DNA of 64,000 nucleotides from an uncultured Solirubrobacterales bacterium (lineage in GTDB: Bacteria > Actinomycetota > Thermoleophilia > Solirubrobacterales > 70-9): assembly GCA_903933815.1 (NCBI GenBank), contig CAIZLN010000035.1:2731-66730 (forward strand). Reading direction: 5' to 3'. This document shows positions 1 through 64,000 of the stretch, one piece after another. A model generated the notes under the pieces. That model ran no database searches and was not told the origin of the DNA. It saw only the letters and a program-made list of their open reading frames with translations. Each line of letters begins with the position of its first letter. Position 1 is the first letter of the stretch. The position numbers and the translations under genes are program-made.

Positions 1-335
1 ACGGCCGCACCTGGATCGCTCGGGAACCGACAACCGTGGTCACGGTTCCGGTCGGCTACGGCGACGGAGTCCGGCGCGGGCTGTCGAATCTGGGCGAGGT
101 GCTCATCGGCGGTCGGCATTGCCAGATGGTGGGAACGGTTTCGATGGACAACATCACGGTCGAAGTCGGTGATCTTTCCGTTTCGGTCGGGGATGAAGTC
201 ACGCTCATCGGCAGCCAGGGCGAAGAGACCATCACCGCCGAACAGGTGGCCGCGAAGCTCGACACGATCAACTACGAAGTCACCTGTGCGATCTCGCCCA
301 GGGTTCCTCGAATTCCATCTGGTGAGCGGGAGTGA
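1..335 (+). CDS. alr: Alanine racemase, C-terminal fragment (gene starts upstream of window)
   Basis: Frame 3 is open from the window edge. Peptide ...VPVGYGDGVRRGLSN...GTVSMDNITVEV...TINYEVTCAISPRV matches the C-terminal barrel of alanine racemase. Confidence 0.85.
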   Translation, partial: GRTWIAREPTTVVTVPVGYGDGVRRGLSNLGEVLIGGRHCQMVGTVSMDNITVEVGDLSVSVGDEVTLIGSQGEETITAEQVAAKLDTINYEVTCAISPRVPRIPSGERE

Positions 336-1825
336 AGGCCGAATCGGATCTCAGCCTTGAAGCAGCTACAGGCCGGATCATGGCTTCACCGCTGGTCAAC
401 CGGATAAGGACCGCTCTCGGGTTTGCCTCAGCCGGAGAGGGCCCCGGCCAAAGCCGGGCAGCCTGCGGGGCGGCCTGGGTGGTCGGAGGTGCCGTCAGGG
501 ATGCTGCGCTCGGTCTCGACATCGGCGACATTGACCTCGCCGTTCCCGGCGACCCCGAGCCCGCCGCCCGAAGCATCGCGGCCGCGCTGGGTGGCTATGG
601 ATTCGAGCTCTCGTCGGAGTTTCCGACCTGGCGGGCAGGGGACCGCGAGGGAACCTGGCAGGTTGATGTCGCCACACTCCGCGGACCCGGGATTGCGGAG
701 GACCTCGCGCTCCGGGACTTCACCGTCGGTGCCATGGCGGTTGATCTCGAATCCGGCGCGGCGCTTGACCCCGGCGGTGGTCTGGAAGATCTGGCAGCGG
801 GCAGGATCCGCGCGGCAGGACCCAATTCCTTCTCCGATGACCCGTTGCGGCTGATGCGGGCTGCCCGGCTGGCCGCCCAGTTCGGCTGGCATGTGGATCC
901 GGGCACGATCGAGCTCGGCCGGGCTTCGGCTGGTCGCTCCCGCGAGCCCGCCGGCGAGCGAACCCTCAGCGAGCTGTGCCTGCTGATGTCCTCAAGGGAC
1001 CCGGTCGCCGGCCTGGCGGCGATGGAGGGTCTCGGACTGTTCGACACCCTCCTGCCTGAAGTGGGGGAGATGCGCGGGGTCGTTCAGGGTCCGAACCACC
1101 ACCTCGATGTCTATGGCCACACGGTCGAAGTCCTTGAGGGTGTGCTGAGGATCGAGTCCGAACTGGACCGCTTTGTCGGCAGCGACGCGGTCGAGGTTGC
1201 CGCCTTGCTGGGGGAACCCCTGGCCGACGGGGTCAACCGTTCGACCGGCCTTCGGCTGGCTGCCCTGTTCCACGACTGCGCCAAGCCAGCCACTCGCAAG
1301 GAGTCCGATGGCTTCATCAGCTTTCGCGGTCACGACAAGGAGGGTGCTGACAATGTCCTCGCGGTGTTCGCGAGGCTCCGTTCCAGCCGTCGGCTCGCGG
1401 AATATGTGGCTGATCTGACCCGCAACCACCTGATCCTCGGCTTCATGGTCTCCGAGCGTCCACTGTCGCGCGGGCGCATCTTCGACTATCTGAACAGCAC
1501 TGAGCCAAACTCGGTTGACGTGACCCTGCTGACGGTGGCTGACCGCCTCGCCGCCCGCGGCACGAGTTCGATTGCCGGCCGGGAGATGGTTGAGGGACAC
1601 CTCGAACTTGCTCGGGAAATGGTCGAGAAGGCCCTCGCCTGGCGCCGGGAGGGTCCGCCCGCACAGCTACTCCCCGGGGACGAACTGGCCGACCGTATCG
1701 GCATCGAACCCGGTCCTGAGCTCGGTCGGATTCTGAGGGAGCTGGATCGCGCTGTTTTCTGTGGCGAGGTCAGTTCTGCAAGCGAAGCTGTGGATTACGC
1801 GCGTCGCCTCCTCGATTCCGCATGA
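332..1825 (+). CDS. cca: CCA-adding tRNA nucleotidyltransferase / poly(A) polymerase family with HD-type C-terminal domain
   Basis: [15 protein letters not shown]...DIDLAV nucleotidyltransferase head; [11 protein letters not shown] and RNHLILG in the HD-like tail. GTG start forms a GTGA overlap with the alr stop. ATG at 380 is an alternative start. Confidence 0.8.
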
Positions 1826-1845
1826 GTAGTACGCTCCTTCGTCGA

Positions 1846-2064
1846 ATGGGCAAAGAAGAAAAGATCGAGATGGAGGGCGAAATAACTGAAGCCCTTCCCA
1901 ACACCATGTTCCGGGTCAAGCTGGACAACGATCACGAGGTGCTGGGTCACATCTCCGGAAAGATGCGCCGGCACTACATCCGGATCCTGCCCGGGGACCG
2001 GGTGAAGATTGAACTCTCCCCCTATGACCTGACTCGCGGACGTATTACCTACCGTTACAAGTAG
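1846..2064 (+). CDS. infA: Translation initiation factor IF-1
   Basis: [72 protein letters not shown] is near-canonical IF-1 (S1 fold). The ORF-track start at 1822 is probably too early. Confidence 0.95.
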
Positions 2065-2094
2065 ACGGCGGGGCGCAACCATTCGCCGGGGGCC

Positions 2095-2976
2095 GTGTTG
2101 TTTGTACTGATGCCTAACCTCTCACAAACATTTCCTTCATCTTTCTTCGCAAACGCCAGATTGGCGGTTCTGGCTCTGCTGCTGGCAGCAGGACTCCTTC
2201 TCGCCTCTTTCGCCGCTGCGCCTGGAGCCAAAGCCGTTCCGGTCAAGCGCATAGTCCTCGGCCAGGCCACCGAACGGCTTGAGCCCAACTGCGGCTCCAA
2301 CTTTTCGCGCGACTGCATCGTGGAAGGCAAGGTCACTGGCCATCAGGTATTCAGGAAGGGGTCTGCCCGCAAGCGTGGGTTCGTGGTGCCATGGTCCGGC
2401 AGAATTGTTTCCTGGTCAATCTCCCTGAGCCGTCCCACCCGACGGGTCATCCGGGAGAACAACACTGATCAACCGGCACAGTTCCCGTTCTTCAACGATC
2501 TTTTTGGTTCGCCGGCTTCGGCGCGAGTTTCCGTACTGCGGGAGGTTCAGCCCAACCAGCCCGGACCACCCAGGTACAAGATGGTCAGACAGAGCCCGGT
2601 AGAGATCCTGAATCCCTACTTCGGCCGGACCGTCCACTTTGCTCTCGAAGCGCCCCTCAACGTGGTTCGCAACCAGATTGTCGCGCTGACAATCCCGACC
2701 TGGGCGCCTGCAGTCTGGAAGCCGCAGTCGTGCAGCTTCAACCCGATCAGCGGGGTCCAGGATCCGGATGCATGCGCTCAGGCTGAGAAGGACTACACCT
2801 GGCGGGGCAGCCGTGCCAAGGGTAAGTGCAAACTGGGCATCCTCGAGAATGGCGAGCCGAACGAAGCGCTGGAGAAGACCTCGCCGCAGCAGAGGGTTGG
2901 CTCGGATCGCTCGTACGGGTGCTACTACGGCAGCAACGTCCTGCTTTACACAGCCACGGTCGTCGGCAAAAACTGA
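2095..2976 (+). CDS. Hypothetical secreted protein (signal peptide, 8 Cys)
   Basis: 293-aa ORF with N-terminal hydrophobic signal (LAVLALLLAAGLLLASFAAAPGAKA). No recognisable catalytic motif. Confidence 0.55.
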   Translation: MLFVLMPNLSQTFPSSFFANARLAVLALLLAAGLLLASFAAAPGAKAVPVKRIVLGQATERLEPNCGSNFSRDCIVEGKVTGHQVFRKGSARKRGFVVPWSGRIVSWSISLSRPTRRVIRENNTDQPAQFPFFNDLFGSPASARVSVLREVQPNQPGPPRYKMVRQSPVEILNPYFGRTVHFALEAPLNVVRNQIVALTIPTWAPAVWKPQSCSFNPISGVQDPDACAQAEKDYTWRGSRAKGKCKLGILENGEPNEALEKTSPQQRVGSDRSYGCYYGSNVLLYTATVVGKN

Positions 2977-3045
2977 GTGTGCCGCTTTCGCCCCGTCGCC
3001 TGCTGGCCGGGCGTCAGCGGGTGAGCGCGTTTCCGGCTGACCGTC

Positions 3046-3309
3046 TCAGGCGGGCAGGCCGCAGAACTCGCACACGGGGAGGTCCCGGGCGGTGAACTGG
3101 CCGCAGCGCCGACAGACCCGAAGGTTTTCGGGAGTGCGCGGAAGGCTTGAGGCTGAAGAGGCCAGTGGCAGAACCTCGGCGACCGGCTCGAGCTCCTCGC
3201 CGGTTTCGGCATCGCGGTAGACGACCCCTTCAGTTACGGGGGCGATTGACTCCCGCCCGGATGCGGCCGCCCGAAGGCGGAATACCTGCTCGCTGCTTTC
3301 AGAACTCAT
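3046..3309 (-). CDS. Small acidic protein with C-terminal CxxC...CxxC zinc-ribbon
   Basis: 87-aa ORF ending ...VCRRCGQFTARDLPVCEFCGLPA. Divergent from the glycosyltransferase at 3330. Confidence 0.45.
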   Translation of the reverse strand: MSSESSEQVFRLRAAASGRESIAPVTEGVVYRDAETGEELEPVAEVLPLASSASSLPRTPENLRVCRRCGQFTARDLPVCEFCGLPA

Positions 3310-3329
3310 TGCGGGGAGAATAACCCGAA

Positions 3330-4877
3330 ATGAAGATCCTCATCTTTCACGGCTACCTGCTGCGCGGTACCGGCAGCAACATCTACAACAACAACCTGGC
3401 CCGGGCGCTGGCCGGCCTGGGGCACGAGGTGCACCTCTTCTGCCAGGACCTTGAGGCTGAGTCACTCCCGTGGGTGAGCTCGATCGGGCTGTGGATCGAC
3501 AGCCCTGACAGAGAAGGTGGCAGGCTCGAAGTCCGCAGGTTGCGCGACACAGATGCATCCGGATCGGTGACCGTTTACCGGCCACCGATCGGCACCGTTC
3601 TCCCGGTTTACGTCGAGGATCCATATGAGGGATTTGAGGCGCGGGCATACCCTCGGCTCAGCGAGCAGGAGATCGAGAACTACATATCGATCAACGTTGC
3701 CGCCGTGCAGGAAGTCGAGGTACTGATTGGCGGAAGCGACGCGGCGCTCGCGAATCACCTGTTGATGGCCCCGGTGGTGCTCGCCCGGGCAGGGGTTCGG
3801 CCCTATGCGATCAAGCACCACGGCTCGGATCTTGAGTACACCGTGAAACCGAACCCCCGGTTCCTTCCGTATGCCGAGGAGGGACTGGAGCCGGCGGCGG
3901 CGATCCTGGTCGGCTCCTGGCACACGGCGGCCAGCCTCTGGGAAGCGGTCCCGGGTCTGGATCTCGAGGCCAAGACGGGGCTCGGGCCGCCCGGGGTTGA
4001 CACGACGGAGTTCAGCCCGCTGCCCGCTGCCGATGCCCGGGGGCGCATCATCGAACTTGCCGACACGATCCGCTCCGGTCCCCCGTCCACGAGTTTTGGC
4101 CGAGATGAAGGGGCAGCCGTGCAGGCTCTGGAGGAACTGGCAGATGCGGCCGGTCCGCGGGTCATCTTCGTGGGCAAATTGATCGTCTCCAAGGGCATTG
4201 ATCTGCTGATCGCGGCCTGGCCCTTGATCCACCGTGACCACCCTGGCGCCAGGCTGATCATCGTCGGGTTCGGTGGTTACGAGATAGGCCTTCGCGCTCT
4301 GGCCACCGCACTCGGCGATGGAGACATCGACTCGGCTCGTCACATCGCCGAAGCCGGCCGTGAGCTGGAGGGCGGCGAGGCCGCCAGACTCGACCATCTC
4401 GCTGACTTCCTGGCGCTTGCGCCGCCCGGATACGTTGAGGCAGCGCGCGCAACGGCTGGATCAGTGTCTTTTGCGGGGCGACTGGAGCACGAGGAGGTCG
4501 CGCGTGTTCTCCCGGCCTGCGATGCCATGGTTGTGCCGAGCACATGTCCAGAGGCATTCGGCATGGTCGCGGCAGAAGGGGCGGCTTCGGGCGTGCTTCC
4601 GGTCTGTGCCGGGCACTCCGGGCTGGCCGAGGTGACGGCGGTTCTGGCCCAGGAGGTTCCCGCGGTCGCTGACCTGATTTCGTTCCGGCTTGGCCCGGAT
4701 GCAGTTGGCGATCTGGGCTCCAGGCTTAACCAATGGCTCAACCTCTCGGCCGAGGAGCGGATCGTGATTGGCCAAAAAATAGCCGAGTCCGCGGATCGGA
4801 ATTGGAGCTGGGCCGGTGTAGCAACCGATGTCATTTCGGCATCACAGAGCCAGATAAGGCCAGTGCAAAGACCGTGA
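3330..4877 (+). CDS. Glycosyltransferase family 4 (GT-B, group 1)
   Basis: MKILIFHGYLLRGTGSNIYNNNLARALAGLGHEVHLF N-terminal GT4 signature. C-terminal VVPSTCPEAFGMVAAEGAASGVLPV (E-x7-E type motif). Confidence 0.8.
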   Translation: MKILIFHGYLLRGTGSNIYNNNLARALAGLGHEVHLFCQDLEAESLPWVSSIGLWIDSPDREGGRLEVRRLRDTDASGSVTVYRPPIGTVLPVYVEDPYEGFEARAYPRLSEQEIENYISINVAAVQEVEVLIGGSDAALANHLLMAPVVLARAGVRPYAIKHHGSDLEYTVKPNPRFLPYAEEGLEPAAAILVGSWHTAASLWEAVPGLDLEAKTGLGPPGVDTTEFSPLPAADARGRIIELADTIRSGPPSTSFGRDEGAAVQALEELADAAGPRVIFVGKLIVSKGIDLLIAAWPLIHRDHPGARLIIVGFGGYEIGLRALATALGDGDIDSARHIAEAGRELEGGEAARLDHLADFLALAPPGYVEAARATAGSVSFAGRLEHEEVARVLPACDAMVVPSTCPEAFGMVAAEGAASGVLPVCAGHSGLAEVTAVLAQEVPAVADLISFRLGPDAVGDLGSRLNQWLNLSAEERIVIGQKIAESADRNWSWAGVATDVISASQSQIRPVQRP

Positions 4878-4930
4878 GCATGGGACCGGAGTTCCTCCGT
4901 CGCCCGCTTCAATAGAATCCCACGGGAATT

Positions 4931-5770
4931 ATGGAACGTCTGCCCTACCTGAAGCTCGCCCTCGCCTCCATCGCCCTCGGAACCATCGTCTCAATTCTGA
5001 TGATGCAGTACGACTGGATGGGTGACGCTGCCTCGACGGCTGCGGGCCCGATCGACACGCTCATGGACGTGTCGATAATCATTTCGTCCTTCGTGTTCGC
5101 GATCGTCTGCGTTGCGCTCGGCTATGCGCTCGTCAAGTGGAGGGTCAAGCCGGGCGACGAGGGCGACGGCCTTCCCATTCACGGCAACACAAAGCTCGAG
5201 ATCGTCTGGACGCTTATTCCGACCGTGATCGTTCTCTTCCTGGCGGGCTACAGCTGGGTCGTCCTCAACGACATCGAGAAGGAAGATCCGAACGCACTGA
5301 CGGTCAACGTCTACTCGCAGCAGTTCGCCTGGACCTTCGGGTATCCGGAGAACGGCAACAAGTGGTCCGAGGGCGTGCTTCACGTTCCGGTAGACCGCCA
5401 GATCGACTTCAGGATGAACGCCCAGGACGTCATCCACTCCTTCTGGGTGCCCGAGTGGCGCATCAAGAAGGACAACGTTCCCGGTATCACGACAGATGCA
5501 TTGATCACGCCGGACAAGGTGGGCACCTACCAGCTGATCTGCACCGAACTCTGTGGCGCCGGCCACGCGACCATGCGGGCCCAGGTAGTCGTCCAGACTC
5601 AGGAAGAGTTTGACCGGTGGGTGAAGGGGCTTGAGTCAGAGGTGCCCGAGGATCTACTGCTTACCGCGGATCAGGCGATTGAGCTCGAGCGTCAGATTCA
5701 GGAAGCAGAACAGGGGATCGACGGCAGTGGCGTCGATGAAACTTCGGCTGAAAATGTGGATCAGTCATGA
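4931..5770 (+). CDS. ctaC: Cytochrome c oxidase subunit II (CuA-containing, no fused cytochrome c domain)
   Basis: Two N-terminal TM helices, QQFAWTFGY, DVIHSFWVPEW and an intact CuA motif ICTELCGAGHATM. No CxxCH. Confidence 0.92.
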   Translation: MERLPYLKLALASIALGTIVSILMMQYDWMGDAASTAAGPIDTLMDVSIIISSFVFAIVCVALGYALVKWRVKPGDEGDGLPIHGNTKLEIVWTLIPTVIVLFLAGYSWVVLNDIEKEDPNALTVNVYSQQFAWTFGYPENGNKWSEGVLHVPVDRQIDFRMNAQDVIHSFWVPEWRIKKDNVPGITTDALITPDKVGTYQLICTELCGAGHATMRAQVVVQTQEEFDRWVKGLESEVPEDLLLTADQAIELERQIQEAEQGIDGSGVDETSAENVDQS

Positions 5771-5784
5771 TGGAGGTCAGTTAG

Positions 5785-7695
5785 ATGGCAGTCGCACTCA
5801 GACAACCAGGCTGGTACCGCGGTGCACTCGGCGCCCTTCTTGGAGCCGCGTTCGGGTTCGGTCTCGTCGTCGCCCTCAGGGCCATCTCGGGTCTTGACAT
5901 CTTCCAGACCGAGCAGACGGGGTACCCGCATGTGGTCGTTCCGCTGATCACGACTCCCTTTGGCTTCCTCTTCGGTTTCGGTGCATTCGATTACTGGTTC
6001 CGCTGGGCGGCTGGCAAGCCGACCATCCCGGACGACCACGCCAACCACGGGGCTACCCGGTGGCAGGACTACTTCAAGTTCAACACCGACCACAAGGTCA
6101 TCGGCATCCAGTATGTGGTCACCACGCTGATCTTCTTCCTGATCGGCGGGGCTCTCGCCCTGCTGATCCGGGCCGAACTGGCTCAGCCCGGCACCCAGGT
6201 GGTGGATCCGAACGTTTACAACGGCCTTTTCTCCACCCATGCCGTAGTGATGATCTTCCTTTTCATCATTCCGATGTTCGCCGGGCTCGCCAACTACGTA
6301 CTGCCTCTGATGATCGGCGCTCCCGACATGGCATTCCCGCGGCTGAACGCACTCAGCTTCTGGATGCTGCCGATCGCAGGCATCATCTTCCTCAGCAGCT
6401 TCCTGGCCCCCGGTGGTGCATTCGATGCGGGCTGGACTGGCTACGCGCCACTTTCCACCGGAGCTCCGCTGGGTCAATCCTTCTTCAACATCGGTGTCCA
6501 GTTTGCAGGGGCTTCCTCAATTGCAACCGCCCTCAATTTCCTGGTCACGATCATCACCATGCGGGCACCCGGAATGAATCTCTGGCGGATGCCCCTGCTG
6601 GTCTGGGCCAACCTTGCCACCTCGCTCCTGGTGGTCGGGGCCACCCCGTTCGTGGCCGGCGCCCAGTTCATGGTGCTGTTCGACCGGGTGCTCGGCATGA
6701 ACTTCTTCCAGTTCCTGGAAGGAGGTGACGTCCTCTCCTACCAGCACATCTTCTGGTTCTACTCACATCCGGCGGTCTACATCATGATCCTGCCCGGCTT
6801 CGGAATAGTGTCGGAGATCATCTCCACTCACGCCAGGAAACCGGTATTCGGATACCGACTCATGGCGCTGGCCCTGATCGGGATCGTTGTTCTGAGCTAC
6901 TCGGTCTGGGCCCACCATATGTTCGTGGCAGGCATGTTTGACTGGCTGCGCGTGCCAATCATGATCACCACGCTGCTGATCGCGGTGCCGACTGGAATCA
7001 AGATCTTCTCCTGGCTGGGAACCCTTTTCTACGGCAAAATTCATACCTATTCGACAGCGATGCTTTTCTCGCTCGGCTTCATCGTGACCTTCACTGTCGG
7101 CGGGATCAGCGGGGTCATGCTCGGCATGGTGCCGCTTGACATCCACGTCTCCGATACCTACTTCATCGTCGCCCACATCCATTTCGTGCTTTTCGGTGGT
7201 TCGGTGTTCACGATCTTCGCCGGTATCTATCACTGGTTCCCGAAGATGACCGGACGCATGTACGACGAAAAGCTTGGCCGGGTTCACTTCTGGGGGACGA
7301 TGGTCGGCACCTGGGGAACTTTCATCCCGCAGCACTGGATCGGGCTTGACGGCATGCCCCGGCGGGTTGCCGACTACGCAAACATTTACGGTGACTGGAA
7401 CCTCGTCATCAGCGTTTTTGCCTTCATACTCGGGTTCGTCCAGCTGGTGTTCTTCTACAACATGATTGTCAGCTGGAGGTTTGGTCCGAAGGCAGGGAAC
7501 AACCCCTGGAGGGCCAACAGCATCGAGTGGCAGGTCAGTTCGCCGCCTCCGGTGTTCAACTTCGACGAGATCCCCAGAGTGGTGGGCGGGCCGTACGAGT
7601 TCGGTACCCCAGGTGCGCGTCACGCAATCATGGGTGGCGAAGACGAGCCCGAACTGCCGGGGCCAAAACCCACCAAAGTGGCTGAGCCAGCTTGA
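5785..7695 (+). CDS. ctaD: Cytochrome c oxidase subunit I (A2-type, with N-terminal 2-TM extension)
   Basis: All six canonical His ligands are present: STHAVVMIFLF, WFYSHPAVYIMILPGFG, VWAHHMFVAG, VAHIHFVLFGG. K-channel Lys is in PTGIKIF. YSHPAV is the A2-type motif. Confidence 0.95.
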   Translation: MAVALRQPGWYRGALGALLGAAFGFGLVVALRAISGLDIFQTEQTGYPHVVVPLITTPFGFLFGFGAFDYWFRWAAGKPTIPDDHANHGATRWQDYFKFNTDHKVIGIQYVVTTLIFFLIGGALALLIRAELAQPGTQVVDPNVYNGLFSTHAVVMIFLFIIPMFAGLANYVLPLMIGAPDMAFPRLNALSFWMLPIAGIIFLSSFLAPGGAFDAGWTGYAPLSTGAPLGQSFFNIGVQFAGASSIATALNFLVTIITMRAPGMNLWRMPLLVWANLATSLLVVGATPFVAGAQFMVLFDRVLGMNFFQFLEGGDVLSYQHIFWFYSHPAVYIMILPGFGIVSEIISTHARKPVFGYRLMALALIGIVVLSYSVWAHHMFVAGMFDWLRVPIMITTLLIAVPTGIKIFSWLGTLFYGKIHTYSTAMLFSLGFIVTFTVGGISGVMLGMVPLDIHVSDTYFIVAHIHFVLFGGSVFTIFAGIYHWFPKMTGRMYDEKLGRVHFWGTMVGTWGTFIPQHWIGLDGMPRRVADYANIYGDWNLVISVFAFILGFVQLVFFYNMIVSWRFGPKAGNNPWRANSIEWQVSSPPPVFNFDEIPRVVGGPYEFGTPGARHAIMGGEDEPELPGPKPTKVAEPA

Positions 7696-8600
7696 AGCCC
7701 CTGCTGATTTTTCTCAATGAAGTCGCCGGTGGTCGCAAGCTGCTCGCAGCCGCCACTGAAAGGGCCGAAGGAGCTTCATATGTTGTCGTGGTGGCACCTC
7801 AGAACCAGCCTGTGGCAGGTCAGCTGATTTTGCCCGAGGAGGCTCGCGAAGCGGCCCGGAGCAGGGTGGAGGTGACGCTTGCGGTGCTTGAAGAGTTCGG
7901 CGTCGAGGCTGTCGGCGAAGTCATGGACCCCGATTCGGATCTGGCACTCGGTGACGCAATCCGCAGCCATCGTCCAAGTGAGGTACTCCTCTCCTGCCTG
8001 TATGACACCCGGTTCGGACTCACCCGGAAAGATCTGGTTGATTGGGCCGAGCGTGAGTTCGAGCCTGGCACCACAATCACCCACATTCCCGTCCGGATCG
8101 AAGATGACTCCATCCGGCAGGACCTGACTCACACCCTGGTGGTTGCCAACCAGACTCTCGCCGACCCGGAGCTGGGCAAGCGCCTGATCGAGATAGCCGC
8201 TGAGAGGCCCCATCGCTTTACGATCATTGCGCCGGAAACCGAAGGTGTGTCCCCCGGCACCCTGACCCGGAATCTCGCTGGCCTCATGGCCCAGCTGTAC
8301 CGGGAGGGCATCGACGCCACCGGTCAGCCAATGAGTCCGGATCCGTTCTCCTCTGTCAGGAACGCGATCGCGCACTACCGGCTGGATGACATCCTTATCT
8401 CGACATTGCCCGGCGAAGAGTCCCGTTGGCTGGCAGGCGACCTTGTCGGCAAGGTTCGCGAAATCACTGACAAGCCTGTTTCCCATCACGAGTCCGGGGC
8501 GGGCCCGGGGGCCGTTGCCTCCGCAGTAGCCGAAGGTGGATCAAGCGAACAGGGCAGCACGGAAGCCGAAGAGCCAAACGTGGAAGCCAGCGAGGTATAG
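7692..8600 (+). CDS. Cytoplasmic protein with two tandem USP-like (adenine-nucleotide alpha-hydrolase-like) repeats, function unknown
   Basis: TTG start overlaps the ctaD stop (TTGA). The two halves align to each other: LLIFLNEV...YVVVVAPQN / TLVVANQT...FTIIAPET, and GEVMDPDSDLALGDAIRSHRPSEVLLS / GQPMSPDPFSSVRNAIAHYRLDDILIS. No TM segments. Confidence 0.6.
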   Translation: MKPLLIFLNEVAGGRKLLAAATERAEGASYVVVVAPQNQPVAGQLILPEEAREAARSRVEVTLAVLEEFGVEAVGEVMDPDSDLALGDAIRSHRPSEVLLSCLYDTRFGLTRKDLVDWAEREFEPGTTITHIPVRIEDDSIRQDLTHTLVVANQTLADPELGKRLIEIAAERPHRFTIIAPETEGVSPGTLTRNLAGLMAQLYREGIDATGQPMSPDPFSSVRNAIAHYRLDDILISTLPGEESRWLAGDLVGKVREITDKPVSHHESGAGPGAVASAVAEGGSSEQGSTEAEEPNVEASEV

Positions 8601-8605
8601 GGAAA

Positions 8606-9241
8606 ATGGAAAGCGCAAGTATCGCAGTCGGTCAGGGGGCAGCTGCAGACCATCACGACCACCATGGTCCGCCTGAGTTCCACCGCAGTGCGCGCATCGA
8701 CCAGACAGTTCTTGGGATCCTGCTTTTCATTCTCTCCGAGATCATGCTTTTCGCGGCTTTCTTTGCCGCCTACTTCTTTCTCCGCGTGGTCGTTTCACCC
8801 GATACGTGGCCCCCGGCGGGGATTGAACTACCAGTTCTCATCGCCGGCATCAACACCGTCGTTCTTGTTTCTTCGAGTTTCACGATCCATTACGCGCTCG
8901 AGGCGATCAAGCACAACAACCACCCTGGCCTGAAACTTGGCCTCGGTCTTACCTGGCTGCTCGGAGCCACCTTCCTCTTCATCCAGATAAACGAGTACAT
9001 CCACATCGGTTTCACCCCCCGTGACGGAGCCTTCGGTTCAATCTTCTTCAGCCTCACCGGCCTTCACGGTGCCCACGTCTTTGTTGGGCTGCTGCTCCTC
9101 ACCTTCGCCAATATCCGGGCCTGGAGGGGGCATTTCGGGCCGGAGCAGAAGAATCACCTTGGGGTAGAGGTTCCAGGCATCTACTGGCACTTCGTCGACA
9201 TCATGTGGATCGTAGTTTTCGTCACGATCTACATAATCTGA
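8606..9241 (+). CDS. ctaE: Cytochrome c oxidase subunit III
   Basis: FFSLTGLHGAHVFVGLLLL and YWHFVDIMWIVVF motifs. About 5 TM helices, 211 aa. Confidence 0.9.
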   Translation: MESASIAVGQGAAADHHDHHGPPEFHRSARIDQTVLGILLFILSEIMLFAAFFAAYFFLRVVVSPDTWPPAGIELPVLIAGINTVVLVSSSFTIHYALEAIKHNNHPGLKLGLGLTWLLGATFLFIQINEYIHIGFTPRDGAFGSIFFSLTGLHGAHVFVGLLLLTFANIRAWRGHFGPEQKNHLGVEVPGIYWHFVDIMWIVVFVTIYII

Positions 9242-9555
9242 GCGGCGCATTCTTGGGCAATCCGCTCAAGTCTGAGGGCGCAGCCTTCCGGTGGCTCGTG
9301 GCCTTCATCGCGGGTGCCGTCCTGGTAATCCTCGTTGCCGTGCTGATGTCATCTGTCGCAGCAGCTCTGCTCGGTTTCATTCTTCTGGCCATGGTTTCCG
9401 TCTTCATCGTGAGGGGGATGGCCCACATGCTTGGTTCGCCTGATGAGGATGAGGCTCCGGCAGGCGCCAGCAGCTCCCGTCCAGGTGAACAGTCAGATGG
9501 AGCGGAGACCACATCAGAGTCTCCGGAGCAGTCCCTCGGCGACGACAAGGACTGA
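9238..9555 (+). CDS. Small membrane protein downstream of ctaE (possible extra oxidase subunit); start uncertain
   Basis: The ORF continues in frame through the ctaE stop. It has two hydrophobic helices (WLVAFIAGAVLVILVAVLM, ALLGFILLAMVSVFIV) and an acidic tail. Candidate starts are CTG 9238 (CTGA overlap with the ctaE stop), TTG 9253 and GTG 9205. Confidence 0.35.
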   Translation: MSGAFLGNPLKSEGAAFRWLVAFIAGAVLVILVAVLMSSVAAALLGFILLAMVSVFIVRGMAHMLGSPDEDEAPAGASSSRPGEQSDGAETTSESPEQSLGDDKD

Positions 9556-9604
9556 GCACCGAGATTGGATTCCCCACCCCCCCAGGAGCAGGTACTACGT
9601 TCTT

Positions 9605-9676
9605 GAGCAACAGCGCCGCTGCCTGCCCTGAGTAACGGCGCCGCTGCCTGCCCTGAGTAACGGCGCCGCTGCTAGG
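9605..9676. repeat. Tandem direct repeat, 25-bp unit x about 2.9
   Basis: gagcaacagcgccgctgcctgccct / gagtaacggcgccgctgcctgccct / gagtaacggcgccgctgctagg. It lies between convergent genes, and the last copy overlaps the ctaA stop codon. Copies 2 and 3 contain the palindrome CGGCGCCG. Confidence 0.85.
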
Positions 9677-10601
9677 CCTTGGCGGCGGAAAGGGTGATGT
9701 CGCGGCCCTTTATCTGCCCCGCTACCGCCACCGACCAAAGCACTGCCAGCCAGATCAGGGTCGCGGTGGCCACATGGAACCAGACCAGGATCGCCGGCAG
9801 CTCAAGTAGCCACTGGGTGATTCCGAGAGCTATCTGGAAGAGGATCAGGCCAAAGGTGACCTGCAGCGGGCGGATTGCCCGTCGATCCCCGCCCTTTCGC
9901 ATCAGGATGAAAACGACCGCCAGCACCGCCGCCGCGAAAACAACGGCCATGGCAGCGTGTCGCTGTGCGATCCACTCGAGTGTGCCCTCGCCCATGAAGT
10001 CAAAGCGCCGTACCAGCTCGGCGTCATGATCGCCAGGGTGGGGTCCGGAGGCTGTTGTGATCGTCCCCAGCAGTACCGTGAGCTGGCCAAACGGAATCAG
10101 TGCCCGGACAGCCCAGACGCCGAAGAAGTCGCCGGAGAAGCGGCGCTCGCCCGGCTCGTAGCGCGAGCACCAGAAAAGTGCGAACGCGGCATCCAGAAGG
10201 ATCATGGAGAGCAGGAAGTGTCCGATTACCAGTTCGGGGGGCAGGTGGTACTCGACCACGAAAGCACCGAGGACAGCCTGGCCGATGACACCGAGAGGAA
10301 GCAGCGCACCGAAAAGGGCGAGGTGCCAGCGATAGGGCCTGCGGAAAAATGCCAGCAACGAAGCCGCTATGACCGCCAACCCCACGAAGCCGGTCAGCAG
10401 GCGATTTCCGTACTCGATCCAGGCGTTGATCTGCGCTGGAGCAATGTAGCTGCCGTAGCATTTCGGCCAGTCGGGGCATCCCAGCCCGGAGGCGGTGAGG
10501 CGGACGGCGGAGCCGGTGAAGACGATGAGGACCAGGGCCACCAGAGCAATCAGGGTGACCTGTGCGTAGCGTTCCGGCGATATTTGGATGCGCTTCAGCA
10601 T
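9672..10601 (-). CDS. ctaA: Heme A synthase (COX15/CtaA family)
   Basis: GLGCPDWPKCYG motif; about 8 TM helices with conserved His residues (e.g. VIGHFLLS, QRHAAMAV); 309 aa. Confidence 0.9.
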   Translation of the reverse strand: MLKRIQISPERYAQVTLIALVALVLIVFTGSAVRLTASGLGCPDWPKCYGSYIAPAQINAWIEYGNRLLTGFVGLAVIAASLLAFFRRPYRWHLALFGALLPLGVIGQAVLGAFVVEYHLPPELVIGHFLLSMILLDAAFALFWCSRYEPGERRFSGDFFGVWAVRALIPFGQLTVLLGTITTASGPHPGDHDAELVRRFDFMGEGTLEWIAQRHAAMAVVFAAAVLAVVFILMRKGGDRRAIRPLQVTFGLILFQIALGITQWLLELPAILVWFHVATATLIWLAVLWSVAVAGQIKGRDITLSAAKA

Positions 10602-10658
10602 GGACGGTTCCGCGTGCTTCGGCGACGGTGTCGGGAACCTGAAGGTGCCCTGTCGGGG

Positions 10659-11408
10659 TTAGCCGCCGTTCTTGCCGCCTGCCTTGGCGTTGCCGGTGGA
10701 GGCCACAAGGAAGTCGATCAGTTGCTGGAGTTCCTGCGGAGGAAGGTTTGACCAGCGGTTTGGCATGACGGCATTCTCGTAACCGGGTGATTTGCTGGCA
10801 TCCGGCTCGACGATCGACTCCTCGATCTTCGCTCGGGTCATGCCCGGGATGACCTCATCCAGATTGGGGCCAAGGACGCCAGCTGACTCGGCAGCGGCGA
10901 GGATGTGACAACTTCCGCAACCCTGGTTTGCGTAGACCTGAGCTCCCGGGCCCTCGCCGGGCGCAATCGGCGGCCTGGCACCGGGGACGCCGGCATATCT
11001 GGCGACGTACCTGGCGACATCCTGAAGGTCGTTGCCGGTGACGATGTCTGCCGGCATGCTCACACCGGGGTAGCCGGAAGTCGAAGGACGAGGATGCTTG
11101 ATCTGATACTCGACGACACCTTTGACGGTGTCTTCATCCAATCCTGCGGCGCGAGCGGCGGCAAAAGCAGTGTCCAGATTCGGCCCCTGTACCCCTTGGC
11201 TGGCTGCCTGGGCCATGACATGGCAGGTGCCGCACTTGGCGTTGAACAGCTGCCGACCACGATCCTGAAATCCGCCCGTTATGGGGGCAGAGGTCTCAGC
11301 TCCGCAGCCTGCGGAGAGGCCGGTTAGCACCCCGAGGGAAACGACCAGAATGAGAGCTTTTGAAGTGGGGCGGAAGAGGTTCATGGGTTCAGGAACTTCA
11401 CTGGGCAT
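10659..11408 (-). CDS. Diheme class I cytochrome c, probable lipoprotein
   Basis: Two CxxCH motifs (CGTCHVM, CGSCHIL), each followed by a distal Met region. Signal peptide ends in LSAGC. ATG 11384 is an alternative start. Confidence 0.85.
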   Translation of the reverse strand: MPSEVPEPMNLFRPTSKALILVVSLGVLTGLSAGCGAETSAPITGGFQDRGRQLFNAKCGTCHVMAQAASQGVQGPNLDTAFAAARAAGLDEDTVKGVVEYQIKHPRPSTSGYPGVSMPADIVTGNDLQDVARYVARYAGVPGARPPIAPGEGPGAQVYANQGCGSCHILAAAESAGVLGPNLDEVIPGMTRAKIEESIVEPDASKSPGYENAVMPNRWSNLPPQELQQLIDFLVASTGNAKAGGKNGG

Positions 11409-11491
11409 TCTATAGATCGCGGCCCCTCACGCGGCGGCTGCCGATCGGTTACGCTGGCAACGAACGTCACAAGCTTATGGAGAGGCGGATT

Positions 11492-11890
11492 ATGAGGGTC
11501 AGCGTGGGCATGTCGCAGGTAGTCCTCAGGGTCGGACCGGCACACACGCTGCGTGATGCCGCGTCAAGGATGGTAAGCCACGGGGTTGGTGCCGCGATCG
11601 TTGAAGACGATGGTTGGCCGGTACCTCGGATCATCACCGAGCGGGACATTCTCAAGGCTCTCGGCACCGGTCTTGACCCGGACTCTGAAAAAGTCGGCGA
11701 CCACATGAGCGAGAGCGTGATCTCGGCGTCACCTGAGTGGAGTATGGAGAGGGCCGCCATGGAAATGTCGCGCCGTAATATCCGGCACCTGGTGGTCTAC
11801 CGCGAAGGCGAGCTGGTGGGAGTGCTTTCGATGCGGGACATCATGCGCATCTGGACGAGCGACGGTGCTACTTCCGGAGGACCGCCCTGA
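11492..11890 (+). CDS. CBS domain pair protein
   Basis: Two CBS-like repeats (HGVGAAIVEDDG...IITERDILKAL; RNIRHLVVYREGELVGVLSMRDIM). GGAGAGG lies 6 nt upstream of ATG 11492. The ORF-track start at 11360 overlaps the divergent cytochrome c gene. Confidence 0.8.
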   Translation: MRVSVGMSQVVLRVGPAHTLRDAASRMVSHGVGAAIVEDDGWPVPRIITERDILKALGTGLDPDSEKVGDHMSESVISASPEWSMERAAMEMSRRNIRHLVVYREGELVGVLSMRDIMRIWTSDGATSGGPP

Positions 11891-11908
11891 GGCGGCATGC
11901 AAAAGCCT

Positions 11909-12211
11909 TCAGTTGTGGTCGGGAGCAGTAAAGCTCTCAACCGGAAGCTCTGAACGGACATCCGCCTGATCCCGGGGCAGACTGTAAAAAGAGCGACGAC
12001 CCTTCCTGATCAGGCTGCGGAGACCGAAGAAGGCGAAAATCGCTCCGAGAACGCCGTAGGACCAGACCGGGAAGATGAACCCGGTAGCAAAGGTGGCTGC
12101 GACCAGACCAAGGATGCCGAAGGCAAGCAGAACCGGGGCCCATGACGGGGCGGGCAGCTGGATGGACTCGGTCGGCGCGATCACATCAGGGGCCTGGTCT
12201 GTGGGGCTCAT
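11909..12211 (-). CDS. Hypothetical 2-TM membrane protein, last gene of the oxidase-like/ctaB operon
   Basis: 100-aa ORF with helices VLLAFGILGLVAATFATGFIF and YGVLGAIFAFFGL. It starts 5 nt after the stop of the preceding small ORF. Confidence 0.5.
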   Translation of the reverse strand: MSPTDQAPDVIAPTESIQLPAPSWAPVLLAFGILGLVAATFATGFIFPVWSYGVLGAIFAFFGLRSLIRKGRRSFYSLPRDQADVRSELPVESFTAPDHN

Positions 12212-12216
12212 GAGTC

Positions 12217-12330
12217 TCAGGCCGCCAGATAAAGCGTCGCGAAGAAGAACGTGAAGGCGAAAATCGCCGCTGCGCCGGTGCCAATGAGCATGCCGGAAGA
12301 AAGATTCGACTTTGTTTTCTTGCGATCCAT
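12217..12330 (-). CDS. Putative 37-aa single-TM peptide (MDRKKTKSNLSSGMLIGTGAAAIFAFTFFFATLYLAA)
   Basis: ATG lies 13 nt after the ctaB stop and fills the gap exactly up to the next gene. Basic N-terminus plus one TM resembles small oxidase subunits. No clear SD. Confidence 0.3.
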   Translation of the reverse strand: MDRKKTKSNLSSGMLIGTGAAAIFAFTFFFATLYLAA

Positions 12331-12343
12331 GGCTGGAGTTTTA

Positions 12344-13282
12344 TCAGGCGACGGCGTCGATGGCCATCGCCACGAAAAGCAGGGCCAGGTAGGCGAGTGA
12401 ATAGAGGTAGGTGCGGAGGTTCCGGGTCGGGTCTGGATCGCGATAAAGGACAACCGAAAGCCCAATGAAAATGCCGCCCAGTACCAGGGCACAGGCCAGG
12501 TAGAGCGTTCCGAGCAGCCCCGTGAAGAACGGCCCCAGAGTGACCACGAACATCACGACCGTGTAGATGAGGATCTGGCGGCGGGTCTCGGCGTCTCCCT
12601 TTACAACCGGGAGCATCGGCACCCCGGTTCGCTCGTAGTCCTCCTTGATCATCAGCGAAAGGGCCCAGAAGTGGGGCGGAGTCCAGAAGAAGATGATCAG
12701 GAAAGGCCACGCTGCCTCGAGAGTCAGGCTCCCTGTCGCGGCTGCCCAGCCGACAAGCGGAGGCACCGCGCCGGCACTGCCGCCGATCACGATGTTTTGA
12801 GGAGTGATTGGTTTTAGCCAGACCGTGTACAGGAACACGTAGCCGAGCAGGCCGACCATCGCGAGAGCGGCAGCCAGGAAGTTGACCGTCAGCCAGAGCT
12901 GCAGGAATGCGGCGGCCCCCAGCGTAATCCCGAAGATGAGTCCGTGGGTGGGTGAGATCCGGCCGTTGACCAGCGGTCGTGAGCTGGTCCTGGCCATGTG
13001 GGCATCGCGCTTGCGGTCGACGAAATGATTGATGGCACCGGCCCCTCCTGCCGCCAGGTAGCCGCCGAGCATGGTCCACAGGATTATCGAGAGCGGGGGA
13101 CCTGCCGGATCGGCGACAAACATCGTGGTCACCGTCGTCAACAGCAGAAGGCTGATGATCCGGGGCTTGGTGAGGGTGATGTAGTCGCGAACTACTGCAA
13201 ACACGTCTTGAAGAGGGGTAGGCTGGACGTTTTCGGCAGAGGTTCGAACATGCGCCTCGCGCACTTCGAGTCCGTCGATCAT
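12344..13282 (-). CDS. ctaB: Protoheme IX farnesyltransferase (heme O synthase)
   Basis: UbiA-family motifs GAINHFVDRKRDAHMARTSSRPL and WTPPHFWALS. 312 aa, multi-TM. Confidence 0.92.
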   Translation of the reverse strand: MIDGLEVREAHVRTSAENVQPTPLQDVFAVVRDYITLTKPRIISLLLLTTVTTMFVADPAGPPLSIILWTMLGGYLAAGGAGAINHFVDRKRDAHMARTSSRPLVNGRISPTHGLIFGITLGAAAFLQLWLTVNFLAAALAMVGLLGYVFLYTVWLKPITPQNIVIGGSAGAVPPLVGWAAATGSLTLEAAWPFLIIFFWTPPHFWALSLMIKEDYERTGVPMLPVVKGDAETRRQILIYTVVMFVVTLGPFFTGLLGTLYLACALVLGGIFIGLSVVLYRDPDPTRNLRTYLYSLAYLALLFVAMAIDAVA

Positions 13283-13286
13283 TCGC

Positions 13287-14981
13287 TCAGGCTACCGGCT
13301 GGCGCTCGCCGGCCGGAGCCGCCTCTTCGACTTCTCGTCGAACGAGGGAATCACGGATGTCCTGCATTGGCTGCGTACTTCGTACATCCGGCAGCACGTC
13401 GAAGTTATGGGGCTCCGGCGGCGACAGTGTCAGCCACTCGAGCGAACTTCCGCGCCACGGGTCTGGTGTGGAGGCCGCGCCCTCGGACCGGCTTCGGATC
13501 AGATTGCCAACAGCGAGGATGAGGCCGATGAACAGGATCAGAGTGCCGAACGAAGCCAGAAGGTTGAACCGGCTCAGGTTGTCACTGGCAAAGAACCGGT
13601 ACGAGTCGGTTACCTGCCCTTCGACGCCGGCTCCCAGTAGCGGCACCAGCGCGATGAGGGTGCCCGCGAACATCACCCAGAACGAGATCCTTGAGCGGTC
13701 TTCGTCAAGCATCCGGCCAGTCATCTTCGGGTACCAGTAGGAAACCGCCGCAAAACCTCCGAACAGCCCGAAACCGATGAGGGCGAAATGGGTAGCGGCC
13801 CAGGCATCGTACGTCTGCTGGAGCTGGGAGCCGACTGCGATCGTTGACTGGCTCACCTCAACGGCGAGGCCGACTGAAGCCAGAGAAAGGGCTCCCATTG
13901 CGAAGCGCAGCGGGCCACGCATGTGGAAATCGCTGTTTGAGACCGCGGAAACAAGGTTGTAGAAAATCAGGCCGAAGGGCACGATCAAAGCGATCGAGAG
14001 GAGCATTGCGTAGTACTTGAAGCCGACCGGAATTGGCGCGGTAATCATGTTCTGGGTCCAGGCCAGGGTTCCGATCACGGCTATTGCGGCCAGGGAACTG
14101 ATGATTACGCCCCGGCCGGGAAGCTGGCGACGGGTGAAGGTCTGGACTATCTCGGAGATCGCACCGAGCATGGTCACTGCGACGGCCATATAGGCACCGG
14201 TGAAGAAGATGTAGCTCAGGTGTTGCCAAAGGAGCGGCGCGCCGCCTACCCCGCCTGTGAAAAAGCCACCGTCGAGCTGGCGATCGATCATGAGCATCGT
14301 CAGCGCAGCGAGAAAGATCGGGGCGATGATCACGATCTGCCAGCAGACGATTGCCGCGGTCCAGACGAAGATCGGCGCCCGGCGCCAGGCCATACCGGGG
14401 GCCCTCATATTCCTGACGGTGACCAGCAGATCAATTGCCAGAAGGAGAATCCCCAGTGTCACCAGGCCGGTTGAAGCAATCCAGACGTCAACGCCATTAT
14501 TGGGCGTGAAGATGTGTTGCGAGAGTGGGGGGAAAGGGTTGATTCCCGCTTCAGGCGGGGTAAAGAGGAATGAAGCGTAGAGCAGGAAGCCACCGAGGAT
14601 GAACAGCCAGAGTCCCGTCTGGCCCAGTCTCGGCAGGGCGGTCCCGCGGCTTCCGATCTGGAGCGGCGTCACGTAGTAGAGAAGGCCGATGCAGAGAGGC
14701 AGAATGAAAAGGAAGATCGCGGTAGCTCCGTAAACCGAGAGCAGCCGGTCAAAGGTCACGGCGCTGAGGAAGAGGTTTTCCGGAACGGCGAGCTGCATGC
14801 GCACCAGAACGAGTTCGAGGGCCGCCAGGAAGGCTGAACCGAAAGCAGCTGAAATCAGGATCAGTGAGATGACCTTGTGGTCGGGACTTGTAGCGAGACG
14901 GGCCCAGCCGGGGCGGTCTACAGCATCACCGGTGACGATCTCCGGACGGGTGGGCGGCATGGTTCTGGGGAAGCTGCTCAT
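13287..14981 (-). CDS. Heme-copper oxidase subunit I paralogue lacking most metal ligands (non-canonical, function unknown)
   Basis: 564 aa, collinear with ctaD (SPDHKVI, PGMAWRRAPIFVW, YWYPKMTGRM, PWRGSSLEW). Ligand columns read SVYGATAIFLF (His->Tyr84), FFTGAYM (His->Thr261), AWTQNMI (HisHis->Gln310 Asn311) and AATHF (His->Ala396, His398 kept). K-channel Lys->Ile339. Confidence 0.85.
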   Translation of the reverse strand: MSSFPRTMPPTRPEIVTGDAVDRPGWARLATSPDHKVISLILISAAFGSAFLAALELVLVRMQLAVPENLFLSAVTFDRLLSVYGATAIFLFILPLCIGLLYYVTPLQIGSRGTALPRLGQTGLWLFILGGFLLYASFLFTPPEAGINPFPPLSQHIFTPNNGVDVWIASTGLVTLGILLLAIDLLVTVRNMRAPGMAWRRAPIFVWTAAIVCWQIVIIAPIFLAALTMLMIDRQLDGGFFTGGVGGAPLLWQHLSYIFFTGAYMAVAVTMLGAISEIVQTFTRRQLPGRGVIISSLAAIAVIGTLAWTQNMITAPIPVGFKYYAMLLSIALIVPFGLIFYNLVSAVSNSDFHMRGPLRFAMGALSLASVGLAVEVSQSTIAVGSQLQQTYDAWAATHFALIGFGLFGGFAAVSYWYPKMTGRMLDEDRSRISFWVMFAGTLIALVPLLGAGVEGQVTDSYRFFASDNLSRFNLLASFGTLILFIGLILAVGNLIRSRSEGAASTPDPWRGSSLEWLTLSPPEPHNFDVLPDVRSTQPMQDIRDSLVRREVEEAAPAGERQPVA

Positions 14982-15817
14982 GGCTGTGGTTCGACCTCTC
15001 CTGTGGGGGTCTCTTCAGCGGCTTCGCGGAGTTCTCTCTCCTGCGTGGCCACCACGGAGTCCTGCGCCTCCTGAATGTCAGCCTTCAACTGCTTGATGAA
15101 GGCTTCGTACTCGGCCGTCGATACGACTTTCACCTCGGATTCCATCGCGTCGTAGCCCTGACCGGAAAGCACAGAGGCGCGCCCGCTGAAGACACCCTCG
15201 CGGTCGGCCCTGAAGAAGATCCGGTTGGTCTTGCCTGGAACTGCCTGGGCCTTGCCGGTGAGGGAGGGAACATTCCACCCGTGGACGACATCGGCGGATA
15301 CGAGATCCAGGGCGACGGTGGTGTCGACCGGCACCACAAGCTGGTGATAGGAGAAGGCCGTGTTGGGGTAGTCGTAGCGCCAGAGCCACTGCTGGCCGGT
15401 CACCTTGATTTCCAGCCGGTCGTCGGCGTTCAGTCCCGCGACGTCACTGCTTCCGACCGGCACTTCCCGCGCCTGACTCGAAAAGACCGTTGCCGTAACA
15501 AAGAGGGCAAGGGCGACGACGCCCAGCCCGAGGCCGACACGCATCTGGCGCCCGCCGCCGGTGCCTTCGCTGTGAACATGCCGGTGACGTGGCCTGGCAG
15601 CGCGGAGGATCGCGAGGTTCACGAAGACAATCGCGATAACGCCTACCACGAAGATGATCAGGTGGAAGGTGTTGATCTTCTCGATGCCCGGCGACGCGGC
15701 GTCAGGGTTCAGCGAAAGGGCCGAAGCAGGCGTTGTGAAGAACGCCATCGCGACCGCTGCTGAGGCGATCGTCGAACAGAGGGTCAGGATTTTTCCGGGA
15801 CGGGACAGCACAGCCAC
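14978..15817 (-). CDS. Oxidase subunit II paralogue without CuA site (quinol-oxidase-like cupredoxin)
   Basis: Signal peptide + 2 TM + QQWLWRYDY + DVVHGWNVP. The CuA block reads GRASVLSGQGYDAM instead of CxExCGxxHxxM (Cys->Ala214, Glu->Val216, Cys->Ser218, His->Tyr222). ATGA overlap with the downstream gene. Confidence 0.8.
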   Translation of the reverse strand: MAVLSRPGKILTLCSTIASAAVAMAFFTTPASALSLNPDAASPGIEKINTFHLIIFVVGVIAIVFVNLAILRAARPRHRHVHSEGTGGGRQMRVGLGLGVVALALFVTATVFSSQAREVPVGSSDVAGLNADDRLEIKVTGQQWLWRYDYPNTAFSYHQLVVPVDTTVALDLVSADVVHGWNVPSLTGKAQAVPGKTNRIFFRADREGVFSGRASVLSGQGYDAMESEVKVVSTAEYEAFIKQLKADIQEAQDSVVATQERELREAAEETPTGEVEPQP

Positions 15818-15900
15818 GCCATTCTAATCGGATGGGCCGGACAGGCGACGCCGGGCCATCGTCAACGGTTCGCGCAGGTCGCTTAGTCTCCCTAGCGGTT

Positions 15901-16860
15901 ATGAGATGGCGGACCCCCTCCAAAGCAGCAAGGGACCGGAAGCGAGCCGCTCTGCGGGTCGCAGGTTTTGCTGCCCTGGCAGCGGCAGTCGTGGTGCCGC
16001 ATGTTCGCCGGCAACTACGTCTGCCGATGTCGGTGACGGTGGCCTCGACGGTTGCGGCGCCCGCCGCGATAACGATTCTCTGGCCTCGCACCAGGGCACG
16101 GGACCTTGCGCTGTTCGGGGCGCAGATGTGGGCCTTTGCGGTGACTCACGAACTCCCCTATGACGATCCGGAGCGCCTGCGCAAGCGTCTGAAAATCAGC
16201 TACCCAATCAAGGCCGACCGCTGGCTTGGGCGAGGTCGACTCCCCAATTCGATGCTTCAGCGGGCCCTTCACGACGGGCCATGGGGAGATTCCCTGACCA
16301 CCTTTGCCGCCTGGTCACACTGGATCTGGTTCATCCAGCCCAACTCCGCACTTATCTGGATCCTGCTCCGCAGGAGCGAGGCCTTTCCGCATTCGGCAAG
16401 GCAGATGGCCGCCGTCTTCGACATCGGCTGCGCGATCTACTTTCTGCTGCCGACGGCCCCTCCTTGGTGGGCTGCCGAGAACGGGCACACCGGGGACGAA
16501 CAGGTCAGGCGGGTGATGGTCGAGTTCGGCGAGCGGATCTGGGGCCCGGCCTGGACCCGCATCTTCGGCACTCTCGGCAGCAACCCGTGGGCTGCAATGC
16601 CGTCGCTCCATTTTGCGACAGCATTGATGGCCGCGATCCTGCTCAGCGAAAATGGCGGCCGGGTTCAGGGCACCCTGGGCTGGCTCTACGCCGGAGCGCT
16701 CGGCTTCTCACTCGTGTACCTGGGTGAGCACTACGTCACCGACCTCCTGGTCGGAGGTGCTGTCGTCCTGCTTGTCCGAAAGGGCGAACCCCTTGCCCGC
16801 CCGCTGGTCGGTCAGGTCAACTCAAAGCTGAGGCTGCTTGAAGCGATCGCGACTTCCTGA
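15901..16860 (+). CDS. PAP2-superfamily membrane protein (PAP2_3 / inositolphosphotransferase-like)
   Basis: Multi-TM, with AMPSLHFATAL and YLGEHYVTDLLVGG (the PSLH ... H..D motifs of the PAP2_3 group). ATG 15832 is possible but would leave only 14 nt to the divergent gene. Confidence 0.7.
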   Translation: MRWRTPSKAARDRKRAALRVAGFAALAAAVVVPHVRRQLRLPMSVTVASTVAAPAAITILWPRTRARDLALFGAQMWAFAVTHELPYDDPERLRKRLKISYPIKADRWLGRGRLPNSMLQRALHDGPWGDSLTTFAAWSHWIWFIQPNSALIWILLRRSEAFPHSARQMAAVFDIGCAIYFLLPTAPPWWAAENGHTGDEQVRRVMVEFGERIWGPAWTRIFGTLGSNPWAAMPSLHFATALMAAILLSENGGRVQGTLGWLYAGALGFSLVYLGEHYVTDLLVGGAVVLLVRKGEPLARPLVGQVNSKLRLLEAIATS

Positions 16861-16895
16861 GATGGTCACAGTGGGGTGTGCTCATTAGCCAGAAG

Positions 16896-18068
16896 ATGAA
16901 AGGAGGGGGTGAAGATCACCTGGCGGGTGAGGCTGACCTTCCGACCGGGGAAGCAGGAAACGGTGACCGGCCAGGTGCCGTTGCTGGTGACGGGCTGCCC
17001 ACCTTCACTGTTCGGGGAACGGTCCAGACGGTCCTGCTGATCACGGTGCTGGTCGTCGGCATTTACTTCTTCGTGCCCAAGCTGGTCGGAGTCGGAGATG
17101 CGATCGAGACACTGGGCGAAGCCGCTCCGATCTGGGTGGCAGTCGCCATCGGATTCGGCATTGCCTCTTTTGTGACCTACATCGCCCTTTTCCGGGCCGT
17201 GGTAGGCGGAGACGTTTTTCCGATCAGCTGGCGTGAGGCCTACGAGATCAACATGGCGGGTTTCGCGGCAACTCTTCTCTTCTCTGCGGGCGGTGCCGGC
17301 GGGGTGGTCCTTACCTACTGGGCCTTGCGACAGGGGGGCATGGAAAGGCGCGACGTCGGCACCCGCATGGTCGCGTTCATCGTGCTCCATTACCTCTTTT
17401 ATCCCCTTGCGATAGTGGTCTTCGGAATCCTCCTGAGGACCGGGGTGCTCAGCGGCAGTACGGTCGTGTCCCTGACCATCGTCCCCGCAGCGATCGCCGG
17501 AATCGTGATGATCGTCGGGCTGGCGATTGCTCTTGTCCCAGCCGACATCGAACGACGGATCCGGGAGTATTCGGACCGCCGCCCCTCGGCAAAGTACCTG
17601 GCGCGACTGGCGACGGTGCCAGCGACCCTTGCCGAAGGCGTTCGTGTGGCCTTGAGGCTGGTCGCCCATCCGACCCGGGCCGGCCTGGCCGTACTCGGGG
17701 CAGTTGGTTTCTGGGCGGCCAACATCGGCATCCTCTGGGCATCGTTCAAGGCGCTTGGAATCGCGGTGCCGTTCGGGGTCGTGGTGATGGGGTTCTTCAT
17801 CGGCATGGCTGCCAACCTGATCCCGTTCGTGCCCGCCGGAGTCGGCGCGGTTGACGCTGGAATGATCGGAACTTTCGTGCTGTTCGGCTTTCCGGAGGCG
17901 GAGGTATTTGCTGCGATCCTGATCTACCGACTGGTTGCCTTCTGGCTGCCGATTCCTCTCGGGGTAGTGGCTTTCTTCCAGCTTCGAGGAACCGTCAGAG
18001 GCTGGAAGACGGAGGGGCTGCCGATCGACCGCACACCACAGAGATCACTCATCAGACACGAGGCATGA
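16896..18068 (+). CDS. UPF0104 / lysyl-phosphatidylglycerol-synthase-TM-region-like (flippase-like) membrane protein
   Basis: About 8 TM helices. The N-terminal FFVPKLVGVGDAIETLGEAAPIWVAVAIG pattern and the GLAANLIPFVPAGVGAVDAG-like segment are typical of the family. Confidence 0.7.
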   Translation: MKGGGEDHLAGEADLPTGEAGNGDRPGAVAGDGLPTFTVRGTVQTVLLITVLVVGIYFFVPKLVGVGDAIETLGEAAPIWVAVAIGFGIASFVTYIALFRAVVGGDVFPISWREAYEINMAGFAATLLFSAGGAGGVVLTYWALRQGGMERRDVGTRMVAFIVLHYLFYPLAIVVFGILLRTGVLSGSTVVSLTIVPAAIAGIVMIVGLAIALVPADIERRIREYSDRRPSAKYLARLATVPATLAEGVRVALRLVAHPTRAGLAVLGAVGFWAANIGILWASFKALGIAVPFGVVVMGFFIGMAANLIPFVPAGVGAVDAGMIGTFVLFGFPEAEVFAAILIYRLVAFWLPIPLGVVAFFQLRGTVRGWKTEGLPIDRTPQRSLIRHEA

Positions 18069-18182
18069 AAAGCCTTCGAGCCAGAGTGCCTGAAGCAGTC
18101 TGCGGGGGTAGACTTCAAAAAGTAAAGTGTTGGAACCACGAAAGCATGAATCCAACCGCGTGGAAAGCGAGGAAAGAGGGAC

Positions 18183-19127
18183 ATGAGCGGCAAAGAAGTT
18201 GAGAACATGATCATCATCGGTGGAGGCCCCGCCGGCTACACCGCCGCCCTGTATGCCAGTCGGGCCGAGCTCAACCCTCTTGTTTTCGAAGGTTTCCAGT
18301 GGGGTGGTCAGCTTCAGAACACGACTGAAGTTGAGAACTACCCTGGTTTTCCCGAAGGCATAATGGGGCCGGAAATGATGACCCGTTTCCGCGAGCAGGC
18401 CGAGCGTTTCGGGACCCGCTTTGTGACCGATGACGTTGACCGGGTTGAACTCGGAGATGGCGGCATCCAGAAGGTTTACCTGGGCGACGAGGAGTACCTG
18501 ACCAAGTCGGTGATCCTGTCGATGGGTGCGGAGCCGCGAAGGCTGGGCATTCCGGGAGAGATGGAGCTCATGGGTCGTGGAGTTTCAACCTGCGGTGTCT
18601 GCGACGGAGCCTTCTTTAAGAGCAGGAAAACGATGGTCATCGGCGGTGGTGACTCAGCCATGGAAGATGCCGTTTTCGTATCGAAGTTCGCTTCGGAGCT
18701 CAACCTGGTTCACCGCCGCAACGAGTTCCGGGCCTCGGCGATCATGCAGGACCGCGCAGAGGCGACACCGAATATCAACCTCATGACCCCGTACTCGCCC
18801 GAGGAGTTCATCGCCGGCGAGGATGGCTCGCTGGCCTCAGTGAGGCTGCGCCACTCGGATACAGGTGAGACCAGTGAGGTCGCGGTCGATGGTGCTTTCG
18901 TCGCGATCGGCCACATTCCCAGGTCGGAAGTAGTGACTGGTCAGGTAGGCACGGACGACGAGGGCTACGTGGTTACCGAGGCCGGGTCGACGAAGACCAA
19001 CCTTCAGGGTGTGTTCGCTGTCGGTGACCTGGTCGACCACACCTATCGACAGGCGATCACCGCCTCGGGTTCCGGGTGCCAGGGTGCGTTGGACGCAGAG
19101 TGGTACCTGCGTGACACCGAGTTCTAG
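18183..19127 (+). CDS. trxB: Thioredoxin-disulfide reductase
   Basis: IIIGGGPAGYTAALYASRA FAD motif, redox-active CGVCDG, second dinucleotide motif VIGGGDSAMEDA, C-terminal GVFAVGD. AGGAAAGAGGGA SD upstream. Confidence 0.92.
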   Translation: MSGKEVENMIIIGGGPAGYTAALYASRAELNPLVFEGFQWGGQLQNTTEVENYPGFPEGIMGPEMMTRFREQAERFGTRFVTDDVDRVELGDGGIQKVYLGDEEYLTKSVILSMGAEPRRLGIPGEMELMGRGVSTCGVCDGAFFKSRKTMVIGGGDSAMEDAVFVSKFASELNLVHRRNEFRASAIMQDRAEATPNINLMTPYSPEEFIAGEDGSLASVRLRHSDTGETSEVAVDGAFVAIGHIPRSEVVTGQVGTDDEGYVVTEAGSTKTNLQGVFAVGDLVDHTYRQAITASGSGCQGALDAEWYLRDTEF

Positions 19128-19186
19128 CCGGCACCTGCCTCCTCTTGGACCCTGGTTTTCGCAGAGCGCCTGAAAACCACCGGGCC

Positions 19187-20035
19187 TTAAGTGGCCAACC
19201 GCTCAGCTGCTACCGCATCGAGGAAGGCCACCCTGGCTTCGGCAGTACGGGGTGCCGGCGCAGTCGGGATCGGCTGGCCGTCGATTGCATGGACCGGCTG
19301 GATCTCACGGGTTGTTGATGCGAGAAAGGCTTCGCTGGCAGCCATCACGTCTCCGATACCGAACTGACCGGTCTCGACTTCGCAGCGTTCGATGACTTTG
19401 CGACGGGTAATCGAGTCAAGAACACCTGCTCCGGTGTCGGTGGTGCGAAGCGGCCCTTCAGCCGAGACCCAGAACAGCGTTGAGGTCGGAGGCTCCAGGA
19501 CGATGCCGTCAACCGTGACCAGAAGGGCCTCGTCTGAGTCCGCCCGTCTGGCAACCCGGGTCGCCTGCATGTTTGCCGCATACGAAAGTGACTTGACTCC
19601 GTTCAGAATCAGGCTCGGTGAGTAGGCCACCGTGGCAAGTGCAACCGAGTAAGGATGAACGGGGAGGGGCTCAATCGAGAGCACCCGTCTGCCGGCCCGG
19701 GTGACGACAATCCTGAGCAGACAGTCCGGTCCACCGGGCACCGCGTCCCGGCTCTCGGACATTTCGCCACCTCCCCCACCCGTCACGAGCCGGGCCATCA
19801 GGGCAGCGGTTTCGGCTGCGATTGAATCTCGCTCGACGGGGAGATCGAGGGCCGCCGCTGAGGCCTCCAGTCGGTCGAGGTGTTCATCAAATGCGAAGAG
19901 GTGACCGGCGTAGCAGCGAATGACCTCGAAGACACCGTCACCGCGAAAGAAACCGTCGTCGGGCATGGGCAGCATGGCCTCGGACGAGGGTGTTGTGACT
20001 CCGTCGATGCTGATCAGAAGTGGCAGCCTGGACAT
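19187..20035 (-). CDS. Class IV aminotransferase (branched-chain/D-amino-acid aminotransferase or ADC lyase type)
   Basis: FFRGDGVFEVIRCYAGHLFAFDEHLDRLEASAAALDL and C-terminal FLASTTREIQPV fit fold-type IV PLP enzymes. Confidence 0.8.
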   Translation of the reverse strand: MSRLPLLISIDGVTTPSSEAMLPMPDDGFFRGDGVFEVIRCYAGHLFAFDEHLDRLEASAAALDLPVERDSIAAETAALMARLVTGGGGGEMSESRDAVPGGPDCLLRIVVTRAGRRVLSIEPLPVHPYSVALATVAYSPSLILNGVKSLSYAANMQATRVARRADSDEALLVTVDGIVLEPPTSTLFWVSAEGPLRTTDTGAGVLDSITRRKVIERCEVETGQFGIGDVMAASEAFLASTTREIQPVHAIDGQPIPTAPAPRTAEARVAFLDAVAAERLAT

Positions 20036-20079
20036 CGGACAAGCTTAGGGGCGGAATCGGCAGAAGGCCGGAGTTCCGC

Positions 20080-20688
20080 TCAGGTGAAGGCGCGGATCCG
20101 GATCAGGAAGTCAGCCAGAATCCTCGCGGTGGCACCCCAGATCATGTGGCGGCCCATGTCAAAAGTGGGAGTGCGGATCGGCATACCCCGGCGGACGAGC
20201 CTTCGCATCGCGTACGCGTCGACCAGATCGTCAACTCCGAAGTGAAGAATCGAGGCCACCTCCTGAGGGTTGGCGACCAGCGGTTCATCTCCCGTGACGA
20301 TTCCGACAAAGGGCTGGATTCGATACGAGGTGACAAAGGTTCCCACCGGTGCCAGTGCGCCGACGATCTCGACCCGTTCGGGCCGGAGGTTGATCTCCTC
20401 GTGGGATTCGCGAAGGGCTGTGGTCGCAAGGTCCTCGTCGTCAGGCTCGCTCATCCCACCGGGAAAGGAGATTTCACCGGCATGCTTGTTGAGATCGGCC
20501 CGGCGCTCGGTGAAGATCAGCCTGGGCTCATGTGACCAGTCCATGATCGGTAGCAGGACGGCAGCCTCCCTGTTTCCGTGCGCCTTCAGGTCAACGGCCT
20601 CCTGATGGGTCAGGAGCAGATCCGAGAGTTCAAGGGCTCCGTAGTCCACCGGACAGATCATGCCGCAAGCCCGGTGGGGTAAAGCCAC
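20080..20688 (-). CDS. NUDIX hydrolase (CoA pyrophosphatase-like)
   Basis: NUDIX box GGMSEPDDEDLATTALRESHEEINL preceded by HAGEISFPGG. ATG 20661 is an alternative start. Confidence 0.8.
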   Translation of the reverse strand: MALPHRACGMICPVDYGALELSDLLLTHQEAVDLKAHGNREAAVLLPIMDWSHEPRLIFTERRADLNKHAGEISFPGGMSEPDDEDLATTALRESHEEINLRPERVEIVGALAPVGTFVTSYRIQPFVGIVTGDEPLVANPQEVASILHFGVDDLVDAYAMRRLVRRGMPIRTPTFDMGRHMIWGATARILADFLIRIRAFT

Positions 20689-20721
20689 TGGCCGAAGGCG
20701 GTGGGCTGTCCGGGGTGAAGC

Positions 20722-21522
20722 TCAGATGCTTGTGGGGACGGTGCCTCCATCGACTCCCCAGGCCGAGCCGGATACAAAGGAAGCCCGGTCGGAACAGAGG
20801 AAGGTGATCACGGATGCGATCTCCTCGGGCGTGCCCATCCGCCCGATCGGCCGCTTCGATCCGACGCTGGCCCTGGCCGCTTCGCGACTTTCTCCCCCTG
20901 AGGCGTGGCGTGCCTGGTCCAGCAGCCCACCGGGCTCCAGCCAGAGCTCCGAACCGGTCGGGCCAGGGCAGACCGCGTTCACCAGCACCCCTTTCGCCGC
21001 GTACTGCTCGGCGAAGATGCGCGAAAGCGAGAGCATTGCGGACTTGCCAACCGAGTAGTCGGGCATCATCTCCGAGGGTCGCTTGCCAGCGCTTGAGGAA
21101 ACGTTGACGACCCTTCCCCAGCCCCGTTCAACCATGCCCGGAATGGCAGCGCGCATCAGATTCAGCGGCGCCATAACACTGAGCTCCAGCTGGTCGCGGA
21201 AATCCTGATCCGGAGTGTCTTCCAGAGCCTGCCTGCGGGCGAACCCGGCGTTGTTCACCAGAATGTCGATTCCTCCGAACTCCTGCCGGGCTGCCGCGAC
21301 CACGTGCTCGCCGGCGTGATCTTCGGTGATGTCCATCACGAGCACACCGGCGTTGCCCCCTTCGGCGCGGACCACCTCCGACATCGCTGCAAGCTGCTCC
21401 GGGTTGCGCGAGATCATCAGCACCTTCGCACCCTCGGCGCAGAGTTGCCGGGATACCTCGAAACCGATTCCGCTGCTCGCGCCGGTGACGGCGCAAACCC
21501 GGTTCTCAATGCCCATGTTCAA
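20722..21522 (-). CDS. Short-chain dehydrogenase/reductase
   Basis: VTGASSGIGFEV cofactor motif, NNAG, and the Y-x3-K catalytic region (YSVGKSA). ATGA overlap with the upstream OsmC gene. Confidence 0.85.
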   Translation of the reverse strand: MNMGIENRVCAVTGASSGIGFEVSRQLCAEGAKVLMISRNPEQLAAMSEVVRAEGGNAGVLVMDITEDHAGEHVVAAARQEFGGIDILVNNAGFARRQALEDTPDQDFRDQLELSVMAPLNLMRAAIPGMVERGWGRVVNVSSSAGKRPSEMMPDYSVGKSAMLSLSRIFAEQYAAKGVLVNAVCPGPTGSELWLEPGGLLDQARHASGGESREAARASVGSKRPIGRMGTPEEIASVITFLCSDRASFVSGSAWGVDGGTVPTSI

Positions 21523-21914
21523 GTGGTCAGGACTTCGATCGGAGTCGCTTCGGCCAGCAGCCGATGGACCGGGCAGCGGGTGGCGATCCGCTCCAGGCGT
21601 TCGACCTGGTCGGCTTCCAGGTGGTCCGGGTAGCCGACGGTGACCTCGAACAGGGTCGGGTTCGGACCTTCATATTCAGTCTCGACCGAAACCTCCAGTC
21701 CGGAGAGGTCCCAGCCCTTGCGGGACGCGTACACATTCAGGGTGATCGCGGTGCAGGAGGCGAGGGCAGCGCTGACCCCCTCAGTCGAACTCGGCCCTTC
21801 GAGATCGCCCTCGCGACCTTCGTGGCGCTGGTCGAAGACCACGGTGATTCCGGTGTTCAGCTCCACCCTGGACGGAAGGCCTGGTCCGGTGGTGACGGTG
21901 GCCGTCTTGTTCAC
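21519..21914 (-). CDS. OsmC/Ohr family peroxiredoxin-like protein
   Basis: ALASCTAITLNVYA and ATRCPVHRLL (the two OsmC cysteines). GTG 21914 forms a GTGA overlap with the upstream stop and is preceded by AGGGAAGG. Confidence 0.8.
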   Translation of the reverse strand: MNKTATVTTGPGLPSRVELNTGITVVFDQRHEGREGDLEGPSSTEGVSAALASCTAITLNVYASRKGWDLSGLEVSVETEYEGPNPTLFEVTVGYPDHLEADQVERLERIATRCPVHRLLAEATPIEVLTT

Positions 21915-22477
21915 TCTTTGCGCCTTCCCTCGAAGAGCTCCGGGTCTTCTGTGTCCGCGTATCGGGCCATCGCGAAGCAAAGGTCGGATGCGCGGTTGAG
22001 GAAGCGCAGGATCTCGTCCGAGGCGAGTTCACCGGCAATACCGATCCGGACCACGGCCCTCTCGGCTCTCCGGATGATCGTCCGGGCGAGGTCGAGGTGT
22101 GCCGACAGCGCCGTACCGCCCGGGATCACGAACTTTGGCGGGAGGTCAACCTGTGACATGTATTTGTCAATCTCGCCGTCGAGGGCATCGGTCATATCTG
22201 CGGTGATCCGGCTGATTCCATCTTCCAGCCGGTCGGCGGCCTCCGGGGCCGTGGCCAGTTCGGCACCCGCAACGAACAGTTCGTTCTGGAGGGAGAGGAT
22301 GTCGGCGGCGAGTTCGGCCTGGCCGTCTCCGCAGGCTGCCCGGGCGACACCGAGTGCCGATGAGGCCTCGTCGAGCGTGCCGTAGGCATCGGTCCTCAGG
22401 CCGGACTTCTCGACCCGACCGCCGTACCAAAGCCCGGTCGTCCCGTCGTCACCTTTTTTTGTGTAGATCTTGAGCAA
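21911..22477 (-). CDS. ATP:cob(I)alamin adenosyltransferase, PduO type
   Basis: (L)LKIYTKKGDDGTTGLWYGGRV...DAYGTLDE signature. TTG 22477 is preceded by AGGAG. The longer 265-aa ORF-track version overlaps the upstream gene. Confidence 0.85.
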   Translation of the reverse strand: MLKIYTKKGDDGTTGLWYGGRVEKSGLRTDAYGTLDEASSALGVARAACGDGQAELAADILSLQNELFVAGAELATAPEAADRLEDGISRITADMTDALDGEIDKYMSQVDLPPKFVIPGGTALSAHLDLARTIIRRAERAVVRIGIAGELASDEILRFLNRASDLCFAMARYADTEDPELFEGRRKE

Positions 22478-22484
22478 AGCTCTC

Positions 22485-23747
22485 CTAACTGAGGGGGTTG
22501 AAGACCATTCCCGAGAGCAGCTTGGGGAAGAAGTAGGTCGATTTGGGTGGCATGGTCTCGCCGGCTGCCGCAACCTCACGAACCTGCTCGATCGGGGTTG
22601 CCCGGAGGATGAAAGCGGCCTGATATTCGCCACCGTCGAGCATCTCGAGGGAGGAGCGAATGCTCTTCGAGTATCCGAGGCCACGCTTGGCTTCAACATC
22701 GGCCTCACTCATGCCCAGCACTTCCTGGAAGACAACCTTTTCGAGAATTGCGGCATCAAGCCGGCGGTAGGCCCGGGACCGGCCCTCCATCAGCTGATCG
22801 AGCTTCACCGGATCGCGAAGCGTGAGCCGGAAGTGCCTGCCGGTGGTGCCTTCGACATAGCCAAAGCAGCCGATCCCCTCGCGTCCCTCCGGATCGAGCC
22901 CGTCGAGGTCGGTTTCCTCAACTTCGAAGGCCTCGTTGATACCGCGCTCGAGGTGGTCACGCAGGTCTGCGTCTCCGGCCAGGCCTGAGAGCAGACGGTG
23001 GGTGGGGAATACGGTCAGTCCAGGATCGGCGAGTCCGGTGAGGCACATGAGCGTGTAGTTCTGAGGCCCCGCCCCCGGCACTTCGTCGCGGTAGGCGCGG
23101 GCCGTTTCGTAGCGGTGGTGACCGTCGGCGATCAGCAGTTCGGCATCCCGCAGTTCGTCGCTGACCGCCTCGTGAATCGCGGGGTCTTCGATCGGCCAGA
23201 TCCGGTGGACGGTTCCGTCTTCATCAGTGACCTCGGCCCACGGCTCGGCCGCGGTGGCCGGTGCCACATGCGGCCACGCATCGCGGGTGGTCAGGGAAAA
23301 AATGGGGGACAGGTTGTAACGGGTCGCCCGGGTCAGGTCCAGGCGGTCCTGTTTCGGCCCTGGCTGGGTTCGCTCATGCGGTCGGATCCGGCCGGGGCCA
23401 TAGTCATCGACGCCGACACGGACCAGGATTCCGTTTCTGGTCCTGGTCGCACCATCGGGTCCTTCGTACTGCTGGGATAGCGCCCAGACAGTCGGTTTGC
23501 GGTCCTGCGTGAGGACACCTGACAGCGTCCACTCCTCAAGCGTCTCGGCGGCGTGCGTGTACGGGTCAGACCCTTCTCCCTGGGCAAGCGGCAGGTCGAT
23601 TTCAACCACATTGAAGGGTGACCTGGCCAGTAGCCGGACTCGTTCGCTTTCGTCGATCACGTCGTAGGGCGGTGCAACCACCGCCGAGAGCGCACCCACT
23701 GAGCCGAGGTTGTAGTGGAGCGCGGGGATGGGCTGAATATCGGCCAT
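22485..23747 (-). CDS. DUF1015 family protein
   Basis: N-terminal IQPIPALHYN...VVAPPYDVIDE and ADGHHRYETA are characteristic of DUF1015. 420 aa. Confidence 0.8.
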   Translation of the reverse strand: MADIQPIPALHYNLGSVGALSAVVAPPYDVIDESERVRLLARSPFNVVEIDLPLAQGEGSDPYTHAAETLEEWTLSGVLTQDRKPTVWALSQQYEGPDGATRTRNGILVRVGVDDYGPGRIRPHERTQPGPKQDRLDLTRATRYNLSPIFSLTTRDAWPHVAPATAAEPWAEVTDEDGTVHRIWPIEDPAIHEAVSDELRDAELLIADGHHRYETARAYRDEVPGAGPQNYTLMCLTGLADPGLTVFPTHRLLSGLAGDADLRDHLERGINEAFEVEETDLDGLDPEGREGIGCFGYVEGTTGRHFRLTLRDPVKLDQLMEGRSRAYRRLDAAILEKVVFQEVLGMSEADVEAKRGLGYSKSIRSSLEMLDGGEYQAAFILRATPIEQVREVAAAGETMPPKSTYFFPKLLSGMVFNPLS

Positions 23748-23813
23748 GCCCCAAAGGTACCGCCTGAACCGGCCAGTTCGACTAACAGCCGGGGGGCGCT
23801 AGCATCACCACCC

Positions 23814-25190
23814 ATGTCTGGAGCAGATAACGGCCTGTCGGGTGAGGGGGAGCAAAACGGCTCCGGGCTCCGGCTGCCCTACGCACTTGTCGGCGCCGGA
23901 CCCACCGGCCTGGCTGCGGCACGAAACCTCGCTCGTCGCGGGATCCCATTCATTGGCTTCGAGAGCCACACCGGGGTCGGTGGCCTGTGGGACATCGACA
24001 GCCCGACCAGCACCATGTATGAGTCGGCCCACCTGATCTCCTCCAAGACCACGACCGCCTACGACGAGTTTCCGATGCGTGACGAGGTTGCCGATTACCC
24101 CAGTCATTGGGAGATGCGCGAATACTTCAATGACTACGCCGACACCTTCGACCTGCGCCGGAACTTCCGGTTTGAAACCGAGGTGGTCGCCGCCAGACCA
24201 GAGGATCCGGATTCAGTCAATTCAGCCTGGAAGGTTACGATCAGGACGAAGGATGGGGAGGAGGAGACCAGCCGTTACGCCGGGGTGATAATCGCCAACG
24301 GGATTCTTTCCGAGCCGAGCATTCCCGAGTTCGAGGGCCAGGACAAGTTCGAGGGAGAGATCCTCCACACGGCTTCGTACAGGCGGGCCGACATCTTCCG
24401 GGGCAGGAAGGTCCTGATCGTCGGTTGCGGCAACTCCGGTTGTGACATTGCGGTGGACGCGGTCCATTTCGCCGAATCGATCGAGATGAGCCTCCGGTCC
24501 GGCTACTGGTTCTTTCCCAAGTACATCTTCGGCCGGCCGGCCGACACCCTGAACGAGGGCAAGGCACTGCCCGCCTTCCTCAAGACCAGGATCGACGGCA
24601 AGGTCATCAGGTTCCTGACCGGGGACCCTGCCCGGCTTGGCTTCCCGGAGCCGGAGGGACGGATCTACGAGACCCACCCGGTGATGAACACCCAGGTGCT
24701 CTACCACGCCGGCCACGGCGACATCCACATCCGCAAGAACATCAAGCGCTTCACAAAAACAGGGGTCGAGTTCGTCGACGGCAGCACCGGTGACTACGAC
24801 ATGGTGATGCTCGCCACCGGCTACAAACTCCACTACCCGTTCGTCGATCCGGAATACCTGAACTGGAAGGGCAACAGCCCCGACCTGTATCTCAATATTT
24901 TCACCCCGAAGTACCGGAACCTGTTCGTGCTGGGGATGGTCGAGGCGACCGGTCTCGGCTGGCAGGGCCGCTACAACCAGGCTCATCTGGTTGCCGGGTT
25001 CATCGAGGCCGGGGATCGTGCTCCGGCCCGGGCTGACGAGATGTGGCGCCGGATTCAGGGCCCCAAACCCGACCTTTTCGCTGGCTACAACTATCGCCAG
25101 CTTGATCGGCTTCCCTTCTATGTGAACAAGGATGCCTACCGGGCTCAGATTCACGAGCACCTGGAGCTTTTCGAACCGGTTGACGGTTGA
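23814..25190 (+). CDS. Flavin-containing (class B) monooxygenase
   Basis: GAGPTGLAAARNL FAD motif, FMO-identifying FEGEILHTASY (FxGxxxHxxxY), second dinucleotide motif VGCGNSGCDIA. Confidence 0.8.
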   Translation: MSGADNGLSGEGEQNGSGLRLPYALVGAGPTGLAAARNLARRGIPFIGFESHTGVGGLWDIDSPTSTMYESAHLISSKTTTAYDEFPMRDEVADYPSHWEMREYFNDYADTFDLRRNFRFETEVVAARPEDPDSVNSAWKVTIRTKDGEEETSRYAGVIIANGILSEPSIPEFEGQDKFEGEILHTASYRRADIFRGRKVLIVGCGNSGCDIAVDAVHFAESIEMSLRSGYWFFPKYIFGRPADTLNEGKALPAFLKTRIDGKVIRFLTGDPARLGFPEPEGRIYETHPVMNTQVLYHAGHGDIHIRKNIKRFTKTGVEFVDGSTGDYDMVMLATGYKLHYPFVDPEYLNWKGNSPDLYLNIFTPKYRNLFVLGMVEATGLGWQGRYNQAHLVAGFIEAGDRAPARADEMWRRIQGPKPDLFAGYNYRQLDRLPFYVNKDAYRAQIHEHLELFEPVDG

Positions 25191-25200
25191 AGGCAGTCGC

Positions 25201-26157
25201 TTGCTGACCTCCCTGCCCCTGGCGGCCACTGACATAGACAGCATCACCCTGAACACGAGCGCCGGGATGCTGATTCTGCTCAGCGCCGTGATTGCGGTGA
25301 TCATGTTCGGCATCGCCCTCGAAATGAAGGTCGATGATTTCCGGGCCGTCGCCAGGATGCCAAAGGCGATGGCGGTCGGGATCGCCGCCCAGTTCATCTG
25401 CCTGCCGGCAATCACCTTCCTGCTGACCGTAGCCCTCGATTTCCGTGCCTCGATTGCGCTCGGAATGATCCTCGTCGCCTGCTGCCCGCCGGGCAATATT
25501 TCGAACATCCTCGTGTACCGCTCGCGGGGAAACGTGGCGCTCTCTTTATCGATGACCGCGCTTTCAAACTTCCTGGCGATCTTTCTGATGCCGATCAACA
25601 TCGCCTTCTGGGGAGGCCTTCACCCCGAGGCCTCACAGATCCTCAGGGAGATCGATGTCAGTGCGTTCGAGTTGCTGCTCGACATCGTGCTGCTGATCGG
25701 GGTACCCCTTGCCCTCGGGCTGACGATCTCCAGCCGCATGCCGGAGTTCGCCAGGAAGGTCCAGCCGATGGTCAAGAAGTTCAGCATGATCTTCCTGGTC
25801 CTTTTCATCATCGGGGCGCTGGCATCCAATATCTCCGTTTTCATCGATTACATCGCCCTGGTGGCGCTCGCGGTGTTCATCCATGACACGCTCGCCCTGC
25901 TGCTTGGCTACGGGATCGCCGCCTCTTTCAAGGTTTCCGAACCGAATCGGCGCGCCATTACTTTCGAGGTGGGTGTGCGCAACGCAGCCCTTGGCCTCGG
26001 CATTGCGCTCAGTGTGTTTGAGGGACTCGGTGGAGTCGCTATCGTGGCCGCCTGGTGGGGGGTCTGGGACCTGATCGCGGGCCTCGCACTGGCTAGCTGG
26101 TGGGCAAAGAGACCAACCGGGAGTCCTCAGGAAAGCACGATGGAGGCAAGGTTGTGA
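25201..26157 (+). CDS. Bile acid:sodium symporter (BASS) family transporter
   Basis: MFGIALEMKVDDFRAV...GIAAQFICLPAITFLL...ACCPPGNISNIL. TTG 25201 with GAAGG 7 nt upstream. Start approximate. Confidence 0.8.
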   Translation: MLTSLPLAATDIDSITLNTSAGMLILLSAVIAVIMFGIALEMKVDDFRAVARMPKAMAVGIAAQFICLPAITFLLTVALDFRASIALGMILVACCPPGNISNILVYRSRGNVALSLSMTALSNFLAIFLMPINIAFWGGLHPEASQILREIDVSAFELLLDIVLLIGVPLALGLTISSRMPEFARKVQPMVKKFSMIFLVLFIIGALASNISVFIDYIALVALAVFIHDTLALLLGYGIAASFKVSEPNRRAITFEVGVRNAALGLGIALSVFEGLGGVAIVAAWWGVWDLIAGLALASWWAKRPTGSPQESTMEARL

Positions 26158-27110
26158 AACGCGTATTCGTCACTGGAGGCAATGGCTTTCTTGGCCATTC
26201 CGTTGTTCGGGAGCTGGCCGCAGCAACTGATCAGGTCGAGCTCGTTGTTTCCGGTGACCTGCGCCATCCGACCGACGATCGCCGGATCGACGGCGTCGAT
26301 TATGTGGTCGCGGATGTAACCGATCCTTCGTCGGTCGCCGGCCCGATCGGGGAGCACGGGATCGATACGGTCGTTCACCTTGCCTCTATTGTCAACCCGG
26401 GCAAGGACACGACTACCGAACAGGAGTATGCGGTTGACGTGGACGGCTCGCGAAACGTCTTCGAAGCCTGCGTCCGCCACGGGGTGAGGCGGGTGATCGT
26501 GTCCTCCAGTGGCGCGGCCTACGGCTACCACTCCGACAACCCCGCCTGGCTCACCGAGGATGATCCGGTTCGCGGGACCGACACCTTTCCCTACAGCCTG
26601 CACAAGCGCCTGGTCGAAGAGATGCTGGTCGGGTACCGGGAGAGCGCCCCGCAACTCGAGCAGGTCGTGTTGCGAATCGGCACGATCCTCGGTGAAACCG
26701 TTGACAACCAGATCACCGACCTTTTTCGGAAGAGGAGGCTGCTGAAGATCCGTGGGTCGGACTCTCCCTTTGTATTCATCTGGGACCAGGACGTGGTTGG
26801 CGTCATCCTGGAGGCGGTGCTGGGTGGAAAAACCGGCATCTACAACGTCGCCGGCGACGGCGCGATGACGATCGACGAGATCGCCAGGGAGATGGGGAAG
26901 GGAGTACTGCCGGTGCCGGTCGAAATTCTGAAGGTCGGGCTGGCCACCGCGCACGGCCTCGGTCTGTCCCCGCACGGGGCCGCCCAGACCGACTTCCTCG
27001 AGTACCGCCCGGTGCTCGACAACACTCGTCTCAAGGAGGAGTTCGGCTACACCCCGCAGTACTCATCCCGCCAGGCCTTTACAGCCTGGAGGGAGGCTCA
27101 GGGCCTCTAG
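26154..27110 (+). CDS. NAD-dependent epimerase/dehydratase (extended SDR)
   Basis: VFVTGGNGFLGHSVVREL, and YSLHKRL (YxxxK). GTG 26154 has GGAGG 7 nt upstream and a GTGA overlap with the BASS stop. Confidence 0.8.
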   Translation: MKRVFVTGGNGFLGHSVVRELAAATDQVELVVSGDLRHPTDDRRIDGVDYVVADVTDPSSVAGPIGEHGIDTVVHLASIVNPGKDTTTEQEYAVDVDGSRNVFEACVRHGVRRVIVSSSGAAYGYHSDNPAWLTEDDPVRGTDTFPYSLHKRLVEEMLVGYRESAPQLEQVVLRIGTILGETVDNQITDLFRKRRLLKIRGSDSPFVFIWDQDVVGVILEAVLGGKTGIYNVAGDGAMTIDEIAREMGKGVLPVPVEILKVGLATAHGLGLSPHGAAQTDFLEYRPVLDNTRLKEEFGYTPQYSSRQAFTAWREAQGL

Positions 27111-27172
27111 CCGGTCGCTCGTTGCCCGGCAGCGGGATCCGGGCGCCCGCTTCGGGGTAGACTCGCCGCTCG

Positions 27173-27246
27173 CGGGGTGTAGCGAAGCCTGGTATCGCGC
27201 TCGCTTTGGGGGCGAGAGACCCCCGGTTCGAATCCGGGCACCCCGA
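27173..27246 (+). tRNA. tRNA-Pro (anticodon TGG)
   Basis: Hand-folded cloverleaf: CGGGGTG/CACCCCG acceptor, GCGA/TCGC D stem, CTCGC-TTTGGGG-GCGAG anticodon arm, CCCGG-TTCGAAT-CCGGG T arm. Confidence 0.9.
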
Positions 27247-27307
27247 TCGCATTTCAATGATTTTTGGCCCGTCCCGGGCGATCCGGGGCCGGGCCGGGAA
27301 GTAGTGC

Positions 27308-28201
27308 TCAGTTCTCGAGCAGGTGACTGCGGAGGAATGTGACCTGGTCGGCGACGACCCGGTCGAACCACGGGTCCAGGTAGACATCGAAGTGGCCGCA
27401 GTCGTAACGCCTCAACTCGCCCCTCGGGGCGCGGGCAGCGGCCTTAGCAGCCGGTCCGGGAGGGGTGTCGAGGTCCTTCGAGGCAACCTGGACCAGCAGG
27501 GGGCACTCGATCTTTGTCGCTTTGGCGCCTGGTCTCCAGGCGAGGGCTTCCACTGCGATCGACGCGGCCACGAGGTTCTGGTGACGAGATCCCTCCGGCT
27601 TGATTGCCTCGAACCCGGGCAGGGCGTCGGCGCTGGTCATCGCCGCGAGCGTGCCGGGTGGCCCGGCGGCCGGGATCATCACGCGCTCGCCGCCGCTCTG
27701 ACGGGCCTTGATGTCGGCCAGGGCCTTCGCGGTAAGCCTGGCAGCGTTGGCGGGGGGCACCGCACCAAGCATCGAGGGTCCATCTGCGAAAGGGACCTGT
27801 GCGATCGCGCAGGAGAGCGAGTGGTCTGCGGCGGCGGTTTCGAGAGTCAGGCCGCCCCCGAAGGAGGTGCCCCACAGACCGACCCGCGCGGGGTCGATAC
27901 CGTCGATGCTGCGGGCGAATGCCAGCGCAGCCGACAGGTCTTCGAGCTGTCTGCGGATACTGAGCACCTGTCTTTCAGCGCCACCGCTGTCACCGAAACC
28001 GCGATAGTCGAAGGTCAGGGTTGCGATTCCCGCGTCGGCAAAGCGTTCGGCGAAACGGCTCAGGGATTCCTCGCGGGTGGCCGTGAACCCGTGGGCCATG
28101 ACCACGATCGGCACGGGACCTTCGCCGCGCGGCCGATAGAGCCACACCGCGCACTCGTCCCCGCCGAGGGTGAACTCCAGTTCTTCCCTGACGGCACCCA
28201 T
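27308..28201 (-). CDS. Alpha/beta hydrolase
   Basis: VVMAHGFTATREES, nucleophile elbow GTSFGG, C-terminal CGHFDVY. ATG 28201 is chosen because the 383-aa track ORF has an Arg/Ser/Pro-rich N-terminus overlapping the upstream gene. Confidence 0.75.
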   Translation of the reverse strand: MGAVREELEFTLGGDECAVWLYRPRGEGPVPIVVMAHGFTATREESLSRFAERFADAGIATLTFDYRGFGDSGGAERQVLSIRRQLEDLSAALAFARSIDGIDPARVGLWGTSFGGGLTLETAAADHSLSCAIAQVPFADGPSMLGAVPPANAARLTAKALADIKARQSGGERVMIPAAGPPGTLAAMTSADALPGFEAIKPEGSRHQNLVAASIAVEALAWRPGAKATKIECPLLVQVASKDLDTPPGPAAKAAARAPRGELRRYDCGHFDVYLDPWFDRVVADQVTFLRSHLLEN

Positions 28202-28205
28202 ACGG

Positions 28206-28811
28206 CTACTTCGAGGTGAAGGCTTTGGGGAGGCCGACCACGGCACCCGGAATGTCCCTGACGGAGCGGTCGATCGCCTGTTGGAGGGCCTCGGTTGCTT
28301 CCGGGCCGTGGACCGGCTCGCCATGGCCGAACAGCAGGTGTTCTGGAAGGTAGGTGCCGAGCTGGCGCTTCGGTGGGGTGAGGCGCATCGCGATGTGGAT
28401 GCCTGCGCCGGCTGGCCCCGGTCTGTACATCCGGTTGGAGCCGAGCGCCTCGGCGACAATCAGACAGCGCTCCTCCGGCCACCAGAGCGCCTTTTCTTTC
28501 CAGAGGCGGTTGTTGACCACGCTGATGGTCTTGAACGGGGTGGACTTGACCTCGTCGGGCAGCACCACCAGGGGGACTCCGAGACGGTCGGCGACGGTCC
28601 GGCAATCGCGGTTGTGGCGGTCGAGCAGCTGAAGCACCGCGGCGGGCTCCCCGAGCTCGGAGACCTTTGCCATGGCGTCATGGTCATCGACCGGATCGAT
28701 GATCCACACACGGCCGTCCTTGGCCAGGGCGTGGGAGGCGCGGGCCATCGGCTCGTCCATCACCCAGGTGATCCCCAGGTCGGTCTGATCGATCATTTTC
28801 AGGCCACTCAT
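28206..28811 (-). CDS. Hypothetical protein (possibly degenerate MBL-fold)
   Basis: 201-aa ORF in an operon with the hydrolase (4-nt gap). LLDRHNRDC sits where HxHxDH would be in an MBL fold. The fold assignment is tentative. Confidence 0.5.
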   Translation of the reverse strand: MSGLKMIDQTDLGITWVMDEPMARASHALAKDGRVWIIDPVDDHDAMAKVSELGEPAAVLQLLDRHNRDCRTVADRLGVPLVVLPDEVKSTPFKTISVVNNRLWKEKALWWPEERCLIVAEALGSNRMYRPGPAGAGIHIAMRLTPPKRQLGTYLPEHLLFGHGEPVHGPEATEALQQAIDRSVRDIPGAVVGLPKAFTSK

Positions 28812-28856
28812 CGGCTGGAGTCTAGACCGGCTCCGATGCCCGGGTAGGATCGATCA

Positions 28857-29510
28857 ATGATATTCGGACGAAAGAACACGTCTCTGCCGGATGGCGAGAG
28901 CGCGCTGGCGGGGCGCGAGAGCTCGCCTTTTGCCGTGCCTGAACGCCATGCCGTGCTGGACAGTCAGATCCAGCCTCCATTTCCGGACGGCATTGAGACC
29001 GCCTACTTCGCCCTGGGGTGTTTCTGGGGCGCCGAACGGCTGTTCTGGGGACTCGACGGGGTTTATTCAACCGCGGTCGGCTATCAGAACGGGATCACCC
29101 CGAATCCGACATACGAGGAAGTCTGCTCCGGCCAGACCGGTCACGCCGAGGCCGTTCTCGTGGCTTTTGATCCAGACCTGATCAGTTATGAGCGACTGCT
29201 TCAGGTGTTCTTCACCGAACACGACCCGACCCAGGGAATGCGCCAGGGAAACGACATCGGCACCCAGTACCGATCGGGCATCTACTACACCGACGAGGAA
29301 CAGAGGCAGACGGCAGAGCGTGTTCTGACGGCCTACCAGGCGGCACTGGCCGAACGGGGCCTCGGCGAGATCACGACCGAAGTCGCCCCGGCCAAACCGT
29401 TCTATTTTGCCGAGGAGCACCACCAGCAGTACCTCCACAAGGTCCCCAACGGCTACTGCGGGCTGGCCGGTACGGGGGTCGCATGCCAGACAGGGGCCGG
29501 TCTGGAGTGA
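28857..29510 (+). CDS. msrA: Peptide-methionine (S)-S-oxide reductase
   Basis: [11 protein letters not shown] active-site motif, [26 protein letters not shown]. Confidence 0.93.
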
Positions 29511-29599
29511 GCGCCGGTTGTTCGAATCCCGGCTCTCATCTGCCTGCGGCCTATCTCAAATAGGATTCCGCCGGTGTCAGCTCAGATGAAAGGCCGGGG

Positions 29600-31810
29600 T
29601 TGATCCCGAGCCTCGCCTCCTACATTGTCGGAACCGCCGCGATCCTCGCTGCGGTGCTTTCTGCCTGGCTGGGTTCCTACTGGCTACGGCGCTGGATAGT
29701 CCCGGAGTTCTCCGGTGCCCTTGCCCGCCTCGCTGAGCTGACGCTGGGCTTCGCGCTCCTGATCGTGGCGCTCCAGCTGGTGGGGTCGCTCGGGCTGCTC
29801 AACCTGCTCTGGATTACCGTCGGATGCATCGCCGTGCCCCTGCTCGCAGCCGCGCTCGGATACCGATTTGCTCCTCGGGACATCAAGCAGATCGCCGCGC
29901 CGGCCATTCCGGTGTGGGCCTTGCTGATCGCCGTCGGCGTAGCCTCGTGGACAGTCGCCGAGTGGAGTTTTCCGACCCAGCTCAGCCTCGACCAGGGCAT
30001 GTTCGGTGGCGATACGACCTGGTACCACATGCCGGCATCGGCCCGTTTCATACAGGACGGCTCGATAATCCCACTGCATTTCACCGACGCCCTCCGGCTG
30101 GCGGTCTGGTACTACCCCCAGAGTTCCGAGCTCATGCATGGTGCCCTGATCGGGCTGATGGACAGCGACTGGCTTTCGCCTCTGTTCAACATGGTCTGCC
30201 TGGGGGTCGCCCTGCTTGGCTGCTGGTGTGTAGGTCGTCCGTATGGAGTCGGTCCGGCGACACTGGTCGGCGGCGCGATTCTGTTGAGCGGGGGAGTCAT
30301 GATCGAGACCCAGCCTGGCGAGGGTCGCAACGACATCATGGCCTTTGCTTTCCTGATCGCGTTCGCAGCATTCCTGATCAACGGTCACCAGCGTCGCGCT
30401 CCTGAATCAGGGGCGGTGGAGGACAGGCCTGATCCGGATTCACCATTGCTGGACAAGGGACCCCTCGTGATCGCCGGCATCGCCGCCGGCATCGCGATTT
30501 CGGTCAAGGTCTCAATGCTTGCCCCGATCGGCATCATCTTCCTCGGCATGATCCTGGTCAGTGGCCGGGCACGCTGGTGGGTAACGACGATCTGGCTTGG
30601 AATACCGATGCTTCTGGTCGGTGGCTACTGGTACATCAGGGCGATGATCTACACCGGCGGCAACCCGGTGCCGGCGATTGGCTGGGGACCACTGAAGCTT
30701 CCGCAGCCTGATCAGATGCCCCTGGATCCCCGGCCTCGTTTCTCGGTGGCCCACTACCTGACAGATCTGAACGTCTACCGCTACTGGTTTCTGCCGCGAC
30801 TCGACGATGCTTTCGGCGTCCTGTTTCCGCTGATTCTGGTCATGCTCGCGGTGACTGCCATCTATCTGGTCGTCAAGGCCCGCAACAAGGTCATCCGGGT
30901 GATTGCCGCAGCGGCGATCGTCACTGCGATCGTCTATGTATTCACACCGCTGACAGCTGCCGGTCAGGAAGGCGAACCGAGCGGCTTCTTCACCAACACC
31001 CGTTACCTGCTGCCCGGCCTGCTTCTGGCGATGGTCCTGTTGCCGTTGGTCCGGCCGCTGAGAGAGCCGGAGAGCCGTGCCCGCACGGTGCTCTTTTTCC
31101 TGACGGGCATCTTTGCGATCACCGTGCTGGCTTCGCCCAAGTGGTACCCGAGCTTCCTCCCGGGGGCCATCTTTCTGGTACTTGCGATCGTTTGGGCTCC
31201 GGTCGGCCTCTCCTGGCTGAAGGAGCACGGCAAGGCCTCGAATGGCCTGATAGTCGCCGCAGTCGCAGCGCTTGCGCTGGTGGCGACGGTCTGGGGAAGG
31301 GGCGAAGAGGTGGGCTACGCGAGCAAGCACTACACGCGTTCGACTCTCTTTCTGCAGGAGGGCGGCCCGCAGGCTTCTTTTGACTTCACCCGTGACCTGA
31401 AGGACAAGCGCATCGCGATCGCAGGCTCGGGCCAGATGGTTTTCGGCCAGTACGGTTTCTACGGAGCGGATCGCTCCAACTATGTCCAGTACATCGGCAA
31501 GGAGGGTCCGGTTGGCAGTTACCGGCTGATCGGGAGTTGCGAACAGTTCATCGCGAAGGTCAACGAGGGCGATTACGACTTCATCATCACCAGTGAGTTC
31601 ACCCAGGACTCCCCCGATGCGCCTTATCGATACCCGGTCAGGGCCTGGATCGAGAATGATCCTGCGGTGACCGAGGTGGTTGCGGAACCTGACATTACGC
31701 CTCAGCCGACTTACGTCTACGCAATCGACGGCAAGCTGGATCCGGCCGGCTGCCGGAATCTGGCACCCGGTTCACCCGGGGTGTCGTCATCGGCTGAAAG
31801 TTCCGGCTGA
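29600..31810 (+). CDS. Large polytopic membrane protein, putative GT-C-fold glycosyltransferase (ArnT/PMT-like) with C-terminal soluble domain
   Basis: 736 aa, about 14 predicted TM helices, then a roughly 170-aa hydrophilic tail. TTG start. The family call is architecture-based only. Confidence 0.5.
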   Translation: MIPSLASYIVGTAAILAAVLSAWLGSYWLRRWIVPEFSGALARLAELTLGFALLIVALQLVGSLGLLNLLWITVGCIAVPLLAAALGYRFAPRDIKQIAAPAIPVWALLIAVGVASWTVAEWSFPTQLSLDQGMFGGDTTWYHMPASARFIQDGSIIPLHFTDALRLAVWYYPQSSELMHGALIGLMDSDWLSPLFNMVCLGVALLGCWCVGRPYGVGPATLVGGAILLSGGVMIETQPGEGRNDIMAFAFLIAFAAFLINGHQRRAPESGAVEDRPDPDSPLLDKGPLVIAGIAAGIAISVKVSMLAPIGIIFLGMILVSGRARWWVTTIWLGIPMLLVGGYWYIRAMIYTGGNPVPAIGWGPLKLPQPDQMPLDPRPRFSVAHYLTDLNVYRYWFLPRLDDAFGVLFPLILVMLAVTAIYLVVKARNKVIRVIAAAAIVTAIVYVFTPLTAAGQEGEPSGFFTNTRYLLPGLLLAMVLLPLVRPLREPESRARTVLFFLTGIFAITVLASPKWYPSFLPGAIFLVLAIVWAPVGLSWLKEHGKASNGLIVAAVAALALVATVWGRGEEVGYASKHYTRSTLFLQEGGPQASFDFTRDLKDKRIAIAGSGQMVFGQYGFYGADRSNYVQYIGKEGPVGSYRLIGSCEQFIAKVNEGDYDFIITSEFTQDSPDAPYRYPVRAWIENDPAVTEVVAEPDITPQPTYVYAIDGKLDPAGCRNLAPGSPGVSSSAESSG

Positions 31811-31833
31811 GACCGGATATCTTCGTCTTTCCT

Positions 31834-31907
31834 GCCCCCGTAGCTCAGCTGGATAGAGCGCCGGCCTTCTAAGCCGGATGTCGCAGGTTCGAATCCTGCC
31901 GGGGGTA
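31834..31907 (+). tRNA. tRNA-Arg (anticodon TCT)
   Basis: GCCCCCG acceptor, GCTC/GAGC D stem, CCGGC-CTTCTAA-GCCGG anticodon arm, GCAGG-TTCGAAT-CCTGC T arm. Confidence 0.9.
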
Positions 31908-32224
31908 CTGCCAGCGACGGGCTGCGACCCGTTCCGGAGCCGGGCTTGAGGCGAGCCGGGGCCTTCGACTCGACTCACCCGGAGACCGGTAGTATGCCGT
32001 CGCCCATAGGAACCAGAAGACAGCAGGAGGGGCACCTTGAGGTTCGGGACACTTGATTGGAATCTGGTTTGTGGAAAGACCCCTTCGCCGCAGCTTGCCG
32101 TTCTGGCCGCTACCGCGTCGGCGGCCGGACCGGATAAAACCGCGCTGGATGACCGGAACGAGATCCGGATCGTTGCCTCCATGAAGCGACCGAAGCCGAC
32201 ACCCGTGGCCGGCTGATCGCCCAG

Positions 32225-33754
32225 ATGACGCTCAAGAGCCTGGGCATAAAGGAAGGAAACAGTGTCTGGAGCATGCTGCTGGGGAGCGGCCTTCTGGCGA
32301 TGCTGGCATTCACCGTAGCTCAGCAACTGACCCGTGACGGTGGGCTGACTCAGGCTGGCAACCCACTCGACGGCGCCTGGATGCTCGTCCAGTGCGCGGC
32401 AGTGTCAGCGGGGCTGGCGGTACTGCTTGACTGGAGACTGTTCCTGAAGAGCCTCGTGTCACTGCCGGTCATCCTGTTGCTGGCGCTCGCAGCACTCACC
32501 CTGGCCAGCGGCTCCTGGTCAATCGTCCTGGAGGCCGAGGCGCAACGCTACGGTCTCCTGATACTCGGATATGCCACGGTCTGTCTGTCGGCGGCGGTGC
32601 TGGCATCCCGTTTCGGTCCGGTGCCGCTGATCGTTCTCTTGGTCGGGATATCTGTTGCCTCGGCCGCATACGGACTGTGGGGGTTTGCTCTCGAGCGTGT
32701 TCCATACGCAGTCGAATCAGGAGGAGTCCTTACCCCGGCCGGACCCTTTCGCTACCGGAATGCGCTCGCCCTTACCTCAGCAGTTGCCCTGCTGCCACTC
32801 ATCAGGGGCATCTCCATTCAGGGGCGCTCACTGCCGGAGGTCGTGGTGTTCCTCCTGTCTTCGATTTGCCTGGGGGTCTGCTCTCTCGCAGTTGCCCTCT
32901 CTGACAGTGAATTCAACCTTATCTTCGCCATTCTGGTTCTGGCGGCGGCGCTGATCTGGCCCGCGGGTCTGCTCAGTCGCTCGCGACAGCAGGCGATCGG
33001 AGCCGTCGTCACGGTCCTGCTCCTGGGAGTTGCCGGCAATCTGCTTTTTCGGAATTTTCTTCCCGCTGGAGTTCCTGAAGATTCAACCCGGCTGGTGGTG
33101 ATGGTCGCTCTGGTTGTGGTGACACCGTTGATCGCCTGGCTCTCGGGTCTTCTTGCCGGTGGGATCCCTGACAGGCTCGCACGACTGGTGCCCGCGATCG
33201 CGCTGGGTGCGGGCTTGCTCGGCGTTGTTTTTCTGATCGCGGGCGGGGCATACCTGGGCTCAGGCGGTGACCTGACCCAGTCGCGTCTGACCTACTACGA
33301 AGTATCCGTCGAGGCAGCGAAGCAGAACCCGCTCAAGGGAACGGGGTCCGGTTCCTATGCCAGTGCGACTATCGGCTTCCAGGCTGCCAAGCTCTCGACC
33401 ACGACCAGGTTTGCCCACAGCATTCCGGCTGAGATGTGGGTTGAGCTTGGGATCGGTGGCCTTCTGATTTCAGTCCTGCTCTACCTAGCAGCGATCCGTG
33501 CTTCATGGCGGGCATTCCGGGTCCCGTTCGCGGCACTCCTGATCCCGCTGGTCATCGGCTTCCTGTGGAACGGGCTGATCGACTGGAACTGGCATTTCGC
33601 AGCGATCACAGCGCTGTGGGCGATCGGACTCGGCGGCCTGGTCGGGGCCCGCCTCGGGAACATTTCGGGAGGGGCGAGCCCTGACGAGGTGTCAGAACCA
33701 GATACATCAGTGGATCCGGATCCGGACCAGAGTGAGATTCCCGCTACGGGATGA
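32225..33754 (+). CDS. O-antigen ligase (Wzy_C)-like polytopic membrane protein
   Basis: About 12 TM helices. RFAHSIPAEMWVELGIGGLL resembles the conserved His-containing periplasmic loop motif of O-antigen ligase/polymerase domains. Confidence 0.65.
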   Translation: MTLKSLGIKEGNSVWSMLLGSGLLAMLAFTVAQQLTRDGGLTQAGNPLDGAWMLVQCAAVSAGLAVLLDWRLFLKSLVSLPVILLLALAALTLASGSWSIVLEAEAQRYGLLILGYATVCLSAAVLASRFGPVPLIVLLVGISVASAAYGLWGFALERVPYAVESGGVLTPAGPFRYRNALALTSAVALLPLIRGISIQGRSLPEVVVFLLSSICLGVCSLAVALSDSEFNLIFAILVLAAALIWPAGLLSRSRQQAIGAVVTVLLLGVAGNLLFRNFLPAGVPEDSTRLVVMVALVVVTPLIAWLSGLLAGGIPDRLARLVPAIALGAGLLGVVFLIAGGAYLGSGGDLTQSRLTYYEVSVEAAKQNPLKGTGSGSYASATIGFQAAKLSTTTRFAHSIPAEMWVELGIGGLLISVLLYLAAIRASWRAFRVPFAALLIPLVIGFLWNGLIDWNWHFAAITALWAIGLGGLVGARLGNISGGASPDEVSEPDTSVDPDPDQSEIPATG

Positions 33755-33846
33755 GGTCGGAGACCTTGCCGACTGTGGGAATGCTGCCCCGCACGGAAGG
33801 TCCCGGAATCGGGGAGGGCGGACCTCCCACCGGGGGTCCCGGGTGA

Positions 33847-34728
33847 TTGACTGCCCCGGTGCCTCACGACTCCCAGCAGCCGACTGTCGCCGCGGTCGCC
33901 ATGGTGCTTGGTGCGATTCTTTCGATCCAGATCGGAGCGGCCGTTGCCATCGACCTGTTTTCCGAGATAGGAGCGGCCGGGGTCGTCTTCGTCAGGGCGA
34001 TTGTCTCGGCGATCCTGCTCGCGGTCATCTGGCGCCCGGGAGTCAGGACGATTCGGGAGAACCCACGACTACTGCTTGTGTTTGGTGGCGCCCTGGCCGG
34101 TATGAACCTCTGCTTCTACGAGGCAATAGACCGAATCCCCCTTGGTGTTGCTGTCACCCTCGAGTTCATCGGCCCGCTCACCGTCGCCTTGATTACCTCC
34201 CGGCGTCGGCTTGACTGGATCTGGGCCGGACTGGCCGCCGTCGGCATCGTCATGTTGACCGGTGGAATAGGCGGGGAGGGGCTCGATCCGGTCGGAGTGG
34301 TACTCGCCCTGGCGGCAGGGTTCTTCTGGGGCTCGTACATCCTGATCGGCAAGCGCATGGGTCGCGCCTTCAGTGGGGGCAAGGGGCTCGCCGTCGCCAT
34401 GGCGGTGTCAGCCGTGCTGACCGCACCATTCGGGATCGTTGATGGCGGCACCGGCCTGCTGGAGCCTGAGGTTCTGCTGATCGGCCTGGCGGTCGGCGCT
34501 CTCAGCTCGGCCTTGCCGTTCACCCTCGAACTCGAGGCGATGCGCCGACTGCCTTCCAGCGTATTCGGGGTGATGATGAGTCTCGAGCCTGCCGTCGCCG
34601 CCGCTGTTGGCATGGTGATGCTGGGCCAGCAGATAATCCCGGTTGAACTCTTCGCGATCCTGCTCGTGATGGCAGCATCTGCAGGTGCCCTCCGCTCCAG
34701 CCGCGCCCCGGCACCGATCGAGCCCTGA
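33847..34728 (+). CDS. EamA/DMT family transporter (RhtA-like)
   Basis: 10-TM pattern with duplicated EamA halves (LEFIGPLTVAL..., PFTLELEAMRRLPSSVFGVMMSLEPAVAA). ATG 33901 is an alternative start. Confidence 0.8.
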   Translation: MTAPVPHDSQQPTVAAVAMVLGAILSIQIGAAVAIDLFSEIGAAGVVFVRAIVSAILLAVIWRPGVRTIRENPRLLLVFGGALAGMNLCFYEAIDRIPLGVAVTLEFIGPLTVALITSRRRLDWIWAGLAAVGIVMLTGGIGGEGLDPVGVVLALAAGFFWGSYILIGKRMGRAFSGGKGLAVAMAVSAVLTAPFGIVDGGTGLLEPEVLLIGLAVGALSSALPFTLELEAMRRLPSSVFGVMMSLEPAVAAAVGMVMLGQQIIPVELFAILLVMAASAGALRSSRAPAPIEP

Positions 34729-34812
34729 GGGCGAGAGCTGCCCCTCACCCGCAGTCAGTCCCGGTACCGGTCGGCGACAATCCCCGGTGGAGCGATAGAT
34801 TCCTCACCTCGC

Positions 34813-34886
34813 GGTGGGCGTAGCTCAGTTGGTAGAGCTCCTGGTTGTGGTCCAGGCGGTCGCGGGTTCGAATCCCGTCGCTCACC
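34813..34886 (+). tRNA. tRNA-His (anticodon GTG, with encoded G-1)
   Basis: Extra 5' G pairing with discriminator C, GTGGGCG/CGCTCAC acceptor, CCTGG-TTGTGGT-CCAGG anticodon arm, TTCGAAT T loop. Confidence 0.9.
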
Positions 34887-34908
34887 CCTAACTCCGGCCC
34901 GTAGCCGT

Positions 34909-36099
34909 TCACTCGGGCAGTATCGGGGCAGGCGTGGCGCCTTCCTCCCCAACCAGCGAGGCCCGGGTGATCGCTTCTGATCCGAACCGGTCACGCAACT
35001 CGTCAATCGCGGCATCGAGGTTGCCGTTGCTGGAGCCGTCGAGGGCGAACCCGAGCTGCACCGCATTGTCCGAGTCGAGCCTCTCCAGTGATACTCCCAG
35101 CAGGGTGATCCCGCGCTGGTCGATCATCGTTCTGGCCCCGGACAGCAGGGTTCGAACCGCGTCAAGGAGGGTTTCGGTCTGGTTGGTGGCGGCCGGCAGA
35201 GTGTGGGAGCGGCTCACCTTCTTCATGTCGTCAAAGCGAAGGGAGATCGAGACGGTGCCGCAGACCTTCCCTGCGGCTCGCAGCCTGTGAGTAACCCGGT
35301 CTACCAGGCCGGCGGCGAGTGCATCGATTTCGCGTATCGACTTGGAGGAGCGGGGGAATGCACTCTGAGCACCGATTGACTGCCTAGGATCACGGGGCTT
35401 CACCGGCCGGGGGTCGCGGTTGTTGGCGAGGTCCAGCAGCCTGAGTCCGGCCGATTTTCCCAGCGCGGCGATCAGCCGGTTCTCGTCACAGCTGGCGATC
35501 TCCCCGACCGTCCTGATTCCCATCGACCTCAGTTTCTCCGATGTGACCCGGCCGACCCCCCAGACCCGCTCGATCGGCAGAGGTCCAAGGAAGGCAGACT
35601 CTTCCTCCGGCTCAATGACCAGCAGGCCATCGGGCTTCGACTCGCCACTCGCAATCTTCGCGAGGAATTTTGTCCGGGCCACACCGACTGAAATCCGCAA
35701 GCCAACCTTCTCCAGTACATCCCGTCGAAGTTTCGCGGCGACATCAGCCGGTGATCCGAAGATGTGGCCCAGCCCGCCGCCGTCAAGGAAAGCCTCATCG
35801 ATCGAGAGTCCCTCCACCAGAGGCGATGTCTCATGGAAGATCGAGTAGACGGCTTTGCTCGCTTCGGAATAGGCCTCCATCCGTGCCGGCACCACGATTG
35901 CCTCCGGACAATCGCGCCTTGCCTGAGCGCCATTCATCGCCGTGCGGATCCCGAGGGCCTTGGCTTCGTAGCTGCAGGCCAGCACCACACCGGTCCCGAC
36001 GATTACCGGCCTGCCGCGCAGCTGTGGGTCGTCGCGCTGCTCGACCGACGCGTAGAAGGCGTCGAGGTCGGCGTGGAGGATCGAGGCAGTCCGGCTCAC
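34909..36099 (-). CDS. dinB: DNA polymerase IV (Y-family)
   Basis: ILHADLDAFYASVEQRDDPQLRGRPVIVG, SIDEAFLD, and the HhH region PIERVWGVGRVT. GTG 36099 is chosen; the longer track ORF adds a non-homologous 43 aa. Confidence 0.88.
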   Translation of the reverse strand: MSRTASILHADLDAFYASVEQRDDPQLRGRPVIVGTGVVLACSYEAKALGIRTAMNGAQARRDCPEAIVVPARMEAYSEASKAVYSIFHETSPLVEGLSIDEAFLDGGGLGHIFGSPADVAAKLRRDVLEKVGLRISVGVARTKFLAKIASGESKPDGLLVIEPEEESAFLGPLPIERVWGVGRVTSEKLRSMGIRTVGEIASCDENRLIAALGKSAGLRLLDLANNRDPRPVKPRDPRQSIGAQSAFPRSSKSIREIDALAAGLVDRVTHRLRAAGKVCGTVSISLRFDDMKKVSRSHTLPAATNQTETLLDAVRTLLSGARTMIDQRGITLLGVSLERLDSDNAVQLGFALDGSSNGNLDAAIDELRDRFGSEAITRASLVGEEGATPAPILPE

Positions 36100-36155
36100 T
36101 CGCTGATGGTCGCACTGGCGCAGGACGGAGCGGCCGCTCTGGCAGACTCCCGGCC

Positions 36156-36851
36156 ATGGAAATCTCTGACAGCAGGATTCTGGTTGCGGGTGCGACGGGG
36201 CAACTCGGGGGCCGGCTGGCACGGGCACTCAGCGCCGGAGGCGCAAAGGTTGCCGTGGCAGGTCGTGATCCTGCCCGACTCGCGGAGATCTCCGCTGAAC
36301 TCGGTGCCCCGGCGGTGGTGCTCGACTTTTCGGTTGAGGGATCACCGGCTGAGGCAGTTGCCGAGGCCGTTGCTGAGCTCGACGGCCTGGACGGCCTGGT
36401 GGTCGCCACCGGGACCGTGGTTTTCGGTCGAGCGGGAGAGGTCCCTGCCGCGATTGAGTCTGAGGTGATGGAGACCAACGCGGTCGGCCCCGTTTCGCTT
36501 ATTTCCGCCGCCCTGGGTGAGATGGGGCCCGGTGGGCTGGTGGTCGCCATTACCGGTGTAGTGGCGGAGTTTCCGACTGCTGGAATGGCTGCATATTCAG
36601 CTTCCAAGTCCGCCTTGGCGGCATACCTTGTGGCGCTCAGAAGGGAGCGGCGAAGGGACATCACTGTCATCGAGGTCAGTCCCGGTCACATGGAAACGGG
36701 TTTCGCCAGCCGCGCCCTTTCCGGAGAGCCTCCGGCAATGCCGGAGGCAGCTGACCCGGATGAGCTCGTGGCGACGGTGGTTGACGCGATTGAATCCGGC
36801 AGGCGTGAGGTCCGCTGGGACACAAAGGAACGCGTTCTGCGCAGCAAATGA
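36156..36851 (+). CDS. Short-chain dehydrogenase/reductase
   Basis: ILVAGATGQLGGRLA cofactor motif and YSASKSAL catalytic YxxxK. It is the 3' part of a 393-aa track ORF whose 5' part is antisense to dinB. Confidence 0.75.
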   Translation: MEISDSRILVAGATGQLGGRLARALSAGGAKVAVAGRDPARLAEISAELGAPAVVLDFSVEGSPAEAVAEAVAELDGLDGLVVATGTVVFGRAGEVPAAIESEVMETNAVGPVSLISAALGEMGPGGLVVAITGVVAEFPTAGMAAYSASKSALAAYLVALRRERRRDITVIEVSPGHMETGFASRALSGEPPAMPEAADPDELVATVVDAIESGRREVRWDTKERVLRSK

Positions 36852-37291
36852 CCGTCGTCCTGCTGGCGAATGCCGCTTCAACCCTTTTCATGCTCGGCCT
36901 GACCTGGTTCGTCCAGGTGGTGCACTACCCGCTGTTCCCGTTTGTGGGCAGGGATGAGTTCATCGGCTACCACACACGACACTCAAGGCTGACCACCTGG
37001 GTGGTGCTTCCTCCGATGACGGTAGAGCTGGCGAGCTCGGTCCTGCTGGCTGTTCGCCCCCCATCGGGTGAAGCCGGCCTCGCTCTCATCGGTGCGCTTC
37101 TGGCCGTGTCGATCTGGGCCCTGACCGCGCTTGCCGCAGCACCGGCCCATGGCCGGATCGGACGCATCGGGCTGGACGAAAGCTCGCTTCGCTCACTGAT
37201 CCGGATCAGCTGGGTACGCACCGCCGCCTGGACGGCCCACGCAGTGGTCGTGGTGCTCCTGCTCGGGGCAGCAATCTCCGGCGGGATCTGA
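36848..37291 (+). CDS. Hypothetical 4-TM membrane protein (DUF1772-like?)
   Basis: 147-aa ORF with an ATGA overlap with the SDR stop and four hydrophobic helices. The family guess is weak. Confidence 0.55.
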   Translation: MTVVLLANAASTLFMLGLTWFVQVVHYPLFPFVGRDEFIGYHTRHSRLTTWVVLPPMTVELASSVLLAVRPPSGEAGLALIGALLAVSIWALTALAAAPAHGRIGRIGLDESSLRSLIRISWVRTAAWTAHAVVVVLLLGAAISGGI

Positions 37292-37330
37292 TTTCCGGCC
37301 AACCGGCCGGGGCTGCGCTAGCCTGACCGC

Positions 37331-38302
37331 GTGGCTGAAACGGCAGAGAATCCTGGACGCTCAGCCGTCCTGCACTCGACCATGAGCGTGCCGACTGCCT
37401 CGCCCGATGAGCTGGTCGGGGAACTCAGATCCAGCCTTGTGGGAAAGACATTTGACGTCGTGGAGGAAGTCGTGGTCCTCGAGGACGGTGTCGCGGTCGG
37501 CCTGGTCACGCTGGAGAGCCTGCTGGCTTGCAGGGACGGGCAGCAGGTGCGGGACATCATGGACCCGGACCCTCCGACGGTCGCTGAAGGCACCGATCAG
37601 GAGCTGGTGGCCCACCGGATGGTTGAGCACGGAGGGGGATGCGTGGTCGTAGTCGGTTCAGAAATGCAGTTTCGGGGCCTGATCTGCTCGGAGCGCATGC
37701 TCGCCGTGCTGCTCGCCGAGCACGAACAGGACCTGGCAAGGATCGGCGGTTACGTAGCCAGCTCTGCCCGGTCGAGGGGTGCCGCAGAGGAGCCGGTGGG
37801 GCGTCGCCTCTGGCACCGCCTTCCGTGGCTTGTGGTGGGGTTGCTCGGGGCGATGGTTTCGGCCCTGATCATGGGCGCCTTCGAGGCCACACTCGAGTCG
37901 AATGTACTGGTGGCCCTCTTCGTCCCGGCGATCGTCTACATGGCCGGCGCGGTTGGTGCCCAGACCCAGACGGTGCTGATCCGCGCATTTGCGATCGGGG
38001 TTACGACCCGGGAGGTCCTCGTGCGCGAGTTGATCACCGGCATCCTGATGGGCCTGTTCATCGGTGCTACCTTTCTCGGCTTTGCCGCCCTGGTCTGGGG
38101 GGACATCAACGTCGCTCTGGCGGTGTCGGTGGCGCTGTTTGCGAGCGCCGCGGTCGCTGTTGCCGTGGCGCTGGCCCTGCCCTCGTTTTTTCAGAGGCTT
38201 GGACTCGATCCGGCCTTTGGCTCGGGACCTCTGGCCACCCTGATTCAGGACTTGCTCTCGATCGGCACCTACTTCGCGGCCGTGATAATTCTCGTTCCCT
38301 GA
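37331..38302 (+). CDS. mgtE: Magnesium transporter MgtE (short form: CBS pair + TM domain, no MgtE_N domain)
   Basis: RLPWLVVGLLGAMVSALIMGAFE...ALFVPAIVYMAGAVGAQT...DPAFGSGPLATLIQDLLS are MgtE TM-domain motifs. Only about 150 aa precede them. Confidence 0.8.
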   Translation: MAETAENPGRSAVLHSTMSVPTASPDELVGELRSSLVGKTFDVVEEVVVLEDGVAVGLVTLESLLACRDGQQVRDIMDPDPPTVAEGTDQELVAHRMVEHGGGCVVVVGSEMQFRGLICSERMLAVLLAEHEQDLARIGGYVASSARSRGAAEEPVGRRLWHRLPWLVVGLLGAMVSALIMGAFEATLESNVLVALFVPAIVYMAGAVGAQTQTVLIRAFAIGVTTREVLVRELITGILMGLFIGATFLGFAALVWGDINVALAVSVALFASAAVAVAVALALPSFFQRLGLDPAFGSGPLATLIQDLLSIGTYFAAVIILVP

Positions 38303-38314
38303 GAGGATCTACCG

Positions 38315-40453
38315 ATGGTCGACGGTGTCGATTTCGACGTGGCAGTGGTCGGCAGCGGTTTCGGCGGTGCGGTCAGCGCCCTTCGCCTTGTCGAGAAGGG
38401 ATACAGCGTGGTCGTCCTCGAGCAGGGCAGGCGGGTCGAACCGGCCGACATCCAGCGGGCCCGCCACGATATCCGGGCCCATCTCTGGGAGCCCGATCTC
38501 GGACTTCACGGCTTCTTCTGGCAGAGGGTTTTCCGGGACGTGGGAATAATCGGAGCCTCGGGGGTGGGTGGTGGCTCGATCGTCTGGGGCGCCGTCCTGC
38601 TTGAGCCGGGCGACCAGATATTCGCTGACCCCGGGTGGGGATCCGGGGAGGACGACTGGCAGGCCGCGCTGGAACCTCACTACGGCGAAGCCGGGCGTAT
38701 GCTCGGAAGGGTCCTGAACCCGTTCCAGGGTCCGATGGACGAGCATCTGCGCCAGACCGCCCAGGCCATTGGCGGCGCAGACAGTTTCGGCCCTGTCCCG
38801 CTTGCAATTTATTTCGGGCAGGAGGGCAAGACCGGGCCTGATCCCTTTTTCGACGGCGAGGGTCCGGAGCGCACCGGTTGCCGGCTTTGCGGCGGCTGCC
38901 TGAGCGGGTGTCCGTATGGATCGAAGAACACACTCGACCTGAACTACCTGTACCTGGCCGCAAAAATGGGGGCGAAGATCATCGCCGAGCGGAAGGTTGA
39001 ATCAGTCGCGCCACTGCCGGAGGGAGGGTACGAGCTGAAGTCGGTTCACCCGTGGCGCGGCGACATTGTGTACGAGCCCCTGCGTGCTCGCCGGGTGGTG
39101 CTCGCTGGTGGTGTGCTCGGCACACTCGAGTTGCTGTTCCGTTGCCGGGATGAATTCGGCACCCTTCCGCGGGTCTCGCAGAGCCTGGGCCGACGGGTCA
39201 GGACTAACTCCGAGGCGGTCAGCATCGTGCTTGACGACGATCCCGCTACCGACCTCACCCGTGGACCGGCGATCTCGACCGACTTCCATCCCGACGGCCA
39301 GACCCACATCACCCAGAACCGGTACGTCGGTGGCGGCAAGTTTCTCCGTCCGCAGGTCGGTCCGCTGGTTGACGGTGCGAGTCCGGGGCGCCGCGGCGTC
39401 GAGACCGTGTTCACCATCATCCGCCATCCGCTCAGGTTTCTGCGCACCATCACGGCACGAGGCTTTGAGGGCAGGCTGACGGCGCTGACTGTGATGCAGG
39501 ACGTGGACAGCGAGCTGAGGTTCAGGTTCGGGCGCTCACCCTTCCGGCCTTGGCGACGGGTCATCCGGTCCGAGCCGGTACCCGGAAGTGAAGCTGCGAG
39601 CTACATCCCCCTGGCCAACGAAGCCGCCCGCGAGTTCGCCGCCAGCTCTGGCGGGACCCCGCTGAATCTCATGGTCGAGAGCATCGGAGGACGCTCCTTC
39701 ACCGCGCACATTCTGGGGGGCGCGGTGATCAGTGATTCTCCCGAGGGCGGTGTCATCAACTGCGATCACGAGGTCCATGGACACCCGGGCTTGTTCGTGG
39801 CCGATGCTTCGGCGATCCCGGTGAACCTCGGGGTCAATCCGAGCCTCACCATCACCGCCATGGCAGAGCGATTCGCTTCGCGGTGGCCCGATCGTCCGGA
39901 CTCAGGCATTCCCGCGTCCGGAAGCCCGCAGGAACCTGGTGTCCCAGCCGCGGTCGGGTGGAGCCTGAACCGGCGAAATCTCGGGGACCTCCCCTCTTCT
40001 CCGGCAAGGCTGAAGAGGCTCTGGGGCGCCCTGCCGGCTCCGGCCGAGGAGGATCTGACCGGAACGCACAGGGCAATTTTTGTCGGCCCCGGGCCGGTGA
40101 AGCTGATCGCACCTTCCGGGCTCGGGCTGATCGGCCTTCCTGACTGGTTTGGCAAGCGCTTCGAGTCCGGTCCCGATGGCCTGAGAGGGGTGAACCTTCT
40201 TCGCCGGAGCGATGGGGACGATGAACTGACCGAGTACCTGGACATGGAAGCAGCGCTCGAACCCTCAGTCCTCGACGGCGCACCCGTCCTCGTCTCGACC
40301 TACGGTGCGGATGCACCACTTCCGTGGCGGTATGTCCGGGACGAATTCCGCCTGCTCGGACCAGGTCAGCTCCTCGGTCTGGCGGTACTTGACCGGCCGG
40401 TGGCCCGGCGTATCGGGATGCCATTCGTACTTGAGGCGATCGCAGCTGCCTGA
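38315..40453 (+). CDS. GMC-family FAD oxidoreductase (cholesterol-oxidase-like) with about 170-aa C-terminal extension
   Basis: DVAVVGSGFGGAVSALRLVEKGYSVVVLEQG FAD motif, HILGGAVI, PGLFVADASAIPVNLGVNPSLTI C-terminal GMC motif near residue 520, then an extra domain. Confidence 0.8.
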   Translation: MVDGVDFDVAVVGSGFGGAVSALRLVEKGYSVVVLEQGRRVEPADIQRARHDIRAHLWEPDLGLHGFFWQRVFRDVGIIGASGVGGGSIVWGAVLLEPGDQIFADPGWGSGEDDWQAALEPHYGEAGRMLGRVLNPFQGPMDEHLRQTAQAIGGADSFGPVPLAIYFGQEGKTGPDPFFDGEGPERTGCRLCGGCLSGCPYGSKNTLDLNYLYLAAKMGAKIIAERKVESVAPLPEGGYELKSVHPWRGDIVYEPLRARRVVLAGGVLGTLELLFRCRDEFGTLPRVSQSLGRRVRTNSEAVSIVLDDDPATDLTRGPAISTDFHPDGQTHITQNRYVGGGKFLRPQVGPLVDGASPGRRGVETVFTIIRHPLRFLRTITARGFEGRLTALTVMQDVDSELRFRFGRSPFRPWRRVIRSEPVPGSEAASYIPLANEAAREFAASSGGTPLNLMVESIGGRSFTAHILGGAVISDSPEGGVINCDHEVHGHPGLFVADASAIPVNLGVNPSLTITAMAERFASRWPDRPDSGIPASGSPQEPGVPAAVGWSLNRRNLGDLPSSPARLKRLWGALPAPAEEDLTGTHRAIFVGPGPVKLIAPSGLGLIGLPDWFGKRFESGPDGLRGVNLLRRSDGDDELTEYLDMEAALEPSVLDGAPVLVSTYGADAPLPWRYVRDEFRLLGPGQLLGLAVLDRPVARRIGMPFVLEAIAAA

Positions 40454-40692
40454 CCCCGGTTTACAGGGCAATCCGAAGGTAGCTTCATCAGCCTCCATAA
40501 GCAGCGCTGATCCGGTCAGGTGGAGCCAGGTAAGTCACGCGGGAGCCCCGCCGACCCCGGGCATCCGGCAGAAGCAGCACCCGCGCAACATTTGCCTTCG
40601 CTTCGGTTTATGAATTCGAGACTGGCTGCTCTGGTAGCGTCAGCAAGTGGAATCGCGTCCGGTTCGGGATCCGTGGAGAGAGGTCAGGCGTT

Positions 40693-42081
40693 GTGACTGA
40701 ATCAGCTTCAAAATGGTCAATAGGACAGAGAGGGCTCGCGAGGGCCGTAGCTGTCGTCGCTCTTGGTCTGGTCACTCTGCTGACCTGGTTCGGGGCGTCA
40801 CCGTCGGGTGCTGCTGTCGAGACCGGCTACAACCCGAAGGGGCTGCCGACCGTCGGCTGCTTCTGGACCGGACCCTTCACCGCCTCCAACCCGAAGACCA
40901 ACTCCGCATTTCCCGGGACCGAAATAACTTACTGGGGCGCCAAGTTCGTCACTCCTCCTGGCGCGGTGCTGACCCTTCGCGGCCGGTTTCCTCACGCCCG
41001 TTACTCCTCCTTCAACGCCTACGAAAACAACGGGGCCTCGGCCAGTTCGCTTACCGACCGTCAGATACGGCCCGATCGTGGCTCGACAAATCCAAGCCTT
41101 CCGGGCGCCGATCGCCGTGCTCGCAAGCGCAGTTTCACCATTAGCGTCAAGGGCGAGGGCCTGCCCGCCAGCCCTGTTCGAAACACGCTCTACGCTGAAC
41201 CAACAGCCGGAGCCCATCAGGACATTCTCTACCGCGTCTATGTGCCCGACCGGGGACGCAGTCTTTCTGGCGGAACCGGTATCCCGACCCCGGTTTTGAA
41301 ACTGGCCGACGGAACTGTCCTTCAGGGGCAGTCTCTCTGCGATGAGCTCAACTCGATTCACGACTACAGCGGAAATCTGCTCTCCCCCCAGACCTACCAG
41401 ACTCTTCTCAACTCGGCAGGCAAGGACCCGGCTACAAATCCGGCGCTTCCCCAGTTTGAGTTCACCAAGTACTTCAACCTGGTCAACGTTTTTGGCCTGT
41501 ATCGAAACGAAGCCGGCAGGCAGCAGGCCTGGGCTGCCAACCCGGCCGAAGAGGGCACCCAGTACAACAACAATGATGCCCGCTACATGATCGGGGCCTA
41601 CAGCTTCCAGTTCGGTGAAGTTCTGGCTGTCCATGGGCGCATGCCGACAACTCCGATCACTCTCAACGGCAATCGCCGGACAAAGTCGGGCCAGGTGGTC
41701 GAGTGGGACATGTGCACGATCCAGTCGCTGGTGACGACCAGAACCCATCGCTGTGTTTTCGATGAGCAGGTACCGATGCGCAGTCGAAAGCGCGACTACG
41801 TGGTCCTCGTGTCGAAGGCCGACCAGCGACCCTCCAACGCGCGGAGGCAGTGCGGAGTGGCATGGCTGCCAGCCGATCCAGAGGGCGACGGAGCCGGACG
41901 GATCGACGCCGGACAGTTGCTGACCCGCAATATCCTGCCGAGCCCCGGGTTCACCCGCTCGATCTGGAACGTGACGAGTCCCTTCAACGCTAGCGAAAAG
42001 ATGGGTGATTTCTACCCGAACGGCACCTATATGGACCGCGAGGCGTTCGAGTCAAAGGGCTGTCCTTTCAGGTGGAGGTGA
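40693..42081 (+). CDS. Hypothetical secreted protein
   Basis: 462-aa ORF, GTG start, signal peptide (VAVVALGLVTLLTWFGASPSGAA). No recognised motif. It overlaps the sulfatase gene by 10 nt. Confidence 0.55.
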   Translation: MTESASKWSIGQRGLARAVAVVALGLVTLLTWFGASPSGAAVETGYNPKGLPTVGCFWTGPFTASNPKTNSAFPGTEITYWGAKFVTPPGAVLTLRGRFPHARYSSFNAYENNGASASSLTDRQIRPDRGSTNPSLPGADRRARKRSFTISVKGEGLPASPVRNTLYAEPTAGAHQDILYRVYVPDRGRSLSGGTGIPTPVLKLADGTVLQGQSLCDELNSIHDYSGNLLSPQTYQTLLNSAGKDPATNPALPQFEFTKYFNLVNVFGLYRNEAGRQQAWAANPAEEGTQYNNNDARYMIGAYSFQFGEVLAVHGRMPTTPITLNGNRRTKSGQVVEWDMCTIQSLVTTRTHRCVFDEQVPMRSRKRDYVVLVSKADQRPSNARRQCGVAWLPADPEGDGAGRIDAGQLLTRNILPSPGFTRSIWNVTSPFNASEKMGDFYPNGTYMDREAFESKGCPFRWR

Positions 42082-43793
42082 ATCCGCCCGCGGGCTCCGG
42101 GGCGGTCAGGCCACCCAACCTGATGCTGATCATCACCGACCAGCAGCGCAAGCCCATGCATTGGCCCGAGGACCCGGCCTGGCTTGCGTCCCTGACTCCG
42201 GCTGATGCTGAAATCGCACGCACCGGGGTCAGTTTCACGGAGGCCACTGTGGCGAGCTGCATGTGTTCTCCCAGTCGGGCATCGCTGCTGACCGGTCGGT
42301 GGCCGGCCGAGCATGAAGTCACCCTGACTCTCACCCAGGGTGGCGCCCGGATCCAGCCCCGGAACGCCCCCTCTGCTTTCGCGGCCGCTCTGAGGGCGGT
42401 AGCTCGAGAGGAAATTTCCCCCGGCAAGGCCATCCGGACCCTTGCCAAGGGGGCCACCCGCAAGGCCGACGGTGGTGGGGGGGAGAAGGAACTGAACCCC
42501 GAGACGCCAAATCTGGCCCGGATCCTTGAGCGCGCCGGTTACCGGACCGTGCTCAAGGGCAAGTGGCACCTGACCCAGCCGCTCGAGGGCGATTGGGGCG
42601 ATCGGGACAGCGGCCGCCTGGCTGAGGAGTACGGCCTGCACGACTGGGAGCCCCCGGACGCCGGCGAGAACCTCGAGCCCTCGCACTTCGGAGGCGGTAG
42701 TCACTCCGGTCGCGAGAAACTCGGGTACGACGAGGACTTCGCCCGGCAGGTCGAGCGCTTTCTGGCCGACCCTCCCCCGGAGCCGTGGTGCCTGATTGCG
42801 TCGCTGGTCAACCCCCACGATGTCCTTGCCTTTCCATCGACCTATGAAGAGGGTGGCTACACCAGCGAAGACTGGGCGGACATCGAGGGAATCAACCTGC
42901 CCGCTTCGACTCACGAGAACCTCTCCAGCAAACCATCGGCCCATGCCCTGATGAGCCTCGGCCAGGCGAGCTTCATAGGTCCCGTAGGAAACGACGCCGA
43001 CAAGCTCGATTACTGTCGGTTTTATGCCCACCTGCAGCGTTTGGCTGACGAGAAGGTGGGCCGTATGGTGGACGCGCTCGGTGACCCCGACGACGACAGC
43101 TCGCTTCGCTCACGCACCGTGATCGTCAGGACATCCGACCACGGCGAGATGGGCATGTCACACGGCGGGCTTCGTCAGAAGATGTTCAACGCCTATGAAG
43201 AGACGGTCAGGGTGCCGTTGGTCGTTTCCAACCCGATCCTGTTCACCCGGCCTGCCTCGGTCGCCGCGCCGGCATCGCTCTGTGACGTCCTGCCGACGCT
43301 TGCTGCGGTCGCCGGCGTCGACTGTTCGGACGACGGGGTGCGGGGCAGGGACCTCACTCCTGTTCTGGCGCACGCTGCGACTCCCGACCCGTTGAGACTG
43401 AAGTCGGTCGGGGTCAACCTTGGCCCGGTCGCGAGCCACCCCGCACCGGCTGAGTCAGTTCAGGAATTCACTCACTTCACGTTTGACGATCACCAGTCCG
43501 GCTCGGCATACATCGATGTGCTGCCCCAGCCGAACCGGATCCGGTCGGTCAGGACTCCCGGCGCTATGTACGCGGTATACGTCGATCCGTCCGGCGTTGA
43601 GCCACCGCAGTTCGAGCTCTATGACATGAAGCGCGATCCCGATCAGATGGCGAATCTCGTCGACTGCTCAAGCGGTGAGGTGCTGAGCATCCGGGATCGT
43701 GAACTCCGTGACCGGATGCATGAAGCTCTGCTTGCCGAGATGGAGCGCTGCGGTACGACTCTTCCGGTCGGGCCTGCGGGGGGCCTGCGCTGA
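42072..43793 (+). CDS. Sulfatase (Cys-type formylglycine motif), no signal peptide seen
   Basis: NLMLIITDQQR and CMCSPSRASLLTGRWP (C-x-P-x-R), later SDHGEMG. Confidence 0.85.
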   Translation: MEVNPPAGSGAVRPPNLMLIITDQQRKPMHWPEDPAWLASLTPADAEIARTGVSFTEATVASCMCSPSRASLLTGRWPAEHEVTLTLTQGGARIQPRNAPSAFAAALRAVAREEISPGKAIRTLAKGATRKADGGGGEKELNPETPNLARILERAGYRTVLKGKWHLTQPLEGDWGDRDSGRLAEEYGLHDWEPPDAGENLEPSHFGGGSHSGREKLGYDEDFARQVERFLADPPPEPWCLIASLVNPHDVLAFPSTYEEGGYTSEDWADIEGINLPASTHENLSSKPSAHALMSLGQASFIGPVGNDADKLDYCRFYAHLQRLADEKVGRMVDALGDPDDDSSLRSRTVIVRTSDHGEMGMSHGGLRQKMFNAYEETVRVPLVVSNPILFTRPASVAAPASLCDVLPTLAAVAGVDCSDDGVRGRDLTPVLAHAATPDPLRLKSVGVNLGPVASHPAPAESVQEFTHFTFDDHQSGSAYIDVLPQPNRIRSVRTPGAMYAVYVDPSGVEPPQFELYDMKRDPDQMANLVDCSSGEVLSIRDRELRDRMHEALLAEMERCGTTLPVGPAGGLR

Positions 43794-43795
43794 GC

Positions 43796-44641
43796 ATGAG
43801 CTTCAGGCGCTTCGTCGCCATCGGTGACAGTCAGACCGAAGGAGTGGGGGACATCCCCCACCAGGACGGTCTTGACCGGGGCTGGGCAGATCGGTTTGCG
43901 GCCGGTCTGGACCGACTCGCCCCGGGCCTGCTCTACGCGAACCTGGCGATCCGGGGTCGTCGCATCGTCCCGATTCGTGATGAGCAGATGGAGGCTGCGC
44001 TCGCGCTCGAGCCTGATCTCGTCAGTGTGCTGGCTGGCGCCAACGACATGATCAGACCGGGATTTGATCCGGATTTCACCCTTGGGGTGATGGACGAGAT
44101 GCAGGCAGCATTCACAGCGGCCGGAGCGACCGTCCTGACCATCACATACCCGTGGCGGAGCGGGCATCTTCTGAGTGACCGCTCCAGGGCTTTCAATCAG
44201 GGGCTCCGCGAGGTGGCCCGAAGTAACGGTGCCCTTCTGCTTGACCTCGAAACGATCCCGGCCACGATCGACCCGCGGCTCTGGTGCCATGACCGGCTCC
44301 ACCTGAACGCGGAGGGGCACCACAGGCTTTCGCGGGCGATGCTGGCCCTGCTCGAGGGGCAAGCGAGCGGGAGGACTGAGCTGACGCTTGAGGTCGCCTC
44401 GCAGGGCGGCGTGCCCGACTGGGCCCTCGAGCTTCCGCCCCCACCCGTACTGCCCCGGGTCAAGGCTCTCCGGCAAGACCTTGGCTGGACCTTCAGATAC
44501 CTGTTGCCGTGGATCGGTCGACGGCTAACCGGAAGGTCCTCGGGCGACGGCCGCCTGGCCAAGCGTCCCGAACTCGCTCCCGCATCGGATATCGCGATCC
44601 CGCCAACCGGTGACGTCAGACAGTTCTGTCCTGGACCTTGA
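43796..44641 (+). CDS. SGNH/GDSL hydrolase
   Basis: FVAIGDSQTEGVGD (block I Ser), GANDM (block III), DRLHLNAEGH (block V D-x-x-H). Confidence 0.8.
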   Translation: MSFRRFVAIGDSQTEGVGDIPHQDGLDRGWADRFAAGLDRLAPGLLYANLAIRGRRIVPIRDEQMEAALALEPDLVSVLAGANDMIRPGFDPDFTLGVMDEMQAAFTAAGATVLTITYPWRSGHLLSDRSRAFNQGLREVARSNGALLLDLETIPATIDPRLWCHDRLHLNAEGHHRLSRAMLALLEGQASGRTELTLEVASQGGVPDWALELPPPPVLPRVKALRQDLGWTFRYLLPWIGRRLTGRSSGDGRLAKRPELAPASDIAIPPTGDVRQFCPGP

Positions 44642-44686
44642 GAAAAACGTAGCTCGCAACCCGGAGCCTGAGACAATCGGTGCGAG

Positions 44687-44995
44687 ATGACCGAATCAGG
44701 GCCAATCGTTCCCCGGGTCGCAGCCTCTGAAGGTTTCGCTTTCGCAGGCTCGAAGATCCGGCTCAGGGAGCGCCTGCTGATCGGATGGTTCGGGATCCGA
44801 GGCATCGGCTCCTTCTACTACGCTGCCGTCGCGATCAATGCCGGTGTACTGACGACGGGGGAGGTCGAGTTGATCTACTGGACGATCATTGCCTGCGTGG
44901 GGGTCTCGATCCTGACTCACGGTTTCACGGCCGGACCGGCGCTTGCGACTGTTATCGATACAGATCTGGAAAGCCTGGAGGATTACGGGGCATAG
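44687..44995 (+). pseudogene. C-terminal remnant of a CPA1-type Na+/H+ antiporter
   Basis: RERLLIGWFGIRGIGSFYYAAVAI...LIYWTIIACVGVSILTHGFTA matches only the last 2-3 TM helices of cation:proton antiporters. Only 45 nt separate it from the preceding gene, so the first roughly 300 aa are absent. Confidence 0.5.
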
Positions 44996-45011
44996 GCCCG
45001 ATTCGGTCTCG

Positions 45012-45488
45012 CTATCGCCTGGCAGGCAGCGCTGTCACCGCAGCCCACGCGGCGTCGCCCAGCGCATCCGCGTAGGAGCCGAGCGGGCGTCCGAGCCTTC
45101 CAGACAGCCAGAGCTTGGCGATCTCCTGAGTCGGGGCGAAGACGACAGCGTGAAGCAGGTTGAAGGAGACCGGCGGGATACGGCCGGCTCCCGCCTGGGA
45201 GTCGATCCACTCCTTCATCTGCGTGAACCACTCGCGGTTGCTGGCGGCCAACTGCTCACCAAGAGGACCTGCGGCAACTTCGTTGCGGTGGCGGCTGACC
45301 TTCCGGGCCCGGTCCGGATCGCTCTCGGTCCAGGACAGATGCAGCGAAACCAGCGCCTTGAGTCCTGCTTCGGGGTCGGTTGCGTTTCGGGAGAGCGCGT
45401 CCAGGCTGAGCCGCTGGTACTCCTCCAGTTCATGGATGACCTGGTGCGCCAGCTCTTCGGCTATCTGGGAGTCGCCATTGCCGCTCAT
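45012..45488 (-). CDS. Helical protein resembling a TetR-family C-terminal ligand-binding domain, without HTH
   Basis: 158-aa ORF with an ATGA overlap with the upstream hydrolase stop. The all-helical sequence begins where TetR helix 4 would. No N-terminal HTH segment is encoded. Confidence 0.4.
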   Translation of the reverse strand: MSGNGDSQIAEELAHQVIHELEEYQRLSLDALSRNATDPEAGLKALVSLHLSWTESDPDRARKVSRHRNEVAAGPLGEQLAASNREWFTQMKEWIDSQAGAGRIPPVSFNLLHAVVFAPTQEIAKLWLSGRLGRPLGSYADALGDAAWAAVTALPARR

Positions 45489-46408
45489 ATTCCGGGCTCT
45501 CCCGAGACCGTCAGGTTGCCCCGTTCCTGGAGCATCGTGCGGATGTGCTCCTCGTTCATGACTGCCGGCTTCGTCGTCTCGATGAAATTCCGCATCAGGT
45601 CGACGAAACGGTCAGGGTGGTCGTTGAACGGGAAGTGTCCGGCATCAGAGAACACCTCCAGCCGGCTGCCCGGGAGCATCTCCTTCGCCCGGTACGCATG
45701 CTCGAGCGGAATGATCCGGTCACCTTCGCCCCAGACAATCAGGGAAGGAATGTCCCCGGCGAGGTAGAGCCTGTCCTCGGCGCTGACCCGCTGGCCCTTT
45801 ATGTCGATGACCGATCGCACCGTGTTGAGGAACGCTCGTCGGGCATCAGCTTCCGTGAGCGAGGCGAATCCTTCACTTACCCCCTCGATGTCGGCATTGG
45901 GCTGGAGGCCGATCTTCGCGAGAAGGCCACGCAGCTTCAGGGCCCCATCGTGGAGCGTCGGGCTGAACATCACCGGCAGGACAAACTCGGCGCCGGGAAG
46001 GGCCGCCGCGCGCAGAAGAGGATTGACCTCAGGGCCGATACCGCCTGAATCGACCAGCACCAATCGGCCGACGCGCTCCGGGAACTGGTACGAGAACTGC
46101 AGGGCGATACCTCCGCCCAGCGAGTGACCGACGACGGTCGCCCTCGGCACCTCCAGCGCGACAAGCAGGTCACGAATTCCGCTGGCATATGCCCCCAGCG
46201 AGTAGTCACCCTGAGGCTTCGCGGACCTGCCGTGCCCGAGCAGGTCCGGCGCGATCACAGTGTAGTTCTCCGCGAGCCGGGGCATGACCCGTTTCCAGGT
46301 CCTCGAACTCGAGGTGATGCCATGAATCAGGAGGATGGGTGGACCTTCTCCCATCATGTGAAAAGTAACCGGCTGGCCGTGAATGCGGATCGTCTGGGGG
46401 GGAGTCAC
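45485..46408 (-). CDS. Alpha/beta hydrolase
   Basis: GEGPPILLIHGITSSSRTW, nucleophile elbow VVGHSLGGG, C-terminal AGHFPFNDHP. GTG 46408 is chosen; the 479-aa track ORF has a low-complexity N-terminus. Confidence 0.8.
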   Translation of the reverse strand: MTPPQTIRIHGQPVTFHMMGEGPPILLIHGITSSSRTWKRVMPRLAENYTVIAPDLLGHGRSAKPQGDYSLGAYASGIRDLLVALEVPRATVVGHSLGGGIALQFSYQFPERVGRLVLVDSGGIGPEVNPLLRAAALPGAEFVLPVMFSPTLHDGALKLRGLLAKIGLQPNADIEGVSEGFASLTEADARRAFLNTVRSVIDIKGQRVSAEDRLYLAGDIPSLIVWGEGDRIIPLEHAYRAKEMLPGSRLEVFSDAGHFPFNDHPDRFVDLMRNFIETTKPAVMNEEHIRTMLQERGNLTVSGEPGI

Positions 46409-46516
46409 AACTCCATTGTCGCACCGGGACGCCGGCAACTGTGTGCTCTCGCTCCACCGAAGGCCGGGCGACTCGTGCCGCGTTAGGATTCCGGCGGTGA
46501 AGGAATCAGAGCCAAG

Positions 46517-47152
46517 GTGAATCGCCTCCTCCGACTCCGGCGCGAGTCGATCGGGTTTGCGATCGGATCCGCGTTGTTTGGGCTTGGTGCCTGTCCGGGA
46601 TACCTGACGCTGGTGGGGGAGGACTGGACCAACGCCACCTTCTTTGTCGGCTCGGTCTTCTTCACGCTGGCCGCCTTCATTCAGCTCCGGCTGAGCGGTC
46701 GCTGGCGGGGGGGTGCCTGGAAGTCGAAGGAGGACTGGGATGACTGGTGGTCGGCTGCGATCCAGTTCATCGGCACGCTCTTCTTCAACCTGTCCACTTT
46801 CTCGGCCCTTGCCGAGAGCATCGGTGCCACGGCAGGACGGGTCTGGCTGCCCGACGCTTACGGCTCGGTCATGTTCCTTGTCAGCGGCGTCCTGGCAGTT
46901 TCTGCCACCCGGCATGCGGGGCACCTCTGGGACCCTGATGTGCGCAGCTGGTGGAGCACCTGGCTGAACCTTGCGGGTGCGGTCGCCTTCGGGGTCTCAG
47001 CCGCCGCGGCGTATGTAATTCCGCTGACCGGGGAGCCGATCAGCATCGAGTGGAGGAACCTGGGCACATTCATCGGCGCGCTCTGTTTCCTGGTCGCGGC
47101 CTTGCTGGTCAAGCCGCCTCGACAATCCCGAAATAGCAGCCAGAGGGGCTGA
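46517..47152 (+). CDS. Hypothetical 6-TM membrane protein (YrhK-like repeats?)
   Basis: 211-aa ORF with repeated G/F-rich helices (FFVGSVFFTLAAFIQL, IQFIGTLFFNLSTF, VMFLVSGVLAV, FIGALCFLVAAL). Confidence 0.5.
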   Translation: MNRLLRLRRESIGFAIGSALFGLGACPGYLTLVGEDWTNATFFVGSVFFTLAAFIQLRLSGRWRGGAWKSKEDWDDWWSAAIQFIGTLFFNLSTFSALAESIGATAGRVWLPDAYGSVMFLVSGVLAVSATRHAGHLWDPDVRSWWSTWLNLAGAVAFGVSAAAAYVIPLTGEPISIEWRNLGTFIGALCFLVAALLVKPPRQSRNSSQRG

Positions 47153-47153
47153 C

Positions 47154-48701
47154 CTACCAGGTGTCGATGAACGAGGGGCGCTCCTGCGGACGTGGATCTG
47201 ATCCCGCCCTTGAGATCGTCCCGGCAATAACCCGGCGCGTGTCGGCCGGATCGATCACATCATCGATCTCGAACAGAGTTGCAGCGTTGAGGGCGTTTGC
47301 GTTCAGGTGCGCCAGCTCGGTCAGCTCGCGGACCCGGCTCTCCCGTTCCTCGTCATCTTCGATTGCCTCGAGTTCCTTGCGGAGGCCCAGACGGACGGCT
47401 CCTTCCAGGCCCATCGGACCAAGTTCAGCACCGGCCCAGGCGACCGTAAGCAACGGTTCATGAAGACTGCCGGCCACCATTGCCTGAGCTCCGAGTCCGT
47501 AGCCGCGACGCAGTACTACCGCGACCATCGGCACAGTCAAGGCGGCCCCGGCAACGAGCATGCGGGAACAGTGCCTCACCAGACCGGTCCGCTCGGCCTC
47601 CGGGCCGACCATCATCCCCGGAGTGTCCACCAGTGAAACGATCGGAAGGCGAAAGCCTTCGCAAAGCTGCATGAATCTGGCCGCCTTGTCCGCTCCATTG
47701 CTTGTTATCGCACCGGCGAAGTGTGACGGATTGTTGGCTATCAACCCGACCCTTCGACCCTCTATTCGGGCCAGTGAAGTCACCATTTCAGGCGCAAAAC
47801 CGGGCCTGAGACGCGTCACGGAACCGGTATCGGCCAGCAGGTCCACGACCTGGTTGACGTCGTAGGCCCGTCTTCGACGTTCCGGGATGACCTCCCGCAG
47901 GAGCCTCTGGTCGGCGAAGTCATCCGCACCCGGATTCATGGCCGGACCGGAGAGGTGCCGCAGCAGCTCTGCCGCCCGGGAGACAGCTTCTGCCTCATCT
48001 CTCGCGAGTACATCGATCACGCCGTTGGCCACCTGGACCTCCGCCGGGCCAACCTCGTCAGGATCAACCCGGCCAAGCCCGCCACCCTCAATCATCGCCG
48101 GGCCTCCCATGCCTATCGAGCTGCCCTCGGTAGCGACGATCAGGTCGGCACAGCCCGCGATGACCGCATTTCCCGCGAAACACCGGCCGGCTACCACGGC
48201 GATTCTCGGTACCAGACCGGACAGCGATGCCCAGAGAGCGAAGGCGCGGGTGTCAAGTGCGGACACAACCGCGTGGTCGGTGTCTCCGGGTCTCCCGCCA
48301 CCACCTTCGGCGAAGAAGATCACCGGCAGGCGCATGCGTTCAATCAGCTCGAACAACCTGTCCTTCTTGCGGTGGCCGGTGTGACCCTGAGTGCCGGCAA
48401 GGACGGTGTAGTCGTATGAAAGGACTGCGCAGGCGATGCCGCCCACGGTCGCCGTTCCGGCGATGATGCCGTCGGCCGGCGTGTTCTCGATCAGGTCCTG
48501 GACTTCCCTGCGGCCCCGCTGTGCGGCTATCGCAAAGCGGCCGTATTCGACCAGGGAACCCGGGTCGATCAGATCCTCAATGTTTTCCCTGGCTGTTCGC
48601 CCACCGCGCTCGTGGCGGCGGGTCACCGCGTCCGGCCGGGCTTCATCCGTAGTCAGACGGGCACGTTCACCCAGTTGATCAAGATCGTTCGGGTCCATCA
48701 C
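47154..48701 (-). CDS. Acyl-CoA carboxylase carboxyltransferase (beta) subunit
   Basis: Two crotonase-like carboxyltransferase halves (VLSYDYTVLAGTQGHTGHRK...FFAEGGGGR; IANNPSHFAGAITSNGADKAARFMQLC...DTPG). 515 aa. Confidence 0.88.
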   Translation of the reverse strand: MMDPNDLDQLGERARLTTDEARPDAVTRRHERGGRTARENIEDLIDPGSLVEYGRFAIAAQRGRREVQDLIENTPADGIIAGTATVGGIACAVLSYDYTVLAGTQGHTGHRKKDRLFELIERMRLPVIFFAEGGGGRPGDTDHAVVSALDTRAFALWASLSGLVPRIAVVAGRCFAGNAVIAGCADLIVATEGSSIGMGGPAMIEGGGLGRVDPDEVGPAEVQVANGVIDVLARDEAEAVSRAAELLRHLSGPAMNPGADDFADQRLLREVIPERRRRAYDVNQVVDLLADTGSVTRLRPGFAPEMVTSLARIEGRRVGLIANNPSHFAGAITSNGADKAARFMQLCEGFRLPIVSLVDTPGMMVGPEAERTGLVRHCSRMLVAGAALTVPMVAVVLRRGYGLGAQAMVAGSLHEPLLTVAWAGAELGPMGLEGAVRLGLRKELEAIEDDEERESRVRELTELAHLNANALNAATLFEIDDVIDPADTRRVIAGTISRAGSDPRPQERPSFIDTW

Positions 48702-48843
48702 GAGATCGTAGCCGTGAAGGGCCTGTCCGGCCGATCGGGGTAGTCTCTCCTTTCAGATGGATCTTCACGGAACAGTGGATGGACGACGAACCCGGCTCTA
48801 ATCCCAAGCGCGCTCCGGTCCTGAGTCGGGGGGCGCTCCTCTG

Positions 48844-50199
48844 ATGGTCGAGCTCCTGCTCGTAATCATTTCTGTTGCGCTGATTCTTGCCTGCGGCGGT
48901 TTCGTCGCGGCCGAGTTCTCCTTCGTCACGGTCGACCGCTCGACGGTGGACCGCGAGGCTGAGGCCGGTGACAGGCGCGCAATCGGTGTGCGCTCCGCCC
49001 TGCGCAGGCTTTCAACCCACCTTTCAGCCGCGCAGATCGGGATCACGCTTACCAATCTGATGATCGGCTTTCTTGCTGAGCCGGCAATGTCCGGGCTCCT
49101 CGAGGGACCGCTGGGGGCAGTCGGGGTTTCCGAGGGCGCCGTGACCGGAGTCTCGCTCCTGATCGGTTTCATCATTGCCAACGGACTGACCATGGTCTTC
49201 GGTGAGCTTGTCCCGAAGAACCTTGCGATCACCCGTCCGTTCGAGACCGCCAAGGCGGTCCAGCCGTTCCAGCGCGGCTTCACCGCAGCCCTCGGTCCGG
49301 TGATCACCGGGTCGAACAATCTGGCAAACGCGATCCTCAGGAAGATGGGTATCGAGCCGCAGGAAGAGCTGGCTTCGGCACGGTCACCGGATGAACTCGC
49401 TTCGCTGGTCAGGCGATCAGCCGAGAAGGGGACGCTGGAGCTCAGGACCGCAACCCTGCTTGAGAAGTCACTCGACTTCGGGGAGCGCCGGGCGGATGAC
49501 GCGATGACCCCGCGGGTCAGGGTGACCACTCTCGCGCCTGATGACCCGGTGATGGCGGTAATCGAGGCCGCCCGCGAGAGCGGAAGGTCACGCTTCCCGG
49601 TCATAGCTGACGGTTCGGAGCAGGTGGAGGGCATCGTGCATGTCAAGCACGCGGTTTCGGTGCCGTACGAGCGACGCAATGAGGTTCCGGTCTCGGCGGT
49701 CATGGCTGAACCCGTTCTGGTCCCCTCTTCGATGGAGCTCGACCCGCTGCTGACGGAGCTCAGGAAGGTCGGTCTGCAGATCGCGATCGTGGTTGATGAG
49801 TTTGGAAGCTTCGACGGCATCGTCACCCTTGAGGACCTGGTGGAGGAGATCGTCGGTGAAGTCCGTGACGAGCACGATCCGCGTGAAGACCCCGTGCGTC
49901 CGATCGAGGACGGCGTCTGGGGGCTGTCGGGTCTGCTGAGACCGGACGAAATTGCCGACCGCACCGGGGTAAATCTGCCAGAGGATGAGGACTATGAGAC
50001 CGTGGCCGGCCTGATTGCCTTCGAACTGGGCCGCGTGCCGGAGCAGGGCGACACTGTCGATGTCAAGGCCGTGAGTGACAGGGGAGAAGCCCTTCGCGCA
50101 GGCCTGACCGTGCTCACCATGGACGAGCTGCGGGTCGACCGGGTCCGGCTGGAGATCGAGCCGGCTCACCCGGATGAAGAGTCGGGAGAGCACTCGTGA
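48844..50199 (+). CDS. CNNM/HlyC-CorC family protein (DUF21 + CBS pair + CorC_HlyC)
   Basis: GGFVAAEFSFVTV DUF21 start, GELVPKNLAI, CBS pair, VVDEFGSFDGIVTLEDLVEEIVGEV, C-terminal transporter-associated domain. Confidence 0.85.
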   Translation: MVELLLVIISVALILACGGFVAAEFSFVTVDRSTVDREAEAGDRRAIGVRSALRRLSTHLSAAQIGITLTNLMIGFLAEPAMSGLLEGPLGAVGVSEGAVTGVSLLIGFIIANGLTMVFGELVPKNLAITRPFETAKAVQPFQRGFTAALGPVITGSNNLANAILRKMGIEPQEELASARSPDELASLVRRSAEKGTLELRTATLLEKSLDFGERRADDAMTPRVRVTTLAPDDPVMAVIEAARESGRSRFPVIADGSEQVEGIVHVKHAVSVPYERRNEVPVSAVMAEPVLVPSSMELDPLLTELRKVGLQIAIVVDEFGSFDGIVTLEDLVEEIVGEVRDEHDPREDPVRPIEDGVWGLSGLLRPDEIADRTGVNLPEDEDYETVAGLIAFELGRVPEQGDTVDVKAVSDRGEALRAGLTVLTMDELRVDRVRLEIEPAHPDEESGEHS

Positions 50200-51239
50200 G
50201 CGCCTGGCTGGCCATTTCGCTCTCACTGATGCTGCTTGCCGCGAACGCCTTCTTCGTGGGTGCCGAGTTTGCCTTGATCTCGGCACGACGTTCCGTGATC
50301 GAGCCAAAAGCGGCGGAGGGCGGCAGGGTCGCCAGGATCACCCTTCACGCCATGGAGAACGTGTCCCTGATGATGGCCGGGGCCCAGCTCGGGATCACGC
50401 TGTGCACGCTCGGCCTCGGCGCACTGGCGAAACCGGCGCTCGCCCACGCGGTCGAGGGTCCGCTGGAGACGATTGGCGCCCCAGAGGCTCTCGTTTACCC
50501 GATCGCCTTCGCTTTCGCGCTGCTCGTAGTGGCATCGCTTCATGTTGTGCTTGGCGAAATGGTCCCCAAGAACATTGCGCTGGCAAGGCCTGACCGCTCG
50601 GCGCTCGCGCTCGCTCCCTCTCTGAGGATGGTGGTGACCATCCTCTATCCGGCCATCGCCTCGCTCAACTGGATCGCAAACAGCATTCTCAGGCTGATGG
50701 GAGTGGAACCAAAAAATGAGGTCGCCAGTGCCTTCACCCGGGACGAGGTTGCCGGACTTGTCGAAGAGTCCCGCCGGGAGGGGTTCCTCGATTCCCACGA
50801 AAGCAGCCTGCTGGCCGGCGCGCTCGGCTTCGAGGAGCGCACCGCAAGATCGGTCCTCCTTCCCGTCGGCACCATCGAGACCGTCCCGGTGACCGTTACT
50901 CCCGCCGAGGTCGAAGCGGTCGCAGCCAGAACCGGTTTCTCCCGCTTCCCTGTCTCCCGTGACGGCGAGATGGTCGGCTACCTGCACCTCAAGGATGCGC
51001 TCGAGTTCAAGGACCGGCATCGCAATCGCTCAATCGCTGAATCGTGGGTGAGGCCCCTGCCAACCGTCCTTGAATCCGACCTGCTCCGCTCCGTCCTCGA
51101 AACTATGCAGGCTTCCGGTGCCCATCTCGCGCAGGTCGCCGGTCCGGACGGTCGCACCACGGGCGTGGTCGCCCTCGAAGACGTTCTCGAAGAGCTGATC
51201 GGCGAGGTCCGCGATGCCACCAGGAGACAGACCACCTGA
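50196..51239 (+). CDS. CNNM family protein (DUF21 + CBS pair, no CorC_HlyC domain)
   Basis: GTGA overlap with the upstream paralogue. ANAFFVGAEFALIS, GEMVPKNIAL, VALEDVLEELIGEV. Confidence 0.8.
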   Translation: MSAWLAISLSLMLLAANAFFVGAEFALISARRSVIEPKAAEGGRVARITLHAMENVSLMMAGAQLGITLCTLGLGALAKPALAHAVEGPLETIGAPEALVYPIAFAFALLVVASLHVVLGEMVPKNIALARPDRSALALAPSLRMVVTILYPAIASLNWIANSILRLMGVEPKNEVASAFTRDEVAGLVEESRREGFLDSHESSLLAGALGFEERTARSVLLPVGTIETVPVTVTPAEVEAVAARTGFSRFPVSRDGEMVGYLHLKDALEFKDRHRNRSIAESWVRPLPTVLESDLLRSVLETMQASGAHLAQVAGPDGRTTGVVALEDVLEELIGEVRDATRRQTT

Positions 51240-51304
51240 GTGCTGCCCGGCGTGGCGGGACATCGGGGGCGGCCGGTCCTGATCCCTGCGTTCGTGAAAT
51301 CAGG

Positions 51305-52048
51305 TCACGGCTGCCGACCGCCAAATACGGCTGATCCGACCCTGACGATGGTTGCGCCTTCCTCGATCGCGACTTCCAGATCGCCGCTCATTCCCATGGA
51401 GAGCTCGTCCATCACCACTCCATCGAGGTTGAGCTGTCTCACCTGATCGCCCAGCTCACGCAACCTGCGCAGGCTGGGTCGGGCCAGCTCAACGTCTTCA
51501 GTGAACAGACCTATCGTCATCAGGCCCCTTATGCGCAATGAGTCCATCCGACTGACTTCGGTTGCGAAGTCGACCAGGGCCTCCGGCTCCAGCCCGAACT
51601 TGGAGTCCTCACCGGATGTATTGACCTGCAGCAGGACCTCGCGCGTCTCGCCTTCACGCTCGAGCTTCGCCTGAAGCTTCCTGGCCAACGACAGCCTGTC
51701 CAGCGACTGGATACAGGAGACGTACGGGACCAGCGCGTTGATCTTGTTCGACTGGAGGTGGCCGATGAAGTGACGCTCATAGTTCAGATCGGTCAGTGCT
51801 TCGTATTTTGGCCGGACCTCCTGGACCCTGTTCTCGGCCACCAGATTCGCGCCTGCTTCGATCGCAACGCGAACCCTTTGCGGGTCGACTGTCTTCGTAG
51901 CCAGCAGCAGCCTGACCGCAGCACGGTCCCGACCGGATGCGACGCAAGCGGTCTCGATCCTGCTCTCGACCGCGGCCAGCCTGGTCCGGATGGCCTCTGC
52001 ATCTGCCGGTGCGGGCCCGGGGGCGTTCCCGTCGCCGGGATCAGACAT
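51305..52048 (-). CDS. yggS: YggS-family PLP-binding protein
   Basis: LLLATKTV (PLP Lys), ENRVQE, HFIGHLQSNK, LSMGMSGDLEVAIEEGATIVRVGSAVFG. ATG 52048 overlaps the GH15 stop by 8 nt. Confidence 0.85.
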   Translation of the reverse strand: MSDPGDGNAPGPAPADAEAIRTRLAAVESRIETACVASGRDRAAVRLLLATKTVDPQRVRVAIEAGANLVAENRVQEVRPKYEALTDLNYERHFIGHLQSNKINALVPYVSCIQSLDRLSLARKLQAKLEREGETREVLLQVNTSGEDSKFGLEPEALVDFATEVSRMDSLRIRGLMTIGLFTEDVELARPSLRRLRELGDQVRQLNLDGVVMDELSMGMSGDLEVAIEEGATIVRVGSAVFGGRQP

Positions 52049-53930
52049 CCTGCTCCCGCATCTCCGAGAAGACCGCGGTCGCTTCGCCTGGTTCCGCATC
52101 CCGGCGTTCATCGGCAATCACATGCGAGACGGCATTGATCAACGCGAGGTGGGTGAATGCCTGGGGGAAGTTGCCGAGGTGCCGGTTGGTCTCCACATCC
52201 AGTTCCTCAGCGAACAGATCCAGTGCTCCCGCTGAGCTCAGCAGTCGCTCGCAGAGCTTCCGGGCCTCTGCAGCCTCACCGATCTCCGACAGAGCCGAGA
52301 CCATCCAGAAGGAGCAGATCAGGAATGTGCCTTCCCGTCCGTGGAGGCCGTCGTCGGTCTCACCGGTTATGTAGCGAAGGATCAGCCCCTGGTCATCGAG
52401 TCCGTCGCGGACCGCAAGCACGGTCTTGCGGATGCGCTCGTCGTCGTGTGGCAGGAACCGCACCAGCGGCATCAACAGGACGGAGGCGTCGAGGGCGTCG
52501 GTCTCGTAGTGCTGCCTGAAGACTCCGTCGCGACAGCCCTTTTCGCAGATTTCGTCCTTGATCCGCTCAGCCGTCTGCCTCAGGCGTGAGGCAGCTTCGG
52601 CATTGTCGAACTGCTCCGCCAGGCGCGCACCGCGATCCACCGCCACCCAGATCATCAGCTTGGAAGAGACGTAATGCTTGGGCTCCCCGCGGGCCTCCCA
52701 GATGCCCTGGTCCGGCATGGGCCAGGCGTCTATTGCCTCGTTTACAAGTCGGGTCACAAGCCCCCGCAACTCGTCGCTTACTCCCTGGCTGGAGATCGCG
52801 ATGCGGTTCACATAGATCGCGTCAAGCAGGGCACCCCAGACATCGTTTTGACGCTGGTCGAAGGCACCGTTTCCGATCCGGACCGGCCGCGCCCCCTCGT
52901 ATCCGCCAAGGTGATCGAGGGTGCTTTCGGTGAGGTCTTCTTCTCCGCCGATCCCGTACATGATCTGGAGGTTGCCATCTGATTCCACGGCGCGATCGCG
53001 CACGAACTTCAGGAAACCCTTTGCCTCTTCGTCGAAGCCGAGCGAGTGGAGAGACCACAGCGCAAAGGTGGAATCACGGATCCAGCTGTAGCGGTAGTCC
53101 CAATTGCGGATCCCACCCGGCGTCTCGGGTAGCGAAGTCGTCGCCGCCGCGAGCATTGCCCCGGTCGGGGCGTAGATCAGCCCCTTGAGCACCAGTACCG
53201 AGCGCTGGAGGTGGATCCTCCAGGGATGGTCGGGGAACTTGCCCTGGGCCAGCCATTCGCGCCAGGACTCGACTGTCTCCTCGATCCGCTCAGTGGCCTC
53301 CGGCGCACTGCGGGTTCGCGCGTCGAGTCCCTTTCCCCATGAAACCGAGCAGAAGCAGCTTTCTCCGCGCTTCAGGTGAATCTCACCTTCGGCCCGTCCC
53401 TGGCCGAGCTTCAGGTCCAGATCCGAATCGAGTGCGATCTTCATGCCGCCGGCTTCAGCCTTGGCTTCACCGAGCCCCCCTGCGGTCCAGACTGCCGCCT
53501 CGGCGCCATAGTTGAAGCGTGGCTCGCAACTCATGTCGATTGTCGCCTCGCCCTCGACGCAGGTTGCCACGCGCACCAGAGAGCGGTCGGCTTCGTAACG
53601 GACTCCCGACTCACCCGCGGCATCCTGGTCAATCCACTGGGCGATGCTCAGTGCGTCCCTGACGACGACCCAGCCCGAGTCGGTGGACCAGGTCGTCTCG
53701 ATTACCAGTGTCCCCGGTTCATACCGCCGGCTCAGTGGTGCGGCAACTCCGCGAGGGGCGAACCTGAACTTTCCGGCAGTGCGATCCAGCAGCGCTCCAA
53801 ATGTGCTCGGAGAATCGAACCTCGGCAGACAGAACCACTCGACCGATCCGTCGGGCGCCACCAGAGCCGAGGTGTTGCAGTCCGAAAGGAAGCCGTAGCT
53901 TCCGATCGGCGGAAATCCTGTCGAGGTCAG
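52041..53930 (-). CDS. Glycoside hydrolase family 15 (glucoamylase/trehalase-like), probable CTG start
   Basis: WDYRYSWIRDSTFALWSL and further GH15 (alpha/alpha)6 motifs. The conserved N-terminus FPPIGSYGFLSDCNTSALVAPDGSVEWFCLPRFDS extends 23 codons upstream of the first canonical start (GTG 53861), up to CTG 53930. Confidence 0.85.
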   Translation of the reverse strand: MTSTGFPPIGSYGFLSDCNTSALVAPDGSVEWFCLPRFDSPSTFGALLDRTAGKFRFAPRGVAAPLSRRYEPGTLVIETTWSTDSGWVVVRDALSIAQWIDQDAAGESGVRYEADRSLVRVATCVEGEATIDMSCEPRFNYGAEAAVWTAGGLGEAKAEAGGMKIALDSDLDLKLGQGRAEGEIHLKRGESCFCSVSWGKGLDARTRSAPEATERIEETVESWREWLAQGKFPDHPWRIHLQRSVLVLKGLIYAPTGAMLAAATTSLPETPGGIRNWDYRYSWIRDSTFALWSLHSLGFDEEAKGFLKFVRDRAVESDGNLQIMYGIGGEEDLTESTLDHLGGYEGARPVRIGNGAFDQRQNDVWGALLDAIYVNRIAISSQGVSDELRGLVTRLVNEAIDAWPMPDQGIWEARGEPKHYVSSKLMIWVAVDRGARLAEQFDNAEAASRLRQTAERIKDEICEKGCRDGVFRQHYETDALDASVLLMPLVRFLPHDDERIRKTVLAVRDGLDDQGLILRYITGETDDGLHGREGTFLICSFWMVSALSEIGEAAEARKLCERLLSSAGALDLFAEELDVETNRHLGNFPQAFTHLALINAVSHVIADERRDAEPGEATAVFSEMREQDV

Positions 53931-54427
53931 CCTGTGGCTCCTGCTTCGTATTCCTTGAGGAAACCTTCGAACAGGCGACGGTGACCCTGTTCGTCGGCGA
54001 GGATCGCGATGACCATGTCCTGGGTGACCGGGTCGACTCCGTCAGTTTCACTGATTATCCTGGTGTAGAACTCGATTGCGCCGCTTTCTGCCGCGATTAC
54101 ACCCTTGATTACATGGACGATGTCGGACTGGTTTACGGGCGGCTGCAGGAACGACTGTTCCGGGCTGAAATCCATCGAGCCGGGAACGACCCCGTAGAGC
54201 TCCTTTATCCGGCTGGCGAACTTCTGGGCGTGCAGCAGTTCTTCCTGGATGTCCTGCCTGAGGGACTGGATGATCTCCTGGGCCCGCACCCCGTCCGGGT
54301 TCGTCGAGTTGGCGATGTAGCTCATCACGGTCTCGATCTCCATCCAGTAGGCCTTGGTCAGCATCGCAACAATTTCCTCACGCTTCTCTGGATTGTCGCG
54401 GTCAAGTATGCCTTCGCCACTACTCAT
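53927..54427 (-). CDS. Ferritin-like four-helix-bundle protein
   Basis: AYWMEIETVMSY...QEELLHAQKF...AAESGAIEFY...ADEQGHRRL gives paired E/ExxH diiron-type motifs. Confidence 0.7.
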   Translation of the reverse strand: MSSGEGILDRDNPEKREEIVAMLTKAYWMEIETVMSYIANSTNPDGVRAQEIIQSLRQDIQEELLHAQKFASRIKELYGVVPGSMDFSPEQSFLQPPVNQSDIVHVIKGVIAAESGAIEFYTRIISETDGVDPVTQDMVIAILADEQGHRRLFEGFLKEYEAGATG

Positions 54428-54560
54428 TTTCGCTCCTTGGTTTCACGCTTCAGAGTCCTGGTCCGCAGATGTCCATGATCCCGGGCCGCCGGGTCAATCT
54501 ACCACCGGTGGCCATCGGGCCGGGAGGCTGACAGCAATCCGTCGGTAACCTCTGATTCCA

Positions 54561-55568
54561 GTGTTTTCGGAGATCCCCATGCCCCTGTTTGCGCCCCTTG
54601 CGGCGCTCAGTCCGACCGTGGTGGCCTTGCTCGAGCTGATCCCGCTGACCCTGGCGGTGATTCTTTACTGGAACCGGGCGATGAAGCTGTCGTGGGCCGG
54701 GCGCCCCGTCCCGGTCTGGCGACAGGTCTCTTTCGGCTTCGGACTCTTTCTCGCCTCGATTGTGCTTTTCAACCCGTTGGGCTACCTGGCCGAAGAGCTG
54801 GTTATTGCCCACATGATCGAGCACCTGATCATCGGGGATATAGCCAGTCTGTTTCTGGTCATGGGGCTGACCCGGTCGATCATCCAGCCGGTGCTTGCCG
54901 TTCCTTTCTTCGCCCGGCTCCAGTTCATCGCCAACCCGTTCGTCGCGATGCCTCTCTGGGCATTGAACCTCTACATCTGGCACATCCCGGTGCTCTACGA
55001 CTCCGCTTATGGAGGTGCTCTGGTTCACGGTCTTGAGCACGGCATGTTCCTCGGCTTCGGGATGCTGGTCTGGATGCCGGTTTTTGGTCCACTGCCCGTT
55101 CCTTCCTGGTTCGGGCCCGGTGCGAAGATCATCTATGTGGGCCTCGCCCGTTTCGCTGCGGCCATACTCGGCAACGTCCTGATGTGGAGTCAGGTGACGA
55201 TTTATCAAAACTATGCTGAAGGTCAGGCGAAGTGGGGACTGAGCGCCGTGGCCGACCAGAGCATTGCGGGCGTGATCATGATGATCGAGGGAACCTTCCT
55301 CCTGCTTGGTGTGCTCGCCTACACCTATTTCCAGCAAGCCAATCAGAGCATCCGCAAGCAGGAGCTGATGGATCTCGCCTACCTCGAGGGCTACAGCCTT
55401 GACGATGAGCGGGCCGAGCGTGCCGTCAGGTCCGGCCACGACGATCTCCTCGAGCAGAGGATCCGGGCTGGCGGAAAGCCCGGCATCGAGGTTTCGGAAA
55501 AGCCTGCTGGCGGCGCTGTGGCTGCACCGATCGCTGCGGATTCCGGGGCCGGAGCATCGCCGCCGTGA
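54561..55568 (+). CDS. ctaG: Cytochrome c oxidase assembly factor CtaG (Caa3_CtaG family membrane protein)
   Basis: 7-TM protein with AHMIEHLIIGD, LNLYIWHIPVLYD and HGLEHGMFL motifs typical of the family. Confidence 0.75.
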   Translation: MFSEIPMPLFAPLAALSPTVVALLELIPLTLAVILYWNRAMKLSWAGRPVPVWRQVSFGFGLFLASIVLFNPLGYLAEELVIAHMIEHLIIGDIASLFLVMGLTRSIIQPVLAVPFFARLQFIANPFVAMPLWALNLYIWHIPVLYDSAYGGALVHGLEHGMFLGFGMLVWMPVFGPLPVPSWFGPGAKIIYVGLARFAAAILGNVLMWSQVTIYQNYAEGQAKWGLSAVADQSIAGVIMMIEGTFLLLGVLAYTYFQQANQSIRKQELMDLAYLEGYSLDDERAERAVRSGHDDLLEQRIRAGGKPGIEVSEKPAGGAVAAPIAADSGAGASPP

Positions 55569-55746
55569 GCGGCGGTCCGACCAGGCCGGCACCCATCAGG
55601 CGGGCACCCTTTCGGGCCTGGCTTGCAACCGGCCCCGTCGGTCGCCTCACCGGCTTCGTCATCGAGCTGGTCATCGCCCTTCGGGCAGTCCGGCGTGAGC
55701 GGCGCTCACGCTGACTTCGACGCTGAATCGCTAGGGTCAGGCGACC

Positions 55747-57093
55747 TTGAAGACCACCGTCACAGAACTTGAGAACTCCCGTGCCCGGGTCGAGGCTGAG
55801 GTTTCGGCTGAAGACGTGGGCGTCCAGATTCAGCGCGCCGCGCGCGGCCTCGCCCGCGAGATGCGGTTGCCTGGCTTCCGCAAGGGCAAGGCCCCGCCAT
55901 CGCTGGTCGTACAGCGCGTCGGCTTCGCCTCCGTGTTCGAGCAGGCACTCCAGGACGCTCTGCCCGAGTGGTACCAGCGGGCTGTTTTCGAGTCCGGCAT
56001 AGTCCCGATCGGCGACCCCGAGGTCGAGGTCACCGAGGCCCCGTCCGCCGAGGGTGAGCCGTTGGGATTCAAGTTCGAGGTCGGCGTGCGTCCGACCGCA
56101 GTACTCGGCGAGTACCTTGGCCTTGAGGTGGAAAAGCCGGGTACGGATGTGCCTGACGAAGTGGTCGACCGCGAGGTCGAGCGCCTTCGTGAGGGCATGG
56201 CGAGTCTTGATGCCGTGGAGAGAGCGGCCGTGGATGGAGACCACGTCCTGGTCGACTTCGTCGGCAGCCTCGACGATGTCGAGTTTGAGGGCGGCAGCGC
56301 CACCGACCACATGATCGAGATCGGATCCGGACAGCTGATCGACGACTTCGAGCAGCAGATCATTGGAGCCGCCGCCGGCGATGAAGTCAAGGTAGAGGTC
56401 ACCTTTCCCGAGGAATACGGTGCCGCCGAGCTTGCCGGGCAGGATGCCGTCTTCGCGGTAACGATCAAGGAAGTCCGGGAAAAGAAGCTGCCAGAGCTCG
56501 ACGATGATTTCGCGGTAGAGGCATCCGAGTTTGACACTCTTGCTGAGCTGCGCGAAGACATCGCCAGCAAGCTCTCCGAGGCTGCCGCCGAGCGCATCGA
56601 GCAGGAGTTCAGGGTGGCCGCCGTGGATGCCGCAGTTACCAACGCAACGCTCGACCTTCCCGACGGGATTGTCCGGGCACGCGGAGCTGAGCGCTGGGAG
56701 CGGGTTGAGCGCCAGATGGCCGGTCAGGGCATGAACCCCGACACCTATCTCCAGATGCAGGGCAAGACCCGCGACGAGATCATCGATGAGTCACTCCCGG
56801 ACGCCGAGCAGGAGATCCGCCGGGAGGCGGTTCTTGTCGCGGTCGCCGATGCCGAGGAAATCGACGTCTCCGACGAGGAGATGGAGTCCGAACTCGAGCA
56901 CATGGCCAGCCACGAGCGGACCACCGCCGCCAAGCTCCTTGAACGGCTCAAGCGGGACGGTCGCCACGAGATGGTCGCCGCTGACATCAGGGTGCGCAAA
57001 GCGATCGACCGCCTGGCCGAAACCGCCAAGCCGATCGAGATGTCCGCCGAAGACGCGATCGAGAAGCTCTGGACTCCGGGCGATCCGCGCTGA
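55747..57093 (+). CDS. tig: Trigger factor
   Basis: (L)[19 protein letters not shown]-terminal ribosome-binding domain with GFRKGKAP, a central FKBP-like PPIase region, and an acidic C-terminal domain. TTG start. Confidence 0.92.
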
Positions 57094-57130
57094 GCGCTGC
57101 TCGGAGCAGGCTCTCTATAGACTCGCTGCC

Positions 57131-57715
57131 ATGAGCCCACTAGTCCCAATGGTTGTCGAGCAGACCTCGCGAGGCGAGCGTTCGTTCGACATCTACTCCC
57201 GCCTTCTCAATGAGCGCATCGTCTTTCTTGGTACCGGTGTCAGTGAGGACATCGCCAACCTGATCGTCGCCCAGCTCCTTCACCTCGAATCCGAGGACCC
57301 CGAGAAGGACATCAGCCTCTACGTCAACTCGCCCGGCGGTTCCGTTTACGCTGGCCTGGCGATCTACGACACCATGCAGTTCATCAAGCCCGATGTCCAG
57401 ACGATCTGTGTCGGCATCGCGATGAGCATGGGGGCGTTGCTGCTCGCCGGCGGAGCCGAAGGCAAGCGCATGTCGCTGCCGAACTCGAAGATTCTGATCC
57501 ATCAGGTCTCCTCGGGCTTCCAGGGCCAGGCCACCGACATCGAGATCCACGCCAACGAGATCATCGATACACGCGGTCGCCTCGACAAGATCCTCGCCAA
57601 GCACACGAAACAGGATCTCGAGAAGATCACGCACGACACCGAGCGCGACTATTTCATGAGCGCCGATGAAGCCAAGGACTACGGCATCATCGACCGCGTC
57701 ATCGAGCATCACTGA
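57131..57715 (+). CDS. clpP: ATP-dependent Clp protease proteolytic subunit
   Basis: [27 protein letters not shown]; catalytic Ser in [11 protein letters not shown], His in ILIHQ, Asp in TERDYFM. It is the 3' part of a 309-aa track ORF. Confidence 0.95.
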
Positions 57716-57849
57716 GCATTTTCGGGCTCCCGCACCGCCCTTTGTCCGCTTGGGCAGGATTCCTTCCGCTCAAATGGTTATGGTCGTGGTGCGAGAAGTA
57801 GTGTCCCGGGCCAAACGGCCTGACTGAACAAACAGGAGGAGTCCAAGGA

Positions 57850-58593
57850 ATGTCTGACCAGAGCGGTACCGCGCACCTCGACATAGGTGGCGTATTCGAA
57901 GCTACAACAGAGATCTACAAGAGGTGCTTCGGCACGGTCTGGATCGTTGCGCTGATCCTGCTCGTTCCGGCGGCGATCATCATCGCCCTGCTCGGTAATG
58001 ACGGCATAGGAGGCCTGCTCGGCACGCTGGTCCAGATAGTGGTGACCGCCTGGTTGCTCGGATCGATCATCCGGGTAGTACAGGACGTCGAGGAAGACGG
58101 TCAGGTGGACTGGTCTGTGGGTGAAATCCTCGGATCGGTTACCGGGAAGCTGATCGCGATCATTCTTCTCCAGATAGTGGTTTCCGTTCTGATCCTCATC
58201 GGCTTGGCCATTTTCATCATTCCCGGCGTCATACTCGCCCTGATGTGGTTCGTTTCATTGCCCTCAATGGTGGTCGAAAACAAGGGAGTTTTCGCCTCGA
58301 TGTCACGCAGCTCCGAGCTCACGAAGCACAACCGCATGCGTATCCTCGGCGTGGGCCTGGTCGTGCTTGCCGTGTATATCCTGATCGCGATTGTCGTCGG
58401 CCTTCTGACGGCGGCGATCCCGGTTCTCGGAATCATCGCCCTGGTAATCATCGGTGTGCTGGCCTACCCCTACATCTCGATCATCTCGACGGTCCTCTAC
58501 TACCGTCTGGCTGAACTCAAGGATGGAGTGGCAGCAGCAGTCGAAGAGACGGTTGTTGTTGAGGAAGCGGTTGAGCCGCCGACGAACTACTGA
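57850..58593 (+). CDS. Hypothetical polytopic membrane protein
   Basis: 247-aa ORF with about 5 TM helices. It sits between clpP and clpX, and a strong terminator follows it. Confidence 0.55.
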   Translation: MSDQSGTAHLDIGGVFEATTEIYKRCFGTVWIVALILLVPAAIIIALLGNDGIGGLLGTLVQIVVTAWLLGSIIRVVQDVEEDGQVDWSVGEILGSVTGKLIAIILLQIVVSVLILIGLAIFIIPGVILALMWFVSLPSMVVENKGVFASMSRSSELTKHNRMRILGVGLVVLAVYILIAIVVGLLTAAIPVLGIIALVIIGVLAYPYISIISTVLYYRLAELKDGVAAAVEETVVVEEAVEPPTNY

Positions 58594-58642
58594 TTCGCAG
58601 ATGACCCTGATGGTGGCCGTAACGGACGCCTGAAGATTCCGG

Positions 58643-58677
58643 AAAGAGCCATCGCGCGAGGCGCGATGGCTCTTTTT
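58643..58677. terminator. Bidirectional rho-independent terminator
   Basis: AAAGAGCCATCGCGC-GAG-GCGCGATGGCTCTTTTT: a 13-15 bp perfect stem, 3-nt loop, T-run on the plus strand and A-run on the 5' side. It lies between convergent genes. Confidence 0.8.
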
Positions 58678-58743
58678 CGTTCCCGGTAGATATGCCTTGC
58701 CTGACAGCCCCCGGAAGGGGTTGTCAGACCTTCAGTTCCGCAG

Positions 58744-59193
58744 TCAAGTCTCCAGCTCGTAGGTGATCCAGGTGGACTTCTCGGCGCCGGTGCTGTCGTA
58801 GAGCGCCTGGGCACTGTGGTTGTCTGGAGCCGTTGACCATTCCAGGCAGGAGGCTCCGGCGTCGCGGGCCAGACCCAGGCCGGCCTTAATCAGTGACCGG
58901 CCGATTCCCTCTCCCCGCGCGCCTTCGACCACATAGAGGTCGTTCATCAGGATTGTGGTGGTGGCCGAAAGTGAACTCTTGTGCCGGTAGAAGCAGCCGA
59001 AGCCGACAACTTCATCACCCTGCCAGCCACCGAGCAGCCAGCCGCTGTGGTTGCTGCCGATGAACCTGGAAAAGAACTTCCGGTTTCTCTCCTCGTCGAT
59101 GTCCTCTACTTCGTAGAAGCGCTGGTAGGCGATGAACAGGGGCTCGAGTTCGGCGAAGCTGTCCTCGGTCACAAGTCTGATTTCTGTCTCCAT
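58744..59193 (-). CDS. GNAT family N-acetyltransferase
   Basis: [17 protein letters not shown] (the R/Q-x-x-G-x-G/A acetyl-CoA motif). 149 aa. Confidence 0.8.
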
Positions 59194-59264
59194 CGGCTGA
59201 GCCTACACCCGGCCGACCGGCCAGCCGACCGGCGGGCGGCAAGTTCTGTCCCGGGGGAAGGTCA

Positions 59265-60668
59265 GTGCCCGCTGGCCCCGTAACTCCAGAACAACGATCC
59301 GGAAGACCGCTGGCGTTACAGTGGAAACAGGCCTCGGGTCAACTCACGAGAAAGGGCAGTCCGCTGGCACGCTCAACCGATTCGAACGAACAGCTGCTTT
59401 GCAGTTTCTGCGGCAAGTCCCAGCGCCAGGTCAAGAAGTTGATCGCTGGCCCCGGGGTTTACATCTGCGACGAATGCATCGATCTCTGTAACGAGATAAT
59501 CGACGAAGAGATGGTCGTCGCGCCGGGCCGTGCCCCGGGCCTCGACCTCGAGCAGCTGCCGAAGCCCCAGGAGATCAACCAGATTCTGGACGAGTACGTG
59601 ATCGGACAGGCCTCGGCCAAGAAGGCTCTCTCGGTCGCGGTATACAACCACTACAAGCGGGTCCGCATGGCGGAGTCCGAGGACCCCGAGGTAGAGCTCC
59701 AGAAGTCGAACATCATGCTGCTCGGGCCGACCGGTTGCGGCAAGACACTCCTTGCCCAGACCCTCGCCCGCCTGCTGAATGTGCCGTTCGCGATTGCCGA
59801 TGCGACCGCGCTGACCGAGGCCGGATATGTCGGTGAGGATGTCGAGAACATCCTTCTGAAGCTGATTCAGGCGGCAGACTATGACGTCAAGAAGGCCGAA
59901 ACCGGGATCATCTACATAGACGAAATCGACAAGATCACCCGCAAGGCCGACAATCCTTCGCTGACCCGGGACGTCTCTGGTGAAGGCGTCCAGCAAGCCC
60001 TTCTGAAGATTCTCGAGGGGACCACGGCTTCAGTTCCGCCTCAAGGCGGTCGCAAACATCCCCACCAGGAGTTCCTGACGATCGACACCAGCAACATTCT
60101 CTTTATCTGTGGCGGTTCGTTCTCGGAACTCGAGCAGGTCATCGAGCGGCGGGTCGGCAACAAGGGAATCGGCTTCGGGGCAGCAATGCATCGGGTTGAG
60201 GAAGATGATCCAGGCGAGCTTTTCGAGCAGGTCATGTCCGAAGACCTGATCGAGTACGGGCTTATCCCCGAGTTCATCGGCAGGTTGCCGGTTGTGGCTG
60301 CCCTGCACCAGCTCAATCGCGAGGATCTGGTCCGGGTTCTGACTGAGCCTCGTCACGCCCTTACCAAGCAGTTCACCCGGTTCTTCGAGTTCGACGGGAT
60401 CGAGCTGGTCTTCGCCGACGACTCACTCGAAGCGATTGCCGATCGGGCCCTGGCGCGGGAGACGGGTGCCCGCGGCCTGCGCTCGATAATCGAGAGCACT
60501 CTTCAGGATGTCCAGTTCGACCTGCCTTCCCGGCAGGACGTCACCAAGTGCGTCGTTACTCGAGAGGCGATCGAAAAGGGCCAGCAGCCGATCCTGGTTA
60601 CGGATTCCAGCCATGAATCACCGGGCAGTCCGATCGACTTCGAAGACCTTGGTGAGCAGACGGCCTGA
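59265..60668 (+). CDS. clpX: ATP-dependent Clp protease ATP-binding subunit ClpX
   Basis: Zinc-binding CSFCGK...[10 protein letters not shown], Walker A GPTGCGKT, Walker [13 protein letters not shown]-loop region GIGFG. Homology suggests the true N-terminus is at CTG 59364 ([18 protein letters not shown]). Confidence 0.93.
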
Positions 60669-60745
60669 CTTCGCTGCGGTGAGTGATGTGACCCGAGGGA
60701 ACGCGCGACCCGCCTGACCTCTCTTGAACAATAAGATCGACCGCC

Positions 60746-63292
60746 TTGGACAGCGCGGCCCGACAGCAGCTTGAGGAGACGACCCGGTGGCAACCGGGTG
60801 AAGTCGAGGCGGGGCTCTTTCAGGAGTGGCTGGATGGCGGTTACTTCCATCCTGACGCCAGCGGCAGCCCTGATGACAACTTCTCGGTGGTGATCCCACC
60901 GCCCAACGTGACTGGCGCGCTTCATATGGGCCACGCGCTCAACGGCTCGATTCAGGACACGCTTGTCCGGATGAACCGGATGGCCGGTCGGAACACGCTC
61001 TGGGTACTGGGCACAGACCACGCCGGAATCGCGACTCAGTCAGTGGTCGAAAAGCGGCTCCGGTCGGAAGGGATAGACCGCCACGAGATAGGCAGGGAAG
61101 CCTTCACAGAGCGCGTCTGGGCCTGGAAAGAGGAGTATGCCGCGAGGATCAAGGAGCAGTATCAGCGCCTCGGCGCCTCCTGCGATTACGAACGGGAGCG
61201 CTTCACCCTTGACGACGGATACGCCCTCGCGGTTCGAAAGGTTTTCACCGAGCTGTACGGGAAGGGCTACATCTACCGGGACAACTACATGGTCAACTGG
61301 GATCCCGGATCCCGTTCCGCGATCTCTGACCTGGAAGTCGAAAACCGCGAGGAAACCGACACGCTCTACTCGGTTGATTATCCGGTCGAAGGGACGGACC
61401 GCGTCCTGACCGTAGCCACGGTCAGGCCGGAGACGATGATGGCCGACACGGCAGTGGCGGTCAATCCGGAAGACGGTCGCTACGCCGACCTGGTCGGAAA
61501 GTTCTGCATCCTGCCGCTGGTGGGTCGGCGTCTTCCGATCATCGCTGACGAACACGTTGACATCGAGTTCGGGACAGGTGCCCTGAAGATCACTCCCGGC
61601 CATGACGTAAACGACTTTGAGATCGGCCGGCGCCACGGGCTGGAGGAGATCAGCGTGATCGGCGAAGACGGCCTGATGACTGCCGAGGCCGGTGAGCGCT
61701 TTGCGGGAATGACGGTGGCCGAGGCCCAGCTCGCCGTGGCTGAAGCGCTGCGGGAAGAAGGCGTACTGAGCGGAGAGGAGCCCTACGTCCACTCGGTACC
61801 GTTTTCCCACCGGTCGGGTGAGCGGATTGAGCCGCTGATTTCGCTGCAGTGGTTCTGCCGGATGGACGAGCTTGCGGCTCCAGCGATAGAGGCCGTCGAG
61901 AACGACCTCGTCTCAATCACCCCGCAGCAGTGGAAGCGGGTTTATCTCGACTGGATGAGGGAAATCCGGCCGTGGTGTGTTTCCCGCCAGCTCTGGTGGG
62001 GGCACCGGATTCCGGTCTGGTATCGCGGTGAGGAAGTACATGTGGGAGAGCACGAACCGGAAGGTGAAGGCTGGGTTCAGGAGGAGGATGTCCTCGACAC
62101 ATGGTTTTCATCCGCTATCTGGCCGTTTGCCACCCTCGGCTGGCCTGAGGAAACACCCGAACTCAAGGCCTTCTATCCGACCGATTTCCTGACTACCGCT
62201 CGCGAGATCCTCTTTCTCTGGGTGGCAAGGATGGTTATGACCGGGATCGAGTTCGCCGGCGACATCCCGTTCGACAACGTCTATGTCCATTCAGTGATCC
62301 AGGCCCGTGACGGCCGGCGCATGTCGAAGAGCCTCGGCACCGGAATCGACCCGCTCGGAGAGATCGATGAGCACGGGGCAGACGCCCTTCGCTTTGGCCT
62401 CCTCACGATGTCTTCGACTCAGGATGTGAGGTACTCGGATGCCAAGGTTCAGCAGGGCCGTGACCTCTCGAACAAACTCTGGAATGCCTCACGCCTGATC
62501 CTGCTGAACACTGGCGAGCCGGTTGACCGCAGTCTGCCCGCCGGGCCCATGGCACTCGAAGACCGCTGGATCCTGTCCCGCCTCGAGTCGACGATCGAAT
62601 CTGTCACCGGACTGCTGGCCGTCTACGACTTTGCTCACGCCGCCCAGGAGATCTACGCCTTCGTTTTCTCCGACCTCTGCGACTGGTACCTCGAGATCGC
62701 CAAGCCCCGGATCTACGATGGTGAGGACGAAGTCGCCCGTGTGCTGCTCCACACCCTCGAACGGACCCTTTCGCTTGTCCACCCGGTGATGCCTTTCGTG
62801 ACCGAGCAGATCTGGAAGTTTCACCCGTATCGCGAAGGCCACCTGGTGGTTCATCCGTTCCCCCAGGTCGACCGGGCACGGATCCTGGAGCAGACCGAAG
62901 CGGAGGTAGGAGCATCGATCGCGCTCACCAGGCAGCTCAGGGGCTGGCGGGACATGGCTGGAGTGCCGCCAAAGATCGTTCTCGAGGCAAGCGGTGACGG
63001 AAGCTCCATCCCGGAGTTCGTCTCCCGTCTCGGCCGGGTAAGGCTGGGGGCAGAGGGTGGCGAACCCGTCGCGACTGTCGCCGGTTTCGGCATCCTTCCC
63101 TCAGAGGGACTTGACATGGAGGAGCTCACCGGCCGGCTCGAAGCGCGCAGGGGCAAGCTCGAGGCTGAGATAAGGAAGATCGAATCGAAGCTTGGTAACC
63201 CGAAGTTCGTAGACCGAGCCCCGGCCGAGGTGGTTGCCGAAGAGCGTGAAAAGCTCGAGCAGGTGCGCACCGAAATCGCCGAACTGGGCTGA
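60746..63292 (+). CDS. valS: Valine--tRNA ligase
   Basis: PPPNVTGALHMGHA (HIGH), RMSKSLG (KMSKS), CP1 editing domain, C-terminal coiled coil. TTG start. Confidence 0.93.
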   Translation: MDSAARQQLEETTRWQPGEVEAGLFQEWLDGGYFHPDASGSPDDNFSVVIPPPNVTGALHMGHALNGSIQDTLVRMNRMAGRNTLWVLGTDHAGIATQSVVEKRLRSEGIDRHEIGREAFTERVWAWKEEYAARIKEQYQRLGASCDYERERFTLDDGYALAVRKVFTELYGKGYIYRDNYMVNWDPGSRSAISDLEVENREETDTLYSVDYPVEGTDRVLTVATVRPETMMADTAVAVNPEDGRYADLVGKFCILPLVGRRLPIIADEHVDIEFGTGALKITPGHDVNDFEIGRRHGLEEISVIGEDGLMTAEAGERFAGMTVAEAQLAVAEALREEGVLSGEEPYVHSVPFSHRSGERIEPLISLQWFCRMDELAAPAIEAVENDLVSITPQQWKRVYLDWMREIRPWCVSRQLWWGHRIPVWYRGEEVHVGEHEPEGEGWVQEEDVLDTWFSSAIWPFATLGWPEETPELKAFYPTDFLTTAREILFLWVARMVMTGIEFAGDIPFDNVYVHSVIQARDGRRMSKSLGTGIDPLGEIDEHGADALRFGLLTMSSTQDVRYSDAKVQQGRDLSNKLWNASRLILLNTGEPVDRSLPAGPMALEDRWILSRLESTIESVTGLLAVYDFAHAAQEIYAFVFSDLCDWYLEIAKPRIYDGEDEVARVLLHTLERTLSLVHPVMPFVTEQIWKFHPYREGHLVVHPFPQVDRARILEQTEAEVGASIALTRQLRGWRDMAGVPPKIVLEASGDGSSIPEFVSRLGRVRLGAEGGEPVATVAGFGILPSEGLDMEELTGRLEARRGKLEAEIRKIESKLGNPKFVDRAPAEVVAEEREKLEQVRTEIAELG

Positions 63293-63312
63293 GTCCGGAG
63301 TCGACGGGTCGC

Positions 63313-64000
63313 TTGAGTTTCGACGCCGAGTCCTATCTGAACTCACTCGAGCCGATCGGCTGGAAGCTCGGCCTTGACCGGATGGAGCTGCTGTCGACCG
63401 AGATCGGCAGGCCGCAGGACTCGTTCCGGTCCATCCATGTGGTCGGGACGAACGGAAAGTCGTCAGTTACCCGGATGACAGCGGCCGTCCTCACGGCACA
63501 GGGAATGAAGACCGGTTGCCTCGTCTCTCCCCATCTCTCGCTCTGGTCTGAACGGGTGCTGGTCGACGGGAAGGTCACTGGACAGTCTGCTTTCGCCGAC
63601 GCTGTGAGCCGCACCGCCCGGGCAGCAGATGTTGTCAACGGCCGGCTTGGGGAAGGGGATTCACTCACCCAGTTCGAGATCGCGGTGGCCGCCGGATTCC
63701 TCGCGCTTGCTGATGCCGGAGTGGAGGTGGCGGCAGTTGAGGCGGGGCTTGGCGGAAGGCTGGACGCCACCAACTCGATCAGCTCGACGCTGACCGTCCT
63801 GACCTCCATCGGCCTTGATCACACCGAGTGGCTGGGGGAGACGGAGCTTCAGATTGCAGGCGAGAAGCTTGCCGTCCTCCGTCACGGGACCTTGCTGGTA
63901 CTGGGTCACGTTTCTGCCGAAGTCCGTGAGCTTGCCCTGACCACGGCTCACGAGAGGGGTTGCCGGGTTGTCGAATCCGACGGCTCACTTCCCGCCGGGT
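63313..64000 (+). CDS. folC: Folylpolyglutamate synthase/dihydrofolate synthase, N-terminal part (runs off window)
   Basis: My own translation: LSFDAESYLNSLEPIGWKLGLDRMELL...SIHVVGTNGKSSVTRM (Mur-ligase P-loop). It is not in the ORF track because no stop occurs before the window end. Start is TTG 63313 or CTG 63289. Confidence 0.8.
   Translation, partial: MSFDAESYLNSLEPIGWKLGLDRMELLSTEIGRPQDSFRSIHVVGTNGKSSVTRMTAAVLTAQGMKTGCLVSPHLSLWSERVLVDGKVTGQSAFADAVSRTARAADVVNGRLGEGDSLTQFEIAVAAGFLALADAGVEVAAVEAGLGGRLDATNSISSTLTVLTSIGLDHTEWLGETELQIAGEKLAVLRHGTLLVLGHVSAEVRELALTTAHERGCRVVESDGSLPAG

Follow-up and report, generated by a model that had tools for sequence, protein, structure and literature searches.

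We found that a soil actinobacterium of the order Solirubrobacterales carries, in addition to an intact cytochrome c oxidase operon, a conserved copy of the two core A-type oxidase subunits, which we show, judging from the encoded residues, to be catalytically dead. The two genes, here called pCox2 (subunit II) and pCox1 (subunit I), lie in tandem with the heme O synthase gene ctaB in the window, the 64,000-nucleotide stretch of DNA that was analysed. The loss of the metal ligands, the strong conservation and the tandem arrangement with ctaB together suggest a non-catalytic helper.

All three genes are encoded on the minus strand. pCox2 (14978..15817; 279 aa) is a degenerate oxidase subunit II homologue (PF00116, E=1e-18), pCox1 (13287..14981; 564 aa) is a 12-TM A-type subunit I homologue, and ctaB (12344..13282; 312 aa) was called by NF003349 (362 bits, cut-off 246), TIGR01473 (333 bits, cut-off 210) and a PF01040 match. 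Reading the sequence directly, we recovered both junctions reported in the earlier note: an ATGA overlap joins the stop of pCox2 to the start of pCox1 (14978..14981, minus), the layout expected for translational coupling, and a 4-nt spacer, GCGA (13283..13286, minus), separates the TGA of pCox1 from the ATG of ctaB. The genes apparently form a single pCox2-pCox1-ctaB operon, ending with ctaB, and would be co-transcribed; a promoter and terminator scan of 11800-16100 gave nothing convincing at the operon boundaries. The intact oxidase operon (4931..9241, plus) comprises ctaC (4931-5770), ctaD (5785-7695), an unknown ORF (7692-8600) and ctaE (8606-9241), and its canonical ctaD, 6 kb from pCox1, encodes every ligand, including the YSHPAVY motif. 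On the minus strand, 9672..11408 holds ctaA, the heme A synthase gene (9672-10601), preceded by a di-heme cytochrome c gene (10659-11408), and two membrane protein genes, PAP2_3 (15832-16860) and LPG_synthase_TM (16878-18068), diverge from pCox2 on the plus strand (15832..18068).

The pCox1 ORF, which the earlier note had described correctly but without its strand, runs uninterrupted over 564 codons, and its product matches the PF00115 COX1 profile along the whole length of the latter (positions 4-435 of 436, E=7e-74). BLASTP gave 29% identity to the canonical CtaD of the window. The AF2 model (pLDDT 75.9, pTM 0.81) contains 12 long helices and reaches a Foldseek TM-score of 0.83 against the actinobacterial CtaD 7qhm_D. 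Profile, model and Foldseek match place pCox1, in its predicted structure, in subunit I of the heme-copper oxidoreductase superfamily. The 12-TM fold is that of canonical actinobacterial aa3 oxidases (C. glutamicum 7q21/7qhm, M. smegmatis 6adq); CtaD from C. glutamicum is among the best sequence matches of the pCox1 family profile (476 bits), and CtaD and pCox1 have the DHK, MRAPGM, YW(F/Y)PKMTGR and PW..S.EW..SPP..HNF motifs and the C-terminal tail in common. A family-specific C-terminal helix was considered and dropped because the tail of pCox1 aligns with C. glutamicum CtaD as well. pCox1 nevertheless scores far below the CtaD equivalog cut-offs (TIGR02891, 344 bits vs 670.75; NF050116, 299 bits vs 880), and the proteins P0122, P0124, P0126 and P0160 also miss them. 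A dedicated named family was also sought, and no NCBIfam model scored above its cut-off, leaving the generic PF00115 as the only match.

The ligand columns were read in three ways, by BLASTP against the CtaD of the window, by a MAFFT alignment of 114 homologues and by a family-profile HMM against 7q21_D, the solved CtaD of C. glutamicum. All three alignments agree, which rules out a misalignment hiding histidines, and they bear out the earlier claim that five of the six heme/CuB histidines, the cross-link tyrosine and the K-channel lysine are replaced. The columns hold Y84, T261, Q310, N311 and A396, and H398 alone is kept. Tyr84 (14730..14732, minus) stands in place of the helix-II axial histidine of the low-spin heme in 114/114 core-clade homologues, whose divergent relatives have Phe, Leu or Met at this position. 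Thr261 occupies the CuB histidine column and Met265 the cross-link tyrosine column, while Gln310-Asn311 (14049..14054, minus) replaces the helix-VII CuB His-His pair, again in 114/114 homologues. In Ala396-Thr397-His398 (13788..13796, minus) the proximal histidine of heme a3 has become Ala (112/114) and the second low-spin histidine is kept (111/114 in the MAFFT alignment). The K-channel lysine is Ile339; across the family the D-channel Asp is Gly and the Asn is Gly or Tyr, and the heme-propionate Arg-Arg pair is Thr/Val-Asp459. Additionally, Leu372 to Glu375 (13857..13868, minus) take the place of the helix-IX GGxTG glycines, which in A-type structures pack against heme a3. These columns are Gly 1.00 in canonical CtaD and Leu 1.00 and Glu 1.00 in the pCox1 family, with Lys at the Glu375 position in P0122 and P0124; by alignment, Glu375 is a buried charge at the heme a3 packing site of real oxidases. 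The glycine replacements mean that the heme a3 pocket should be filled, which counts against heme binding. Two further observations speak against it: the propionate Arg pair is replaced, at one of its positions by Asp459, and the divergent members P0122, P0124 and P0366 are without Tyr84 and His398.

From these data we can conclude that the 12-helix fold survives in pCox1, together with the loops on the cytoplasmic side and those facing subunit II, and that the a3/CuB site and both proton channels are lost. As anticipated in the earlier note, no heme a3-CuB centre can form in a protein without these ligands. The His-Tyr cross-link and the D- and K-channels of A-family oxygen reductases are missing, and the four active-site columns of the NO reductases (cNOR, qNOR, gNOR and others) contain no histidine at all. 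gNOR, the first family described with one active-site histidine replaced, resembles the present pair in its altered superfamily active site and in a subunit II without CuA, but swaps a single active-site histidine where pCox1 is without five of six (Murali et al. 2024, PMC11214002).

The partner subunit is degenerate in the same manner. pCox2 has two TM segments, one of them a signal/TM segment, and a cupredoxin domain, which it shares with canonical CtaC along with the QQWxWxYxYP motif. It scores 129 bits with TIGR02866, under the cut-off of 147.7. Compared with the H...CxExCxxxHxxM pattern of CuA subunits II (CtaC/CoxB), the first CuA His and the Met are retained, whereas the cysteines have changed to Ala/Ser and to Ser, the second His to Tyr and the Glu to Val/Thr; the Ser for the second Cys and the Tyr for His are present in 74/74 orthologues each. 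Thus, the cupredoxin fold is retained and CuA is gone. In sum, what the pair lacks relative to CtaD/CtaC is five of six histidines, the cross-link tyrosine, the D- and K-channels, the Arg pair and the CuA cysteines.

The search for orthologues with the same substitutions that the earlier note had proposed gave 114 full-length homologues (58-100% identity) in which the substitutions recur. Among the Solirubrobacterales loci listed, pCox2 lies directly upstream of pCox1 in 77/77 and ctaB directly downstream in 73/74. All genomes identified by name are MAGs. In every related locus compared, an intact ctaCDE accompanies pCox2-pCox1-ctaB and the PAP2_3/LPG_synthase_TM pair adjoins pCox2; the ctaC-ctaD-ctaE and cytochrome c/ctaA neighbourhoods are syntenic as well. 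More distant members, 39-44% identical and with no histidine ligand left, show the same ctaB arrangement (L081, L087), and a 36%-identical relative sits in a COX2-COX1deg-ctaA-ctaB order (L086). One further locus, L083 (P0204), was left out because its contig has many split genes, probably long-read indels. As sampled, the pCox1 family appears confined to Solirubrobacterales-like genomes. P0126 was tried as a bridge to other taxa and rejected; apart from one protein at 89% identity, its nearest relatives are ordinary CtaDs, about 40% identical, from Solirubrobacteraceae and Thermoleophilaceae.

Could this simply be a redundant oxidase copy decaying as a pseudogene? The catalytic residues are gone from both subunits, and pCox1 evolves at about three times the rate of CtaD (mean distance 0.39 vs 0.13), as decay would have it. 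However, frameshifts and stops are absent from the 114 full-length homologues, and dN/dS is 0.055-0.106 for pCox1, 0.096-0.178 for pCox2, 0.064-0.107 for ctaB and 0.028-0.038 for ctaD, ratios that are approximate because dS is about 1 and near saturation. Furthermore, the replacement residues are themselves conserved: Y84, Q310, N311, L372, E375, R290 and Y264 are invariant or nearly so, and 147 of the 564 columns are invariant in 43 orthologues. With the low dN/dS, the full-length orthologues, the invariant replacement residues and the order-wide synteny, decay is ruled out for practical purposes, and the earlier view of a maintained gene holds: to judge by these patterns, pCox1 and pCox2 are under strong purifying selection. 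Conservation of pCox1 peaks, nearly at CtaD level, in helix X, the proximal C-terminus and three cytoplasmic loops (2-3, 4-5 and 10-11), a pattern more in keeping with preserved protein-protein surfaces than with preserved chemistry. Rate covariation over 13 syntenic genes in 28 genomes, a weak test, was low for pCox1-pCox2 (0.12), pCox1-ctaB (0.11) and pCox2-ctaB (0.26), the latter two values speaking against a CtaB partnership, and negative for pCox1-ctaD (r = -0.41).

Degenerate COX1 genes next to ctaB are found elsewhere. A second such family, represented by P0160, P0164 and P0262 with about 120 relatives, occurs in a further class of actinobacteria, the Acidimicrobiia, in the order ctaA<->ctaB-COX1deg-COX3, immediately before the genuine oxidase operon (L084, L089). 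Like pCox1, it is an A-type paralogue with a destroyed binuclear centre that adjoins ctaB/ctaA and an intact oxidase operon; unlike pCox1, it has no COX2 before it, and a COX3 homologue and a cupredoxin-like/unknown protein come after it. Both low-spin heme histidines, the sole ligand histidines kept, are present in 121/121 sequences. In sequence this family is not nearer to pCox1 than ordinary CtaDs are, and where a crude NJ tree joins the two, long-branch attraction is likely. Our literature search on this ctaB-linked family found nothing.

For Acetobacter, an alphaproteobacterium, it is reported that cytochrome c oxidase was lost, that a quinol oxidase is used and that ctaD is a relic with accumulated mutations. 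A ligand-less COX1-like ("deranged" ctaD) gene is on record as kept there beside ctaB (Matsutani et al. 2014, BBA 1837:1810, via PMC10715153), the genes being APT_01775 (ctaD) and APT_01774 (ctaB) (PMC5158111), and a structural role in stabilising CtaB has been speculated upon (PMC10715153). It was the sole match in our literature search for a described ligand-less heme-copper oxidase family. The statement of the earlier note that no family with this ligand pattern had been described therefore goes too far, and pCox1 is not wholly unprecedented, if in a different lineage and situation. The two cases share a COX1 homologue without metal-cofactor ligands immediately adjoining the heme O synthase gene. 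pCox1 differs in that it comes with a degenerate subunit II and is no relic left after oxidase loss, since an intact ctaC-ctaD-ctaE lies 6 kb away and in related loci; it is also spread through one order of actinobacteria, under strong purifying selection and marked by specific invariant replacement residues. Common descent of the two genes appears unlikely; an independent origin is expected because the best matches of pCox1 are actinobacterial CtaDs.

As to function, we lean, tentatively and at somewhat less than an even chance, toward a catalytically dead membrane scaffold that would join CtaB/CtaA in oxidase biogenesis or in the handling of heme O/A. pCox1 and pCox2 would form an oxidase-like membrane heterodimer without oxygen chemistry and would be a scaffold or partner in the production and delivery of heme O and heme A. 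They might bind CtaB (and CtaA) as a dock or stabiliser, or take up farnesylated heme for a time, and would act as a mimic of an apo-CtaD/CtaC assembly intermediate. The evidence for a heme partner is circumstantial: the ctaB-linked cases in Acetobacter and Acidimicrobiia and the 4-nt junctions in Solirubrobacterales. The CtaB link proposed in the earlier note gains from the adjacency in L081, L087, L086 and the Acidimicrobiia loci L084 and L089, but this adjacency may also have been inherited from an ancestral ctaC-ctaD-ctaB operon, with no functional link behind it. In the core clade, the former low-spin site might hold one heme through His398/Tyr84, a His/Tyr ligand pair being typical of heme-trafficking proteins. 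Y84 (100%), H398 (95-97%) and Arg61 (99%), which stands where oxidases have the Arg that binds the heme a formyl group, are conserved there, so one heme at this site is possible and the term "non-redox" in the earlier note was overstated. A functional analogy is offered by the heme a chaperone Surf1/Shy1, a membrane protein linked to oxidase/heme A genes and proposed to buffer heme A and deliver it to subunit I, a route acknowledged as unknown (PMC9145763); Surf1 differs in its unrelated fold and in that its heme binding was shown by experiment.

Three other roles have to be weighed against this scaffold. Many pseudoenzymes pair with their active paralogues, and pCox1/pCox2 could be a structural module of the real aa3 oxidase or of a respiratory supercomplex, which we consider unlikely, though worth keeping in view. 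An intact ctaCDE is always in the same neighbourhood, conservation extends to the fold and to loops of the subunit I/II type, and the closest solved relatives are CtaD proteins of obligate actinobacterial III2IV2 supercomplexes; the position of ctaB would then be a relic, ctaB near oxidase genes being a common ancestral order in bacteria (PMC4013037). The tight coupling to ctaB has, however, been kept over order-level divergence, the Solirubrobacterales operon has no pseudo-subunit III, and the covariation of pCox1 with ctaD, in its weak test, is negative.

We regard as improbable a neofunctionalised transporter or ion channel, in which the emptied cofactor cavities, lined by Tyr84, Thr261, Tyr264, Arg290, Gln310, Asn311, Glu375, Asp392 and Asp459, would provide a new binding site or path for ions or small molecules. 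Invariant polar or charged residues do stand where real oxidases have Gly, His, Phe, Tyr or Arg, and the change of Glu375 to Lys in divergent members leaves a charge present. Yet a hydrogen-bond network standing in for the cofactors explains these residues equally well, the most divergent members alter several of them, both canonical proton pathways are dismantled, and no transporter-like neighbours or motifs were seen. Just as improbable in our estimate is a single-heme redox or sensor protein, with heme in the low-spin site via His398/Tyr84 serving CtaB-independent electron transfer or sensing. Such a role would agree with the core-clade conservation of Y84, H398 and R61 and with the bis-His Acidimicrobiia analogue, but the propionate-binding arginines are lost, pCox2 no longer has CuA, through which electrons would enter, and divergent members without both ligands still keep the operon. 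Returning to the heme-handling scaffold, one may go further and see the ligand-less or single-heme COX1 copies as a recurrent, unrecognised class of oxidase-biogenesis proteins partnering heme O/A synthases, with a Tyr84/His398 heme in the core clade; this we hold to be possible but doubtful. Such "apo-oxidase mimics" would organise or buffer the delivery of farnesylated heme and would have arisen independently as pCox2-pCox1-ctaB in Solirubrobacterales, ctaB-COX1deg-COX3 in Acidimicrobiia and ctaB-ctaD in Acetobacter.

In oxidase subunit I, the histidines that bind heme and copper are regarded as essentially inviolable. Here, a whole lineage retains both core subunits under selection with nearly all ligands gone, beside a normal oxidase. 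Proteins of the pCox1 type are annotated as "cytochrome c oxidase subunit I" or "cbb3-type ... subunit I", and with dead copies so annotated, terminal oxidase counts would be inflated in metagenomic surveys of Solirubrobacterales and Acidimicrobiia. Since the core subunits remain under selection after ligand loss, the 12-helix oxidase scaffold would have a selectable non-catalytic use. That it recurs beside ctaB/ctaA in three unrelated lineages draws attention to how heme O/A passes from its synthases into subunit I.

The genes pCox2 and pCox1 encode an oxidase-like pair of subunits II and I that is catalytically dead yet under selection, and they stand in tandem with ctaB through 4-nt junctions. 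The subunit I homologue pCox1 is, as the earlier note had claimed, uninterrupted over 564 codons; it lies on the minus strand (13287..14981). The Pfam COX1 profile matches it across essentially its whole length (E=7e-74), its 344 bits are about half of the 670.75 needed for CtaD by NCBI, and BLASTP gives 29% identity to the canonical CtaD of the window. The ligand columns were checked in three alignments made independently, namely BLASTP with the window CtaD, MAFFT with 114 homologues, and a family profile HMM set against the solved C. glutamicum CtaD. All three place Tyr84 in the low-spin His column, Thr261 in the CuB His column, Met265 in the cross-link Tyr column, Gln310-Asn311 at the His-His pair, Ala396 in the heme a3 His column and Ile339 in the K-channel Lys column; His398 is retained. 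Every ligand and K-channel substitution proposed from the sequence alone was thereby recovered, and the losses go further: the D-channel Asp and Asn residues are missing, so is the heme-propionate Arg pair (with Asp459 at one position), and in helix IX Leu372 and Glu375 replace two canonically invariant glycines.

The upstream subunit II homologue pCox2 (14978..15817, minus; PF00116) has lost its CuA site just as systematically. Neither bridging cysteine remains: one is Ala or Ser, the other Ser in 74/74 orthologues. One CuA-site His is Tyr, again in 74/74. The QQWxWxYxYP motif survives, as do the first His and the Met. The ATGA overlap joining pCox2 to pCox1 and the 4 nt separating pCox1 from ctaB, both described earlier, are indeed present in the sequence. 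The downstream ORF (12344..13282, minus) exceeds both equivalog cut-offs and is a genuine heme O synthase. On the other side, the GTG start of pCox2 (15817, minus) and the divergent ATG of PAP2_3 (15832, plus) are just 14 nt apart when the longest ORFs are taken, which means that the promoters extend into coding sequence unless one of the true starts sits further in. PAP2_3 and LPG_synthase_TM (15832-18068, plus) flank pCox2 likewise in nearly all related loci, down to relatives of 39-44% identity.

A protein search returned hundreds of pCox1 relatives, the best 120 being 58-100% identical; where a source is given it is a MAG of Solirubrobacterales, Thermoleophilia or unclassified Actinomycetota, apart from one labelled Acidobacteriota. 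Tyr84, Gln310 and Asn311 are invariant across the 114 full-length homologues of this core clade, Ala396 is found in 112/114 and His398 in 111/114. Scanning one genome per species gave at least 80 pCox1 loci, all but one of these 80 labelled Solirubrobacterales, Thermoleophilia or unclassified Actinomycetota, and the carriers with names are MAGs. In 77/77 loci with sufficient DNA the gene immediately upstream, on the same strand, is pCox2; in 73/74 the next gene downstream is ctaB. The wider order is also fixed: trxB, LPG_synthase_TM, PAP2_3 / pCox2-pCox1-ctaB / CBS / cyt c-ctaA ... ctaE-302-aa ORF-ctaD-ctaC. Against four genomes at 83-90% identity, Nei-Gojobori dN/dS is 0.055-0.106 for pCox1, 0.096-0.178 for pCox2, 0.064-0.107 for ctaB and 0.028-0.038 for ctaD; dS is about 1, and these ratios are therefore approximate and, if anything, too high. 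Plain decay, which the earlier note had named as the outcome that would overturn its reading, fails on the low dN/dS, the full-length homologues, the invariant replacement residues and the conserved gene order. pCox1 is maintained, and we give the pseudogene explanation next to no credence.

A complete normal oxidase operon (ctaC, ctaD, a 302-aa ORF and ctaE) lies 6 kb from pCox1. Its CtaD (5785-7695) has all ligands and a YSHPAVY motif, which, without the D-channel Glu, we take to mark an A2-type enzyme in the Pereira classification. This CtaD has 636 aa, with an extension of about 100 residues ahead of the DHK motif (5785-6090, plus) that by eye resembles two extra hydrophobic helices. The 302-aa ORF (7692-8600, plus), which overlaps the ctaD stop codon, has no match in Pfam or NCBIfam. 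It is kept at the same position in most related loci reaching that far (54-88% identity) with a dN/dS of 0.04-0.09, and may encode an oxidase-associated protein that is specific to this lineage and not yet characterised. Between the pCox genes and this operon lie a di-heme cytochrome c gene (10659-11408, minus), whose product seems by eye to carry a lipoprotein signal (…LSAGCGA…), and then ctaA on the same strand after a 58-nt gap, a pairing conserved in most related loci. A Caa3_CtaG assembly factor gene (54561-55568, plus; PF09678, E=3e-42) adjoins a ferritin-like protein gene 40 kb from the oxidase genes.

We then searched 1.8 billion cluster representatives exhaustively with pCox1 and read the ligand columns. 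More divergent family members (P0122, 44% identical; P0124, 39%; P0366) also lack Tyr84 and His398; sources of P0124 and of the P0122 cluster, where given, are again Solirubrobacterales, and the loci of both (L081, L087) share the PAP2/LPG / COX2-COX1-ctaB synteny. The rare relative P0126 (36% identical, pattern HHLLRYG) keeps the first low-spin and first CuB His and has lost the others. Its operon COX2-COX1deg-ctaA-ctaB (L086 3378-8051) adjoins a caa3-type COX2-cytochrome c gene, the proteins nearest to it in sequence are one of 89% identity and then normal CtaDs of Solirubrobacteraceae and Thermoleophilaceae, and it may represent an intermediate or an independent degeneration. Distinct from these is a large family in Acidimicrobiia, comprising P0160, P0262 and some 120 relatives, which has both low-spin histidines invariant (121/121) without CuB and heme a3 ligands: the CuB His is Tyr, the His-His pair Ser-Glu/Gln, and the a3 His Gln, Thr, Ala or Val. 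On its metagenome contigs (L084 7035-11904, L089 6119-10169) the order is ctaA (divergent) / ctaB-COX1deg-COX3, then a cupredoxin-like or unknown protein of 330-345 aa, directly followed by an intact caa3 operon. Among the best-scoring full-length COX1 representatives from this search (P0121-P0270), about one third lack part of the ligand set, in many patterns; subunit I homologues deficient in ligands thus appear common in metagenomic protein space. They carry ordinary oxidase subunit annotations. A crude NJ tree groups several of them, with long-branch attraction likely. The COX1-COX3 fusion P0254 (852 aa; L090 5909-9934, after the Alternative Complex III-like genes NrfD and ActD) reads HHFQHQH, without cross-link Tyr, one CuB His and heme a3 His, and may reflect either a faulty alignment or a further unusual HCO.

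An AlphaFold2 model of pCox1 from a 52-sequence alignment has twelve long helices (pLDDT 75.9, pTM 0.81), and Foldseek places actinobacterial CtaD subunits on top (TM-score 0.83). Per-segment conservation over 43 genomes is highest in the cytoplasmic loops 2-3 (0.95), 4-5 (0.94) and 10-11 (0.88), in helix X (0.90), in the proximal C-terminus (0.89) and in the periplasmic loops 5-6 and 7-8 (0.88-0.89), which in real oxidases face subunit II. The drop in constraint relative to CtaD is largest in loop 9-10 (the Mg-site region), loop 6-7 and helices VI, IX and XII. As judged from sequence conservation, this pattern fits a pCox1 that has retained surfaces and partner subunit while losing the chemistry.

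What would such a pair do? The reading we favor, tentatively and at somewhat less than even chances, is that pCox1 and pCox2 form an oxidase-like heterodimer, which would mimic the apo-oxidase and serve heme O/A synthesis or delivery as scaffold or partner. The main argument is that linkage to ctaB/ctaA recurs in three lineages; this linkage could, however, have been inherited with an ancestral operon, and covariation of evolutionary rates lent the pCox-ctaB partnership no real support. pCox1 changes at about three times the rate of CtaD, a pace close to that of ctaB and ctaA. That the pair is built into the active oxidase or a supercomplex as a structural partner we consider unlikely. We see a still slimmer chance for a new transporter or channel, which would use the polar residues now lining the old cavities, and rate just as low a protein that works on its own with a single heme, in redox chemistry or as a sensor. 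In the core clade the retained Tyr84, His398 and Arg61 could still hold a single heme, and heme-trafficking proteins such as HasA typically use His/Tyr ligation; against this site speak the lost heme-propionate arginines and the ligand-free divergent members, from which it follows that the family does not universally need heme at the old low-spin site.

The earlier interpretation of pCox1 as maintained and non-catalytic stands, but not as unprecedented. Its remark that it knew of no described family with this ligand pattern meets a direct precedent, the ligand-less COX1-like gene in the ctaB cluster of Acetobacter, covered in a passage of Degli Esposti et al. 2023 (PMC10715153) citing Matsutani et al.; the adjoining ctaB and ctaD genes of Acetobacter are catalogued in PMC5158111. 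Our literature search found no description of degenerate COX1 families from Solirubrobacterales or Acidimicrobiia. The window organism retains a functional oxidase beside the dead pair, whereas Acetobacter has reportedly lost its cytochrome c oxidase, and its COX1-like gene is reported to be a relic. New relative to that case is that the present one is order-wide, includes subunit II, stands beside a functional enzyme and finds a parallel in Acidimicrobiia. A conserved pair of this kind would surprise oxidase specialists. The Hederstedt review gives no such protein among the assembly factors and describes as unknown how heme A gets into subunit I (PMC9145763). It is on this step of oxidase biogenesis that the linkage of pCox1/pCox2 with ctaB bears.
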